Shown piece by piece: positions 1 to 64,000 of a stretch of DNA of 64,000 bases. The notes beneath the pieces are model-generated. The model was not told the origin of the DNA and ran no database searches. It saw nothing but the letters and a program-made list of their open reading frames with translations. Source of the DNA: Patellaria atrata CBS 101060 (lineage: Eukaryota); NCBI GenBank assembly GCA_010093705.1, contig MU006102.1, positions 252,123-316,122 on the forward strand, given 5' to 3'. A program made the position numbers and the translations under genes. Positions within the stretch are counted from its first letter, which is position 1; each line of letters begins with the position of its first letter.

Positions 1-10
1 ATCTCAGATG

Positions 11-68
11 GCCAGACATTGCAGACATTGCAGACATTTGCAGACATTTGCAGACGTTTGCAGACATT
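11..68. repeat. Minisatellite, about 6 copies of GCAGACATT(T)
   Basis: Visible tandem units gccagacatt/gcagacatt/gcagacattt/gcagacattt/gcagacgttt/gcagacatt. Confidence 0.9.
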
Positions 69-206
69 ACCACGATACCAGAACTACCGAATGGAAGGCT
101 CACACGACCGAACCGCTGGTATGGCAAATCCGAAGCCATATCGGGTATGACACCGTGCCGTTCGCACACCTCCTTTAGTCGTGTCTCGATGTCTAGGGTT
201 TTCTAG

Positions 207-370
207 TGATAAAACTCCCACGCCGTCCTTGCCTTTGTACCCCTAGCCCTATCCATGCACGACGCTAGACAGATAACATGTAACCATACCGTTTTCGTCT
301 CCCATTGGTCTATAAGCTCTCCAGCTGCAGTTTGGTGGTGAAAGCTCACATCCCTCCCAATATATAAATA
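207..370 (+). promoter_or_regulatory. Putative promoter of the amino acid permease (GATAA sites, TATA-like box)
   Basis: TGATAA at ~207, AGATAA at ~271 and TATATAAATA at 361-370 upstream of ATG 489. GATA (AreA-type) control of permeases is established, but these short sites are not proof. Confidence 0.35.
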
Positions 371-488
371 TTGGTATCAACCCCTGCCCCGGGACCTTCA
401 GCTTCTGCTCCTCTCTTGTCGATTCTCCTCTTCTCTATCCGCAATCGAAGGAGTGGAGTATCGCCTTTGTTGCGACAACAGAATTACC

Positions 489-2512
489 ATGGATACCTCA
501 CCAGACTACAAGCTCGATCCTTCGTCCGGGGTCAATGTAGACCCGGAGAAGGGAAGAATATCTAGCACGTTCAAAGACCATCGTCGTGGTAGTCAGTTTG
601 ATCCTGCAAATGAAGCTATCGTGACTGAAGATGTAAACAAACTTAAACGTGGACTGAGTGGGAGACATATGCAGGTTAGTTTACATACGCTTCTCCAGAT
701 GCCAACCGTAGCTAACTATACTAGATGATTGCAGTTGGTGAGCTATGACGCGTTTAGTTTGACGTCTTGTGCAATTCTAATCCGAAAACCCATAGGCGGT
801 GCTATCGGTGCTGGTCTTTTTGTTGGTTCTGGTGGTGCTCTAAGAACCGGTGGACCCGCGTCTTTGGTATGAAGACCTGGAAACGATCGTGTTTCTGTTG
901 ACTAACGCTCATTTGCGTAGGTTATCTGCTTCATGATTATTGGTGTTTTCATCCTGATGATGATGCAAGCCTTGGCTGAGTTGACAGTTATGTATCCTGT
1001 CAACGGTGCATTTTACACTTATTGTGTTCGCTTTATCGATCCGTCATGGTAAGTTTCGATCTATGATGATTGGGAATTGTCCAGTTCAACTCACACACTT
1101 TAGGGGTTTCGCAATCGGTTGGGATTATGCTATCCAATGGCTAACCATTCTTCCATTTGAAATCACTGCTGCTGCCATCACCATTGATTTCTGGCACCAC
1201 TATAATGTTGGTATCTGGATCGCAGTGTTTCTAACAGTCCTCTCAGTCATCCAAATATTTGGTGTCAAGGGTTATGGAGAGACCGAGTTCATTTTAAGCG
1301 TAATCAAGATCGCGGCTTGCACTGGTTTTATCATCTTCGGTATCATCGTCAACTGTGGTGGTGTACCTACCGATGACCGTGGGTATATCGGCGCTAGGTA
1401 CTGGCATGCTCCAGAACAAGCTTTCCGCAACGGCTTTAAAGGCTTCTGTTCAGTTTTCGTGACCGCCTCATTCGCCTTCGGTGGTACGGAGCTTACAGGT
1501 CTCGCTGCAGCCGAAGCAAAGGATCCGGCTAAGCAGATTCCAAAGGCCACGAAGCAGGTGTTCTGGCGTATCACTTTCTTCTACGTCGTGAACTTGTTCA
1601 TCCTTGGTCTCATCGTTCCCTCCAGCTCAGACGTTCTCAGGGGTTCGTCGGGTGCAAACACCAAAGCGTCTCCATTCGTGGAAGCTATCCGACTTGCTGG
1701 TGTTAAGGGTCTTCCTTCTGTTTTTAACGCTGTCATCACAATTTCTGTCATCAGTGTTGCAAATTCAGCCACTTATGCCTCCACTCGTACCATTCAAGCT
1801 CTCGCAATGAACGGAATGGCCCCCAAGTTCCTCGCATACGTTGATAAGAAAGGACGTCCGGTGCCAACCATTATCCTTCAGCTCGTCTTCGGTCTTTTAG
1901 CTTTCATCAACGAAGCTTCAGACACTGGTGATACCATCTTCGGCTGGCTTCTCGCGCTTTCCGGTCTCGCCAACTTTTTCGTGTACGGTAGCGTCTGCGT
2001 CGCGCACATCCGCTTCCGCAATGCATGGATCGCCAAGGGTCACACTGTGAAGGAGTTACCGTACCGCGCCATGTTCGGCGTTTGGGGCAGTTATTTCGGT
2101 GTTGTGCTCAGCTTTCTCTGCCTTGCAGCATCATTCTACGTTGCGCTCTGGGTATGTCCACTCTTAGCAACGTGAAGGCCTTTGATTTTCAGTACTAATC
2201 GTCTAATAGCCCGTCGGCGGTACTCCAGATGCCGAAGCTTTCTTCGAAGCCTACCTCGCTGCGCCCCTCATCATCTTTCTATACTTCATTTGGAAAATAT
2301 ACTCCTGGTTTTTCCACCCGGAGCATCGTCCTCTCTTCATCCGTCACGAGGACATCGATATCTACAGTGGTATGCGCGAGGGCCAGCTCGAGCTCATCAG
2401 TGGACAACGCGTGTCTGCAGAGCAAAGACGCGCCAGCATCGAGGAGATCGAGTTGAGCAGGAAGAAGAAATGGTACGATTACCCGAAGGCGGTGGCTACT
2501 GCACTGTTCTAG
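489..2512 (+). CDS. Amino acid permease, APC/YAT family (GAP1-like), 6 exons
   Basis: Spliced LKRGLSGRHMQ|MIAV|GGAIGAGLFVGSG motif, FAFGGTEL, WRITFFY and many TM segments. Exons ~489-674, 725-737, 796-866, 921-1048, 1104-2151, 2210-2512 with GT-AG introns. Confidence 0.93.
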
Positions 2513-3686
2513 ATGCGCAATAAACGAGGTTGTATCCGTAGTTTTGGGTTCCGTGTGTGCTGCTCGTACCTCGGATAAGGGGCGGGTAGAGTTTATACCT
2601 TTGCAGTTTGGATAGAAGTAATAGGGATGGTTCGTTTGGTTGCAAGCCAACGGGCTATTTCACACGTCTCACCTCCCGAACGCTCCAATGATAAAAAATG
2701 TAAATGTCGATATGGGGAAAATGCTAACTTACACTTCAAACCGTAATGGGCACTAACACCAGCCTAAGCATTTGCCATGACTTGCCACGCTTTTTCTCGT
2801 CCGAGGTCCGTGCGCGCTTGACTGCTTGACATCTGTAGGCACGAAGCTTAAAACGACGCTTCGGATTTTAAATCCGTCTTTTCGCTCAAAATAACTGGTA
2901 GGGCTTAGGATGAATAACTGTCGTTTTGAGGTACGGTGTACGTCCGCTGCTCTACTCAAACTCGAAACCTCCCGGTCTCAGAGTCGGATTTTGGTCGACC
3001 AAGTGTCCAATTCGGTAATTCTCAAAAGGCGTAGATAACATAACTTAATCAAAGGTAGCTGAAACGCCCATGCCCTAACCCGGAATCGCACAACCGCCCA
3101 CATAACTACCAGTCTTCTGTTTAAGACGTGATCCAGGGTATAGGGCACAGGATTGTTTGTTAAGAATAGATTCTTGCCACTGAGGTGGAGTGTGGAATTG
3201 TGTAGGGTTGAATATAGGGTACAGGGGGCTGTTGTAATGTTGTTCTTTTTTACTGTGTGCCTTGAAGAGGCCGGGGTTCGGGTGAGAGTGAGTATATCAG
3301 AGATATAGGGATATATAGGTATGTAGATATATAGATATATGGGTCTAATAAACGGGACGGTTTGCAGGCGTGAGGTGTGAGGTGTTATCTACATCACATC
3401 CATCTCCTTGAGGTAGTTTGATTTTCATCGGATAAGAGTTCGGTGTAAGGTATGGTCTATTCAGGATGGTGGAGGAAATGGCAGAGATAGAACTCCTAGC
3501 ATGAGTCGGGGGTGTGGTGTTGTATCAGCGGGATATCGCGTGGCTGGTTAGGATTGGGTTTCCAACTTCGTTCTGGTATTGTGTTGAAGTTTAACATTAT
3601 TTTGATGGAGATGGTCGAGCACACACCATTATAAAAGTAACATCACCACCGAGGTAGTCAAGCACTATATAATACTATACATAGGG

Positions 3687-3707
3687 CCCCCCCCCCCCCC
3701 CCCCCCC
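3687..3707. repeat. Poly-C tract (21 C)
   Basis: Mononucleotide run seen directly. Confidence 0.95.
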
Positions 3708-5054
3708 ACTTTCCCCTCTCCTCTATCACAACGTACTAAGAACAATCCACCCCCAACTCCAGCGTCGATTGAACACTGGACAGCGAAGCACCGGGTAAGA
3801 AAAAGGAAAGATAAAGTATACAACCTCCATTCATAGAACCACCCTCCGTCTTTCCCACCATACCTCCTCTCTATTCCCGTAATTATCGCTTACTAGGGGA
3901 ACGCTCATTCCAAACCCCCCACCCTTTCTTTTCCGTTGTTAACGGTTGATAACTGATCGCTGGTTCATTTTCGGTGAGGGCAGGACAGGATCATTTGAAT
4001 CAGTTAGCAATTGAACAGGTCCAAACGTAGCGGTACCGTAGCAGTGGATCATGCGCACTACCGAACGGAGAAGACGGTAGATTTGTTTAGGGAGGGATAG
4101 AGAGCGTGGATGGATTGAGTGTATCTGCATTTGTGATGGGAGGCACTCTAAGGCCGTACGACCCGACGAATACTGGAACTAGGTGTCAGAGTGAGTGAGG
4201 GCCGCGATGTCGTTTTCTAGAGGTTGGGATGGTGTGGGAGGGGTAAAAGGGGTTAGACGACTGCGGAGTAGATGAGTTGAGGGGATGGCATAGGAGGAGG
4301 AGGATGGTTCGAACGTTTTTGGGCGAGGGGGGGAAAGGATGGAAGTGGACGAGGGACGTTCAAGGGGAGAGGAGAGTATGAGGAGGTGAGATGGGTAGAA
4401 GAAGAATAGTATAGGAGGAGAATATTTCGTACAACAAGTTGTAAAGAGAGTGAAGTATAGTAGACGAGAGACGTCTAAGTAGGAAGGAGAGTATGAGGGG
4501 GTGAGGGGGTGAGTGGATAGAAGGGCGAACATATAAAAGTAGAAGCATATATAACAAGCATAACAGCTTACCAGGCGTAACTAGTACAAGTACTATCAAT
4601 AAAGCTGACCGAAACGACCGGAACAACCAGTCGGGCAAAATACGTACTTCATAAGACGCCTTATAAGTAACTAACCATATAAGCAACTAGATATAATATA
4701 GAGGACCAGAGTAGAAAGTATGAGAAAAGCACACTACCCAAATACCAGGCTACCAAACGCTACTATCCACCAAAATAGTCACCTACACCATGCTCCCATC
4801 CCATGAACAACATTGAAAATATCCAAAACCGCCTCAACGGAGCACAGCTGCATGTTAAACACCCAAACCTAGAAGCCTCGGTCCTCTGGACCAAAAGTCT
4901 AGAGGACTATAAACAAAACTACGAAGGCCGATACAGAGTCACCGGGTAGACCTGCGTATCATATATAGAGAGGGGGGTCAGATAGGATGGGATAGGTTGG
5001 CTGTAGTGTACCGAACCGGGCGGTTGGGTGGACTGGATGATTGACGGAGTGTGT

Positions 5055-5432
5055 AAAAGGAGTATGCTATAGTGAAATAGGAGGGGCGGAGTGGATAGGA
5101 GGAGACTGTAAACGGGGTGAACGGTGATGAAATCAAAAGAGGAAGGTGTATAGGGGAAGGAGACTATAAAAAGAGGAGACTATATAAAGGAGTGAACTAT
5201 ACTGGAATAGGAGTGGACGATGGAAAATGAGTAGATTATAGAAATGGAGTGGACTAAAATAGATCAAAACATAAAAGGAGCGGACTATAACGAAGTAAAA
5301 GGAGCGGACTGTAACCAAGTAAAAGGAGAAATCCTTACTATAAAAAGGGCTCAACTAGAAGAGATGGCACTGTGCCAAACAACGAGACCGTACGAAAAGA
5401 TGACACTGTACCAAACGACCGTAATATACGAA
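5055..5432. repeat. Degenerate tandem repeats (24-bp TAAAAGGAGCGGACT unit and a 36-bp unit)
   Basis: 24-bp units start at 5272, 5296 and 5320 (partial), with decayed GGAG(T/C)GGACT copies upstream. A 36-bp duplication (gatggcactgtgccaaac / gatgacactgtaccaaac) follows. Confidence 0.6.
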
Positions 5433-5833
5433 ACGACGCGCAATATCCAAAATGACAGAACTGTACAAAACATGCTCAAGCGTACGGGCATAGGAACAGG
5501 ATGTACAGTACAGTACAGTACAGTAGTACATCTGGAGAACAACGGGATATAGCTGGAAACTGTACCGTAGCGTACCTACAAGGCAAGATGAATTACCACG
5601 GCGATTTGTACAGTAATACATTTCATTACAGATATTCGCTGTACTGTACTGTACAACTATGCTACATCTCCAAGCCCCCGTATCTCCCCCATACACTCAA
5701 ATGCAACAAACAGCTGAACCCGGGGGTATAAGTCCAGATCGTGCTTACAAAACCTACCCATGAATGCATAGGATCCTCGTAACCCAAAACGCCGAGAAAA
5801 ATCACATTTCCAAACCTTTCACACATTTTCACC

Positions 5834-7434
5834 TTATTTCCCTCCAGTATGGTCTTGACACCTAACCTGGACCAACGTCTGGGTAGCCGGTGTACCCTTT
5901 GCGCCTCCCTCAACCACAAGCGCGGAGAGCTTCCCGCCCTTGACGCAGCCGGAGTCGAGGCCCTTTGAGAACTTCTTGATGTTGAGGCCGCGCTTGGCGT
6001 CGTGGCCGTAGATGACTGTGCTGCGGGCGGATTCGGGTTGGCGCTTTTGGTAGTAGTTCCAGAGCTAGATTTTACGGTTAGCCATCATTCTCGATCCTTG
6101 AGATAATCACGGGTTGAAATACCTTCTCCCACGGTTTCCCGTTTCTTTCTTCACTCGGCACCCTCGTCTCTAGATCGATGGTTCTCATGTTCATTGCTTG
6201 GAATGGGTCTTGTCTCTCTAAATCCACGCCTGGTACCAATCCAGCATGCACCACTACGACCTCACCCATACCCTCGATCTCCCCTACTTTGAGGATAACC
6301 GGACACTGCTGGATCCAGTCGATCTGGCGTTTCGTGAATTGCTTTGCAAGCTTACGTTCCTTGTAATCTCCGTGGCTGAAGCTCTCCTCGTCCATGAAGT
6401 CATCCTGGGAGTTTTCCGCTTCGTTAGGCCCGGCGAGGGGAGCGTGCATTGAGTTGATGTCCTTCCAGGCGAGCAGCATGCGATCTTCGTGATTGCCACG
6501 GACACAGCTGGCTGACATGGAGCTGACAAGATCAACGACGCCGGTGCTATCAGGGCCTTTGGCAATGATGTCACCAGTGAGTATTAGATGGTCACTCGCG
6601 GGGCGAAAGGAGATTTTCTCGAGGAGTTTGACGACTGTTATGGCAATGGTTAGTCTGGATTGCTCGAGGAGAAAGTTGCCTGTCTCCTAAGTTCGAAATT
6701 GAGATAATCTTACGTTCGTCTTTGCATCCATGCACATCCCCCACAAACACCAGTCTCTCCTTCTCCCCGGTCGACGGCAACAAACTACTATCCAGTGCTT
6801 TCACCTGAATCATATCCGAAAACTGAGGTCTCTGATTCGAACCGAAAATCCCCTTCTTCGGCTGTGCTACAAACGTCTTCTCCAACGCGATGTGCTCTTC
6901 CCAACTTGGTCTTACCACAAACCTCCACCCTGCAAACAGACCCAATGCAAGGACCAAGTAGACGAAAAGATATCGTTGAATCCGTCTTGGTATCCGTGCC
7001 GCCCGCAGGATAGGACTGACGCTCATCGCCAGTTCCTTGTCGGAGAAGTTGAACGAATCGTCGTAGGCGTCGTGGTCCTTGTACTTTGCCCCTGATTTCC
7101 ACTCGTTGGTGACTTTTTCGATGAGAGGTCGGGTGTCCGCCATGTAATGGGACTCGAAGGTGGGAGAAACAAGGGTAGTGGATGATGCTGTGCTTTCAAC
7201 CGAACGCCTGGAGGGAAGAGGTGCTGACGGATTGAGCTGGTGTATGGATAAAGGTGGTGCAGAGGAAGGAGCGTGGGGCCGGATACGGGGAGTGGTGGAA
7301 GGAGTGGAGTTGTCGCTGGCGGAAGTTCTCCTGGAGCTTAGAATACCAGTTGGTCGTTCATCGTGTGAGGGTGAGAGAGGGTAAAATGGTGTTAAGGGTT
7401 GAGTTAAGGAGATGTCTGCTCCGCTGGACGCCAT
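5834..7434 (-). CDS. Calcineurin-like metallophosphoesterase with N-terminal TM anchor (PPN2/YNL217W-like), 3 exons
   Basis: Spliced motifs VGDVHG, TGDIIAKGP, RGNHE, VHAG, YGHD and GLDSGC. TM segment YLFVYLVLALGLFAGW. Stop TAA at 5834-5836. Confidence 0.85.
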
Positions 7435-8780
7435 GTCGGCAACCGGCTCTCCAGTGATCATAATTGGGTTGTATGGGAGGGATTCGTGCTAGGTAAGCCC
7501 TTGGCTGTTGACCACCGGAACGAGCGCAGACGGCGGGGGGCAAGGAAGCCGAATTTGGGTACAAGGGCGCCCGTTTGAAGGGTAACAAAGCGTCACTCAC
7601 TCCCCCCAGCTTAGTTCTAGTTGTTCGAGTGGAGATCTGATGACCGTTTTTGCCCTTAGGGTATCATTCGCGTCGTGGAAGGTATAGTCGCCAAGGGTAA
7701 CGGTACGCCTTAACTGAGGTGAGAATGTATCAACGTACAGTAAATTGAGAGGCACGCCGTCAGTAGTAGAAGGCAAAAGATTGCAAAAGAGAAAGAAGGA
7801 CAAAGTGAGAATGGAAGTGTCAGAATGATAGAGCGTGGTAGAACTAATAAACAAGTTAAAAGCCCCGAGGTTCACTACACATTTCAAGGAAAAAGGGATC
7901 AATTAGTTCTATCACAGTAGAATTCCCGGCGAATCAGCTTCACACCTGCAACACCGTGGACCTGCATGAGAATTCTAATCAATTGATATGAAAAAGTATC
8001 CAATATTCCTTGTCTCCTATTCATGTCTCGGCCTAAACATGAATCTTCTCTCCTACAACTTCCATTACTGTACTATATATTAATACTGTCGCCCGGTGGG
8101 AATCTATCGCTCGGTCTGGAAGCATATCCAAGATATTCTAACCCTTCATTGCGTGACACTATCGACAATTGCTGTATATTTTGGCGCATCCTATCGGTTT
8201 GTACTGTACTGTACGACTGCCGCAACGTTACCCATAACCGTTTCCACAGGCCTCAAATGCAAATCTATATATTACGAAACGATCCTGGTACTACATTGAA
8301 TATTCTCCGACTCTCCGAGGAATCAAAGCCACACCTATACCACAATGATATCGCAGGATATAGCAAGAAATCCAAGAAGCTACAAGCTCATAGCCAAGTC
8401 AGCCAACACATGTCTTCGCTCGCCTTGAGATGAAAGCGCTAGGTTGGACTTTACGACGCCTCTGTTCGAGAAGACGTTTGAACTGCGAATACACCCTTCT
8501 CCCGTCGGGAAATGCCTTGCCCGCCGTACAGCCTTACCTTAAGCTGTCTCCGACTGTACGGTACAGAAAGACATTAACTATGGGCTTGACTCAGCGGTAC
8601 AATTCACTCGACCGTACAGAACTTGTGCAAGCCTTGATACTCCCGACCCACCAACAGCCAGTAGACATCCAGCAAACGTACAGAAGTCGAGGAATGCCAA
8701 TCGTGACAGAGGACATGACTGTGAGAACGTATATAACATTCGTTGAAATATTCCTGAAGGAAGTATCAACACCTTTTCCT

Positions 8781-10181
8781 CTATACATACCCAGCAGCGA
8801 CAAAACTCAATAAACTCCCAACCGCCAGTCCTGCTATGAGACAAAGTGCCATAAACCCACCAGCAGCCTCCCTCTCCTCTACATCAACCCACTCTGTAGC
8901 CCCCATCATGCACGAGCTCCCAATATACCCATTTGTAAGACCGAACAGCAACTGTACAATGACCAGATAAAACAAATCACTATTTACCACCGCACCCTCG
9001 CCTCGAATATTGCAAAGTAGATACAGAGGTATGAAAGCGAGTCTGGATACCGCAAGAACGAGAAGGACACGCGGTCGATGCGTGAGAGAGATTGCCGGGA
9101 TGGCGGTTAGGAGTCTACCGAGCAGATCCCCAGAATTCCAGAAGAGAAAAGCGAGCGGGATGAAAGAGGCATCTCTGAATATTCGCGGAGAGTGCTCGGG
9201 GTCTTGAACACTGACGATGATCTGCGTAAAAACCGGGAACATCATCGTGACCCCGAAGGTCATAAACGCGGTGGATGAGAGCCAGAAGAGCTTCTTGAGC
9301 AACAAGGTCAGAGGAATAGATCTCCGTGCGGGATCCTGGCCCTCCGTTGCAGCATGATCCGAATTGATTATGGACGCCTTTCGACGAGCATGCATAGCTC
9401 TATGTCTGGAGAGAAGGTACATAAAAGCAACGAATGTGATTGCAAATATGCCGGTAGCCGTCAAGAAATACACGAATGCGGAGGTCGAGGACTCTTCCGG
9501 AATATTAGTCCCTACATTCTTAACCGGGACAGAGAGCACGGAGACTATCTGAGCGATGCAAGGTAGGACGCCAGCAACAGCTTGACCGGTCATGATAGCT
9601 TGCGTATACTCCTCGCGTCCGAACCCTGATACAAAGGCAAAGATGCCGTTCTGACAAAGACCGGTAGCCAAACTTGTCGTGAAGACCATGACGATCAGGA
9701 ACCCAAAGTATCCAGACGCAGAGACATCATTGAATAGCTTTGTAGATATAGCGAGTAACGTGAGTACGATGATATTTATCATCAAGGAGGACATAATACG
9801 CTTAGGATAGGATGCGTTCGCCTGTAGCTTCGCTAGGATGAGCGTAGAGCCCAGATTCGTGAGGGTCGATACAGAGAGTTCTGCGGACTGAAAGTTCTTG
9901 AGAATTCGCTCGTTCGATTGGAATCTGCGTTGGAAGTATGGGCCTGCTGCTAAGAACATGTTCCTAGAATAGGGTTAGAACTGGTTCACGCTGAAAATAA
10001 ACCATAAGAGGACTCACCAGGCCCATAGCATCGCTATACCTAACAAGAAGAAGATAGAGTAGTCTATCCATGAAAACCTCTCCCTGTCATCTTCTATCCT
10101 TTCGCCATCTGGCGTCTCCGACCCTCCATCTAAGACCTCATACGACTGCCGCCGTTGGAGAAGGTTACGTATCCTCTCCAT
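8781..10181 (-). CDS. FUN26: Equilibrative nucleoside transporter (FUN26-like), 2 exons
   Basis: Spliced LLGIAMLWAW|NMFLAA, GQAVAG, WNSGDLLGR and GLTNGY motifs of the ENT family. Confidence 0.88.
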
Positions 10182-11088
10182 CTTCTGTTTTGTATGCTCT
10201 CAATTATGTGTGCTATCAAGGAAGCTCGCTATGAGCGAGTATGTATAGATAACTAGACACCATGTCTAGATATGACAGATGCCTAAGCTGCAAAGCGTCG
10301 TATGGTTGATGTTTATCGTCTTATGACAGCTTGTCTCGGATATCCGACTGCGGCCTTCAGACCTCAAAAACGCGCTTTACCTAAAAGAGCCGGACTTCAG
10401 AGGCTCCACAACAGGTGCGAGATAAACTGGATTTGCAGGTGCACGGAGTATATCGCTTGATTTTCAAAAGAGTGGTTCTATCTAGCTGTTATATACGGCA
10501 GGTGTACCAAAACGGACGGAACAGTATGAAATCTATGTCTTAGAAAACAGTAAAGATAGGGACCAACAGCAAGAACTAAAAGATAGTACTGTATCAGATT
10601 AGTAACCCTGGTTACGCTGATACCAAATAAGCGAGTTAGCTCGTTAGCCCTGGTCGCCAATAGGACTAATACTCTGACAGCTCCACCATCTAACATCAGG
10701 CCTCAAAAGCGGCCGCATGAAAGTAACATGACCGCAGTGGTATGCGGTATGCAAGTATGCCGTGCAGGAAGTTTTTCGTTCGAATGTTCCCGTGATCAGG
10801 TCTCAAGTTGGCCTGGTACCGTACACGTATTTCTAGCTTTACGACCGGCCTCTCCAATCTGTATAGCTAGCACATGAAAGGTAATGTTTTCTCTGGATTG
10901 AAGGTTACAATTTTCTTATGATTGTATAATGTATGATGGGTATCAAATATTCCCAATAATTCGACTGAAGAGCAAAAACTCCAGCGCCGGCATATGCTTC
11001 ATGCATGATCCAAACAGCACTCGCAGTTCTCTCCCTTTCCCTTGAAAGAACGTATATACAAGTTACCTTAAAATGGTCGTTCCCATAT

Positions 11089-13096
11089 TTAATGTTTTGG
11101 CCTCCGTAGCGGGTGCGCTTCGGTGTTACTGTGCAATCTGTTAGCACTGCAAATGAGCAGAAACAGCGATATCCCCTAAACTTACAAAACATATTCATCC
11201 AAGCTTACAACATTGGGCTCGCTAAAAATCAGATAGAAATACTTCAGCGTCTCTGCCATCCAGAAAGATTCGCTCTCATCGTTTTGCGTAGTGTTTTTGA
11301 CCGTAACATCTTGTAGCGCACCGTGTCCGATTTTCGTCTTTGTCAAGCTATTGATATTTTGGAACATCTTCCATGCGTGATCTTGCAGCGTCTTATCGCC
11401 GGTGATGCGATACAAGACAAAGACTGATTCAATTGCTTCGGGTCTGTACCTTCTCGTCAATACTATAAAGGGAAAGGATTCAAGCGTACTAACCGTAGCA
11501 AGTACCTCGGATCGTTAACCTCGAGAAATCCCGGTTGCAAATGATGCTTCTCAACATATCGTTTACCGAGTTGTTCAAGTGGTACAACAGGCTCTTCTCC
11601 TGAACTTCCTCTCCTTAGCTCCTTTGCAACGGTAGTGTACCATTTCTGTTCTGACCATGTGCAATCATCTTCTTCACATGGAATGAGCTTACATGATTCA
11701 GGCATGATTCCAGTTGGCATGGACTCATACGCCCAAATACAGCCATCAGTAAGTTGGCGAGCAACTTTGAGATCTTCCTTTCTATTAAATAGTTTAGCAC
11801 CCAGTGCAACCATCCCACCAGTAAAGCATGCAAGGTGTTGGCCCTCATGGTCGCCAGTGAGATGACGAGCTCCGTTTACATAAACAGTACCTGAAAAAAG
11901 CAAATTTGCGTTTTGAGAATTCAAAGGTCGGAAGAACAGATGTTTCTTGGCCGCTTCGATAGCACCCTCATACATGATACGATACTGATCAACAACACCT
12001 CCTAGTAGTAGGTGCTCCTAAAAAAAGGTTAGATTCTGGGAGACCTTGGTCGAGGATAAAGATATACCTTAGGAAGATATTCGTATAAAGAATCAGCCAT
12101 TCCTCCAAGTGTGAATTGAGTGTCAGTATAAAACTTCTTTTTCAACGCGTTGAGATTCACAGGCCAAAGACCTGGAAGTTTCGTCATATTTTGAGATTCG
12201 TAAAAGACATCCATCACTCGTTGAGCCGCATCATACCACTTAGAATCTCCTGTTAGCTGTGATAATCGGGTAAATTCCAAGCTGAATGAACCTAATTCAG
12301 CAGCTAAAGAATAATGAGAAGCTTCTTGAGGTTCACCCATCGCAGAACTGCAGAAAAACTTAGCACGCCAATTAAAATAAAGGGATAAAGTATGCAACAC
12401 TAACTTTTTCCAATACCAACGGGTCATAGGCATTCTATTCGGGGTATCAAAAGCATGATAAACCATCTCTCCAAGCTCCGTAGCCTTTTCTAACAGCAAT
12501 GGATACTTACCCTCACTAAGGTCATATGCGCTCAAAAACCCACCTAGATACCTTATGATAGTCTCGAAGAGGTTTAATTCATCGAGTCCAGATGTCGTAA
12601 AGTCTATCTTTTTAAGCGCCTTGACAGTTTGTTCAAATTCCTTTTTCATGCCAGCGATCCACAGAGTGTCCATAGCATCTACGAGTGTAGCACCCCAACC
12701 ACCAAACCCATCCTTTGTTCCATTTGTGAGAGGCGCAACCTCGTCATGCATCCAAGCATAATTTCTATATCCCTCCCAGGAATGTGCGAGGGTCTCTTTC
12801 ACTGCTTGTAATCGCCTTTGACGTTCTAACTTTTCTTCAATCGACTCTTCCGTAAACTCATATTGAATTCGAGGGATCGAGGGAGGAATTCCGGTGGGAA
12901 GGGGGATGATTGTTGCGACTGGATGTTGTTGGGGTATATCTTTCCACCTTACTTTGGACGCAAAGAGACCGTGAGGCTCCCCGCCAGGTAAGTATGGTTG
13001 ATTCAATTGCGGTAGTGTGTTAAGATGTAAAGTCCCAAATATAAAGCACAAGAAAATTATGCAAACTAGAACCCAGCGCCTAAGAAATGGTCCCAT
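11089..13096 (-). CDS. Glycoside hydrolase family 47 alpha-1,2-mannosidase, multi-exon
   Basis: HSWEGY..YAWMHDE, GWGATLVDAMDTL, FETIIRYLGG, ADSLYEY, RPEAIES, ESFWMAETLKY and terminal NTEAHP. N-terminal type II signal anchor. Confidence 0.95.
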
Positions 13097-13768
13097 GGGG
13101 GGCGATCAAACTGAAAAAACAGGAGAAACGATCATGGAGAGAATACTCAGCTATCAATAAACACATTGATGACCATAAGGAAGGACCAAAAGGAAGAAAG
13201 GAAAGTGGAAAGAGGGGGAGGATAATTGAAAAGGACAGTTGAACAGAAAGAACAGATGTTGAAGCATGGTCCAAGGGGTCTGTCCACTTAGAACTGTATA
13301 GCGATGCTTGGCCACACAGTAGTAAGGGAATTGAAATAGATTAAATCCGGGGGATCAGCTAGGGAGTCGAGTCATGGTATTCGGTAATGAATACCTTGGT
13401 AACATAACAATTCCAGCTTCAGCTAGTTCAAATTGAGAGCAGAATACACAAAGCGAACGTAAAAGTTTAAAGATGAGGAAACGGGGATCTTATAATAGAA
13501 CGGTAAGCAATACTAAGTACGTTATCCTTATCGTGAAACTAACCCACGATTTGGGTAGCCGAGGCTGGCGACAAGCTTATTTCCACAACCCCAAGCTTTA
13601 AGAGTCGAAGTTGAGCGATATGTATGATCTATACACTTCAGCATGCTAGCTAGGTACAGGTCAAACTAGATGGTTAGCTGGTCTCCGGTGCATTATAAAC
13701 CTACTGATATGAGATCACTCTATTCAATTCTCATTCCGAAGTCCTAACCAAAGGACACCACTTAAGAG

Positions 13769-14550
13769 ATGGCTACAGGGTAACCATAGACTCTAACATA
13801 TTGTCCTGTCATTAGAGCATTCAGCTGATCATCTCCAGGCTCTTCTTCATCTCCGAGTCCTCCTCCGCCGCTTCAACCATCAATTCCCGGCTCCTCCACA
13901 GCTACCCTGATGCCTCTCCCCATACCTCCCGTTGGGTGCTCAATCATGCCCTCTTCCGCTCCACCCCCTCTAATCCCCCCGATAATAGCCCCTTCCAACA
14001 TCAACACGTCCTCAACCTGGGTCACTATCCGGGCAAAACTTTCATCGCGATTACCTCTCCCGTTTCCAAATCTGGGACCGATATCCAAGACGGAGCGACA
14101 GTAATCTCGGTCCCCTTCGCGCAAACAGAACAGTATCTGAGGCTGATGTTTGGAAAATTTGGGGCGTTATGGGTGCAGCGCGCACAGCTCGGCGTTCAGA
14201 ATGGTTGGGCGTACGATGTCGGGGATTGGACGGTTAGGGTCGGAGAGTTGAAGCAGGCGGGGCAACCAGGGACACTTAGGGGTACTGTGGTTTTTATCCA
14301 ACATGCGGGTTCATCACAAACCGGGAATGAGGAGAATGGACAAGATGAGAAGATAGTTGATCAGATGAGTAAGGAGGAGCTAGAAGAATATATGAGCGAG
14401 ATGCAAGCGACTATTAGGGAGATGTGGAGTGGTTTTGGTGAGGAGGGTGCAAGAGAGTTCTTTAGTGTCCCTGATCCAGCGGGCGGGAAGAACGAGACTT
14501 TTGAAGAGGTAAAGGTGTGGTGTGAGATGTTGAGGTCGGTTAGAGGCTGA
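13769..14550 (+). CDS. MED20: Mediator head subunit Med20 (Srb2)-like, 2 exons
   Basis: Spliced MATG|LFFI start, W.LNH.LFR and V.NG.AYDVGDWTVRVGEL segments resemble the fungal Med20 family as recalled. Confidence 0.72.
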
Positions 14551-16322
14551 GATCGTGTTGCATTTCCTAGATAATAATCGCAATTCGCCCTAAGACCTAC
14601 GTAAGCTCTGTCGTTAGATAGGAGGTAAGGTTGAGTCGAACTCGACTATCCCGAACTCCGGACAGATCTGTACAGGTGCTGACTGGTGCTCTGATGGGGA
14701 AGGGGAGCTAAATGCTTGTAAATGGGTTCGTATAGCTATTCGCTGTACGCTCCTTTCGAGTCATCCCAACGGGACCAAATCCCCTTCGCATGCGCTGGAT
14801 ATCAATATTCATCTAATCACGTTCAAATCCCAAACCCACTCTTGATTAGACCAACATATGAACTAGTTAACAATAAACAGAAAATACGAACTTTGGACTG
14901 GCATTTTCTTTTTAGAAGTGTACTAACGATACTCTTTATTTAAGCCTCAATTAGACACTTCAACACTCCAGTTACTCCGTACATCCCACCGGCGCACCCC
15001 GAGCACTTTTTGTACTTGTACCCTCAGCGTACACGCACCCGCTACCGTCAACTCATCAATTCTCGTACTTCTCTAGCGCACACACAGTTCACGCACTTGT
15101 ACAGCCGTATCTGGACCGTACAGTCGCCTTCTAACAGCTACCAAGGTCAACACCTCTTCTTACATGTATCCACTGTACGCCTTCAGCACAAATTCAGCCT
15201 ATAAGTACAGCACATGTATCAGTACGCACTTGTATCCTAAGCAACTCGTGAAGGTCCCCAGTTCCCAGTGTTCGATAGCAATTCCCCTTAGATCTACTCC
15301 ATCATCAAAATACGATTTATAGCGCGGGTGACAAAATGTACTGCGTACGGTCCATTTAGCGGAATTGTTCAAGAAGCACATAAACTCTATATCCAAACCC
15401 TAACAACAACAACATGGATAACCTCGATGTCATTAACATCCCTACCGACGGGGACATCGGACTCCTCAATGTACAAATGAGATTTAGTGGAGTTCTGCTA
15501 GAGGTTTCCTCCAGCAAGTTTCGCTCAAATGTATTCCTGTTTCGGGTCCGCCGTACACAATGCTCCTATCCGCAACTCGATCATATCGGGGTATCATCTC
15601 TCGATAGTAAGTTAGGTCGATACTAACGAGTCCGGATAGGAAGTATTATCCTCCTTTTCCTAGTTTTCATTGGGTTTCAGGTCGTCAATCTTAAAATTTA
15701 GTTTTTTGTCGTTAAATTATTACTCCGTTTGCTATTATCGACGTTCTTTGTTCACCATACAACTGCTGTACAAGCAATTGTAAATTGTCCAAAGAGATTT
15801 GGTACAGTATCGTCCTGGGAAAATATTATTCAGTAGAGCAAGCAGAGTACAGATATACTGACAGTGCAAAATTTCCTGACAAAGAGGAAGTTGGTTAGTA
15901 TAACAGGAATTATCTCAGGACTTCAACTTCGCACTCCACTACCCCCCACCTCTATATTATCAGCATAAAACCCAACGCTGTACATTCCTCGTCAAAGCAT
16001 ATCAACAATGTCCTTGTTCTATTCTATCTCCCTAGTACGCAATATAGTCAAAATTCCAGCATTGTTTGTACCCTCCGAGACGCCAGCACAAAGCAATCCA
16101 TCACAACCCACCCAAATACAACTCCAGTACAACATTCCACACAATTCACCTCGCACTCCATTGTTCCCTCCACCCCCATCCATCATACATCATATAAACC
16201 CCCCAACCCAACCCACTGTCTCCATCATCAACATAACCAAACACAACACCAAAAATCACCCCCCAAGACCAACCAACCAAACCTATCAAAAGACCCTACA
16301 CCATAACCACCCAACACCCAAA

Positions 16323-16544
16323 ATGCCCTCCCATACCACACCCACAACCCGCACCTCCCCCCTCTCCAACTCCCTCTCCAACTCCCTCCTCGACCCCGAA
16401 GAAATACCCACAAAACAATGCACCCCCTGCAACATGCGGCTTCCCGCGCACGCGCTCGCATGCCATGACTGCGGCACTAAGCAGGATATCTGGGCTTCGG
16501 GTGGTGCTTTTGTCGGGGGTTTGAAGGGGGTGTGGGGGGTTTAG
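16323..16544 (+). CDS. Putative 73-aa zinc-ribbon microprotein
   Basis: ATG in good context (AAAATG). KQCTPC-x10-CHDCG forms a CxxC-x10-CxxC pattern. Confidence 0.4.
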   Translation: MPSHTTPTTRTSPLSNSLSNSLLDPEEIPTKQCTPCNMRLPAHALACHDCGTKQDIWASGGAFVGGLKGVWGV

Positions 16545-17894
16545 GGTTGGGTGAGTAGGAGGGAGTGTGGAGATTTTCTACTTTGGTGAGTTGGGGATGA
16601 GATGTGTGTCTTAGTTCTAGTAGGGGTGTGTAAAATAATAGTAATGCTTCTGAGAGAATGTCTACTAAGCCTGTGTTCCGTGACACTTGCTGATGGATAT
16701 ACCTACTATGTCCTCGACTTTTCTCACCTTTTCAAAAAAAAAAAAAAAGCGAGTTAAATGAATACTCCCAATACCTCCACTATTATCGCCTATAGATATT
16801 ATAATTACCACCACATCCAACCCAAATATATCCCGAACCCCATCTATCCATCTTTAACATCCTCCTCATCATACTTCTTTCTTAACAATCCCTACCACCC
16901 TCCCAACCCACCTTAATTCTGCCGTAACCCGTAGTATAAGCGAATCCCGCAGTTACAGTACCATATCCCCTTTCCATCCTCTTCCCCTTCTAATGCCCAC
17001 ATATATTCCTCTTCGGCTTATTCTGATACTCAACTTCAACTGCGACCATATGGCAATTTTGCTTTGACTGAATAAACTTAACCTAACCTAACCAAAAGCT
17101 AAGTATCAACCCACATTCAAGACATTCACGCCAACGTGTTCATTCTATGCCACGCTGTTGACCTTAGAAATCTAAAGGAAAGGAAGGGAGAGAAGAAGAT
17201 TATTCCGTTGGTTTGAACATATGGTGTGGTGTGGTATGAGTGTTGAACGGGGGATGAGGAATGAGGGTGGTGGATTAACCGTGGGTATGCGGGTATGTGG
17301 TTTGTGGTGCTGGGATGGGATTCGCATATATCTCGATCACACTCACACTTACACTCATACTTACCCGGTTGCGTATTGTGAGTATAAGGGTGATACAAGG
17401 GGGCATTTTGGCATGAAGTCGATGAGGCGAGGAAGAGATGTACCCGCCTCACTCGGCAACTATTTGAGTAGGATCGTAGTGAAGATAGAAAGATCCGTCC
17501 TCGAATAATGAAGTTTCTACTTCAGCCGCGCAAGTTTCACGGGTTATGTATGAAGCTTTGTTGGATGCAGCCTACTAAACAAACCTCGCATTCCCCAACA
17601 ACCCGGCAACAGATGCTAGAGTTTACATCACGCACTTCAAGACCCCAAGGAGAAAATGCCATTGGGAGAGATTTACACTTGTACTATCTAGGACCCCTCA
17701 CGAGGAAAAGACGGAACAGCCATAGCGCCGGCAAAAGGACATCCAAATCCGAATCCTTGTATGCGGTTTGACCGAAAGACGGAGATTGAGAAATGGAAGT
17801 CATGATACTAAAATACAATTTAGGAAGCCAGGGTTGGCAGATGAACTCTACGCTGACCTTATCATAGGTTAGGTAAGGTAAAGTAGATAGGGGC

Positions 17895-20227
17895 TCAAAC
17901 CACCCCCGCCGGCGCAAACGGGAAGAAACTCTGCACAATAGGCCAAGCCCACTGCGCCATCGGATCAATCTGGCGTATATCCCTAACCCAATCCACCAGC
18001 AAAAAGATAGTCTGCTCAAAGGCCTTAGGGTCAACATACTGTTCCGCGATATCGCGCAGCTCGTCGTTAATCTGGACGAACTTGAGGATAAACAGGATGG
18101 ATATGAAATGCTGTGTCCAAGAAAACAAGTACGGGATGAGGCGTTTCTTGTCGCGACAGGGAGACATGGCGATGGGCCAGAGCAGTGCATGTTGCAAGCA
18201 GACACCAGCGAAGCGGCGCTCTTCTTGCGTGATGAAGGCCGGGTAGTGCAGGACTTTGAAGACGAAGGGGCGGTAAATCATGAAGCGGGCTTGTTTGTAG
18301 CGGGAGCGGAGCTGTGCGATGCCGAGGTCGGCGCTGAGGTGGAAGATCTCGACGTCGGCGGTTCTTTTGATTTCGAATGCGGCGTTCCCGTCTTTGTGCG
18401 TGAAGGCGAGAGGGTTGTCGTCGGACCATTGGATGTTTTCGGGGAGGACGTGCCGCCATTCTAGGAGTTGGCGGTCTAACTCTAGCACGAGGCTTGAGGA
18501 GGGTGGGTTGTAGTTGTCAGCATTCTCCGACTGCGAGAATTTGGCTGAGACTGATATTAGTTTGTTATATCCGAGAAGGGATACACGCTCACCTTGATGG
18601 AGGTTGTTTTCAATGTCTGCTATCGATCCGCGCAGTGTGATCTGTGCTGTCATTTGGGTTTCGATGTGATAATAATCGCTATCCCAAACTGTGAATCGTT
18701 CGATATCGGACGGGAATTTGTTCACGCTCTCGTGCTCACGTATACCCGTTTTGGGAAGATCCAGGTCGAAGTGGTACCAGCTGAGATGATCAATTAAATG
18801 TGTCTAGGTAAGTTAGGTCTTGCAGTGTTACCTTTCAAACAGATTACATGTCCAGTATAGTCGATCGAGCGTGTACCCTTTCCGAGAGTATTTATCGGCC
18901 GACTCACTGTATAAACATGGTTAGATGCCAGTTGATGAATCGGGAGAGCTATCTTTCATACCATTTCATACATGCTTGAACTGCCATCGAAGCACCTACA
19001 GCCATGCGCCAAAATGCCTAGCTTGAGGTCAGTGGTGCAACCCCGGGAAGGGGTAGGCTTGATATACCAGATGTCTGCCACAAGACTTATAGTACAAGCT
19101 GAATCATGTTAGTAAACTGTTGAAGATGGAAGGTTGCAAAAGAGATGAATAGAGACATACGCGAACAACAGAAGGGCGCGTACGCCTTCTAGATCTAATT
19201 GTGTTAGTATGAAACCGATTCGTCGACATGCTGCATCCAACAGGAAAAGACCCGGAGGTTCGTCCGCAGATCCACCACGTAAGCCAGATTCTGCGCTGTC
19301 TCCGTTCGAGATGGGCGCTCCAAAAGTTCCCTCATGCGCTATCTCACCAAGAGCACAGACAAGTAAGCAAATGACTGCATCTGAGTCTCCTTCTATGAAA
19401 CCTGTCTCTAGAACCTTTGGGACGGAGACATTACAGAAGATGTCCATGTCTAGAATTGGATATAAAGCATTGAACGTGTTTCCGAAAATTGAGGCATATT
19501 GTTCGATACGATTTCGGGTTAAGAGAGGCAAAAGATCCGAGTCATGACTACCGCGTGCACAATCCGTAGGCAGACTCTTTGGGTATCTTTCTAACTCTGC
19601 TTTCAAAAAGAAGTGTGTGCCATTGCAACGAAGGGTTTCTAGATCCTCTTTGATACCAGGAATCTTTGTGAGTTCATTTTGGACCTCTGGCCATAGTAGG
19701 ACTTTATGTGGGGCAGTTACGGGTTTGACCAGGGGAACGAGCTCAGGCACGATGGGCGATGAAACAGGTATCGAATGTGGATCTATTGAGGAGTTGAACG
19801 GGCTTTCTTCTGCTTCCGAGGTCTTCGCATAGGTGGTTGGCGTTTGCGCCTGGCTGGTGAATATACGGTTCGATAGGTTCACCAACTGGCCAAGGCCGTC
19901 CAACTTCGAAATGACCAGGTCGAGCTTTTGATCATGGGACTTTTGGCCGTCTAAGATTTCTTGGATAGATTTATCCTTCTTCGTAGGTTGGGGCTCTCGA
20001 TAAACGCATTCGGCATTTATTCGCACGCAGAGAGCGCACTTGGGACGTTTCTCATCGCATCTCGTCTTCCTCATGCGGCAAGTTTGACAAGCTTGAGCCG
20101 CAATGGCTCCTCTTTGGGCTCGCTGAGATATATCGGGTGGAGTGGATGCCTCGCCATCTACAACATCTCCACCGTCTACGCCATCCACGCCGGGTTTTGA
20201 AACGGAGGTTGACGACGGGGTAACCAT
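17895..20227 (-). CDS. Zn(II)2Cys6 fungal transcription factor, about 5 exons
   Basis: ACQTCRMRKTRCDEKRPKCALCVRINAECVY binuclear cluster, YPILD middle-homology region and YRPF. Short GT-AG introns at 18.8-19.2 kb join the two long ORFs. Confidence 0.93.
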
Positions 20228-22873
20228 GTCTACTATCTGCGCTTTCGTGATAACTAAGGGTAGAATGCGTTGAAGCAAGTGAAATCTGACTTGAAATGAG
20301 AGTAGAAGAGGCTTCAGGCAAGGTTAAAGTTGGATAGACTTGAGGTGGAACTAAGATGTGATTGAAAGAGTAATTTGTTGATGTTGTGGTTTGTTATATA
20401 GGCAAAAATTGGCGACAAGTAGAGTTGATAAATAAACAGGAGTGAGGTCCAAGTGCGATATAGTGTTCCCTACGTAAAAAGAGTTGACGAAAACATGTGA
20501 TATCTCCTTCGGGCTTCCCCCCGAAGTAGCTCCGGCCTGCGTAATTGCTTGAGCTTAGTCAAGTAAAAAAGATATCTGAAGTCCTCGAATCCATTGAATA
20601 CTGAGTAAAGAGGCAAGAAGGGATCTTCAAATTAGTCTTGTAAACTGCCACAACTTTTGTGGTCCGCACCTCAGCGCAGTAATTCGCTGTATGCGGGCTC
20701 TTATAATTTGTATGTGGGCGACACGAGATGAAAAGTTGGAGGAACAGGTAGGGTGAAAATCAATAGAGCGAGGGTAAAAGTACCTTTATATTGACCAGGT
20801 ACAAATACAATACATTGAAATATCAAAAATGTAGGTGGACAGGAAGATAAGTCGTGGCGAATTGGGCGATGTATGAATTTCGGAGATGGTGTCGGTAAAA
20901 TTCTATCCCTCAACACGACCTAGAAAAGACGAAATAGGCGAAAATAAGACCATGAAGGTACTGGCCTGTGTTTTCAACCTCGTCAATCGAATTTTCCATA
21001 GTTCCTTTCTCAAACTCGTGATAACAAGTTCGAATACAGAGTTGGACGAATCTGCCAGGTTAATCATCGTTTTCACCGATTAGACACTGCTGCCTTGGAA
21101 TTATGCTCGACATTCTCTAAGACTGGAGTGTCGAGGGTGCTCTTGGAGAGGGAAGGTCACTGAAGGCACAATGAATAATGGACTGAGATTAGAAGGAATC
21201 CAGAGTGTAAAAGAGGATATAATGTCTGAAAGCAAAGCAATACTTTGTAGATATACGAACTGGAACGTAAACTTTTCACTAGTAAATGTTAGAGGTGAGT
21301 TGGGGGGTCGTAATAAGCCTGATCTTGTTGAATTCATGCCAGTCAAGTTGTGGATTGCGACGAGAGAATCACAGTTGAGGTCGAATTAACTTATTTTCGG
21401 GATGCCGATATGCTCGGCTTTTTTCGTCCGAGATAGAACCAGAACCAGAACCAGAAATAGAAATCGGATACCTTTACGAAATGAGGTAGCTGTGGTATTT
21501 TCCCGACCCGAATTCGGCAATGGTTCCACCGGTCGTGTTGACATATCGGATAGAAGTACAGTACCTTAGTATGCACTCCTTACAGTACCTTATAAGTGCT
21601 CGCTCCTCAACCCTCAACTCTCACCTCATGCTTCTACGGTGAACAAGTACAGGAGAGCTTCGACAGTTGATGAATGATGATAGGTTGGCATGTGAGATGC
21701 AACCTGTCACATAAGCCGCCGAAAACCCCCTGTACATCTTGAGCTTCTTGTGCAAATAGCACTCTCCTTTACGCGCCCGCGCCTTTCAAAAGTCGTGTCC
21801 GCGCTCTGGGCGGCTCTGAAATAGTATTCTCTGTGCCGCGTAGACGATCATCTTGTTCTTCCTTTAAAGAGTACTTAATTGTTAGTGTACGGAGAGTTCA
21901 AGCAAGAGTAGAGTTATTATTCATCCTTTACCTGAGGCTTCCGTACAGTAATCCAGAATGGTGCTACCTAAGATGTCATTCATAGACGCGCTTAGCATGG
22001 TACAAACTATCTATGTTAGATGACAAGAAGGAATATAGAAAGGAAAAAGCCAATGGAAATAAAGAGCCATAATTCCTTATGCAGCACGGTAGGTCTAGCT
22101 GGGTCGGTGGATGGGCCCGACCTATCCGTTTGGCGGAATCGCGGGGGGCTAGCCCTTGGCCTTTTGGGCCTTTTGGGGGTATCGGACGCCTTTTTTGGGG
22201 GATATCAGAAGCCAGTCATCACCCACCGCCATCGCCCACTACTCCGTCGTGACTTGATATTTCATCAATACCTTCCACCAAAATCATATTACGATAGAAA
22301 GACCTTAGGTTGATGAGACAGTTTCATTCAACCGACGCGCTTAATAATATCAAACTGTTTACCAAATCATTGAAAATTATGGACAGGATACTGAATTTGG
22401 GGCAATTGCTCTCATCAACAAGTGCTCCCAGTGCTTCAAGTGCTCATGGTCACCTCAATCTCGCTTAAACCCAAAGCTCCAGCCTCAGTCCCATCTCTTC
22501 TCCATCCCCCGACTACCTCGCCCATCTTCCAACACCTCAAGCTACAACAACCCTTCACCTTCAGCTCCAGCATCTCTTGCTATCGCTGCATCTTACCTCC
22601 CCCGCATATCCACCGTCCTGAGACTCTCTAGGCAATTGCCTGTTATTCTTCGCGACCGTGGATACTTCTCCTGCACAACGTTCGCGACGCCTCTCCTCAT
22701 CTCTTCCCCCCCCGTTGCGCGAACTCCCGCTTTAGGAAGGCTGGTCACTTCGTCGGTCGGCACGAATTCCACGCGATAAAGCAAGGAGTCTAACCATCAC
22801 CACGTTTTGTCTATACCTTATAATAAAGCAGTAGTAATCGACAACTTCATCCTAAACTCTCCCATCGCCCCAC

Positions 22874-24945
22874 ATGAGCAACGAGATCGTGCAATCTTCT
22901 GCCGATCGTGCTGGTCGCTCTCCTGCGCCCGGCAAAGGAGTAGCAACTGACGATTTATCGTTTGCGACGCACAGCAACGGGCCATGTGAGTATAGATTCA
23001 TCTCACTTCTTACTCTAATTACCCATATATAAAAGTATGTTGAAACGCATTCTGACTCGATGACCCTTTCAATCAGCTTCCACAAGACGTAACAATTCAA
23101 ACGGGACTCGTCCCCCGCATCTTCCGCCACCGCGAACATCATCGCGAGGAACCCCATCAACTGAAGACTTGAGAAGGGAAAGGCGGGCAGGGTCTGCATC
23201 GGAACAGGGTACTGGCAGTGCTGTCGACGTCGATAATAGACCTAGACGGAAACGATCCAATCTTGACGTACCACAAGCGTCTGGCTACGGGAACGAGGAG
23301 ACAAGCACAGGCTTGAGTGGGGCTACTGTCGGCGATTCCGCAGAAAGCATAGGGAAGGGATCAAAACGAAGCTTGACCGGACGAAGGCGAGCGGGCAGTA
23401 CTGCTAGCAGCAAGAAATCAAATACTGTGAAGCCCGCTGCAGCTTCAGGGCAGACTGGGGCGGTAGCCCCTGCCACTGCATCCACAGATGCTCAAGAAGC
23501 TAAACCGAAGAAAAAGAGCCGCAGTTTTCTATCCTTCCTGTGCTGTGGCGCCGGCGATTCAGGTGTAGGTGACGAAGAGTCAAGCGAGGCTGTTAAGAGG
23601 ACCGAAAAGATACGACCCACACGCGAAACCCAACCTTCACCAGTAAGGAAGCATGATGTTAGTACGAGAGAAACTACTACAGCAGATTCAAAGGAACCCA
23701 TCGACGAAAAAGCTGGCGAAACTGTATATGCTGACCGTACACGCTCAACAACTGAGAGGAAGGAACCAGAAAAAGCAGCCTCCGGCGACGCTACAATGGA
23801 CAGACCAACAGACGTTCCCCCCCACAGACAACCTTCTACAAGGAAAGAAGCTCCTCTTCCGCCAGTCCCCATCCAATCCGAATATCCAGTTTCCTCTCAT
23901 ACTAACCATCAGCTCGCGCCTCCTCCCCAAGTGGCGATAGAGCCACCAACCCCGGTGACTATTCAAGATGAGGACCAACTCATTGCCGATCGGACTCCCG
24001 AGCAGCAACACAAGGACGAGGATATTGAAATGAATGATGCAGAACCTAAAATTCCCATTTCAACAGATAACATCCAACATGAAACTGCTGAAGGTCAGGC
24101 TCAAAGAGATCCCGCGCCTGGTCAAATCGCTCTACCTCCTCCACCACCACTTGCAGAGCGCGAGAAGCAAGTGCAAAATAGATCGAGTGCAACTACACCC
24201 CAGAGTCAAGAATCGCTTGCCGTTGCCCCAGCGGAGCAGCAGAAATGGCTTTTACCTCCTATTCGACCTGAATTTAAAGGCAAGAAATGTTTGGTTTTGG
24301 ATTTGGATGAGACGCTAGTTCACAGTAGCTTCAAGGTAAGGTTCAAATCGAGTTACACCAAAACGTATGTTCCTAACCATGTATAGATGCTCCACCAAGC
24401 CGATTTTACTATCCCTGTGGAGATCGAGGGACAGTATCACAATGTTTATGTGATCAAGCGCCCTGGCGTTGATGCCTTCATGAAACGCGTTGGTGAATTG
24501 TATGAGGTCGTTGTTTTCACGGCTTCCGTATCCAAGGTAAATATATTCCTTTCTGTTTCATTGTCGTTGCTAACTTGAATCCGTAGTATGGTGATCCATT
24601 GTTAGATCAACTTGATATCCACAAAGTGGTCCATCACCGATTATTCCGTGAAAGCTGCTATAACCATCAGGGGAATTATGTGAAAGTATGTGCTACGTAT
24701 TGTTTTTATTAAGGAGTTACTAAGTTTGATAGGATCTTTCGCAAGTTGGTCGCGATCTCCGGGATACGATCATTATTGATAATTCGCCCACGTCTTACAT
24801 ATTCCATCCACAACATGCTGTCCCTATCAGTAGCTGGTTTTCAGACGCTCATGACAATGAGCTACTCGATCTCATTCCAGTACTAGAAGATCTTGCAGGA
24901 TCGCAAGTGAGCGATGTCAGCTTGGTACTCGATGTTGCCCTTTAG
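22874..24945 (+). CDS. PSR1: NIF/SCP-like HAD phosphatase PSR1, multi-exon
   Basis: [43 protein letters not shown] and IIDNSP motifs. Stop TAG at 24943-24945. Confidence 0.92.
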
Positions 24946-25807
24946 CCGAAAACTGCACGCCATGGACGAGACTTTACACCCTTAGACATTCTGAGTATGG
25001 TCTAAGGGCCTTGATTGTACTATTTAATATTCCTTTCGCTCAAGGAGGTTATAATAACTGTTCCTGGGGAACAGTCATATCCTTTTATGAAAAGTTACTC
25101 GTCCGTCGACAGATAGACATCAGATGGCTACTCTCTTAGGGCGGGCGTTCGAAGATGTAATATTTCAGTGTCATTATTGGGTACAAAGCAGTTGAAATTA
25201 GGGGACGAAAAGCAGCGCCGTCAACATGCTCTTTCAGCAGCGTTCTGGTTTTCCGAAAAGGGCATCGCATGAAGTATGTTGGTTAGCATCGCTGGGATCT
25301 CTTTTTCTATTGTTTCCAATATCTACTCAATGGCCACTCTATGAGGCTTCATCTCTTTCCTTTGTTGGGCACGTTCGCTCTGGTTTTTGCTTTCGATACC
25401 AACGGATTGTGAAAAAGTCCGGTGTTTGCACAAAGACATTATTCTTATTGCATGTTCCTAGTGGAAAGGGGGTTTGGCTTTATTTAGATATTGCCAGGGG
25501 TGTTTACCCATATAATATATATTTGACTGAATTGGCTATCTTTGCAGATGAGAACCGCGTGTATTATACCTTTTGACTTGGAATTATTGCGCCTGTTGTA
25601 TAATACGGTACCTCCATAGAGTCAGCACTATGGGTGTATGGCATACTTGTGGCCTCTCAGTGTACCAAGTGTAGTACAGTACAGTGTAGCCTAGTAATTA
25701 GCCAAGGCAGGCCCCGAGTTTAGAATCAAAAACCGAGTATTAGCCGGCGATTCTACTATTGACGAAGGACAACAAGTTAAGGACCTATCTACGTGATGGT
25801 AGGAATA

Positions 25808-26302
25808 TGTTACGGCCACAAAGTGATAGGGATGCATCACTGGTGGGGGTAGCACCAGGCGACGGATCGGAACAACTAGGACGGAAGTTGAGGTCACGTG
25901 ACATGGCCAGTGTCCAGTGTTGGTCCAGTGTCCAGAGGTGGACAGAGGTGTTGGCCACTGACCACAGCTGGCCAGGGAAAATAAGACTGTGAAGAAGGAA
26001 TACTTAAGGACGCTCCTTTACGCATGTATTTAGATTCTTCGTAGTTATTCTTACCATCAATCTTACGCATAGATTTGGATGTTACGGTTTTAAACTTGGC
26101 TTCACTTGTTACGCTGTTTCCATACAGTACGTCTTGTCTCATTGAGAGCATTACCTGAAGTCAAGGAGTCAGCAAGTTGTGTCGACAACTTGAAGTGCCT
26201 TTGTTATACGAATCCTATCACTTGCCAAACCTACCCTAGTGGTTGACCACGTTAAGTGAGAAGCCAGGCGCGTTTCTAGACTTATCCTGTCCTGTCTCGA
26301 TG
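25808..26302 (+). mobile_element. Solo-LTR-like unit, copy 1 (inverted relative to copies 2-4, 3' end truncated)
   Basis: Starts TGTTACGGCCACA and is colinear with the reverse complement of copies 2-4 (e.g. gaatacttaaggacgctcctttacgcatgtatttagattcttc). Homology stops about 20 bp before the expected GTAACA end. Confidence 0.85.
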
Positions 26303-26426
26303 ACCGACGTTAATCCATCGTGCCACTAACCACTGTTACGATCGTTGAGATCCAGATCGTGACACAAACAGGGCTTGGCAAGATAGCGTTGGAGTTGAAC
26401 GAGAATTTGACTATGGAGAATGTGTT

Positions 26427-26950
26427 TGTTACAACGGGAGTCTATACTTATCGAGACAGAACAAGACAAGTCTAGAAACGCGCCAGGATTTTCACTAACG
26501 TGATCTTCCTCCACGACGAGGTAGGTTTCGTTAGTGATAGGAGAGCGTCGACGTCTAGGCACTTCGAGTTAACGAAATAACTCGCTGACTCCTTAACTCA
26601 CTTTGTCTTCTCTATGGTTTGGTAATGTAGAGACAAGGTTCACTGCACTAACACAATGAGACAAAGGCCAGTTAAGTCAAAACCGTAACATCCAATATAG
26701 TTGGTAGGACTAAATGGTAAGAAGAATTACGAAGAATCTAAATACATGCGTAAAGGAGTGTCCTTAAGTATTCCTTCTCCGAGTCCTATTTTATATGTTT
26801 GGACGTGTTGGACGGAGAACCCCTTCTGCGTCCACTGCGTCAAGATCACGTGACCCCTGTGTCACTGTTCTTTCCCGTAGTTGTACCGTGTGGCCCTTCT
26901 CCGTCCCCCACTTGTCAACTACATGCTTTTCACAACTTGTGGCCGTAACA
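26427..26950 (-). mobile_element. Solo-LTR-like unit, copy 2 (complete, 524 bp, 5-bp TSD GTGTT)
   Basis: Termini TGTTAC...GTAACA. GTGTT flanks both sides (26422-26426 and 26951-26955). Confidence 0.92.
26430..26740 (-). ncRNA. Candidate conserved structured RNA in the R/U5-like part of the repeat (also in copies 1, 3 and 4)
   Basis: Compensatory substitutions in several helices across the four copies (see findings). Transcription is not shown. Confidence 0.5.
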
Positions 26951-26951
26951 G

Positions 26952-27456
26952 TGTTACAACGGGAGTCTATACTTATCAAGACGGAACGAGATAAGTCTAG
27001 AAACGCGCCAGGCTTCTCACTAATGTGATCAACCTCAAGGTAGGTCCCGTTAATGATAGGAGGTCGTGTGAGTTAGGCACTTCAAGTTAACGATATAACT
27101 TGCTGACTCCTTAATCCTTTGGGCAAGGCTCACAACTAGAGACAAAGCGTACTGTATGGAAACAGCGTGACAAAGTAGAGTTAAGTCGTAGACCGTAACA
27201 TCCAATCTTATAATAAGATATATTGGTAAGAAGAACTACAAAGAATCTAAATACATGCGTAAAGGAGCGTCCTTAAAGTATTTCTTCTTCACAGTCCCAT
27301 TTCCTGTTGGTCGTTTGGTCGTCTGGTCGTTTCTCACGACCGAACGACCGAACGACCAGATCACGTGACCCCTGGTCACTCGATCTGGTCCGCAGTTTTT
27401 CCGAGTGGTCCCCCTCATTCACCGTCTGTGTCCTTTTACAACTTATGGCCGTAACA
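26952..27456 (-). mobile_element. Solo-LTR-like unit, copy 3 (complete, 505 bp)
   Basis: TGTTACAACGGGAGTCTAT...TGGCCGTAACA, colinear with copy 2. No matching TSD. Confidence 0.9.
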
Positions 27457-28031
27457 ACTTCTCTAAGCTGGAACTAGATAGGTATAAACACGCGCAAGGT
27501 TTCTCACAGACGAGAGACCTCCTTCTAGGAAGGGTTAGGTTTCCGCTTCGTGATAGAACGTGTAAAGGTTGTACTTCAGGTTGACGATACAACTTGCTTC
27601 CCCTTAACTCTCTCTCAAGGGCTCCACAGTAGAGATAAGTGATACTGTACGAACACAGTATGACAAGGGTGAGTTAAGTCAAAGATCGTAACATCCAATT
27701 TAGATGGTAAGAAGAAATACGAAGAATCTAAATACATACGCAAAGGAGCGTCCTTGAGTATTCCTTCTCCGAGTCCTGTTCTGAGTGTTTGGACGTGTTG
27801 GCCGTCAATCCTAACATCCTTCTTCCTACGACCATCGCGTCCAACTCTCCTGGTCGCGGTGGACGTCTTTCTTGGCGCTATGGTTTCTGCGTCCACTGCG
27901 TTCATTGCGTCCATTGCGTCCACGTCACGTGACCCTCGTGGGCACTGACTTTCCTCCGTGGTTGTGCCGAGTGGTCCCTCTCTTTCCCCCACTCGTCGAC
28001 TTGCATGTCCTTACAACTTGTGGCCGTAACA
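27457..28031 (-). mobile_element. Solo-LTR-like unit, copy 4 (most diverged, about 19 bp missing at the junction with copy 3)
   Basis: Ends TGGCCGTAACA at 28031 and shares the GTAACATCCAA, GAAGAATCTAAATACAT and TCACGTGACC blocks. Confidence 0.88.
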
Positions 28032-28200
28032 GTTAATAGTATTATAATTAAATTAATTAATTGTTAAGAATGTAATAGAGTTATTATATACTTAATTCTT
28101 TTCGCGGTATTAACTTATATAGAAACTAAATAACGTTTGAATTCCACTATCTTAACCTCGATCTAATAAGTTTAGTACTCTATAGTGACAGTAGCTAATA
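28032..28200. other. AT/TpA-rich tract, possible RIP-degraded repeat relic
   Basis: ttaatagtattataattaaattaattaatt... begins immediately after the end of copy 4. Confidence 0.45.
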
Positions 28201-28416
28201 AGGTTACCTTAAGGTAACTCCGTATAAGCGGGGAGAAACGATTACCGTCAACTTGGACCCTCTACCGTCGAGCTACACCCCCCACTACCTCAAAAGGTAC
28301 AAAGTACAAAAGTACCTGTAATCAGACCTCGCACAATTTCCCTCGGACCACTTCAAACCTTCAAACCACATACATCCCACTTCAGAACACCTCCGGCAAC
28401 GATTCTAAAAGCTTCA

Positions 28417-29895
28417 ATGTCGTCTACAGAAAACCAACCCACACCCGACTCCACCCCGCTAGAGAAGCCCCACGATGGTCCTACCGATAGCAAGGGATGG
28501 GATGGGAAGCTCAGAGTCGAGAAGAAGCCGGTCGTGATATATCCCGGTCACAACTCAGATCCTGAAGCTTCCGAAGACGAAGGCCCACCGCCGGAGCAGA
28601 TTGCTGCCGATGAAGGTGAGTCCTGCGGAACCTGGGATGGAAGGGACAAGAGCTAAAAAGGGGGAACAGACTTGACGGAGGAGTTTGAGGATGACACAGA
28701 AGCATGTAATCCTATGTTAGGACTAGAGGAGAAATAATATAGTACTGACTAGGGAGATGGTAGGATATCGATCTCGTACATTGTCGGATAGCATCAATGC
28801 CGGCCTTGAAGCTTGAACGGTTCAAAAATTTGCAGGTCGGTGGTTTTATGGTTCCTATGCTATGGTAAGATGAGATGGACTGACACTATCATTCTGAAGA
28901 GACTCTGCCTCCGCCAAAACGCAATTACAACCGTCGAACTTCCCAGTAACCTCTCCACACTCCGCGAACTAGACCTCTACGACAACCTCATAAAGCACGT
29001 TCAAGGCTTCGATGAGCTGCTGGATCTGGAGATCTTAGATCTAAGCTTCAACAAGATCAAGCATATCAAGCGCGTGAATCATTTAAAGAACCTGAGACAG
29101 CTATATTTCGTGCAGAACAAAATACAGATTATTGAGGGCCTGGAAGGCTTAACGAACCTGACGATGGTAGAGCTGGCGGCGAATAGAATCAGGGTGGGAT
29201 AGACAACAATACAGCCGTACACTGACGAAACACCGAAACTAACATCGTCACAGTCGATACAAGGTCTCGAAACCCTAATCTCCCTCGAAGAGCTCTGGCT
29301 AGGCAAAAACAAAATCACTGAGATCAAGGTCTGTCCCCCTTCCCCTTCCCCTTCCCCTTCCTTTCCACATCCTCTAACCTCCACCCCAGGGCCTCGACAC
29401 CCTAACAAACCTTCGCATCCTCTCCATCCAATCAAACCGCATCCCCACCCTCTCTGGCCTCCCCTCCCTCCCCGTCCTAGAAGAACTCCACATCTCCCAC
29501 AACGCGCTACGCACCCTCTCCGACCTCCCCTCCCTCCCCTCCCTCCGCACCCTCGACGTCTCCGCAAACCCCATCGACTCCCTCGCCGGCCTCGAGCCCC
29601 TCGCCCAGCTCGAGGAGCTCTGGGCCAGCTACTGTGAGCTCCATGATTTCGCCGAGGTCGAGAGTGTGTTGGGTGGTAAGGAGGAGCTTAAGACGGTGTA
29701 TTTTGAGGGGACGCCGTTGCAGAGGCGTCAACCCGCGCTGTATCGGAATAAGGTGAGGCTGGCGCTGCCGGGGGTTAGGCAGATCGATGCTAGTGAGTTG
29801 TTTCCTGTCTTGAGTGTTTCTTACACTCTGGTTCCCCCCCTCGAGTCGTGTTCTGAGCGGTGGGCTGACACTCCGCAGCGTTTGTGAAGGTATAG
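28417..29895 (+). CDS. SDS22: Protein phosphatase 1 regulatory subunit SDS22 (LRR), 7 exons
   Basis: DSKGWDGKLRV, DIDLVHCRI, LRRs (LRELDLYDNLI, LDLSFNKIKHI, LEELWLGKNKI), YRNKVRLALP and terminal IDA|TFVKV*. Confidence 0.94.
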
Positions 29896-30264
29896 GCGGT
29901 TGGCGTGAACCCGGGGGGAAGGGGAGAGGGTTCAAGAGCTCGTGACTGCATAGATTGCAATTAACTCGTCATGGCCATAGGAGTATCATTACATCGGTTG
30001 TTGGGCTAACTCAGCAGATCAGAAAGGCATGTCCACTTTTGTAAGGTATAGATAGTTCTACACCCCGGTTCACAGTATACGATACATGTACCTACATGCA
30101 TCCTATAGCCGCCAAAGGAATATGAGAGAAAAGAATAGTAACCCGACTATACTTCGCCACCATACATACCCACCCCACCGATTTTGATATTTTCGCACAA
30201 TCGTACACGGCATCCAAACCCCTTCCATCTTCTCACAACCCCCTTACTGTTCCGCCTCAACACC

Positions 30265-32485
30265 CTAATCCCTTTCCTCCAACCGCGCCCTCAACTCCCC
30301 AACCTCCCGTCTCAACCCCTCGATGACATCCCCCTGACTCGCCAACTGCCGATTCTGCTCCTCCAGCAGGGATTTAATATCCCCTAGCGTGGACTTCAGC
30401 GTCTCCGCCGCGCCCGCCGTAGAGGTAGCGCGCGCTCTAGGTTCCTGCTCCTGTTGTTCGCGCTGCACGGGCGGGTCGATGGTGGATGAAGTCGCGGGGT
30501 CAGGTGTGTCGATCGGGTCCAGTTTCGGTGCCGATTCCTGTTTCGGGCTCTTCGCCAACCGCGGGATAAATTCCGGGGATTTGGATATATGCGGGCCGGA
30601 GGTTTTCATCTCCATGTGCTCTGCTACCGATTTACGCGAGACGTCCTCGAAGCCGGACGTTTCATCCTCGTCGTCCTCGTCGTCGTTGTCTGCGAACTTG
30701 GACGCCGCGGATTCCATGCTGGCTTTGTTGTCTTTGATGTCTTGAGAGCGGGGGACGGAGGCCGCTTGTGCCGATTTCGGAGGTTTTTCTTCCTTCTTCT
30801 GTAGGACTGGGGATGCGGCGGACGCGGCGGGTTTAGCTTCTGCGGCGCTGGAGGTGTGGGCGTGATAGTTCGCTGGGACTTCTTCTGCTTCGCCGCCGTC
30901 ATAGACACTCTCGAGGTTGATTTTTGGCGGGAGTTGGGCTTCGGCGCCGTCGAAGAACTCGGCGGCAGACATGGCGGGGTTCTTGCCGACGGTTGGGGGA
31001 TAGATGTCGGATTGGAAGACTTCGGCGCGACGGGGGACGATGAAGGAGATGGGTTCGATGAAGGCGTCGTTAACGGTTTTGAAGCCGCGCATGACTTCGT
31101 TCTCGTGGAGGTTGATGCCGCGCTTGGGGAGGAAGGCGATGCCGCGTTGGGGATCGGCGGATTTGTATTCGGAGAGGTATTCGAACTTGTCGTTTTCGTA
31201 TTCATAGTAGCGAATATTGCCGTCGCTATCATAATATTAACCTCGACATTGAATCTTTTATGCTAGGATATAATCTTACCCCTTTCCAGCTAGATAGAGC
31301 ATTTGGGTTCCGTCATCCCAGAACGGCATACAGACACCGGAGATGGAATCGAGAATTTGGAAACCGCCGATAGGTTCTCTCAGTGCTCTTGTATCCCAAA
31401 GACCTAATTGGCGATCACTCATACGGGAGAACCCGGTCGTAGCGATTCGGTCATGTTCACCCATCCATACTGCACGGCTGTTTTTCGCACCAGGGTGTCC
31501 CGGAGTTTCTTGCACCGGCTTTTCTTGCCGTACATCCCAGATACGTAGCTTCTTGTCGCGGCTTGTTGTTACCATGAGTGATCCGTTTGCGCTCCATGAT
31601 AGGGATTGCACGATGTCGTTGTGCTTGAGACTAAGCCTGGAGGTTCCTGCTTCCACGTCCCAGAGTTTGATAGTATAATCACCGGAGGAGCTTGCTAGGA
31701 CGTTCGCAGCGGCTGGATTGAACACTACATGCCCAACTTTTCTACTCAAACTCAGCTCTTGTTCCTGAGTAACTCTTTGTTACACTCGGGTTCGGTACTC
31801 ACCGTGTGTGTCCTGTTAGCTTAGACACAGGAGATACATCCGTAACATCTTCTTCCTCTGTATATAGTGTAAAGTTTTCGGGGACTTTCCAAATAAAGAC
31901 CTTTAACCGATTAGTATCAAGGATATGTCGGGGACGAGGACATGTTTACTTTGCCATCGTCTGAGCCTGAGGCGATCAAAGAATCGTCGAATGGACTCCT
32001 ACTCAAAGATGAGATTCCTGATCATTCCTTCTCCCGAATATGCAAGTCAATGCCTACCAATCGGTATCCAGAACCGCAGCTGTGTGACCTCGAAACAATG
32101 GGATCTGCTCTGGTAGTCTGCCGCGCTCATTGATGGGAATGACAGCGAAAGCACCACCTCCGCTAGCCTCCCAATTGACAGATATATATTCTGGGTTCGC
32201 CTGTATGTTCTTTAGCTATAGAATCTTTTTAACCGTAAAGCGTCTGCGAGGTCCGACCTTGATTATATTGCTGTCCCAGGCATTTTTCGAAATTCGTAGG
32301 TTATCGTAGCATTGTTCCTAACGTAGTATGAATATCGATCCTCGAGTATGTCCCTTATACATAAACTAACTTTCTTCGTCGATCGCCCGAAAACATGTCC
32401 TAGAAACAAACTGTCAGTGAGGCCTCTATATCACTCAGAGGCGAAACTTACGGTATTTAGACGCTCGAACAAAACGACCAGCCAT
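30265..32485 (-). CDS. CRN1: Coronin, multi-exon
   Basis: Spliced MAGRFVRASKYR|HVFG, WD40 repeats, ATTGFSRMSDRQ, EPISFIVPRR..FQSDIYP and a C-terminal coiled coil. Confidence 0.96.
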
Positions 32486-33496
32486 TTTTGAATTGATAAA
32501 TTGACGCTACTAAAAGAATAACAATAATACTGAAAAGTGACTCGCAAAGTGCCACGTCAATCCGTGAAATAGAGGCGAGAAGGAGCTATAAGTTACTCAG
32601 GTCGAAGGCGAGCGTCGCATGCGTCCTGAAACAATGTCGAAACAATCTTGGCACTGGTTGTCATCTCCACCTCACACTGTAGAACCTCCTAACCCAACCC
32701 CCACCTCTTCAATACAGCATCAGCGGTCTTTTTCAATTAATTGTTTGTATTCACGCTCCAATACTTGAGAGATAAAGAGACTTAAAAATATTCTCCAGAA
32801 TCATCTGGCTCGGTCCTAGCAGTCATCCGGTTCCCATATACCATACTGCACAACTCCTGTACATCCGCTAGAGACTATAACCTCCGCTTGTTAATGCATA
32901 TCAAATTTTTGTGCGGGCGATTGTATCTCCCTGCCAATCAAGTAGACGCCCTTTGAGCAAATGATATTACCTTCGTCGTTGGGTTTTAGCAGTCCTAGCT
33001 TACGGTATAATCGCTGTAACCCAATGCCAAAATGTTATCAGTTCCGGCGTGATGCAGACATCCGAAATTCGGATAGTCAAGTAGGAATCAATCTCTATTC
33101 ACACGTATAGTAAGCTAGGGGTACTGCCACTAGGAAATAGTACCTTTTCTTTCATACTCTCTCAGATAGCATTCCTAAACATCTCTCTTCCATTGATCTC
33201 CAATTTTTGGTTGAGACTTTTGATATTGTCTTGATTTGCAGTTTGAATCGTCTTCGAGTCCCAATGGGTTTTACGTCTTATATATCATGATATTCTCATG
33301 AGCATGCATTGTTATCTTCTAATTGCGGGAAAGAGTAGTGCTCAGTGGAGGGGGAAAAAATGCTCAAGAGATCTTATATATTTCCAGTCATCATTCTAGT
33401 TCACCAAGCCGCACCCCCTCAATACCTTACTCAAAAGAATGACATGAAGCACCACCGTCGATCCCGTCAGGAAAACACCTCACCCCTTATCTTTCC

Positions 33497-34395
33497 CTAC
33501 GAACAAAGCGCCGAGACAAACCCAAAGAAACCCCCAGCAATGGGATTAACCACACCCGCAATACTTCCCAGTGCTCCTCCCAAACGTCCACACCAATTGT
33601 CATCCCCACCATCCATGCTCACCTGGGCCTGGATGAATCCCCTAAAGTTTCCATTATACCACTTGTTAACAGAAACAAAATTAGTCTGTTCACCCCACCA
33701 CTGGGTACCGCAATCATCACCATCGCGGGTATGAATGCACCAGTCGTGCTGCGTCCATTTCTGACCTTGGGAGGCTGCAGCGACTACAGCATCAACGTAG
33801 TGGTCACGTTCCTCCCATCCGTTGTACTGTCCGTTGGCCGAGATGGAGATGGTGCGGTGACGTGGACCGGAGGAGGTGCCTTGGCGGACGATATCTTGGG
33901 TATCCGTCTGGCAAATGTTGGGATCGCATGAACCTTCATGACCTGAGGACTGTCAGTTGAGACTCTACAACAGAGCCTTCCGCTTGAAAGCAAATTGTAA
34001 AATAGGGAACGTGGTTCAGATAAGTCTCCTCATCAGGTCAGGAAATGGCCACACTTACAATAATCATACAAGCAATGATGAAGGGCATCGCACGGATTTG
34101 TCGTTCCATAATTGATACTGGTCCTCCCGAAGGTGACGTGGGTCTGCGTATCTCTCTTGACAATCGCACCATGCTCCGTTCCGTTCGGAAAACGTCTGTT
34201 GTAATCTTCGGAACCTGGCTCCATTCCCGCTTTGAAGCGGATCAGCAATCCGTCGGGTGTCTCATACGTCTCACAGTTCTCGGCAGCTTCGCACATAGCT
34301 AGCTGCTCGGGGTGGATGGGAGATTTAACGGCCGAGGTGGTTGGTACGGCGAGCGCAGTGCCAGCGAGCAGAGCGAAAAGTGTGGATGTGAGCAT
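33497..34395 (-). CDS. Secreted Cys-rich prepro-protein (260 aa), 2 exons
   Basis: Signal peptide MLTSTLFALLAGTALA and Kex2-like site IVKR. Exon 1 34395-34059, GT-AG intron, exon 2 33942-33497 open in frame. 11 Cys. Confidence 0.85.
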
Positions 34396-36420
34396 CTTGA
34401 TTATTATTGAGATGATGATCTAAATCGAGATTGCTGGTTGTTGGTTCAAGAAGCTGCCGTAAAGAGTTTGGTTTAGCAGAACGATTGAGGAAGTGAGTCT
34501 GGCTGATGAGCTGGAGTGAATCTTTCTTTTGGTCTTCAGGGACCTTTTATATCTCTTCAAATGCCTCTTCTCGAAGAATACCTTGATGGGAAATAGAATC
34601 TCATTCCCCTTTTCATCTCTCTCATGTCAGCATCTGGACCACTATTTCCCATTCAACCGCAAGACATCTCTACTCCCCATCACACGTCCATCTCCAAGTA
34701 CCATCTCAACGTAGTACTGTAACCTCATCTCGCATACCATCACGGCATTCCCGAAGAGTCGGTCGAAGATCTTGGTAATCGCACCTAAACCACTTGAGGA
34801 AATCGATAAGATGCTAACTCAGATTTCTCCGATTCCGAGAAGTCTTAATGATGAAAATATCACAACGCGATCTCATATCTTCTCGTGTCAGCATCTAGAC
34901 CTCAGAGAACCCCCTTTCATATAGTTCTATACTCTAGCCATCTCTGAGCGGTTCTACTCTATCTACCACCCGAGTTAGGCACATTCCAAGTCTCATCCCC
35001 ATTGTAACGTTATACCAGCATCCCATCCATCCTCTCCATCCCACCGAGGCGGTCCAGGGATCTTGAAAACAGGGAGCGCAGATGAGACAGATTCATTCCA
35101 GTATTACGATTGGGCCCTCCATTCATCTATTCCAAACAAACGCCCTACATACCCAGTCAGTCCGCTGCAACCCCCATGTGGCGATCCCCCCATTTTCCCC
35201 CACACGGTTAGACTCTAATCGCCTAGATTTTGGGTATAATGCTTATGAAGCTTCTTTCACCAACCCTATCGTAGAAAGCGTTAGACGCGTTCTAAGCGCT
35301 TTCTCCACGACGCACTCCAGATGGCAAAAATCGAGCTCTCCTTATGACGATTAGGGCGTCTGTTACGAACCCGTCCCTGCTGAGTCCAACTCGAGCTTCA
35401 TCACGATGCTACTGTACCTTACCAGCTTTTTCCGCACCATCTCCGCTTCAAGTGACGTCTCGATACCAGCTCTCCCGCTCCAAGATCCAGCATCCCAATT
35501 GCGCGCCACACCCACCTTCACACCCACGTGGCGATCCTCGTATTCTGGGCGAGGTGCTTATTTTCCCCGTGGAGTGCTTATGCAGCTTGGTCTGGTTGAG
35601 CGCGCTATGACCAATGTCAGAGTTTAGTGCATGTGCGATTACTGATACTGATAGCTCTGCTGTTGTTTCGGATTCGGTTTCCACAGTGAGGGAAGGAAAG
35701 ACGGGGGCCCGGGTTCGGGTTTGGATCTTAGGGGGTGGAAATAGCGTGAGGGATGGGTTGGGGTTGGGAGTTGATGGTTGTGGTTGTGGTTGGTTCGTAT
35801 AGCACATCGTTTTAACTTACCTTGGTTCTCACGGCTATCTTCGTTTCTGGTGGGGTCCAGCTGTGGAACTACCGCTCTGTACCAATCATGGAAGAAATGA
35901 AGGGTTTGTTCGGCCGAGGTGAGTTCTGGATAAAGATACGGATGTAGAGAAAGGTACAACCCCGTCTACAGCTATGACAGCAAGAACCGGAATACTCGGA
36001 AGCGATCCCGGACTCAGCCGCACTTCCAGATACGGATAGTTGGATATTACTAAGGTACTGTGGCGCATTTTGCCCCTTGGTACCTTAAGGCAGAGGAGGA
36101 GAGGTAGTGTAATCATGTCGTTGCTTATACTTCTCGTTTCGCTGACGGTTCATGCTTTGCACCTCGTATCAGGTAGACTCAACATACACAAGCGAGAGTG
36201 AAAGGCGGAGCTTGGGGTTAAATCCGAGCGGGTAACATTATAGCATAGGTAGAGTAGTAAGGAGGAGACAAATATAGTTTCCGTGGATCATATTACACAT
36301 GCATCCAGCAACACAACAAGTCTTCATCGTCCCCAGATCAGCGCCACATATTCCACTCCCTTGAAATACCCCTAGAGGAATATACAGTGCCAGTAACAGA
36401 GGAGCGACGAGTCGCACCCC

Positions 36421-37818
36421 TTAAACAACAGCATCGGGCCTCTCAGCCCTCCTCTTCGCCGTCCCAACCCCACTGACACCGCGTCCCTGGTTCTCGCCCA
36501 ACCACGGCTTCACCGCCTCGCCGAGCACGCTCTCGCTCATGAAATAGACAAAGCAGCCCGTGATTATGCACACGAAAGCGATGGGATACATCCAATGCAC
36601 GGGGACCCCAAACACCTTAACGCCAATAATGACGCCCCAAAAATTCGCCGTGAGGAGAGAGATGTTGAAGAAGGCCGCCGAAGCTAGTCTAAACATCAGC
36701 GGGGCGAGGGAGTAGAACATGAAGAGCACGAGGGTATATCCGACCAAGTACCCCGCGACCTGGCCGTCCCAAGTGGCAGAGCGGAAGGAGGCACGGTCGA
36801 AGATCCCGGCTTGCGTGCCGTTGATGAACATGGCCCAGAAGGCGAGTTGGCCCACGACCTCGTACATGGGGCGCTTGCTGACGAGGAATTCCTCGAAGAC
36901 GTTGCTGAGGCCATAGAAAGTGGCGCCGAGGAGGGCGAAGAGGTCGCCTTTGAGGGCGTCGGCGGCGGTGCCGCCGTTGCTGCCGGTGAGGTGGTCCGAG
37001 CCGAGGAGGATGCCCATGCCGCCGCAGCAGACGAGGATGCCGGCGTATTGGGTCGCGTGATAGCGGACTCGCAGGAGGAGGAAGGAGATTGTTACTACGA
37101 CTACTATGGCCCAGAAGTTTATGAGTTGGCAGCTTAGAATGTTGGAGTCTGGATTAAAGTGTTAGTATGGGAATACATGTTGGAGTCCTGAAAGTTGGCT
37201 GACTTACATTGATAAGCAAGCACGACGAAGTAATTCCCCTCGACGTCTAGGAAAGCGAGAATGAAATACTTCCACCCGTCGTGGAGGATGATGTTGCGCC
37301 ATTTCTTGAAGCCGTACTTGTAAAGAGTAAAACCGGTATATACAATGTTCAAAAGAACGTAGTTGAAGAAACTTTGGAAGGCGGGGATGCTAGTCTTCTT
37401 GCGAGACAATAGTCCAGAGAAAGTATTGGTGCTAGTAATACACAAAGCCAGGACCTGCCTATGATATATATTATCAGATTGAGTGTCTCGTCAAATGATT
37501 GTTTGGTGGAGCATACCCAAGCAATAAAACAATCCAAAACTGCCTCGTTTTCATATAGGCGAACCAGTTCCGCTTTGGCTTGATATCAGCCCTGTCTAAC
37601 CCATCACCAGCGTAAGCATCGCCAGACGCATCAAGGAGCTCTGGAGTTCCATGACCACTAGCTTGCCCATTTCCAGAGCCGCCGTGGTCAAGAGGTCCAG
37701 CTTCCCCATCGACGTATTTGGGTCTAACATGGGTGGTATCAAGCGGAACCGGTTCAGCACTAGTCGAAGCTCTTCGCTCATCGCTATCAGAGCTACGTCC
37801 AAGGACAGAGGGACTCAT
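36421..37818 (-). CDS. SLC35F/DUF914 family membrane transporter, 3 exons
   Basis: LLLG|QVLALCITSTNTFS, SIPAFQSFFNY, DVEGNYFVVLAYQ, SNVFEEFLV and AAFFNISLLTANFW. Confidence 0.9.
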
Positions 37819-39033
37819 ATCGTCAGAATCCTCACTCGCGCTCGGTAACGGTTCGTAAATGATATTTAGATCTCGCCGAAGATAATCGCGTTGACGTTCT
37901 GTCTGGAGCTTTTCGGGCGTGAAGTGAGCGCAAAACTCCAAAAGTCGCTCACTGTACCGGGTGACTGTGGAAGTCAGGTTGGAAAGAAGGGAAAGAGATG
38001 AGGAGGTGGGGAACCCATTGCCCTTATGTTATAGTAGCGGTTGGAAAAAAGAATTTTAAGCTTGGCACCTGCGAAGGCGATGGTGTGGATTGGGGAAGGT
38101 CGACGATCGTGACGCCCTGCCAGTGGTGAACTAGGTTTCTTAGTGGGATGCTAATTCGGTTGATTGCAGGTTTCTATCATGACGATATATCATTTGTCAA
38201 CAACTTCATATCAGTTACTTACATCTGAAGATGATTAAGCTAAGAAGATGAAAAAGGATGAGAGTTTGTACTCCATAAAATCCTAAGATGAGATGAAGTT
38301 TCCCGGCATCAAGCCGTCCCGTTTAGGCGATCCCGATGGCGAGGCACATTTCCTCCGGAAGCTTGACATCCACGCTATCACCCCCCTGGCAGCCGTCCCG
38401 AGAACCACGATTCACACATTTATATCCGGCACCATCCCTGATCTTCAACCGATAACACGTTTCTGGCGTTTATTTATAACCCAAAACGTCTTTGTACGGG
38501 CTGAAACTAGATTGGCTACGATAAGACGATAATTGAATCGATTGAGCTAACTAATTTCACTAGATCAAGACAAAAAGCTGTCATATCGTAAGCCACAAAA
38601 GAGGTGGAGGGGGAGGGGGAAAGGGGGAGGGGGAAAAAGGGGGGGAACGGGGTTCTTGATTTGCCATCAAATGGTAAGAAACTTATTTGAAGCTGTTTTT
38701 TTTAGCGCTAGAAGTATTGTGCCCGAAACCTTGCTATGCTGTTTCCCTACCGGTAAAAGATATTATTGAACGAAATGAAAAATGCCACAAATGTTCAAGG
38801 GAGTGTGTAGGACGTAACCGATGCACCAACTCGAACCTAGTATGCTGTCTATCCCTATTCGATTTCCATTCATTACGCCTTAAGCTTCTTTTCCCCAAAA
38901 CCAAAACATCATACAGTCTAATGAGATTACAAACGCTGTCCACGCAAACTGTACAAAGGAGTGTTCTACGTTATGATTAACTCGAAACTTGCTATGAAGA
39001 GAGTGTGCTGGCTAGAAGAGAGATACGGATTTT

Positions 39034-39840
39034 TCAATGGGCAGCCACGGCTGTTGCACTCCTAGGACGCTTGCTGAACCAATTTCGCTTTCGCTTCTCT
39101 TCAACAGCTGCTACTGTCAATGGGGCTTGAATCGGGATAGGAGGTAAAGCAGTTGTGGGTGGAGGTGGTATTCCTGCCCTCATAACTGGTTTCTTGCTTG
39201 CAACGGAAGCTTTGAGCTCAATTGGGTCTGGTTTTACAATGTCAGTTAATGAAGTCGGATAGTAAGAATGCTTACGTACGAGATGAGCCACTGGAGTCGG
39301 TTGCATCTGAATCATTTGAGCTTCCTACGCTATCTTCTACGTCAAGTTAGAAAATACCGTACAAAAAAGCAGTGGTGCAGTACCTTCAGCTGGCGGCGCA
39401 GCACGAGTGGATAGGGGACTGTTGCCATGAACCATGGACGAGGCTGCGCTCTGCTGGTTGAGATACGAACGTCTATGGTGCCTCGAAGTGGAAGCATGCG
39501 GATTGTAGCTATACGGTGCAGCGTGGTAAACTGAAGCCCTGTGCATAACAGATGTGATCGAGAGGTCACTATTGTTGCGAGCGAGTCCATGAGTTGGCCT
39601 GGGAGCAATTGATATCTCACTATTGGCTCGAGACATCGTGCTCCTTCTTTTGTTCATGGCCATTATTCTTGCTTTGTTCTCTGCATTATTCCAACTGGCA
39701 GGAGCGGTAGCAAGAGCATCCTGAGCAGCGTGAGTGGGAATATGTTTATACGGGACTGGTTTCGGTTTGTCAGAAGGTTCTGTCTTCTTGTGCTCATCCG
39801 CCGCCTTCTTAGCTCCTTTGATCTTCGAGAAAATAGACAT
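39034..39840 (-). CDS. Fungal hypothetical protein (basic, Ser-rich), 3 exons
   Basis: MSIFSKIKGAKKAADEHKK...PYKHIPTHAAQDAL. Two GT-AG introns with branch points join the ORF pieces. Confidence 0.75.
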
Positions 39841-40195
39841 CGCTTATGGGGAAAAGATGGTTCAGTTGAATGAGATATTTGGGGCTGACAAGGAGGGTAG
39901 GCGTAAAGTGAGGGGTTGAAAGTGGAAGGGAGCGGGATGTCGCAGCTTATGGCGTAGGATTAATATCCATAAGGTTATATGGCCCAGACAATTGGTTTAT
40001 CAATTTCGTACCCGTATATAGGACAACGAGAGTGGGCCCAGGTTTTGATGATCAGCCTCTGAGCGATGGGAAGAGTAGGTTAGGAAAAGACCAGTGTTCC
40101 ACGGCACAACACGGTCGGTCTTAAAGAACAAGGTCGTAGCAGCCTGGTAATAGACTTATGCAAGTTCAAGGTTTAGGAGATAGGCGATACGGGAA

Positions 40196-40224
40196 GAAAT
40201 TGACGAAATTGACGAAATTGACGA
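40196..40224. repeat. Tandem repeat (GAAATTGAC) x3
   Basis: Seen directly. Confidence 0.85.
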
Positions 40225-43218
40225 GAGTACATGTACCAACCGATAACGAGTCCTTGAACTTCTGAAAACAAAGAGAAGCGACTGGTGAGACAGGAGTCTG
40301 AAAGTTTGACGACAGCACATAGGATCACAAGAAACAGTTGAATCGGAAACTTGAGATGCAGAAATGTGCACGAGTAAAAAGCAACTGATCACCATAAATC
40401 CAACTACAGTGTTGAAAACTTGGTAGCCTTTCTTTGTACTTTCCGGCGCACCGCGTGCTTACATGTGGTGCTGTCCACATCTCTGGTAACTTGATAGCAT
40501 TTCGCTAGGATCAGAATGCATGGTCGGAGGGAGAATGCAGATTATCAATGCTTGGATCATAGATAGAAGTTGATGTGGCTACAACGCCGCATTGCATGGC
40601 GCGCGACAACAATCGATTGACCAGCCGTTCGAGACACATGTATGCTTGGCGTGCCTATAGAACTATCACCATATGCAGTTGCCAGGTTCCTGGCTAGAGA
40701 ATTGGGAATCAGCTTCGCACCAAAAACAGAAGCTCTTCGAAGCCTGATTTCAGGGTGGCGGAACGAACTTGACCCCCACTCAACGAGGGGATTTCCTTAA
40801 TCGGCTGCTATCCATGTCCAATTCGATCCCAATTCGCAGCCTTTTCCTTAAACCCGCCTCGGGCTCAAACTGATCTGCATATTTCTAGCATTGCTCATCG
40901 ACATACCGTACTTCCTGTATAGCAGGTCAAAGAGCAAAACTGTTTCGGAACTTAAGGGAAGATCAGGGTAGTTCAAGCCGCCGGGAAAGGAGGTGTTGTC
41001 GTAGTACCGTCTTCAGATTTAAGATTAGAGAAGCATAGTATATGACCCAAGAGTTGCACCAATAAGACGAATTGCAATAGCTGTATGCGACCATTTGCGT
41101 ATATCATCTTCAGCTGATAGATGCGCAGCCCCCAAGCATAATTGATAAAGCCATCAGCGGGCCCCACAAGCACTTGATCCGTGAGCTAGAGAATCTGTAC
41201 CGACCCCTTTGGAGATGATCTTCTTTGTGAGATCAATAGACGCATTTGATGCGTCTCAAGTTTACTCAGCCCATCCTCATGCTCGTGCTTTTGCTCCGAT
41301 AGCTGCTTAGGGACGGATATTCGTGGCAATGTGACACAATGAAACTATTTGTCGACGCCCTTCGCTAATGGGAGTACGGCGGTATAGCCAAGGTCAGCTC
41401 ACGAGAGAAATTATCTTTCGGGCTCCTTGCGGGTGCAATGTTGCAAGTTGGATCAACACGTGTGTGCCCTTTATCAAAGCGAGATAGTACGTACCGCACT
41501 CCGTCCTGATGGTACTGTAGATTTTTTTTCTGTAAGCCTTTCCGAATCTGATGGATGCGATAACGATTTGATCTGCCTCAGGGCTTCCCTTAAGTAATTT
41601 ACCAACGATGGACGAAACTAGAAATTATAAATGCAGAGTTGGAACTACAAATGTGCGATGCGCCAATCTCTGCTTTCCCAGGCTTCCCCAGGAAGAGTTG
41701 GAAAAAGGACCACGACATAATGCCCCAACGTCCAGTTTCCGCAATGAAGTTGGGCGAAACGGTCCTAGATGAGAATTCCTCGGGTATGAAGTCAAGATCC
41801 TCACCAGGAGGAACTACCCTTCCCTTTCGCTGCATTCATCGCTTGATCGTGTCTGAAGTCTGTTATACAGGAAAAAGAATTACGCACGGCGCTCTCGAAG
41901 AATATGAACAAGCTAACAGTATCAATCTGCTACTGTAATTCTATCCTCTAAGATGTCTCTGGCAACTCTGTACAGGAAATCTATAAACGTATAGAGTGCC
42001 CTTAACCGTACGTACGGCTTGATCGTACAGTTAATCGAGATGATAATTTCTGCGGAAACAGTCGTCCCCCAACATTTGTTTAGCAAGCGTGAAAAAGTCG
42101 AAGAATGCCGGTTGTGACAGTAAGAAGGATATTTAGATAAGTTGTCATATTAGAGATGCCGTGAATGGCTTATCCAAGTTGGACTCCTAGAGTCAGACTC
42201 TTGATCGCAACTGGTATATAAAATCAAGACACTAACGAATAGGAATTAGACGATAGATAAATTGATCAAATTGGAAAAGACGAAAGTTTCTTACTGAATC
42301 GAGATCAATGTCAGCCATGATCTATAGTTCAGATAACAAGTTATTAGGCATACATAGATACTTGAGAATCTGAGTAGTTGTCCGCACACACACAGTGATG
42401 AGGTAGAAATGAAAAGAGGAGATCCTCCGACACTAGAAGCCAACTAGAAGTACAAGTGCCCCTTGTACGATGAGGCAAACTGCCCCTAGATGATGCTATG
42501 TCGTCAGTGGTCTCCAGGAGAATGGAGGAAGAAGAATAGTAGTATATGAGGCGAATGGGAAAAGCGAAGAGTCGCAAAAGATTTCCAGACGAGCCAAGAT
42601 CGACCTGCCTGGTGACGACAGCCATCAAGAGGGACTTTCACTCCAAAAAGCTTCAACCTTCGAAATTCCCCGTGTGCATCGGACGCCATCTGCTATCTTC
42701 TGCTCACGCGGCTATTGTATATTCACAAACTAGAAATAACCTCTTTTTTCGCTTGTCGTTGTCTCGAACCGCATTGACGCCTCAAGGCGGCATCTGCCTA
42801 CCTAGCTTTATCCACTAAGTTTTACTGTACAGATTCTTAGCCGCGCCCGCCCCTAAACACCGATCGCGGCATACCGATTTCTGCAAACACGACGCGCCAA
42901 ACGGTCGTCGATTCAACCTCAACGCGATACCCTACCTCATCAAGCCATCGGAAACAGTCGCCAGTGACACGAGGACTCTTTCACCCAAGGTGTATCGCAT
43001 GCGCCGAGCCCGGTCACAGTCTCGGGCCCCGATCTTCATATCACCTGCCTTTGCGCATGCCTAGCCAGCAGACCTTCGACCACTCTACGATTCCAACTTC
43101 TATCGATCATCATCTTCATCGGAAGATCGCGCGAGTCCAAACTCCCATCTTCCTCACTCCCGAGGGTTCGCTTCCGCAACCCAACCGGGAGTGACGGGGG
43201 TGCAAACCAGCTCCGATT

Positions 43219-46200
43219 ATGGCACTGGTTACGCCTCCATCAAACGAGCGAAAACGCGTAAAAGTATATGAGCTTAAGAGTAATGATTGGTATGACAGAG
43301 GGACGGGTTTTTGCACGGGGATAATACATAATGTTAGTTTGTTTGCTCTACACCACCTTACCGGAGCTTTTCATGAACTCGTCCGGGAAGCTATAGATAT
43401 AGTCCATGGTCGCGCAAATAGAGTCTATATAGAATTCAATTACTTACAATTGTATCATATAGGACGAAGCCCGTATTTTCGTAGAGTCTGAGGATGAGCC
43501 GATACGAGTTTTGCTGGAGACACGAGTGGCAAAGGAAAATGGGTATCAGAAGCAGCAAGGTACATTCAAGAATCATATGCGGGAGATGGATGTAACTAAA
43601 CTCACTTATAGATACGCTCATCGTATGGACGGAACGGAATACGGTCGATATGGCCCTGAGTTTCCAGGAGTCCGATGGCTGCGGCGCAATATGGTATGAG
43701 TCACTCTACGGTAAATTCTTCAGAACGGTATGGAAGTTAACATTGATATAGGGACTTCATAACAGAAGTGCAGCAGCGTATGTCGGGCTTAACAGGGCAA
43801 GGTTGGTGATCATGTTACCTAAGTTCTACAGCCCTCGAGCTGATCGCTGTGCAGATGATGGTCTATCAGACGACGTTATCGATTCTTTACATCCTATCAT
43901 ACTTCCCCCACCAGAGCTCGGAAATCTTCAGGATATTGAAAATGTTATGAGGGGAGCAAACAGCACTCCTGCTGGCCGCGATGCGCTTGCGAAGTATGCG
44001 GTCGAGGCGGACTATATCACAAAGCTGGTTCCTTTAGTGGAGATCGCCGAAGACCTGGAAAGTTTATCAGATTTGCATAGGTTATGCAACATCATGAAGA
44101 CACTCATCCTGCTCAACGACACCTCGATAATCGAGTTTGTGGTGACCGATGATGTGATCCTAGGGGTCGTCGGGGCGCTGGAATACGATCCCGATTTTCC
44201 TAGTCACAAGGCTAATCATCGTCAATATCTCTCTGATGAGTCAAGATTTAAGGAAGTGGTAAAAATAGACGATCCAAACATAAAGAAGAAGATTCATAAT
44301 ACCTACCGGTTACAGTATTTAAAGGACGTTGTTCTAGCTCGCATTCTGGACGATCCTACGTTTTCGGTCCTCAATTCTCTGATCTTCTTTAACCAGGTCG
44401 ACATTGTCTCGCATCTCCAGGCCAATGCTAATTTTCTGAAAGAGTTGTTTGGTATTGTGAATAGTCCCACAGCGGACACTCCACGAAAGAGGGACTCGGT
44501 CCTGTTCATACAGCAGTGCTGTGCAGTTGCGAAAGGCCTTCAAGCTGCAGCCCGGTCACAACTGTACCAGAACTTCATCAACGGGGGTCTTTTCCAAGTT
44601 GTAACATTCGCACTCCGTCACCCCGACCCTGCAGTCAGGGTAGCAGGAACTGACATTCTAGTATCTCTAATTGATCACGACGCATTGATGCTACGGACTC
44701 AAATCTTCAAGTCGATTAGCGAGAAGTCGAAACCCTTGACCGACACCTTAATTGACTTGTTGCTTGTCGAAGTAGATCTTGGAGTCAAGTCCCAATTAGC
44801 TGATGCTATCAAGGTCTTGCTTGACCCAATTCAAAACGGTCAGGCTGTTGAAAACTTGAGTCGCACCAACAGCGAGTTTTTAGCTAAGATGAGACAAAAC
44901 ATACAGACGACTGGTCAATCAGATTCTATCATACAGAACTTTTACGATGAGTCAGCGAAAAAGTTGTTCTCACCTTTGAAAGAGCTTGAAGGGAGAAAAG
45001 ATTGTAAGCACTAATACCGCAATATCAATTTTACGTGATACTAACTAAATTTAGTGACCGATCTCTCCGTTCAAGAAGTCTCGCTATACGTTCACCTCGT
45101 GGAAGTTTTGAGTTTCTTCGTCCGCTCACATTCATTTCGCAGTAAATTCTTCGTTATGTCAGAGGGATTGGCATCAAGAGTCGCACAGCTCATGTCGTCA
45201 TCTGAAAAATATTTGAAATTATGTAAGTCATCTCTAGCTCGTAACCTGAATGTGTTAGCTGTAGCGGAGGTCTCTAACAACAGATAGCGGCGTTAAAGTA
45301 TTTCCGGATTTGTATAGGCCTGCATGACGACTTCCATACCCAACAGATCATTCAAAATAAACTTTTCGGCCCGATCTTAGATCTGGTTTACGAGACGATG
45401 CCACGTGATAATCTGCTCAATTCTGCATGTTTGGAGTTATTTGAGTTTATCAGAAGAGTAGGGCACATCCCCTACCCCGTTTCATCCCTCAATACCAATA
45501 CTAAATTGATAACTTTAGGAGAGTAACCCCCCTGTAGTCAACCACCTCGTCGAAAACTACCGCGACCGCCTCTCAGGCATCACCTACGTCGACGTCTTCC
45601 ACTCCATCATAATCAAGTATGAAGAGCTCAAACGCGTCTCGAGCGAGAGCCCCGCCAGCACCTCTAAGGGCAACGGGGCCACCGTATCACCGCACCGCGC
45701 CGTCGTCAATGGCGGACGCTTCCAAGGTCTCAAAGACCTCGAACCGGACGAGGAGAGCTACTTTAACGGCTCTGACGACGAGGATGACGAGGCGGGAATC
45801 GAGGTTGGCGGGGCGAGTCCCCTGAAGCCGGTAGCTAACGGAGCGAGTCCAGTTAGACCGTTAGTCAGTTACACAGACGATGACGAGGAGGAGGTAGAGG
45901 GCATGGACGTCCTGTCTACCACAACCAACGCCCCCGTAACAAACCAGAACCAACAACATCCCGCCCCAGCTTCCGAGCACATCCTCCCCTCCCAGCCCGC
46001 ACCCTCTCCCGACCGCCTCTCCGAAAAACGCCGCAGGGACGAAGACGACGACGATGAGTTGGGTAAGCTCTCCAGTCACCCCAAACGCCGCACTTCGGCT
46101 AGCAGTCAGGGCAGCACTAGCGGCGGGGCGGTTCAGCAGCAACCGGCGCACGGCCACATGCTGAGGAGGAAGAAGAGCATTTCGTCCGGTAAAGACGGAG

Positions 46201-46292
46201 GCGGGAAAGACGGCCCGGAGAAAGGCGGGAAGAAAATCGCGATCAGCATGCCTGTTAAGATCGGCTCGGGGAAGGAAGACGGGGCTGAATGA
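43219..46292 (+). CDS. PSY2: PP4 regulatory subunit 3 (PSY2/SMEK), multi-exon
   Basis: EVH1-like RKRVKVYEL..NDWYDRGTGFC, GVVGALEYDPDFP, YRLQYLKDVVLAR and DNLLNSACLELFEFI. Confidence 0.94.
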
Positions 46293-46901
46293 TGAGAGAG
46301 CCGGCGTTGATGGATTCGGCGTTCTGCTGGTTTGCAGTAAGGGCTTAGACACTTGTCTAGGAGAGCGGAAGGAGGCGTTTGATGGGCTTCTAGCTTACTT
46401 TGCTTGGCTCATCTGTCTAAGTACTGCAGCGCTTTGTTTATATTTTCCGGCTGTCGACCTAGTTGAGACCAGGTGGCTTGGAAGAGGAGTAAAGGCGCGG
46501 TTGCAACATAATTAACAGCGTGAGCCTGCGAAGGTGGAGCGTGGTATAAAAGCTTAAGCCGTTGGAATATGTGATGTGCGTATGATTGCGTGAGATAGGA
46601 GATTTGGTTGTAAGACAACCTAATTTTTATTACCCGTCACTGCCGTTTATAAGCTGTTCCCGGACCGACGATAATCAATTCTCGCGTGCTTGGTGTATTG
46701 TGTGGTCCTTTTACCCTTTTTCTCATTTTTACAAGAATCAGCTATTCATGGGTTACAGCCGGTAGAGGATATTGTATTGTTGATTCATGATAGCCACGCC
46801 CTCGATTATTGATACTAATTAACATACTACATATTAGACTAATACTTTTTCCACCGCCATTCACCTGTCCACAACCCATCCAACCTCATTCCCACAGTTG
46901 C

Positions 46902-48286
46902 CTACTCTCTCTCAACCTCAACTATGACTCCCGCCCTCCTGATCCGGTCCACATACTGCTCTCCTAGCGTAACGGGCGTGAGGAGTCCGCCACCGAGCTC
47001 GTTTGCAAGGGTGCGCTGGCCACGGAGGATGACCATGGCTGCTTCGGCCATCAAGAGGCCGGTGAGCCAATAGATGCCGCTGTCATAGGAGAAGGAAGCT
47101 ATGGCACGATTTGAGTTGGCGGAGCTAGAGGGGAGGGAGGGGTGCCCAATTGCGCGCCAGCGGACTCGGTCGTTTTGCCATAATCTGTTCAAGTGGTTAG
47201 TTGATTGTTTGGAATGGGTGCAATGATGAAGGAATAGAGAAGCTGGATGAGAAAGGATCACAATGTGGGGGGATGTCTTCTCAATGCTATGAAGAGAAAA
47301 GAAATATATGAATATATTACTTACTCCTTCTCTGCGCCCTGGCCTGGTTGCGTGAGGCGCTTGCGGACTAGACGGTTAATTGGGGGGATAGCCAATAGGA
47401 CAAAACCGAAAGCCATGATGACGTTCCTTAGCAGTGCACCGAAGAAGGTTTTCGTGGATCCATGTTCTGAGAAGTGAAAGTCAGGACCGTAGAACTTGCC
47501 ACCATCCAAGAGGCCCCAGGAACGCCCGACTACGGCAACATCCACACCTGCGTTGACATAGATACCGAGCCATCCAAGTCCCGGTACATTTCGAATCCCA
47601 GTGAGTTTCGAGAGGAAGCTTTGGCCTTTAGTTGTCGTATTGGGAGGTGTGACTGGTGAGAGGCCAAAAAGACTTGTAGTCTTCTTAAGGTGAGAAAGGG
47701 GGTAGGCAGAGAAGATACCAAGAAGGGTTGCCAGAGTGCCACCACTGGGCTTGACTTTGATGTGGACACTGCAGTCGACATTGCTGAGGCCAGTGTTGAG
47801 GGTCTTGCGAAAATGGGAGGCTAAGAGGTAGGCAACCATATCTGATGGGACACTATCTAGACCACATTGAGGGATCATGATTGCCCTAGTTGACTTGGCT
47901 ATTTCATGAAATCTCTCTATCATGACTGCATGCCATGGTGATTCTCCAGTGCAGTCGATATAATGAGTGCCGTTCTTCGCACACGCCTCGATGACGGGTT
48001 CTCCGTACTGAAAGTAGGGACCGACAGTGGTGATAAGGAGCTTCGTCTTCTTTGCTAGCTGGTCCAAGTCTTCCTTGTTCAATTCGGCAATTTCGATACT
48101 TGGGGACTGTCGGTCAGGATTGATAGACTGGAGATCTTCGACAATTTTGGCCAACTTCTTCTCATTTCGTCCTGCGATAGCCCACTTAAGATCAGTAGGT
48201 AAGTTACGAGTTATGTACTCTGCCGTTAAGTGGCCTGTATATCCAGTCGCTCCTAGGAGAACCAGTTCATACTGTCGTGTTGCCAT
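46902..48286 (-). CDS. Saccharopine dehydrogenase-like oxidoreductase, 2 exons
   Basis: LLGATGYTG, WAIAGRN, TTVGPY..YGEPVIEAC, HYIDCTGE, CGLDSVPSD, SGGT and GGLLTPVTLG. Confidence 0.92.
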
Positions 48287-49973
48287 GCTGGATCGAGGAT
48301 GTCAGACCTAACGTATCAAACTAACTATCAAGAATCTCAAGTGTGAGGAAAATAAGAAAGAAGAAAAAGAAGGCGATTGATGGTCAATCTAACTCATCCT
48401 TTGCTGGTGTCCGGTTTTATTTGTAAAGTACCGAGGGTGTTCCTGATGGCGTAAGAACCCTCCGGTTGCATCAAGCCTTTGTAGAGTACATGATGTATCA
48501 CAAACACGAGAAGACATATTGTTACACTGGAAAGTCTACTGAAGAAGATACACACTCAATATCATGTGTATATAATGTTTTATGTCTTCACAGATTCTAA
48601 GGAAAGGCGGTGTTGAGGTAAGTTGAAGGTTTAGAACGCCTGAATTAGGTAAGCGCCATATGGAAGCGCTAACGCGATTGAGGGCAAGCGTACAATAAGC
48701 GAAAGAAGAGAGATTTCTCCGTTGTGTTTGACCCGATTCTCACACAACTTCCACATCATACAATATCTCGCCGACGCCTACGGGATATCGTATCATCAGC
48801 ATTGAATATCGCTGAGATCCATTTGTGTCAAGATCCGCTCTCCCATAGAGGTCTTGACTCAATAGAAATAGTTTCATAAACGGCTTGCTCCGCGCTCGCA
48901 ACGGCTCTACTTTGCTCCTAAGGTAAGGAATCATCGCTGTTGATTCTTATAAGACAGCATCGAGAATGCGAGAATCTCGGTATAACGAAGCACTTCGTAC
49001 CGGTGGAGATCGATGGATATCCCTCCGAACGAACGCAGAAGTAACTCATCCACTCGTCTTCACGTAAAGTCGCGTCTTGTTGACAACTCAACACCGGCAT
49101 GAGCATCGTCGACCCTACTTTATCATCTCTCATCCTCTTATCGATGGGTACCCCTGCCGCAATAGCTTAGATTACGAGTACAATGAATACAATATATATA
49201 GAACAATATGATGGGAGAGGATAAGACGTGTCTGGATCGATACCGTTCGAACCACCTCGCTTTTGGCTTCTCTCGTGCATACGTCTGTCCTATCGATATT
49301 CGGTTCGAATATAAATTTCATTATTGATGACTGGCCTCTTCCGGGTACCTGCGTATACCCGATCTCCTAGGCAAACAGGTCTCACGTGGTTTATAAGACT
49401 GTGTATCGTGCCTTAGAGCATCACCCGAGAATCCGGGTTCGAGACGTCAAGATAGGTTATTCCGGACGAAGCAATATAGTCTCCAAGATGTAAGCTTACG
49501 CGCCATTAGCTAATATGCAGCTATTTGAGTGGACAATGATATATTCTCGTACGGATATGCGCTTTCAAGGGAGAGCTTGGCGTGTTCGGCTTACTCCGCA
49601 TATGCACCAGCTGTGCCTGGTCCCCGGCCCGACTCAATGGGCTCCGATAACACATCAGAGCTCTCTTAGCAAGGAAAAAAGAGAATACATGTGTTCTTGA
49701 GTGAGTCAAATGATTTTCTTCTTTGAAATTTACCTAAAGTGACTGTCTTAAAGGTCCAAGGCTTTCTCTAGAGTCAGTCTATTCCTGTTGCTGCCTCCGC
49801 ACGTTGTTGGCTTTATGCAAGTGGGCGTTAGCGGCTTTCGCTTACCGCCTCCATAAATCTGTTTGGGACCCTCGGACCTCTTCCTCTACCTGTCACTCCT
49901 CCATTACAACCAAAGGTATCAATGAACCTTTTAGAACAGCCGCTCCCAAATACTCCAACACCGCTCTCTTTCC

Positions 49974-51990
49974 ATGGCCGACACCTGCATCGTCTGCCTC
50001 GGTGACCTTGCAAGTCATAATCTTCTCGAAGTACCTGAGTCTGTTGTCAAACTCGAGGGGCAACAAGATGGGGTAAACATTCACCCAGTTGATCCACCGG
50101 ATGATATCCTCGACCATCACCTCCAAGACCTTCGCAACACTCAAGCTACTGAAGGATTGGTAGCACACTTACTCCCTTGTGGCCACAACTTACACGACGA
50201 ATGCCTAAGGCCATGGGTAGAACGAGCGAACAGCTGTCCTATATGCAGAGCTAATTTCAACACTGTTGAACTCAGTGCCAAGATCGGAGGTAAGTACCGT
50301 ACTGGACATCGAGCTTTCACCCCTTCAGAGAAATTTTCTAACCATATTATTTACAGGTCCTATCCTGTCGTCTTATACCGTTCACGATAAACAACAAGTC
50401 GCGGATATCGACCCGTTTATGCATATAGATGACGTCGATGTTGACGATGACCTATTCGATGCTAACATACAACCATGCATGGTTTGTGAAGACTTTGGAG
50501 ATGAAAGTACTCTATTGCTCTGTGATGGATGTGACAGGTCTTGCCATACTGCTTGCGATGGACTTGCGGGCGTCCCTAGTGGTGCATGGTTCTGTCGCGA
50601 ATGCCACGAAGACGATCAAGTACGGACTGACGTTAGACGTGTCTCATCTCCTGCCAGGCAACGCACCGCTGCCGTACAAAACCGCCATGGTCCTCCAAGA
50701 GCACAACGGCACAATGCATGGGCGCGCGTATGGCAAACTGTGTGGAGCAGTCTACACCTGGATCTGGACTTTCCCTTCGATGACGAAGAACAACCTGATC
50801 AGCGTACAGATGCCGAACGACGAGAATTTCAGGAATGGCAACGTCGCTTTCAAGTAGCCGAGCGTCAAGGTGGTGCCAACCGGTTTAGAGACACTGCTGC
50901 TACTCTACTTGATCCGATTATGCAACGAACTCGCACGGGAACACCGAAACCCGAGTCTCAAGATGAACTGCGAGCATGGAACTTTATGGAGAAAGCAAGA
51001 GAGGCTAATGGCGACCCGTCCAGTAACAGAAGAAAGCGCAAATCTCCTACTTCTTCGCCCACAGAACCCCAACCCGAACCAGAGCGAAAGCTCAAGCGCC
51101 CACGAACCCGCCGAGCACCTGAACCTGTTGTCCCAGAAAATCATCCTGCAGAGTCATCTCGCTTACGGAATGGAAATGCCAACCCTCCGGCAAGGGAACA
51201 AGCGGAAGCACACGGTGGCCCGAGCTTTTTGAAGTCCCTTCTCCAAGAAGTGGAGCACTCTCCCGCAGCATCTGCAGACAATCCCGTTCACATTAACCAT
51301 CAACATCCACCAGCATATGCTGACCATACCTCACCACCTCGTATGTCCTCTCCAGAAGCTTCACCTGTAGCCTCCAACCGTCCCACATCTCGAGCGATAA
51401 CACCACCCCCACTTTCTTTGACCAGACAATCCTCGCCGGTACCAATGCCAATCCCCCTTACCTCCATTGTTTCTCCCATATATCCTCGAGTAGGTGAATA
51501 TACGCCATACTCACCTGGTGATGAAAGCTATGATGACCGTCGCACTCGTCGGAAGCGTCGCAACACACAGCATTCTCCCGACACAAGCCCTCATCGATCC
51601 AGCGATGGTTCGCCAACACGTGCAAACATGTCGTATACCACCAAGAAAGAAATTCAACGTATGGTCAGTGTCGCTCTCAAGCCATATTATGCAAAGCAAG
51701 AAATCACAAAAGACGAGTATACAGACATCAACAGGGACGTGTCGAGGATGATGTATGATAAGATAGGTGATGCATCCGGCCTTGCAGACCACAAGACAAG
51801 GGAACGTTGGCAAACCGTCGTAAACGATGAAGTAGAACAGGCTGTCAAAGTAGTGAAGGCAGACTCTGCTTTGGGTTACCGTGTCGATGCCAGCAAAGCG
51901 AATTATGAGCCTATTGAGCCTAGCAGAACACCAACCATCATGACTCTCCCTACTCATCCTTCCATCGCTCAACCTCATCCAGCTTCTTAA
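49974..51990 (+). CDS. RING + PHD finger protein with C-terminal SRI-like domain (Asr1/PHRF1-like), 2 exons
   Basis: CIVC...PCGHNLHDECLRPWVERANSCPICR, PHD CMVC..LLLCDGCDRSCHTAC..WFCREC and V..ALKPYY....ITKDEYTDI. Confidence 0.9.
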
Positions 51991-52527
51991 TATCACAACC
52001 CTTAGTGGGGCTCATAGAATGCTTTTCTCATACCGGCGACAATGCTTAGCACAAGGCGTACAACAACAATCGGAACAATGTGCCGGCGCATATTGGATGA
52101 ACAGGTAGATACCCAATGACATGGTAAGGTATGGAGTTCGCTTAGGGTTTTTCCTTCTACTCTCATGTGATGGTTTAAAAATGACGGAATGTATTTATTG
52201 TGTTTTTATGACCGGCGAATGCCATAGTAGTTGGAAATGATCTTACGGGCAGGACTCCTAGCGCGTCGCAATTTACGGGATATTTCGAAGAGGCGATATG
52301 ATGGTAATCTAGACCGGAAAATGTCAACCCGGAATTTTATCTGTTATATGGGGATTTGGCATTGGAACAACTTCGGTGTATATCCATACCGTGGGGTGTC
52401 CACGCCTCGATATCCTAGATCTACAAAGAGAGATTCTGATGCAATCTTTTCGAACTAGTTGTGACCATCTACTGCAAGAACCCTATGACCCATCATCAGG
52501 AAACCCACGAACCATCCTTCACACCTA

Positions 52528-53409
52528 TCATGCAATCGGCAACGTCGACACAACCGACCAAGGCATAACCCAGCCCCTTCCCTCCCCCCAAACCTCCACC
52601 CAAGCATTATCAACCCATCCCATCTCCCCAGCCTTCGTCTCCTCCCTAATCGCATACAACTCATCCAACCACGCCGGGACAAACGTCCCCGGTCCCTTAA
52701 CCTTACCCCCCGCAACGGCCCTCTGCGCCGCGATCTCGTACACCAACACGCCAGCCAGCACAGCCATCAGCGCATCCTCCCTCCCGACCGCCAGGACAGC
52801 CGCGACGGCCGTGCCGAGCGCACACCCGGACCCGGTGAATTCGCCGAGAAGGGCGTTCCCGTTGCTGATGGAGAACACGATATGCCCGTCCGAGAGCACG
52901 TCCGAGGACCCGGTCATGAGGACGAGACAGCGCAGTGTTCGCGCGAGGGATTTCACAACCCGCGCTTTCGCCTCGGGGGGGAGGGAGGCGGTGTTGTCGA
53001 CGCCGCGCTGCGTCGCTCCCTCCGGTAAGTTGTCTGTTCCGGCGATTGAGGCGACGGCGAGGATTTCGCTGGCGTTGCCTTTTATGAGGGTGGGGTAGCC
53101 GTGGGTTAGGAGATGTTGGACTGCGGAGCGCCGGAAGGGGGTGGCGCCGCAGCCGACGGGGTCGAGGATCGTGGGGGCCCCGGTACGGTTATAGGTGGCT
53201 AGGGCGGTGGTGTAGATTGGGAGGAGGGAGGGTGTGAGGGTGCCGAGGTTGAGGAGGAGGGAGGAGGCGAGGTGGGAGAGGGAGGGGACTTCGGCGGGGT
53301 TGAGGGACATTATTGGGGAGGCGCCGCTGCGGTGGGGGTAAGGTTAGTTTTGAGGTTGTTTTATGGGGAAGAGGTGTTGGGAGGTGGAGGGTTGGGTGTC
53401 AAAGGGAAA

Positions 53410-53454
<45 letters not shown>

Positions 53455-54739
53455 ATGACGGAGGAATGAGAAGGGATGAAGAATGATAGAAGGGGAAAGG
53501 GGGAAAGGGGGTTAATGAAAGGGATGATGAGGGGGGTATAAACAGACTTGAAATTATAGTAGATAGTGCGAACGTGGGAAGTGGATAGGGACAGACTTGA
53601 GTGAAGATGGAACGTGGAATGTAGAACGATACACGAGCGATTATCCCATGAATATAGAGATAGGGGAAATGATTACTCACATCGCTAATGCCACATTAGC
53701 TGCGAGATTTTGAACTACAGTGTTGGTCATGTTGTGGCATATTGGATTAGTATCCACGAGCTTCTTGATCAGTTCTGTGACAATCGGTTTGAAGGTTAGG
53801 TCCAACCGTACGTGGTTCTCATCAGCTTCAATCATCAGTTTGTGTTTCTTAACTTGGATAGCGAAAGGGGGAGGGGTTCTTATTAGAGAACGCAATTGTT
53901 TAGCTGCTGCTTCTGGGTCAAGTGCTGAGACAATAGCACTGACAACAGCAATCCCATCGAGTGATTTGGGAGGATTGATGCTAACGGACTGATACAAGAC
54001 TCGTTGAACATTGTCCTCATTGATTCCGCCGATACAGACGGTTTTGGGGGGAGTCTGGAGGGATGACAGGGCACCTAGTATGGAGCGTACGCCAGCCGTG
54101 CCGATGATGGATTTAGTGTTTTCTTTCCTTGTAGCTAAATGTCACTCGGCCGTCTTCTATATCGCTCTCATGGTGTACAATAAGCTTACGTGGGAGTTGC
54201 GAATACGGTTCCAATTCCAAGATAGTTCGCCCCTGCTTCAGCTGCTGCGAGTGCTTCCTCGGTAGATGATGCCGTCACGCCTATTATAGCATTATTGCCT
54301 AGAATTCTACGAGCAGAAGAAATGTCTATATTGCATTGAAATGATTTAGCCGGGGGAGCAATGGTAGTCCAAGAGGCAACTGTACTGTACCTATATCATC
54401 CTGTCCGATATGCACTCCCTCACAACCAACGGCGAGAGCTACATCGACACGATCGTTAATGAGCAGAGGGATGTTATAAGCTTGAGTCACTTCATGGAGC
54501 CTCTTTGCTGTTTGTATCAGATCCCTAGTCTCACTGACTTTGTCCCTGTACTGAACTATGGTAACACCTGATAAGCTATTATTAGTCTAAAACTCCGAAA
54601 TGCATTCTATACAATCACGCTGCATACCACCCTTAACGGCCTTCTCGACGACTTCTACAAGGTCCTGATCGCCCAGTATGACCTTGGTGGAGTCGGTGAC
54701 CAGGTACAGTGAGTAGTCTACTGTATCTTTGTTGACCAT
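52528..54739 (-). CDS. THI6: Bifunctional thiamine-phosphate synthase / hydroxyethylthiazole kinase, 5 exons
   Basis: DYSLYLVTD, VQYRDK, LLINDRVDVA, GVHIGQDD, IGGI, HNMTNTVVQN..AN, GASPIMS, LDPVG.GAT, IKGNASEI and TGSGCALG. Confidence 0.95.
53410..53453. repeat. Poly-G tract (44 G) in the THI6 intron
   Basis: Mononucleotide run seen directly. Confidence 0.95.
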
Positions 54740-55379
54740 TTTGACTGAGAACCGCTAGAATTCACCGTCTCGCAAAAGATGTTCCGGTGTAGTTCTAACT
54801 TGGAAGATTAGTTGTAAGTGAGTAGAGTTACCGTAGTACTTTTCTTATTGCCTTTGTACAAGGTAGCTCGCTAACGAGAATCTTGAGAGCAAGTGGATGA
54901 GCTCATTGAAAATTTTTGCTTGCTTCTGTTACTACCGGTCATAGGGACGTATAATGGGCAAAAAGCAAACTCCATTTCTACTGTTTGCACACTTGAATTG
55001 TCAACGTCGTGATTGCAGTAACTCGCGTTCCAAAGCTATACGGTCATTCTTAACCAGCCTTGAAATACGGAGTGCTGAGAGCAATACTAGGTAAGGCACA
55101 TATTCCGTGATCGGTTTCCCGATTCCGCGATAATGCAGTACGGGTACATTTCCGCAGATGAGACTTGGAAACATTCTGAACGTTAGTTCTAATACACGTG
55201 TCAGCTCTGACAGGCGGATAATGGACCTTGCTTGTATTGTCGTATATATGTTCCAGAAAGTGTGCCTTGGGGCCTCAAACGACCGAAGCTGAAGTACAAA
55301 GTACAGTCATTCATACGCTGAGGTGTGGTTATAGTAAGGGAACTGCGCTAACAGCGCTTAATAGAAATCTTACTAAGGT

Positions 55380-55655
55380 AACATACCGTAGAATTAAAGC
55401 TTATATATATTTCTACGTATAGAATAGTAAATATAAAAATACCTATCTTATTTCTATAGAAATTACTTTTTAGACTATTTCCTTTTTTAAAATATAATAA
55501 TTTCAAATGTATTTAAATCTTATAATCTTAGTTTTTCTTTTCATATTACTAAATTAGTCTATTTTAAGAGTGTTTTTAATAGATTACTATTTTTTTTAAG
55601 TTAGATAGGAATTTCTACTAAACCTAATAGTATAACCACCTTAAGTAAATATGAG
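55380..55655. other. AT/TpA-rich island, possible RIP-degraded transposon relic
   Basis: Abrupt, very AT-rich, TA-dense stretch between the divergent THI6 and eIF5 genes. Confidence 0.5.
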
Positions 55656-55977
55656 GTTGTTAACTTGGTATAAGCTGATGCCAAGGCGATCACGGCAATC
55701 GGTCTAAGCGGCGTGACCCGCCATGGTAGAAAATCAAAAGCCCGTCCTTCTGCCTTCTCCTCCTTCTTGCTTGTGAAAACTTCCCACCCTTTTTCTTCAC
55801 ACCTAGCATCAGCGAATTTGCCACACACCAGATAAACCGTTTGAGTTTTCTCTCATCCATCAAAGCTCATCAATCCGCGAACTGCCGCGTTCCATCAACT
55901 CTCTCCACCACACAACGTCTGGATAGACACGTCTACACAAAGCCATCAGCAGAGTTAATACAGAAACAGTGCTGTTT

Positions 55978-56191
55978 ATGTATTCGCCCCGCGTTCACGC
56001 CTTCAGACACGAGCCGCCGCCTAAGCAGCAATCATTTCGCAAATTGCGGAAACCCAGTTGTAATTACCATTGTTCCAACGGCTAACCAGTCCATTTCACA
56101 ATTTACCCACAACATTATTCTACGATACAGACCAAATTGTATCAACTACATGTTTCTACTTGAACGTATAAGCCGTTTCATTCTTCTCTAA
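55978..56191 (+). promoter_or_regulatory. Two poor-context uORFs in the eIF5 leader (55978-56085 and 56150-56191)
   Basis: uAUG contexts TTTATGT and TACATGT (U at -3 and +4) versus main GAGATGG. Confidence 0.7.
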
Positions 56192-56255
56192 ACCTCACCC
56201 AAAATTCCTCTTCCTCGTCCGAGATTAACAACTATCCACTTCCAACACCGCAGAG

Positions 56256-57638
56256 ATGGCTCTCGTCAATGTCCGCCGGGATGTCACCGATCCCTTCTAC
56301 CGCTACAAGATGGAGAAGATCCAATCCAAGATTGAGGGCAAAGGGAACGGTATCAAGACTGTTATTGTTAACTTGGGCAACGTCTCCCAGCAGTTAGCTC
56401 GACCCCCAGCCGGTAAGTTATCGCCCCGGCAGTATTCCATCATTCGGTCCATCGGCTAACGAATCCATCCAGATGTCATCAAATATTTCGGTTTCGAACT
56501 CGGAGCGCAGACTACACTAAATCCTAGTGATGACCGCTGGATCATCAACGGTGCCCACGATGCCTCCAAGTTACAGGAGCATCTTGACGGTTACATCAGC
56601 AAATTTGTCCTCTGCAAGAAGTGCAAGAATCCTGAGACTGTGCCTCATATCAAAGACGGCCGCATTCTGCTCGATTGCAAGGCTTGTGGCCAACGCTCCG
56701 ATGTTGATCTTCGCCTTAAACTTGCTTCCTTCATGCTTAAGAATCAGCCTAAGAAAGGTAAGAAGGATAAGTCTACAAAGAAAGCTGAGCGCAAGGCAAA
56801 GAAGGAAGCCGAGCAGAATGGTAATGCTGACAATGGCTCCGGTGATGGAAGTAATGAAGAAAACGAGGATAATGCGAATGGCGAGAATGGTGATGTCGAT
56901 ATCGACGCTGGAAGCGACGATGAGCTCACCCGCCGCATCAACGCCGAAGCGAAAGAAATTGACGCAGCCGAAGACACCAAGGAAATCCAATGGTCTATTG
57001 ACACTTCGCAGGAGGCTATTAAAGCGCGTGCTAAAGATTTGCCTGATGATCTTAAGCGTGCCCTTGTCATTGATGAGGATGAGGATGGTGAAAGTGGCCC
57101 GTACGACCAACTCGGTAGCTGGATCCTGAAGACCGCCGAGGAGAAGGGTGGAGTCGCCAATGTAGCTGATGTTGATATCTATCTCAAGGCTAAGGATCTC
57201 GGTATTGAGACCAAACACAAGACTGTCGCCGTTCTTGCCCAGACCATTTTTGACGAGGCTATTGTAAAACAGATTGACTCTCGTGCATCTATGCTTAAGA
57301 AGGTAATTCTTTTAATTACCCTTTCCCTATACAAACTAAGATCTAACATGGTGTATTAGATGATGACTTCCGAACGTCACGAAAAAGCCTTCCTTGGCGG
57401 TACCGAACGCTTCGTTGGGAAGGAGAAGCCCGAGCTTATCCCACAGGTGTCTGCTATCTTGATGAAGTACTACCAGGCCGATCTTATATCCGAGGATGTT
57501 CTCAAGAGCTGGGGTACTAAAGCCAGCAAGAAGTATGTCGACCTTTCTACCAGCAAGAAGGTCCGCAAATCTGCCGAGCAATTCATCACCTGGCTTGAAA
57601 CTGCTGAAAGTGACGACGAGGAGAGCGACGAGGAGTAG
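56256..57638 (+). CDS. TIF5: Translation initiation factor eIF5, 3 exons
   Basis: [52 protein letters not shown] and W2 end [10 protein letters not shown]. Confidence 0.97.
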
Positions 57639-58266
57639 ATTCGATTAGTCTCCGTGAATCGTCTCTCCAAGAGTTTAGGTTTACGACCTCAGCGCGTGGT
57701 TGGATTACTGACCCCTGTCATTACAGTTGTCCTATTATTACTATATCTTCTTCTACCTTTCTCCTTATGACGGTAACTATTGCTTGGACTCAATGGTTCT
57801 GAAAATCACTTTTCATCGGCGTGTGGCATCACCTCCCCCCTCTAGCTAGCTTAGTCACTTAAAATTGCAACTTAATCTTACCTCTTAAAGTGATTGACGT
57901 ACCTGGTTTTTGAAGCACCAAACGGTTGAATATGTAGTACTATACAAAGGTACCTTAGTACCGATACCTTAGCCCTAACTTGCCCCTCCGGTTCCTTACA
58001 AGCTTACACGCCGCATGCTATCCCTGTGAAACATGAACCGTACCTGCGTCATCCCCGAGAGCCGATATCGATAAGGCTTAGGTTATTCCCATCCATGAAC
58101 CTCAAGCGAATATACTTCCCTTCACAATTTCATTATCCAGTACGATATAATCAATAATTTTTGCATCCAGTCCACACTTGAATGCTCCCTTTCCACAGAA
58201 AGATATAGCCAGTCAAATTTTCGAGCTTATCCAATACCATACACATCCCATCTACCCAACAGAACC

Positions 58267-58917
58267 ATGGATCCCTCGCTCAAGAACGGTGATGCTTTAC
58301 GAAGTATGTCTCTATCCCTTCTTTGAGTTTGAGCTTGAGATATGGGTGGACGGTGTGGAGTTGGGCTGATGTTGGATAGCGCGGATTGACAAGTTGACGC
58401 AGGCGCTCGTGCAGAGGTTCGAGGAGATTGTTGCCTTGGGTGCTGTGAGTGTTTGTGGTTTCTGTTTTCATTTTGTGCGCGGGGAGGTAGGAGGGTGGTG
58501 GGTAGATAGTAGGGGGTGGAAATTGGGAATTGGGGATGGGGAATTGAGGATTGGAATGCTGATATAAACTTGTGCTTGTGGATAGGTCGAGAAAACGGAT
58601 CTGACGTCCTCGGCGCATAATGCGTTGCAGATGGAGGTCGAGACCGCGGGATTGGTATGTCTCCTTTCTCTTACATCTTCAGGAAACTACCTTATACAAA
58701 ACGATCGTTGTTCCCGTTTGGGTATAGGACTGATTGGGCATAGGTTCGCGTAGCGGAAGACATCCTCGCCCTCACGCGCCAGATGCAGGAACTGTGGCTC
58801 TTTGGGCAGCTGAATACGCTGGGGAAGAGCGCGACGGAGGAGAAGACAGCGGAGGATGTTAGGGCTGTTGCGAGGTTGGTGGAGGGACTTGTTGGGGAGT
58901 TGGGGAAGCGGGGATAA
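58267..58917 (+). CDS. MED22: Mediator head subunit Med22 (Srb6), 4 short exons
   Basis: Spliced MDPSLKNGDALRTRIDKLTQALVQRFEEIVALGA|VEKTDLTSSAHNALQMEVETAGL|VRVAEDILALTRQMQELWLFGQL. Canonical GT-AG introns. Absent from the ORF track. Confidence 0.82.
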
Positions 58918-59230
58918 TTATGTTAGATCTTGGGTTTTGGGAAGGGAGGAAGGGGGGTATTATGGTGTTAGGGTCTTTTTTGAGGGGGATGTGTTTTGAT
59001 ACCCGTATGGTTAGGACTATAGTGATTGCGAATTTGCGAATCAATCACTTGTTTTACCTAGTCTCCGTGGTGAGATATCTCTGTTTCTAATATTTGTTCC
59101 ATGTCCGTCCGAATCGAGTAACTCCGCTCCACCCCCCATCGAAATTCCGCCCCTCGACATCCGTCACCTCATAAAAACCAATCTCTCCCACTACACCCCA
59201 TTGCACAATACACCACCCAACCCACACACC

Positions 59231-59977
59231 ATGAGCACAGAGACCACCACAATGCCATCCCCGCGTCTCCCCCTGACTCTCATCGTAGCCGCAACACCCT
59301 CCCTCGGCATCGGTCGCGCCGGTACCCTCCCCTGGCCCCCGCTCAAATCAGAAATGGCATATTTCGCGCGCGTCACGAAGCGGGTTCCCTCTTCCTTCCT
59401 CCAGGGCCCCAAAACCGTCGTCTCCGATCCCCAAAACGCGATAAAGGAGAAACAGTGGCTGAAGAATGTGGTCGTGATGGGCAGGAAGACGTGGGAGAGC
59501 ATACCGCCCCGCTTCCGCCCGTTGAGGGGGAGGGTCAACGTCATCGTTAGTGGGAGGGGAGTCCTCGACGGGATCGCTCAAGTTACGGACAAAGGTGAGG
59601 GGATAGCACAGGAGGGGAGAGATGAGGTCTTGGTGTTCCCGAGTCTGGAGAGGGCGGTTGAGGGATTGGAGGAACGGAGGGGGGAGAATGAGGGGTTTGT
59701 TCCGGCCAGGGTGTTCGTTATTGGGGGTGAGATGCTTTATAGAGCTGCGCTGGCGATGGCGCAGACGAGGTATGTCCTGCTGACGAAGGTGGGGAGGGAG
59801 TTTGAATGTGATGCTTTCTTTCCGGTAAATTTGGAGGGGGAGGAGGGGAAAGAACGGGGGTGGGAGAGGAAGGGTAGGGAGGAATTGAGTGCGTTTGTTG
59901 GGGAAGAAGTGGGTGAGAGGGAGAGGGAAGAGGTGGATGGTGGAGTGGATTTTGAGTTTTGTTTGTTTGAGCGGTGA
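59231..59977 (+). CDS. DFR1: Dihydrofolate reductase
   Basis: LIVAA..LGIG..GTLPWP.LKSEMAYFARVT, NVVVMGRKTWESIP, FRPL.GR.NVIVS, VFVIGG and ECDAFFP. Start could be ATG 59231 or 59252. Confidence 0.96.
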   Translation: MSTETTTMPSPRLPLTLIVAATPSLGIGRAGTLPWPPLKSEMAYFARVTKRVPSSFLQGPKTVVSDPQNAIKEKQWLKNVVVMGRKTWESIPPRFRPLRGRVNVIVSGRGVLDGIAQVTDKGEGIAQEGRDEVLVFPSLERAVEGLEERRGENEGFVPARVFVIGGEMLYRAALAMAQTRYVLLTKVGREFECDAFFPVNLEGEEGKERGWERKGREELSAFVGEEVGEREREEVDGGVDFEFCLFER

Positions 59978-60896
59978 GGGTTGGGAGAGGCGTATTGTGA
60001 TGTCCTGATACATCTCTTTGAAATATGGCATCAAGAGCCTTATCAGGTATGTCGTGTTCTCTGTCATATAACCAGTCCCTGAGTTACCAAACCTTCCGTT
60101 ACCTCTTTTGTGAGCTATATGAATGAGACTATGGGTACAGGTGTTCATTCTTACTAATTCATACCTGGAAAGATTGGACAACATAGACGAAAGCAGTATT
60201 AGTTTCCATTCCGTATGCGGCAATGCTCTTGGATGTTCCTAGGTACGGTTATAGATTAGACTGCACCTATACAAACTGGTCAAAGAGGCACAACTGGACT
60301 AGACAACCAGCTCATACGCCGATGAGATGATACGAAGTCTCCCAGTAATTCGACACGACCGATTTATAAGCTATGATCAGATTATATCAAATGGCTAGAG
60401 GATGGACAAGACCCGATCATGCGAACCTGTCACGCCGTACGGAACTACCGGTTTACACATGTATCACTTGGTATAGAATGAGCAAATCCTGAAATTGACT
60501 GACCCGTACAAATCAACGGGGTCGAGGAACCACGGGAATTTTTAAAGGAATGTTGCTCCTAGAACGGGGATACTCGCACCGTGCGATTGAACTTGCGAAA
60601 ATATTCGGATTGTACGAAACGACCGAAGTGTAAATGCTGACAAGTTTCACAGAAGAGGCAAAAATGGTACAAAAGTTAACCATTATACAGGGAGAAGAAT
60701 GATGAAGTGCTTCAGCGACCATTATTCCTCGAAATCACATTACCTATAGGGGGCTCTACGCTCTGTGATTGTTAGTATATAGATGCATATGCAGGGCTTG
60801 TATAGACACTGAGGATATGGAACTAAGATACTGGAGGAGAATATTTCCATATAATAGACTGCTAAGTATAACCCTATATACAAATTTCTAAGCGTA

Positions 60897-62354
60897 CTAT
60901 AGAAGTTCACCATTCCCAATAACCGTCCGCATCTTGGTATCCCCGCTCAAATAATCCCAGTTATCGAACTTTTGAGATTCTGAATTCCACATAAATATGT
61001 CATCACGGTCGCTCTGATAATAATCCAACTGAGCGTAAGAATCGCAGTGGGCGGCAAGACGAGTCACAACGACCACAGAAAGTCTGTCGAATCCGAAGTC
61101 GAGTATAGTACGCTTGAAGTCTTTAGGGTACTTGAAGTGGCCTTTCATTTGATCTGGAAAGACTTTCCAACGGCAAGGATAATAGTAGAGGAGCTTGATC
61201 TCCAGACTAGGGTGGCCGCGCTCGAATGCGAGGCTCAAGACATGCTTCAGCTCTTCGCCTTGAAAGCCTTTTCTGGTGACGAATGCGAAGCTAAGATCGA
61301 TGCAAAGCTTTCTAATCTTCCGGAAGTTCTCCGGTTTGACGTTGAGAATTGTATCCCGAACGTTTTGAATATGGTCTTCATCTTGACCGGCAGGTTGTGC
61401 GCGAATGAAGAATTGGTTTTTGCTGTAGAAGGTATGGAGCGCGAGATCACGCATCCCTCTGCTGATTTCGAACAGACTGTTGGGGAATTGAGGACAAACG
61501 CAGGTTTTCGACCACCATTTTTCACCTCGATTGCATGAACAGTACAGTTGATCTTCGCTGCACCACATACAACATTTTACAGGCAATGGATAGGCCCGTC
61601 CGTCTATATCGAGAAGTATTCCCCGAGCGTCCATCTCTGTGGAAAGGTTCTTCTGGGTCAACCCAGTGTGTGACAATACTTCCAGCTGTAATTCCGTCGG
61701 AAGACTTTGGAAGGGGAACGAGCTATCGCCAGGGGAAAGAAGTTTAGGAGTCATTCTTGGTGTGGTTTCCGAAGGACTAGTTTTCTCGAACGTATCTGGA
61801 TCTGGATGAGTATCGCGCAAGACCCTCAACTTCTTGACCAACCGGGGCATACCTTCGGATTCTCTTACAAAGTCCAGCTCTTCGGCATTGAAACTGAGCA
61901 CATGCGGCCGGACCTTCATCGCATACCAGCGGGACAAATTGACCCAGAACCATAAATCGAGCTGGAGATCATGTTCGCTGGTCTCTTCCCTATACCTAGC
62001 GAACAATCTGACCTGCACATTTGCGAGCCTCTTCAAGACCTCCATAGGTACGCCCTCGAGTTTGTTGAAAACGCTCGTATGCTCGAGTAGGAACTTATTC
62101 CCGCCGTACAGAATGTCCATCGCTTCGAGCCGCAGAGATTTGCATACCAGGAATAGCTGTACTGGTATCGGGACGGCTTCGCAGCTATTTCTGGCTTCTT
62201 GGGCGCACACTCCGCATGAGCGTAGCCCGGGGATATACTCTTGACCGTATTCAAGATAGTTCTTTCGGTCGAGGTTAATGGGGCATGAGCGTATCAACCC
62301 CGTTTTCTCCAATATGCGTTGTCGTATTTCTGCTGGGAGCTGTAAGAAAGACAT
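60897..62354 (-). CDS. Intronless protein with two F-box-like modules (485 aa)
   Basis: SFLQLPAEIRQRILEKTGL and FPFQSLPTELQLEVLSHTGL, each followed by a Cys cluster and an L..V/I....R..A....Y..N.F segment. Confidence 0.75.
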   Translation of the reverse strand: MSFLQLPAEIRQRILEKTGLIRSCPINLDRKNYLEYGQEYIPGLRSCGVCAQEARNSCEAVPIPVQLFLVCKSLRLEAMDILYGGNKFLLEHTSVFNKLEGVPMEVLKRLANVQVRLFARYREETSEHDLQLDLWFWVNLSRWYAMKVRPHVLSFNAEELDFVRESEGMPRLVKKLRVLRDTHPDPDTFEKTSPSETTPRMTPKLLSPGDSSFPFQSLPTELQLEVLSHTGLTQKNLSTEMDARGILLDIDGRAYPLPVKCCMWCSEDQLYCSCNRGEKWWSKTCVCPQFPNSLFEISRGMRDLALHTFYSKNQFFIRAQPAGQDEDHIQNVRDTILNVKPENFRKIRKLCIDLSFAFVTRKGFQGEELKHVLSLAFERGHPSLEIKLLYYYPCRWKVFPDQMKGHFKYPKDFKRTILDFGFDRLSVVVVTRLAAHCDSYAQLDYYQSDRDDIFMWNSESQKFDNWDYLSGDTKMRTVIGNGELL

Positions 62355-64000
62355 TGTACGGTGTCTTCACGAAAATTTCAGGTATATTTCAAGGGGAGAG
62401 AGTGTAAGAGGGTAGAGGGTGAACGGAGTAGTTAAGTAAGGGGTAAGTGTAGATGTTGGTGAAGGGTGGTATAGAATGAAGCTGTGTGAAATTAAACTGT
62501 AGAAGATTTGCGAGGAGCAGAAGAATGGGAGGATAGGTGCTGATTTATATGTGTGCAGTCCGCGCCAAGGGGCCATTCTGGTCAAAAAGACAATTAACGG
62601 GGATGCCCCTTTTCTCTGACATGTTTTATTCGAGCTTAGCTTTACCCAATTATCATTTTGACCGCATGTTAGGTTTTACCGTATACTTGTTCGAACATCC
62701 ACCGGAGGATTATTAAACTAAACTATGGATCAATTATCCTTGTCTATACATTTAAGTTATTTGTACGAGTTTGACTTTTTTATACCTTCTAGCCGTTTCC
62801 GTACGTTATAGTCAGATATCCCATTGAGGACGAGTCTGTAGTGAACTAAAAATAGTCATAATAGGGAAAATGATTCGTTCACATAATACCTACAAGCGAG
62901 GTTTTCAATAGTCAAGAGCAACAATAAATTCGATTTCATAAGTATAAACGACAAGAATTGTAAGTATTTACACCCCAATATTACAATATAAACACCTCCT
63001 ACACACACCCAATACACCTTCAAATCCTTCCCCTACACGCTCCCCATCGTTTTCACAAACGTCCTGCAACATTTAGAAACCATACACCCTAACACAATCT
63101 CAAAATCCACACCAACCACATCTCTACGAAACGTACACGCAAACCACCACGCCAGCATACCCCAGCGCACAACACGCCCACGAACCTCACAGTCCGCAAT
63201 CTTCCCTCTTTCCGTCTCCGAGAATACCTTAACCCATACCCTCTCGAGCAATCCAATATCTCCCCAGCCAGCTGAAAGGAACCGCGGTGTACAGCAGTAC
63301 TCGACCTCAAACCCCTTTTAGCGGTCCAGCACTCCTATGGCGTCGTTGCGTACGGATTTGCTGATGAAGGAGAGCTGTATGGGATTAGTGAAGTAATACA
63401 GCATTCCCCGGACTCGCGGGATGTTATTGGTTTGGGCTGACTGCGTACGGGTTGTCATAGTTCGAAGTTATGGGGCAAGAGCGTACGAGCCGGCTTCGGA
63501 GAGGAGGCTTTGTGGAGTGGTTTGAGGAAGTGCGGGGATGGTATTTTTGCGTACGGGGGTAGATGGTACGGACTGTACGGATGGGAGAAACTTGGCTTTG
63601 GTATAGTTATACCAGTGGTATGGAGGTGATGTGGTTAAGGCTGGTAAAGTGCAGGTGGTGGGAGTACAGTTAATGTGGTAGAATTCCAGCTAGTAAGAGT
63701 TATTCGTTGAAACAGTGTGAGGCTGTAGTGTGATGGAAGAATAATATGAGCAAAGAAGTTCAGAGACGTGGGACTCTTGATATAGAGGCCTCCAGAGCCT
63801 GCTGATAGTGGCCAAATATGTAATCTCAAAGTATGGTCGTGTTAAGTATCATGGGACAAATTCTGGAATTGTTACCGATACTGATCAACCAAGGTAAAGA
63901 AGTCGAAAATTCGTTGAAGGTAAGTTACGGTTCTCCTTCTCATGTTCTCTTGCTTCCATGGTTGATATTCATCAGATGTACTTACCTCTGGATATTATGA

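Follow-up and report, generated by a model that had tools for sequence, protein, structure and literature searches.

Conserved base pairing in four LTR-like units of a Patellaria atrata contig is probably a retrotransposon leader structure

Contig MU006102.1 of Patellaria atrata CBS 101060 holds four diverged LTR-like units within a little over 2 kb, and short stems inside them appear to have kept their pairing while their letters changed. This raises the question of whether the units carry a new kind of structured RNA or a signal of a kind already known from retroelements. We analysed the 64,000 nucleotides around them (the window, meaning that whole stretch) and we believe, with a probability of roughly 60%, that the conserved stems make up a cis-acting structure, the R-U5 leader of an LTR retrotransposon, which is an element of a known kind, rather than a new kind of RNA.

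The layout of the units, which we call c1 to c4, and of the conserved blocks outside the paired domain is as follows.

25808..26301, plus strand: c1, an LTR-like unit that starts TGTTACGGCCA and lacks its last ~23 nt
26302-26426: an unrelated tail that replaces the missing end of c1
26427..26951, minus strand: c2, a complete LTR-like unit, TGTTACGGCCA...CCCGTTGTAACA
26952..27458, minus strand: c3, a complete LTR-like unit, with one base (26951) between its end and the start of c2
27459..28033, minus strand: c4, an LTR-like unit with its 3' end cut exactly at the start of c3 (loose end at 27457 in the related-contig alignment)
25892..25901, plus strand: GGTCACGTGA, a conserved motif with a CACGTG E-box, in the variable and presumed U3 part upstream; 26846-26855, 27361-27370 and 27925-27934 in the other copies
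25990..26055, plus strand: near-invariant 66-nt block, 88-95.5% identical between copies; 26716-26781, 27225-27291 and 27706-27771 on the minus strand

One unit (c1) thus lies on the plus strand and three (c2, c3, c4) follow each other head to tail on the minus strand. The termini are TG...CA with short terminal inverted repeats, which read TGTTAC...GTAACA in c2 and c3 and are present at the 5' end only in c1 and c4. The outer flanks, TTAAC upstream of c4 and AACAC downstream of c2, do not match, and the units abut or are truncated. Because no target-site duplication was seen at the four units, and no internal gag-pol region, PBS or PPT in the window, LTR identity and orientation are read from architecture alone; a Pfam search of the 28 longest reading frames of the window gave no retroelement domain. 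Within the 66-nt block we found the candidate TATA-like box TACTTAAG of the first-pass annotation (26003-26010), an AAGGA-NNN-TCCTT hairpin and, 29 nt downstream of TACTTAAG, a conserved TATTTAG (26032-26038), while AATAAA is absent from the paired domain. The upstream part of the units is variable, apart from the conserved CACGTG and short repeats.

The units belong to a family that the source genome carries in highly repeated form. In two runs, probably of DNA, 1002 and 683 contig pieces aligned at a likeness of at least 80%, and the summed depth at 26024-26266 was ~500 times that of the flanks; such depth should not be read as copy number. A 22-mer from the invariant block, scanned for as an exact pattern, gave no loci in viral contigs and none in metagenome contigs, and a two-motif pattern from the paired domain also found none in metagenome contigs. 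The same 22-mer hit two loci in prokaryote genome contigs, both of them chance matches in which the likeness spans just 20-27 nt. In literature full text, four 10-14-mers of the LTR gave only unrelated primer matches for the 10-mers and none for the 14-mers. The best explanation is that the four units are solo or rearranged copies, from different subfamilies, of a highly repeated fungal LTR-retrotransposon family. They would be the LTRs of a gag-pol element, the better-conserved downstream half of each is presumably R-U5, and the region is probably transcribed on the TGTTACGGCCA strand.

The helices lie in that downstream half. Coordinates are given for c1 unless stated otherwise.

26077..26297, plus strand (alignment columns 100-345): paired domain; 26454-26693 (c2), 26979-27203 (c3) and 27466-27696 (c4), all on the minus strand
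26095..26165, plus strand: stem B, long-range, in which CTTGGCTTC (26095-26103) pairs with GAAGTCAAG (26157-26165); 26592-26676, 27110-27185 and 27603-27678 in the other copies
26113-26128, plus strand: CUGU-N6-ACAG hairpin, enclosed by stem B
26166..26283, plus strand: nested long-range stems, including GAGUC/GACUU (26166-26170 with 26279-26283)
26173..26192, plus strand: hairpin A, a 7-bp stem with a 6-nt loop and two doubly changed pairs; 26565-26584, 27083-27102 and 27577-27596 in the other copies
26195-26199 with 26267-26271, plus strand: nested long-range stem GUGCC/GGCGC
26218..26259, plus strand: stem C, TCACTT.../...AAGTGA, with a variable hairpin on top

The first-pass annotation had pointed to these stems by eye, and most of them are there. 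Hairpin A reads exactly as it was quoted at all four sites, with A-T/G-C swaps at two stem positions and one mismatch in c4. Stem B can be drawn in all four copies, with 9 bp including one G·T in c1, 7 in c2, 8 in c4 and 5+3 on either side of a mismatch in c3, and its position 4 changes from G-C to A-T. Stem C and the CUGU-N6-ACAG hairpin were also found at their given places, whereas a further stem, acttatc/gataagt, is readable in c2 and c3 and not in c1 and c4, which lack that end. Three double changes in the nested stems are carried by c4. In the consensus model, hairpin A is helix 6, stem B corresponds to helices 2 and 3, and the nested stems are helices 5 and 7. Towards its 3' side the fold becomes ambiguous: stem C competes both with helices 9 and 10 of the consensus and with a local TCAC/GTGA hairpin. 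The invariant GGATGTTACGG, which lies at the domain's 5' edge, pairs either with the U5 end (helix 1 of the model) or with the terminal GTAACA (in the c2 and c3 folds), and the invariant GGAUGUUACGG at the same edge repeats the 8 bases with which the LTR itself begins.

All covariation tests were run on four sequences only, which is too few for an R-scape-type test. The copies have pairwise identities of 65.0-78.1% in the paired domain, so that 22-35% of positions differ. With a fixed model of 53 pairs in 10 helices on a MAFFT alignment, 92.8% of 209 cells are paired, and both sides have changed in 9 of the 53 pairs, compared with 3.3±1.2 in shuffles (0 of 500 reach nine) and 1-2 in six slid controls. 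When the fold was predicted anew after permuting the variable columns, the observed 10 compensatory pairs stood against a null of 3.49±1.85 (0/300) and the consensus energy of -31.0 kcal/mol against -15.21±3.08 (0/300). Across four MAFFT modes, the energy was reached by 0 of 150 permutations in each, and the compensatory count by 0, 1, 11 and 0 of 150. Double changes are not confined to hairpin A, as they also occur in helices 2, 5, 7 and 9, whose arms are 55-125 nt apart. Where copies in the window have a wobble or a mismatch (26099, 27579 and 27572), most related contigs have the Watson-Crick letter in all three cases. The shuffle, permutation and alignment tests support the claim that pairing in several helices was kept despite sequence change, by selection or at least by non-random retention.

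Thermodynamic stability limits this evidence. Single-copy z-scores against dinucleotide shuffles on the sense strand were +0.14, -2.37, +0.2 and -0.02, so three of the four copies are no stabler than shuffled sequence. Single-copy minimum free energies (MFEs) were -53.8, -72.3, -53.9 and -56.9 kcal/mol, while the shared structure has -37.6, -27.4, -37.5 and, in c4, -2.1 kcal/mol, so that the consensus structure accounts for only 4-70% of the MFE of a given copy. The conservation of structure is about 0.5, from a consensus of -31 and single-copy MFEs averaging about -59. Selection on a fold of about 300 nt had been proposed earlier, and of this proposal the retention of pairing in several helices above chance stands, but a stable ~300-nt fold is not borne out.

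The strand had been argued from mismatches that become G-U pairs, and this argument fails: in a strand-neutral model built without G·U, which has 33 pairs and 132 cells, 5 cells are G·U and 6 are A·C. The consensus fold is better on the sense strand (-31.0 vs -22.5 kcal/mol antisense; z about -5.1 vs -3.1). In the 66-nt block all four variable paired columns stay paired via G·U on the sense strand only, and two G·U pairs inside helices, at columns 203-331 and 233-318, are invariant in all four copies.

These results leave several other readings to weigh against a leader structure. The covariation could have a mutational or DNA-level cause, with inverted repeats kept or renewed by template switching, in which one arm is copied from the other during DNA replication or reverse transcription, or with palindromic protein sites in LTR DNA, and no selection on RNA. 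Template switching can create and maintain hairpins, according to excerpts of bioRxiv 10.1101/2021.04.15.439925, which also describe double changes in the arms of short hairpins arising from one event, and hairpin A, short with a 6-nt loop, has the geometry that suits it. Watson-Crick covariation is moreover strand-symmetric, no strand emerges from counting G·U against A·C cells, and three of the four copies have no excess stability. Template switching of this sort is at odds with the doubly changed helices 2, 5, 7 and 9, since here stems with arms up to ~125 nt apart covary too, and four lineages with differences at 22-35% of positions have kept at least five helices. In a dimeric binding site one would expect conserved letters and not arms that co-vary, and on the opposite strand, or in a cruciform, the invariant G·U pairs would turn into C·A mismatches; we consider the DNA-level cause unlikely. 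With many helices possible and four related sequences, the multi-helix fold may also be mostly noise fitted around one or two real hairpins. Such over-fitting would sit well with the structure conservation of about 0.5, with a consensus fold that is nearly energy-less in c4, and with the one alignment mode in which 11 of 150 permutations reach the compensatory count; some of the double changes may be confined to dead copies, and taking the majority letter at 27508 among the relatives of c4 removes one. Set against this are the 0/300 permutations that reach the energy, the 0/300 that reach the compensatory count, and the fixed model's nine pairs, reached by 0/500 shuffles and standing above slid controls of 1-2. 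On the copy tree that the identities imply, hairpin A by itself requires three or more double events, and we judge it quite unlikely that chance produced the rest.

The conserved fold could instead be that of an antisense LTR transcript, for example one with a regulatory role, rather than of the genomic sense RNA. Antisense RNAs do occur over the 5' region of Ty1, as excerpts of PMC3681743 report, and the antisense consensus here is itself above its null (-22.54 vs -12.62±3.15 kcal/mol, 1/300; 9 compensatory pairs vs 4.15±1.98, 3/300), with c2 and c3 singly folding slightly better on that strand. Yet the sense consensus is 8.5 kcal/mol lower and has the larger z-score, G·U pairs conserved in the sense model turn into C·A on the antisense strand, and the four variable paired columns of the 66-nt block are paired via G·U on sense only, which makes an antisense origin improbable. 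The remaining question is whether the LTR carries a new functional RNA, be it a self-cleaving ribozyme, an IRES or a non-coding RNA module in its own right. It would have ~220-240 nt with covarying helices and no Rfam match, and three head-to-tail units would yield multimeric transcripts. No known ribozyme, tRNA-like or 5S model scores, though, the unpaired regions are poorly conserved with nothing like a catalytic core, stability is unremarkable, and the tandem units c2-c4 are 66-75% identical in the compared domain and so are not a recent multimer; we regard this as very improbable. A related idea, to which we give little credence, is that the ~220-240-nt domain is a self-contained RNA module common to hundreds of LTRs with different U3, either self-priming, with GGAUGUUACGG folding back on the U5 end, or acting as an unrecognised self-cleaving or translation-control RNA. 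If true, it would define a new family of RNAs, specific to one lineage of fungal retrotransposons, and its covariation could be tested.

Searches for known RNA families bear on the same point. Running cmscan with Rfam on the whole window gave no family at gathering score, and at E up to 10 the region 25700-28100 gave seven weak miRNA or snoRNA matches of 16.5-21.6 bits, far below thresholds; ARAGORN found no tRNA genes. The earlier suggestions of a ribozyme or an IRES are thus unsupported, and the analogies with retrozymes (hammerhead) and Cassandra (5S) find no matching RNA family. Retrozymes and Cassandra TRIMs resemble these units in having a structured RNA (hammerhead or 5S rRNA, respectively) inside LTR-like terminal repeats, but here there is no hammerhead, other ribozyme or 5S match and the units abut, with no short internal domain between repeats.

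A leader structure, our preferred reading, would account for the pattern in the following way. The downstream half of each unit bears a set of helices (the 7-bp hairpin, a 7-9-bp long-range stem around a small hairpin, and two or three nested long-range stems) whose pairing survived, through compensatory substitutions, changes at 22-35% of positions. The helices would be part of the cis-acting leader of the genomic RNA and would arrange its 5' end so that reverse transcription can start or strand transfer can take place, and/or so that the RNA can dimerise and be packaged by Gag. Selection on replicating master copies would keep the fold, and the copies in the window would be their decayed descendants. 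A function of the leader in replication or packaging is what we infer from this, and among the functions raised by the first-pass annotation, a packaging, dimerisation or replication signal of a retroelement is the best reading.

Among known systems, the closest in kind are the 5' TIPIRT domain of Ty1 and the leader of Ty3, which are likewise structured multi-helix regions at the genomic RNA's 5' end in a fungal LTR retrotransposon. Ty1 signals reach into GAG, whereas the helices in this window are wholly within the LTR. No sequence or model similarity to Ty1 or Ty3 and no Rfam hit links the two, and a like function here is putative. Retroviral R-U5 stem-loops, such as TAR, the poly(A) hairpin and the U5-IR stem, offer a second comparison, in another host and another element group. 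Excerpts of PMC5454406 and PMC4974528 describe structured cis-acting signals at the Ty1 5' terminus for packaging and for starting reverse transcription, and together with those of PMC7969010 they assign packaging, dimerisation and reverse transcription initiation to the Ty1/Ty3 region. In retroviruses, pairing maintains the hairpins of R/U5, and these account for the residual conservation of LTRs (excerpts of PMC3601003); here a long-range stem, helix 1 of the model, similarly brings the 5' part of the leader beside the U5 end. The same excerpts state that U3 is the least conserved part of LTRs and link residual conservation in long R regions to stem-loops; structured R/U5 is already a known source of LTR conservation. 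The self-priming leaders of the Tf1/sushi type (chromoviruses) are resembled in the pairing of GGATGTTACGG with the U5 end or the terminal GTAACA in the models. The defining trait of that type is a complementarity of the transcript's first ~11 nt to a PBS just outside the 5' LTR, and the window is without an internal region.

Confirmation would make this the structured leader, not described before, of a very abundant family of fungal LTR retrotransposons. Such a leader would aid annotation of the family, definition of R/U5 and orientation of LTRs, and would allow cis-acting replication signals to be compared beyond a few yeast models (Ty1, Ty3 and Tf1). Structured R-U5 leaders are expected in such elements and no new question is opened. 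Hundreds of genomic copies, once aligned, would give a clean and well-powered covariation test.

Two further candidates were rejected. An intron inside the LTR was considered from the alignment by eye, and after the candidate GT that follows CA (columns 149-152) the letters differ in each copy; the branch-like motif CACTAAC is found only in c2, with CATTAAC in c3 and none in c1 and c4. The loop of hairpin A is UAUCGU in most copies, and this majority loop is not self-complementary, so no kissing-loop dimer site is evident there, which is another difference from Ty1 and Ty3. By eye only, the same loop could form a 4-5-bp pairing with ACGGU/ACGAU at columns 107-111.

Four related LTR-like units of different subfamilies lie side by side in a 2.2-kb cluster between two genes, in a fungal window that is otherwise repeat-free and gene-dense. 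No retroelement domain turned up when its 28 longest reading frames were searched with Pfam; the matches are a Zn(2)-Cys(6) cluster, a 2EXR domain, GH47, Mediator Med20, PP4R3 and other genes usual in eukaryotes. A BLAST search of the full window with c1 as query matched these four units only.

Units and conserved elements of the cluster
c1: 25808-26301, plus strand; continued to 26426 by an unrelated tail
c2: 26951 to 26427, minus strand; head to tail with c3 and c4; complete
c3: 27458 to 26952, minus strand; head to tail with c2 and c4; complete
c4: 28033 to 27459, minus strand; head to tail with c2 and c3
CACGTG E-box inside GGTCACGTGA: 25892-25901, 26846-26855, 27361-27370, 27925-27934; conserved in all four upstream variable parts
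66-nt block: 25990-26055 and three equivalents; 88-95.5% identical across subfamilies that are otherwise, in the downstream 220-240 nt, only 65-78% identical
Internal GGATGTTACG(G/A), invariant: 26080-26087 (c1, plus strand); 26683-26690, 27193-27200 and 27686-27693 (minus strand)

The complete units run from TGTTACGGCCA to CCCGTTGTAACA, and these ends have the apparent signature of LTRs, TG...CA with short inverted repeats. The last ~23 nt are missing from c1 and c4; c4 stops ~22 nt short of its expected end, exactly at the c3 start (junction region 27444-27470), and past 27457 related contigs continue with different letters. At the other junction (26940-26960), a single C (26951) lies between the c3 end (...GTAACA) and the c2 start (TGTTACGG...). 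ARAGORN found no tRNA gene in the window. The clustering could mean that the site is a hotspot for integration, that elements inserted into LTR ends, or that the units were rearranged.

In the variable upstream part, presumably U3, the conserved GGTCACGTGA with its E-box is followed by short tandem or inverted repeats that differ by subfamily, such as a long palindrome in c3 (27306-27358) and 9-nt tandem repeats in c4 (27887-27923). The 66-nt block is predicted to fold as a nested hairpin, GAAGAAG...CTTCTTC around AAGGA-NNN-TCCTT, and may serve as the core promoter, mark where R begins, or do both. The internal GGATGTTACG(G/A) is a copy of the 8 bases with which the LTR itself begins (TGTTACGG) and is therefore complementary to its last bases (GTAACA); when c2 and c3 are folded singly, the terminal CCGTTGTAACA pairs with it.

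The LTR family is highly repeated. In two public runs of one sample (contigs, probably DNA), 1002 and 683 contig pieces match the stretch at 80% likeness or more. Summed word depth reaches ~270,000 over 26024-26266, compared with ~500 in flanking bins and in single contigs; this is not a copy number and is read only as highly repeated. Closer relatives of c1, c3 and c4 each occur elsewhere at differing depths, which argues for different subfamilies and not local duplication. The c1 tail (26302-26426, containing TGTTACGATCG) has no kinship to the other units and is mildly repeated, at ~10 times the depth of single contigs. Transitions make up most of the differences between window copies and related contigs (25700-28100, run X1) (C>T 55, G>A 48, T>C 47, A>G 33; each transversion 4-14), with no clear one-directional RIP-like bias.

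The first-pass annotation had proposed a conserved multi-helix RNA fold with compensatory changes inside the LTR-like repeats. The domain modelled here is the downstream part of each unit (c1: 26077-26297), presumably R-U5. On the plain MAFFT alignment of the four copies, RNAalifold predicted 66 pairs, 8 with double changes. Our model of this domain has 53 pairs in 10 helices, with 92.8% of 209 cells paired. Both sides had changed in 9 of the 53 pairs, compared with 3.3±1.2 on shuffling the 3' letters (0/500) and 1-2 in six slid controls. Because this model came from the same data it was scored on, we ran a second test in which only variable, ungapped columns were permuted and the fold was re-predicted every time. 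The observed energy was -31.0 against -15.21±3.08, with 10 compensatory pairs against 3.49±1.85 (0/300 for both). Across four MAFFT modes the energy was reached by 0/150 permutations in each, and the compensatory count was matched by 0, 1, 11 and 0 of 150. We conclude that the conserved pairing is real and non-random; over-fitting is one rival here, as all covariation results come from four sequences only.

The extent of the fold is another matter. Sense folding energies of c1, c3 and c4 are close to dinucleotide shuffles (z +0.14, +0.2, -0.02), and c2 alone is more stable (z -2.37). The shared structure gives -37.6, -27.4, -37.5 and -2.1 kcal/mol on c1 to c4, against MFEs of -53.8, -72.3, -53.9 and -56.9. 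Conservation thus extends to a handful of helices and not to a demonstrated global fold.

The annotation had correctly placed and spelled the 7-bp hairpin, the long-range stem, the TCACTT/AAGTGA stem and the CUGU-N6-ACAG hairpin. Two pairs of the 7-bp hairpin alternate A-U/G-C as claimed, and its one mismatch is private to c4: the pairing letter occurs at 27579 in 8/8 related contigs (among the variants listed, 40 of 305). The long-range stem enters the consensus fold only once a 2-column gap in c1 is shifted; after that shift its length is 9 bp in c1, 7 in c2, 5+3 in c3 and 8 in c4, and its fourth pair changes from G-C to A-U. The acttatc/gataagt stem is present in c2 and c3 and absent from the other copies. 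In the 3' part, the TCACTT/AAGTGA stem and consensus helices 9 and 10 are mutually exclusive, and four sequences do not discriminate between them.

A conserved fold could instead be carried by an antisense transcript; a coarser column shuffle gave z = -3.3 for sense and -2.6 for antisense. The earlier argument for the RNA strand from G-U pairs failed: with G·U forbidden during prediction (33 pairs, 132 cells), there were 5 G·U cells against 6 A·C and 2 other non-Watson-Crick cells, plus 1 gap cell. Other grounds favour sense: its consensus energy is better, helices 5 and 7 contain invariant G·U pairs, the 66-nt block keeps its pairing at each of the four variable paired columns through G·U on the sense strand, and the variable end that resembles U3 is upstream on this strand.

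We think it somewhat probable (about 0.6) that the domain is a structured leader acting in cis in this family of retrotransposons, maintained by selection on the replicating master copies; its function would be that of such leaders. We favour this reading because the position is R-U5-like, the domain is closed in the model by an invariant GGAUGUUACGG pairing with the U5 end, it is common to subfamilies with differing U3 parts, and there are published precedents. PMC3601003 gives R and U5 stem-loops as a known cause of LTR conservation and describes priming by a 5' hairpin in some fungal chromoviruses. At the Ty1 5' terminus, the signals for packaging, dimerisation and reverse-transcription initiation are described as structured (PMC5454406, PMC4974528). 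Another rival is mutational or DNA-level upkeep of the pairing, for example by template switching (as described in 10.1101/2021.04.15.439925).

A new functional RNA is the remaining rival to the leader reading. The structure is absent from Rfam, but its kind, the structured leader of an LTR, is already known. No Rfam family reached its gathering score in the 64 kb (cmscan), so that, with no tRNA from ARAGORN, a hammerhead (retrozyme), a 5S (Cassandra) and any other described ribozyme are rejected. At E up to 10, 25700-28100 gave only 7 weak miRNA/snoRNA matches (16.5-21.6 bits); the c3 palindrome accounts for the five at 27243-27371, and the remaining pair of matches is at 26774-26820 and 27355-27456. 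Elsewhere in the window, 53410-53453 is an uninterrupted run of 44 G.
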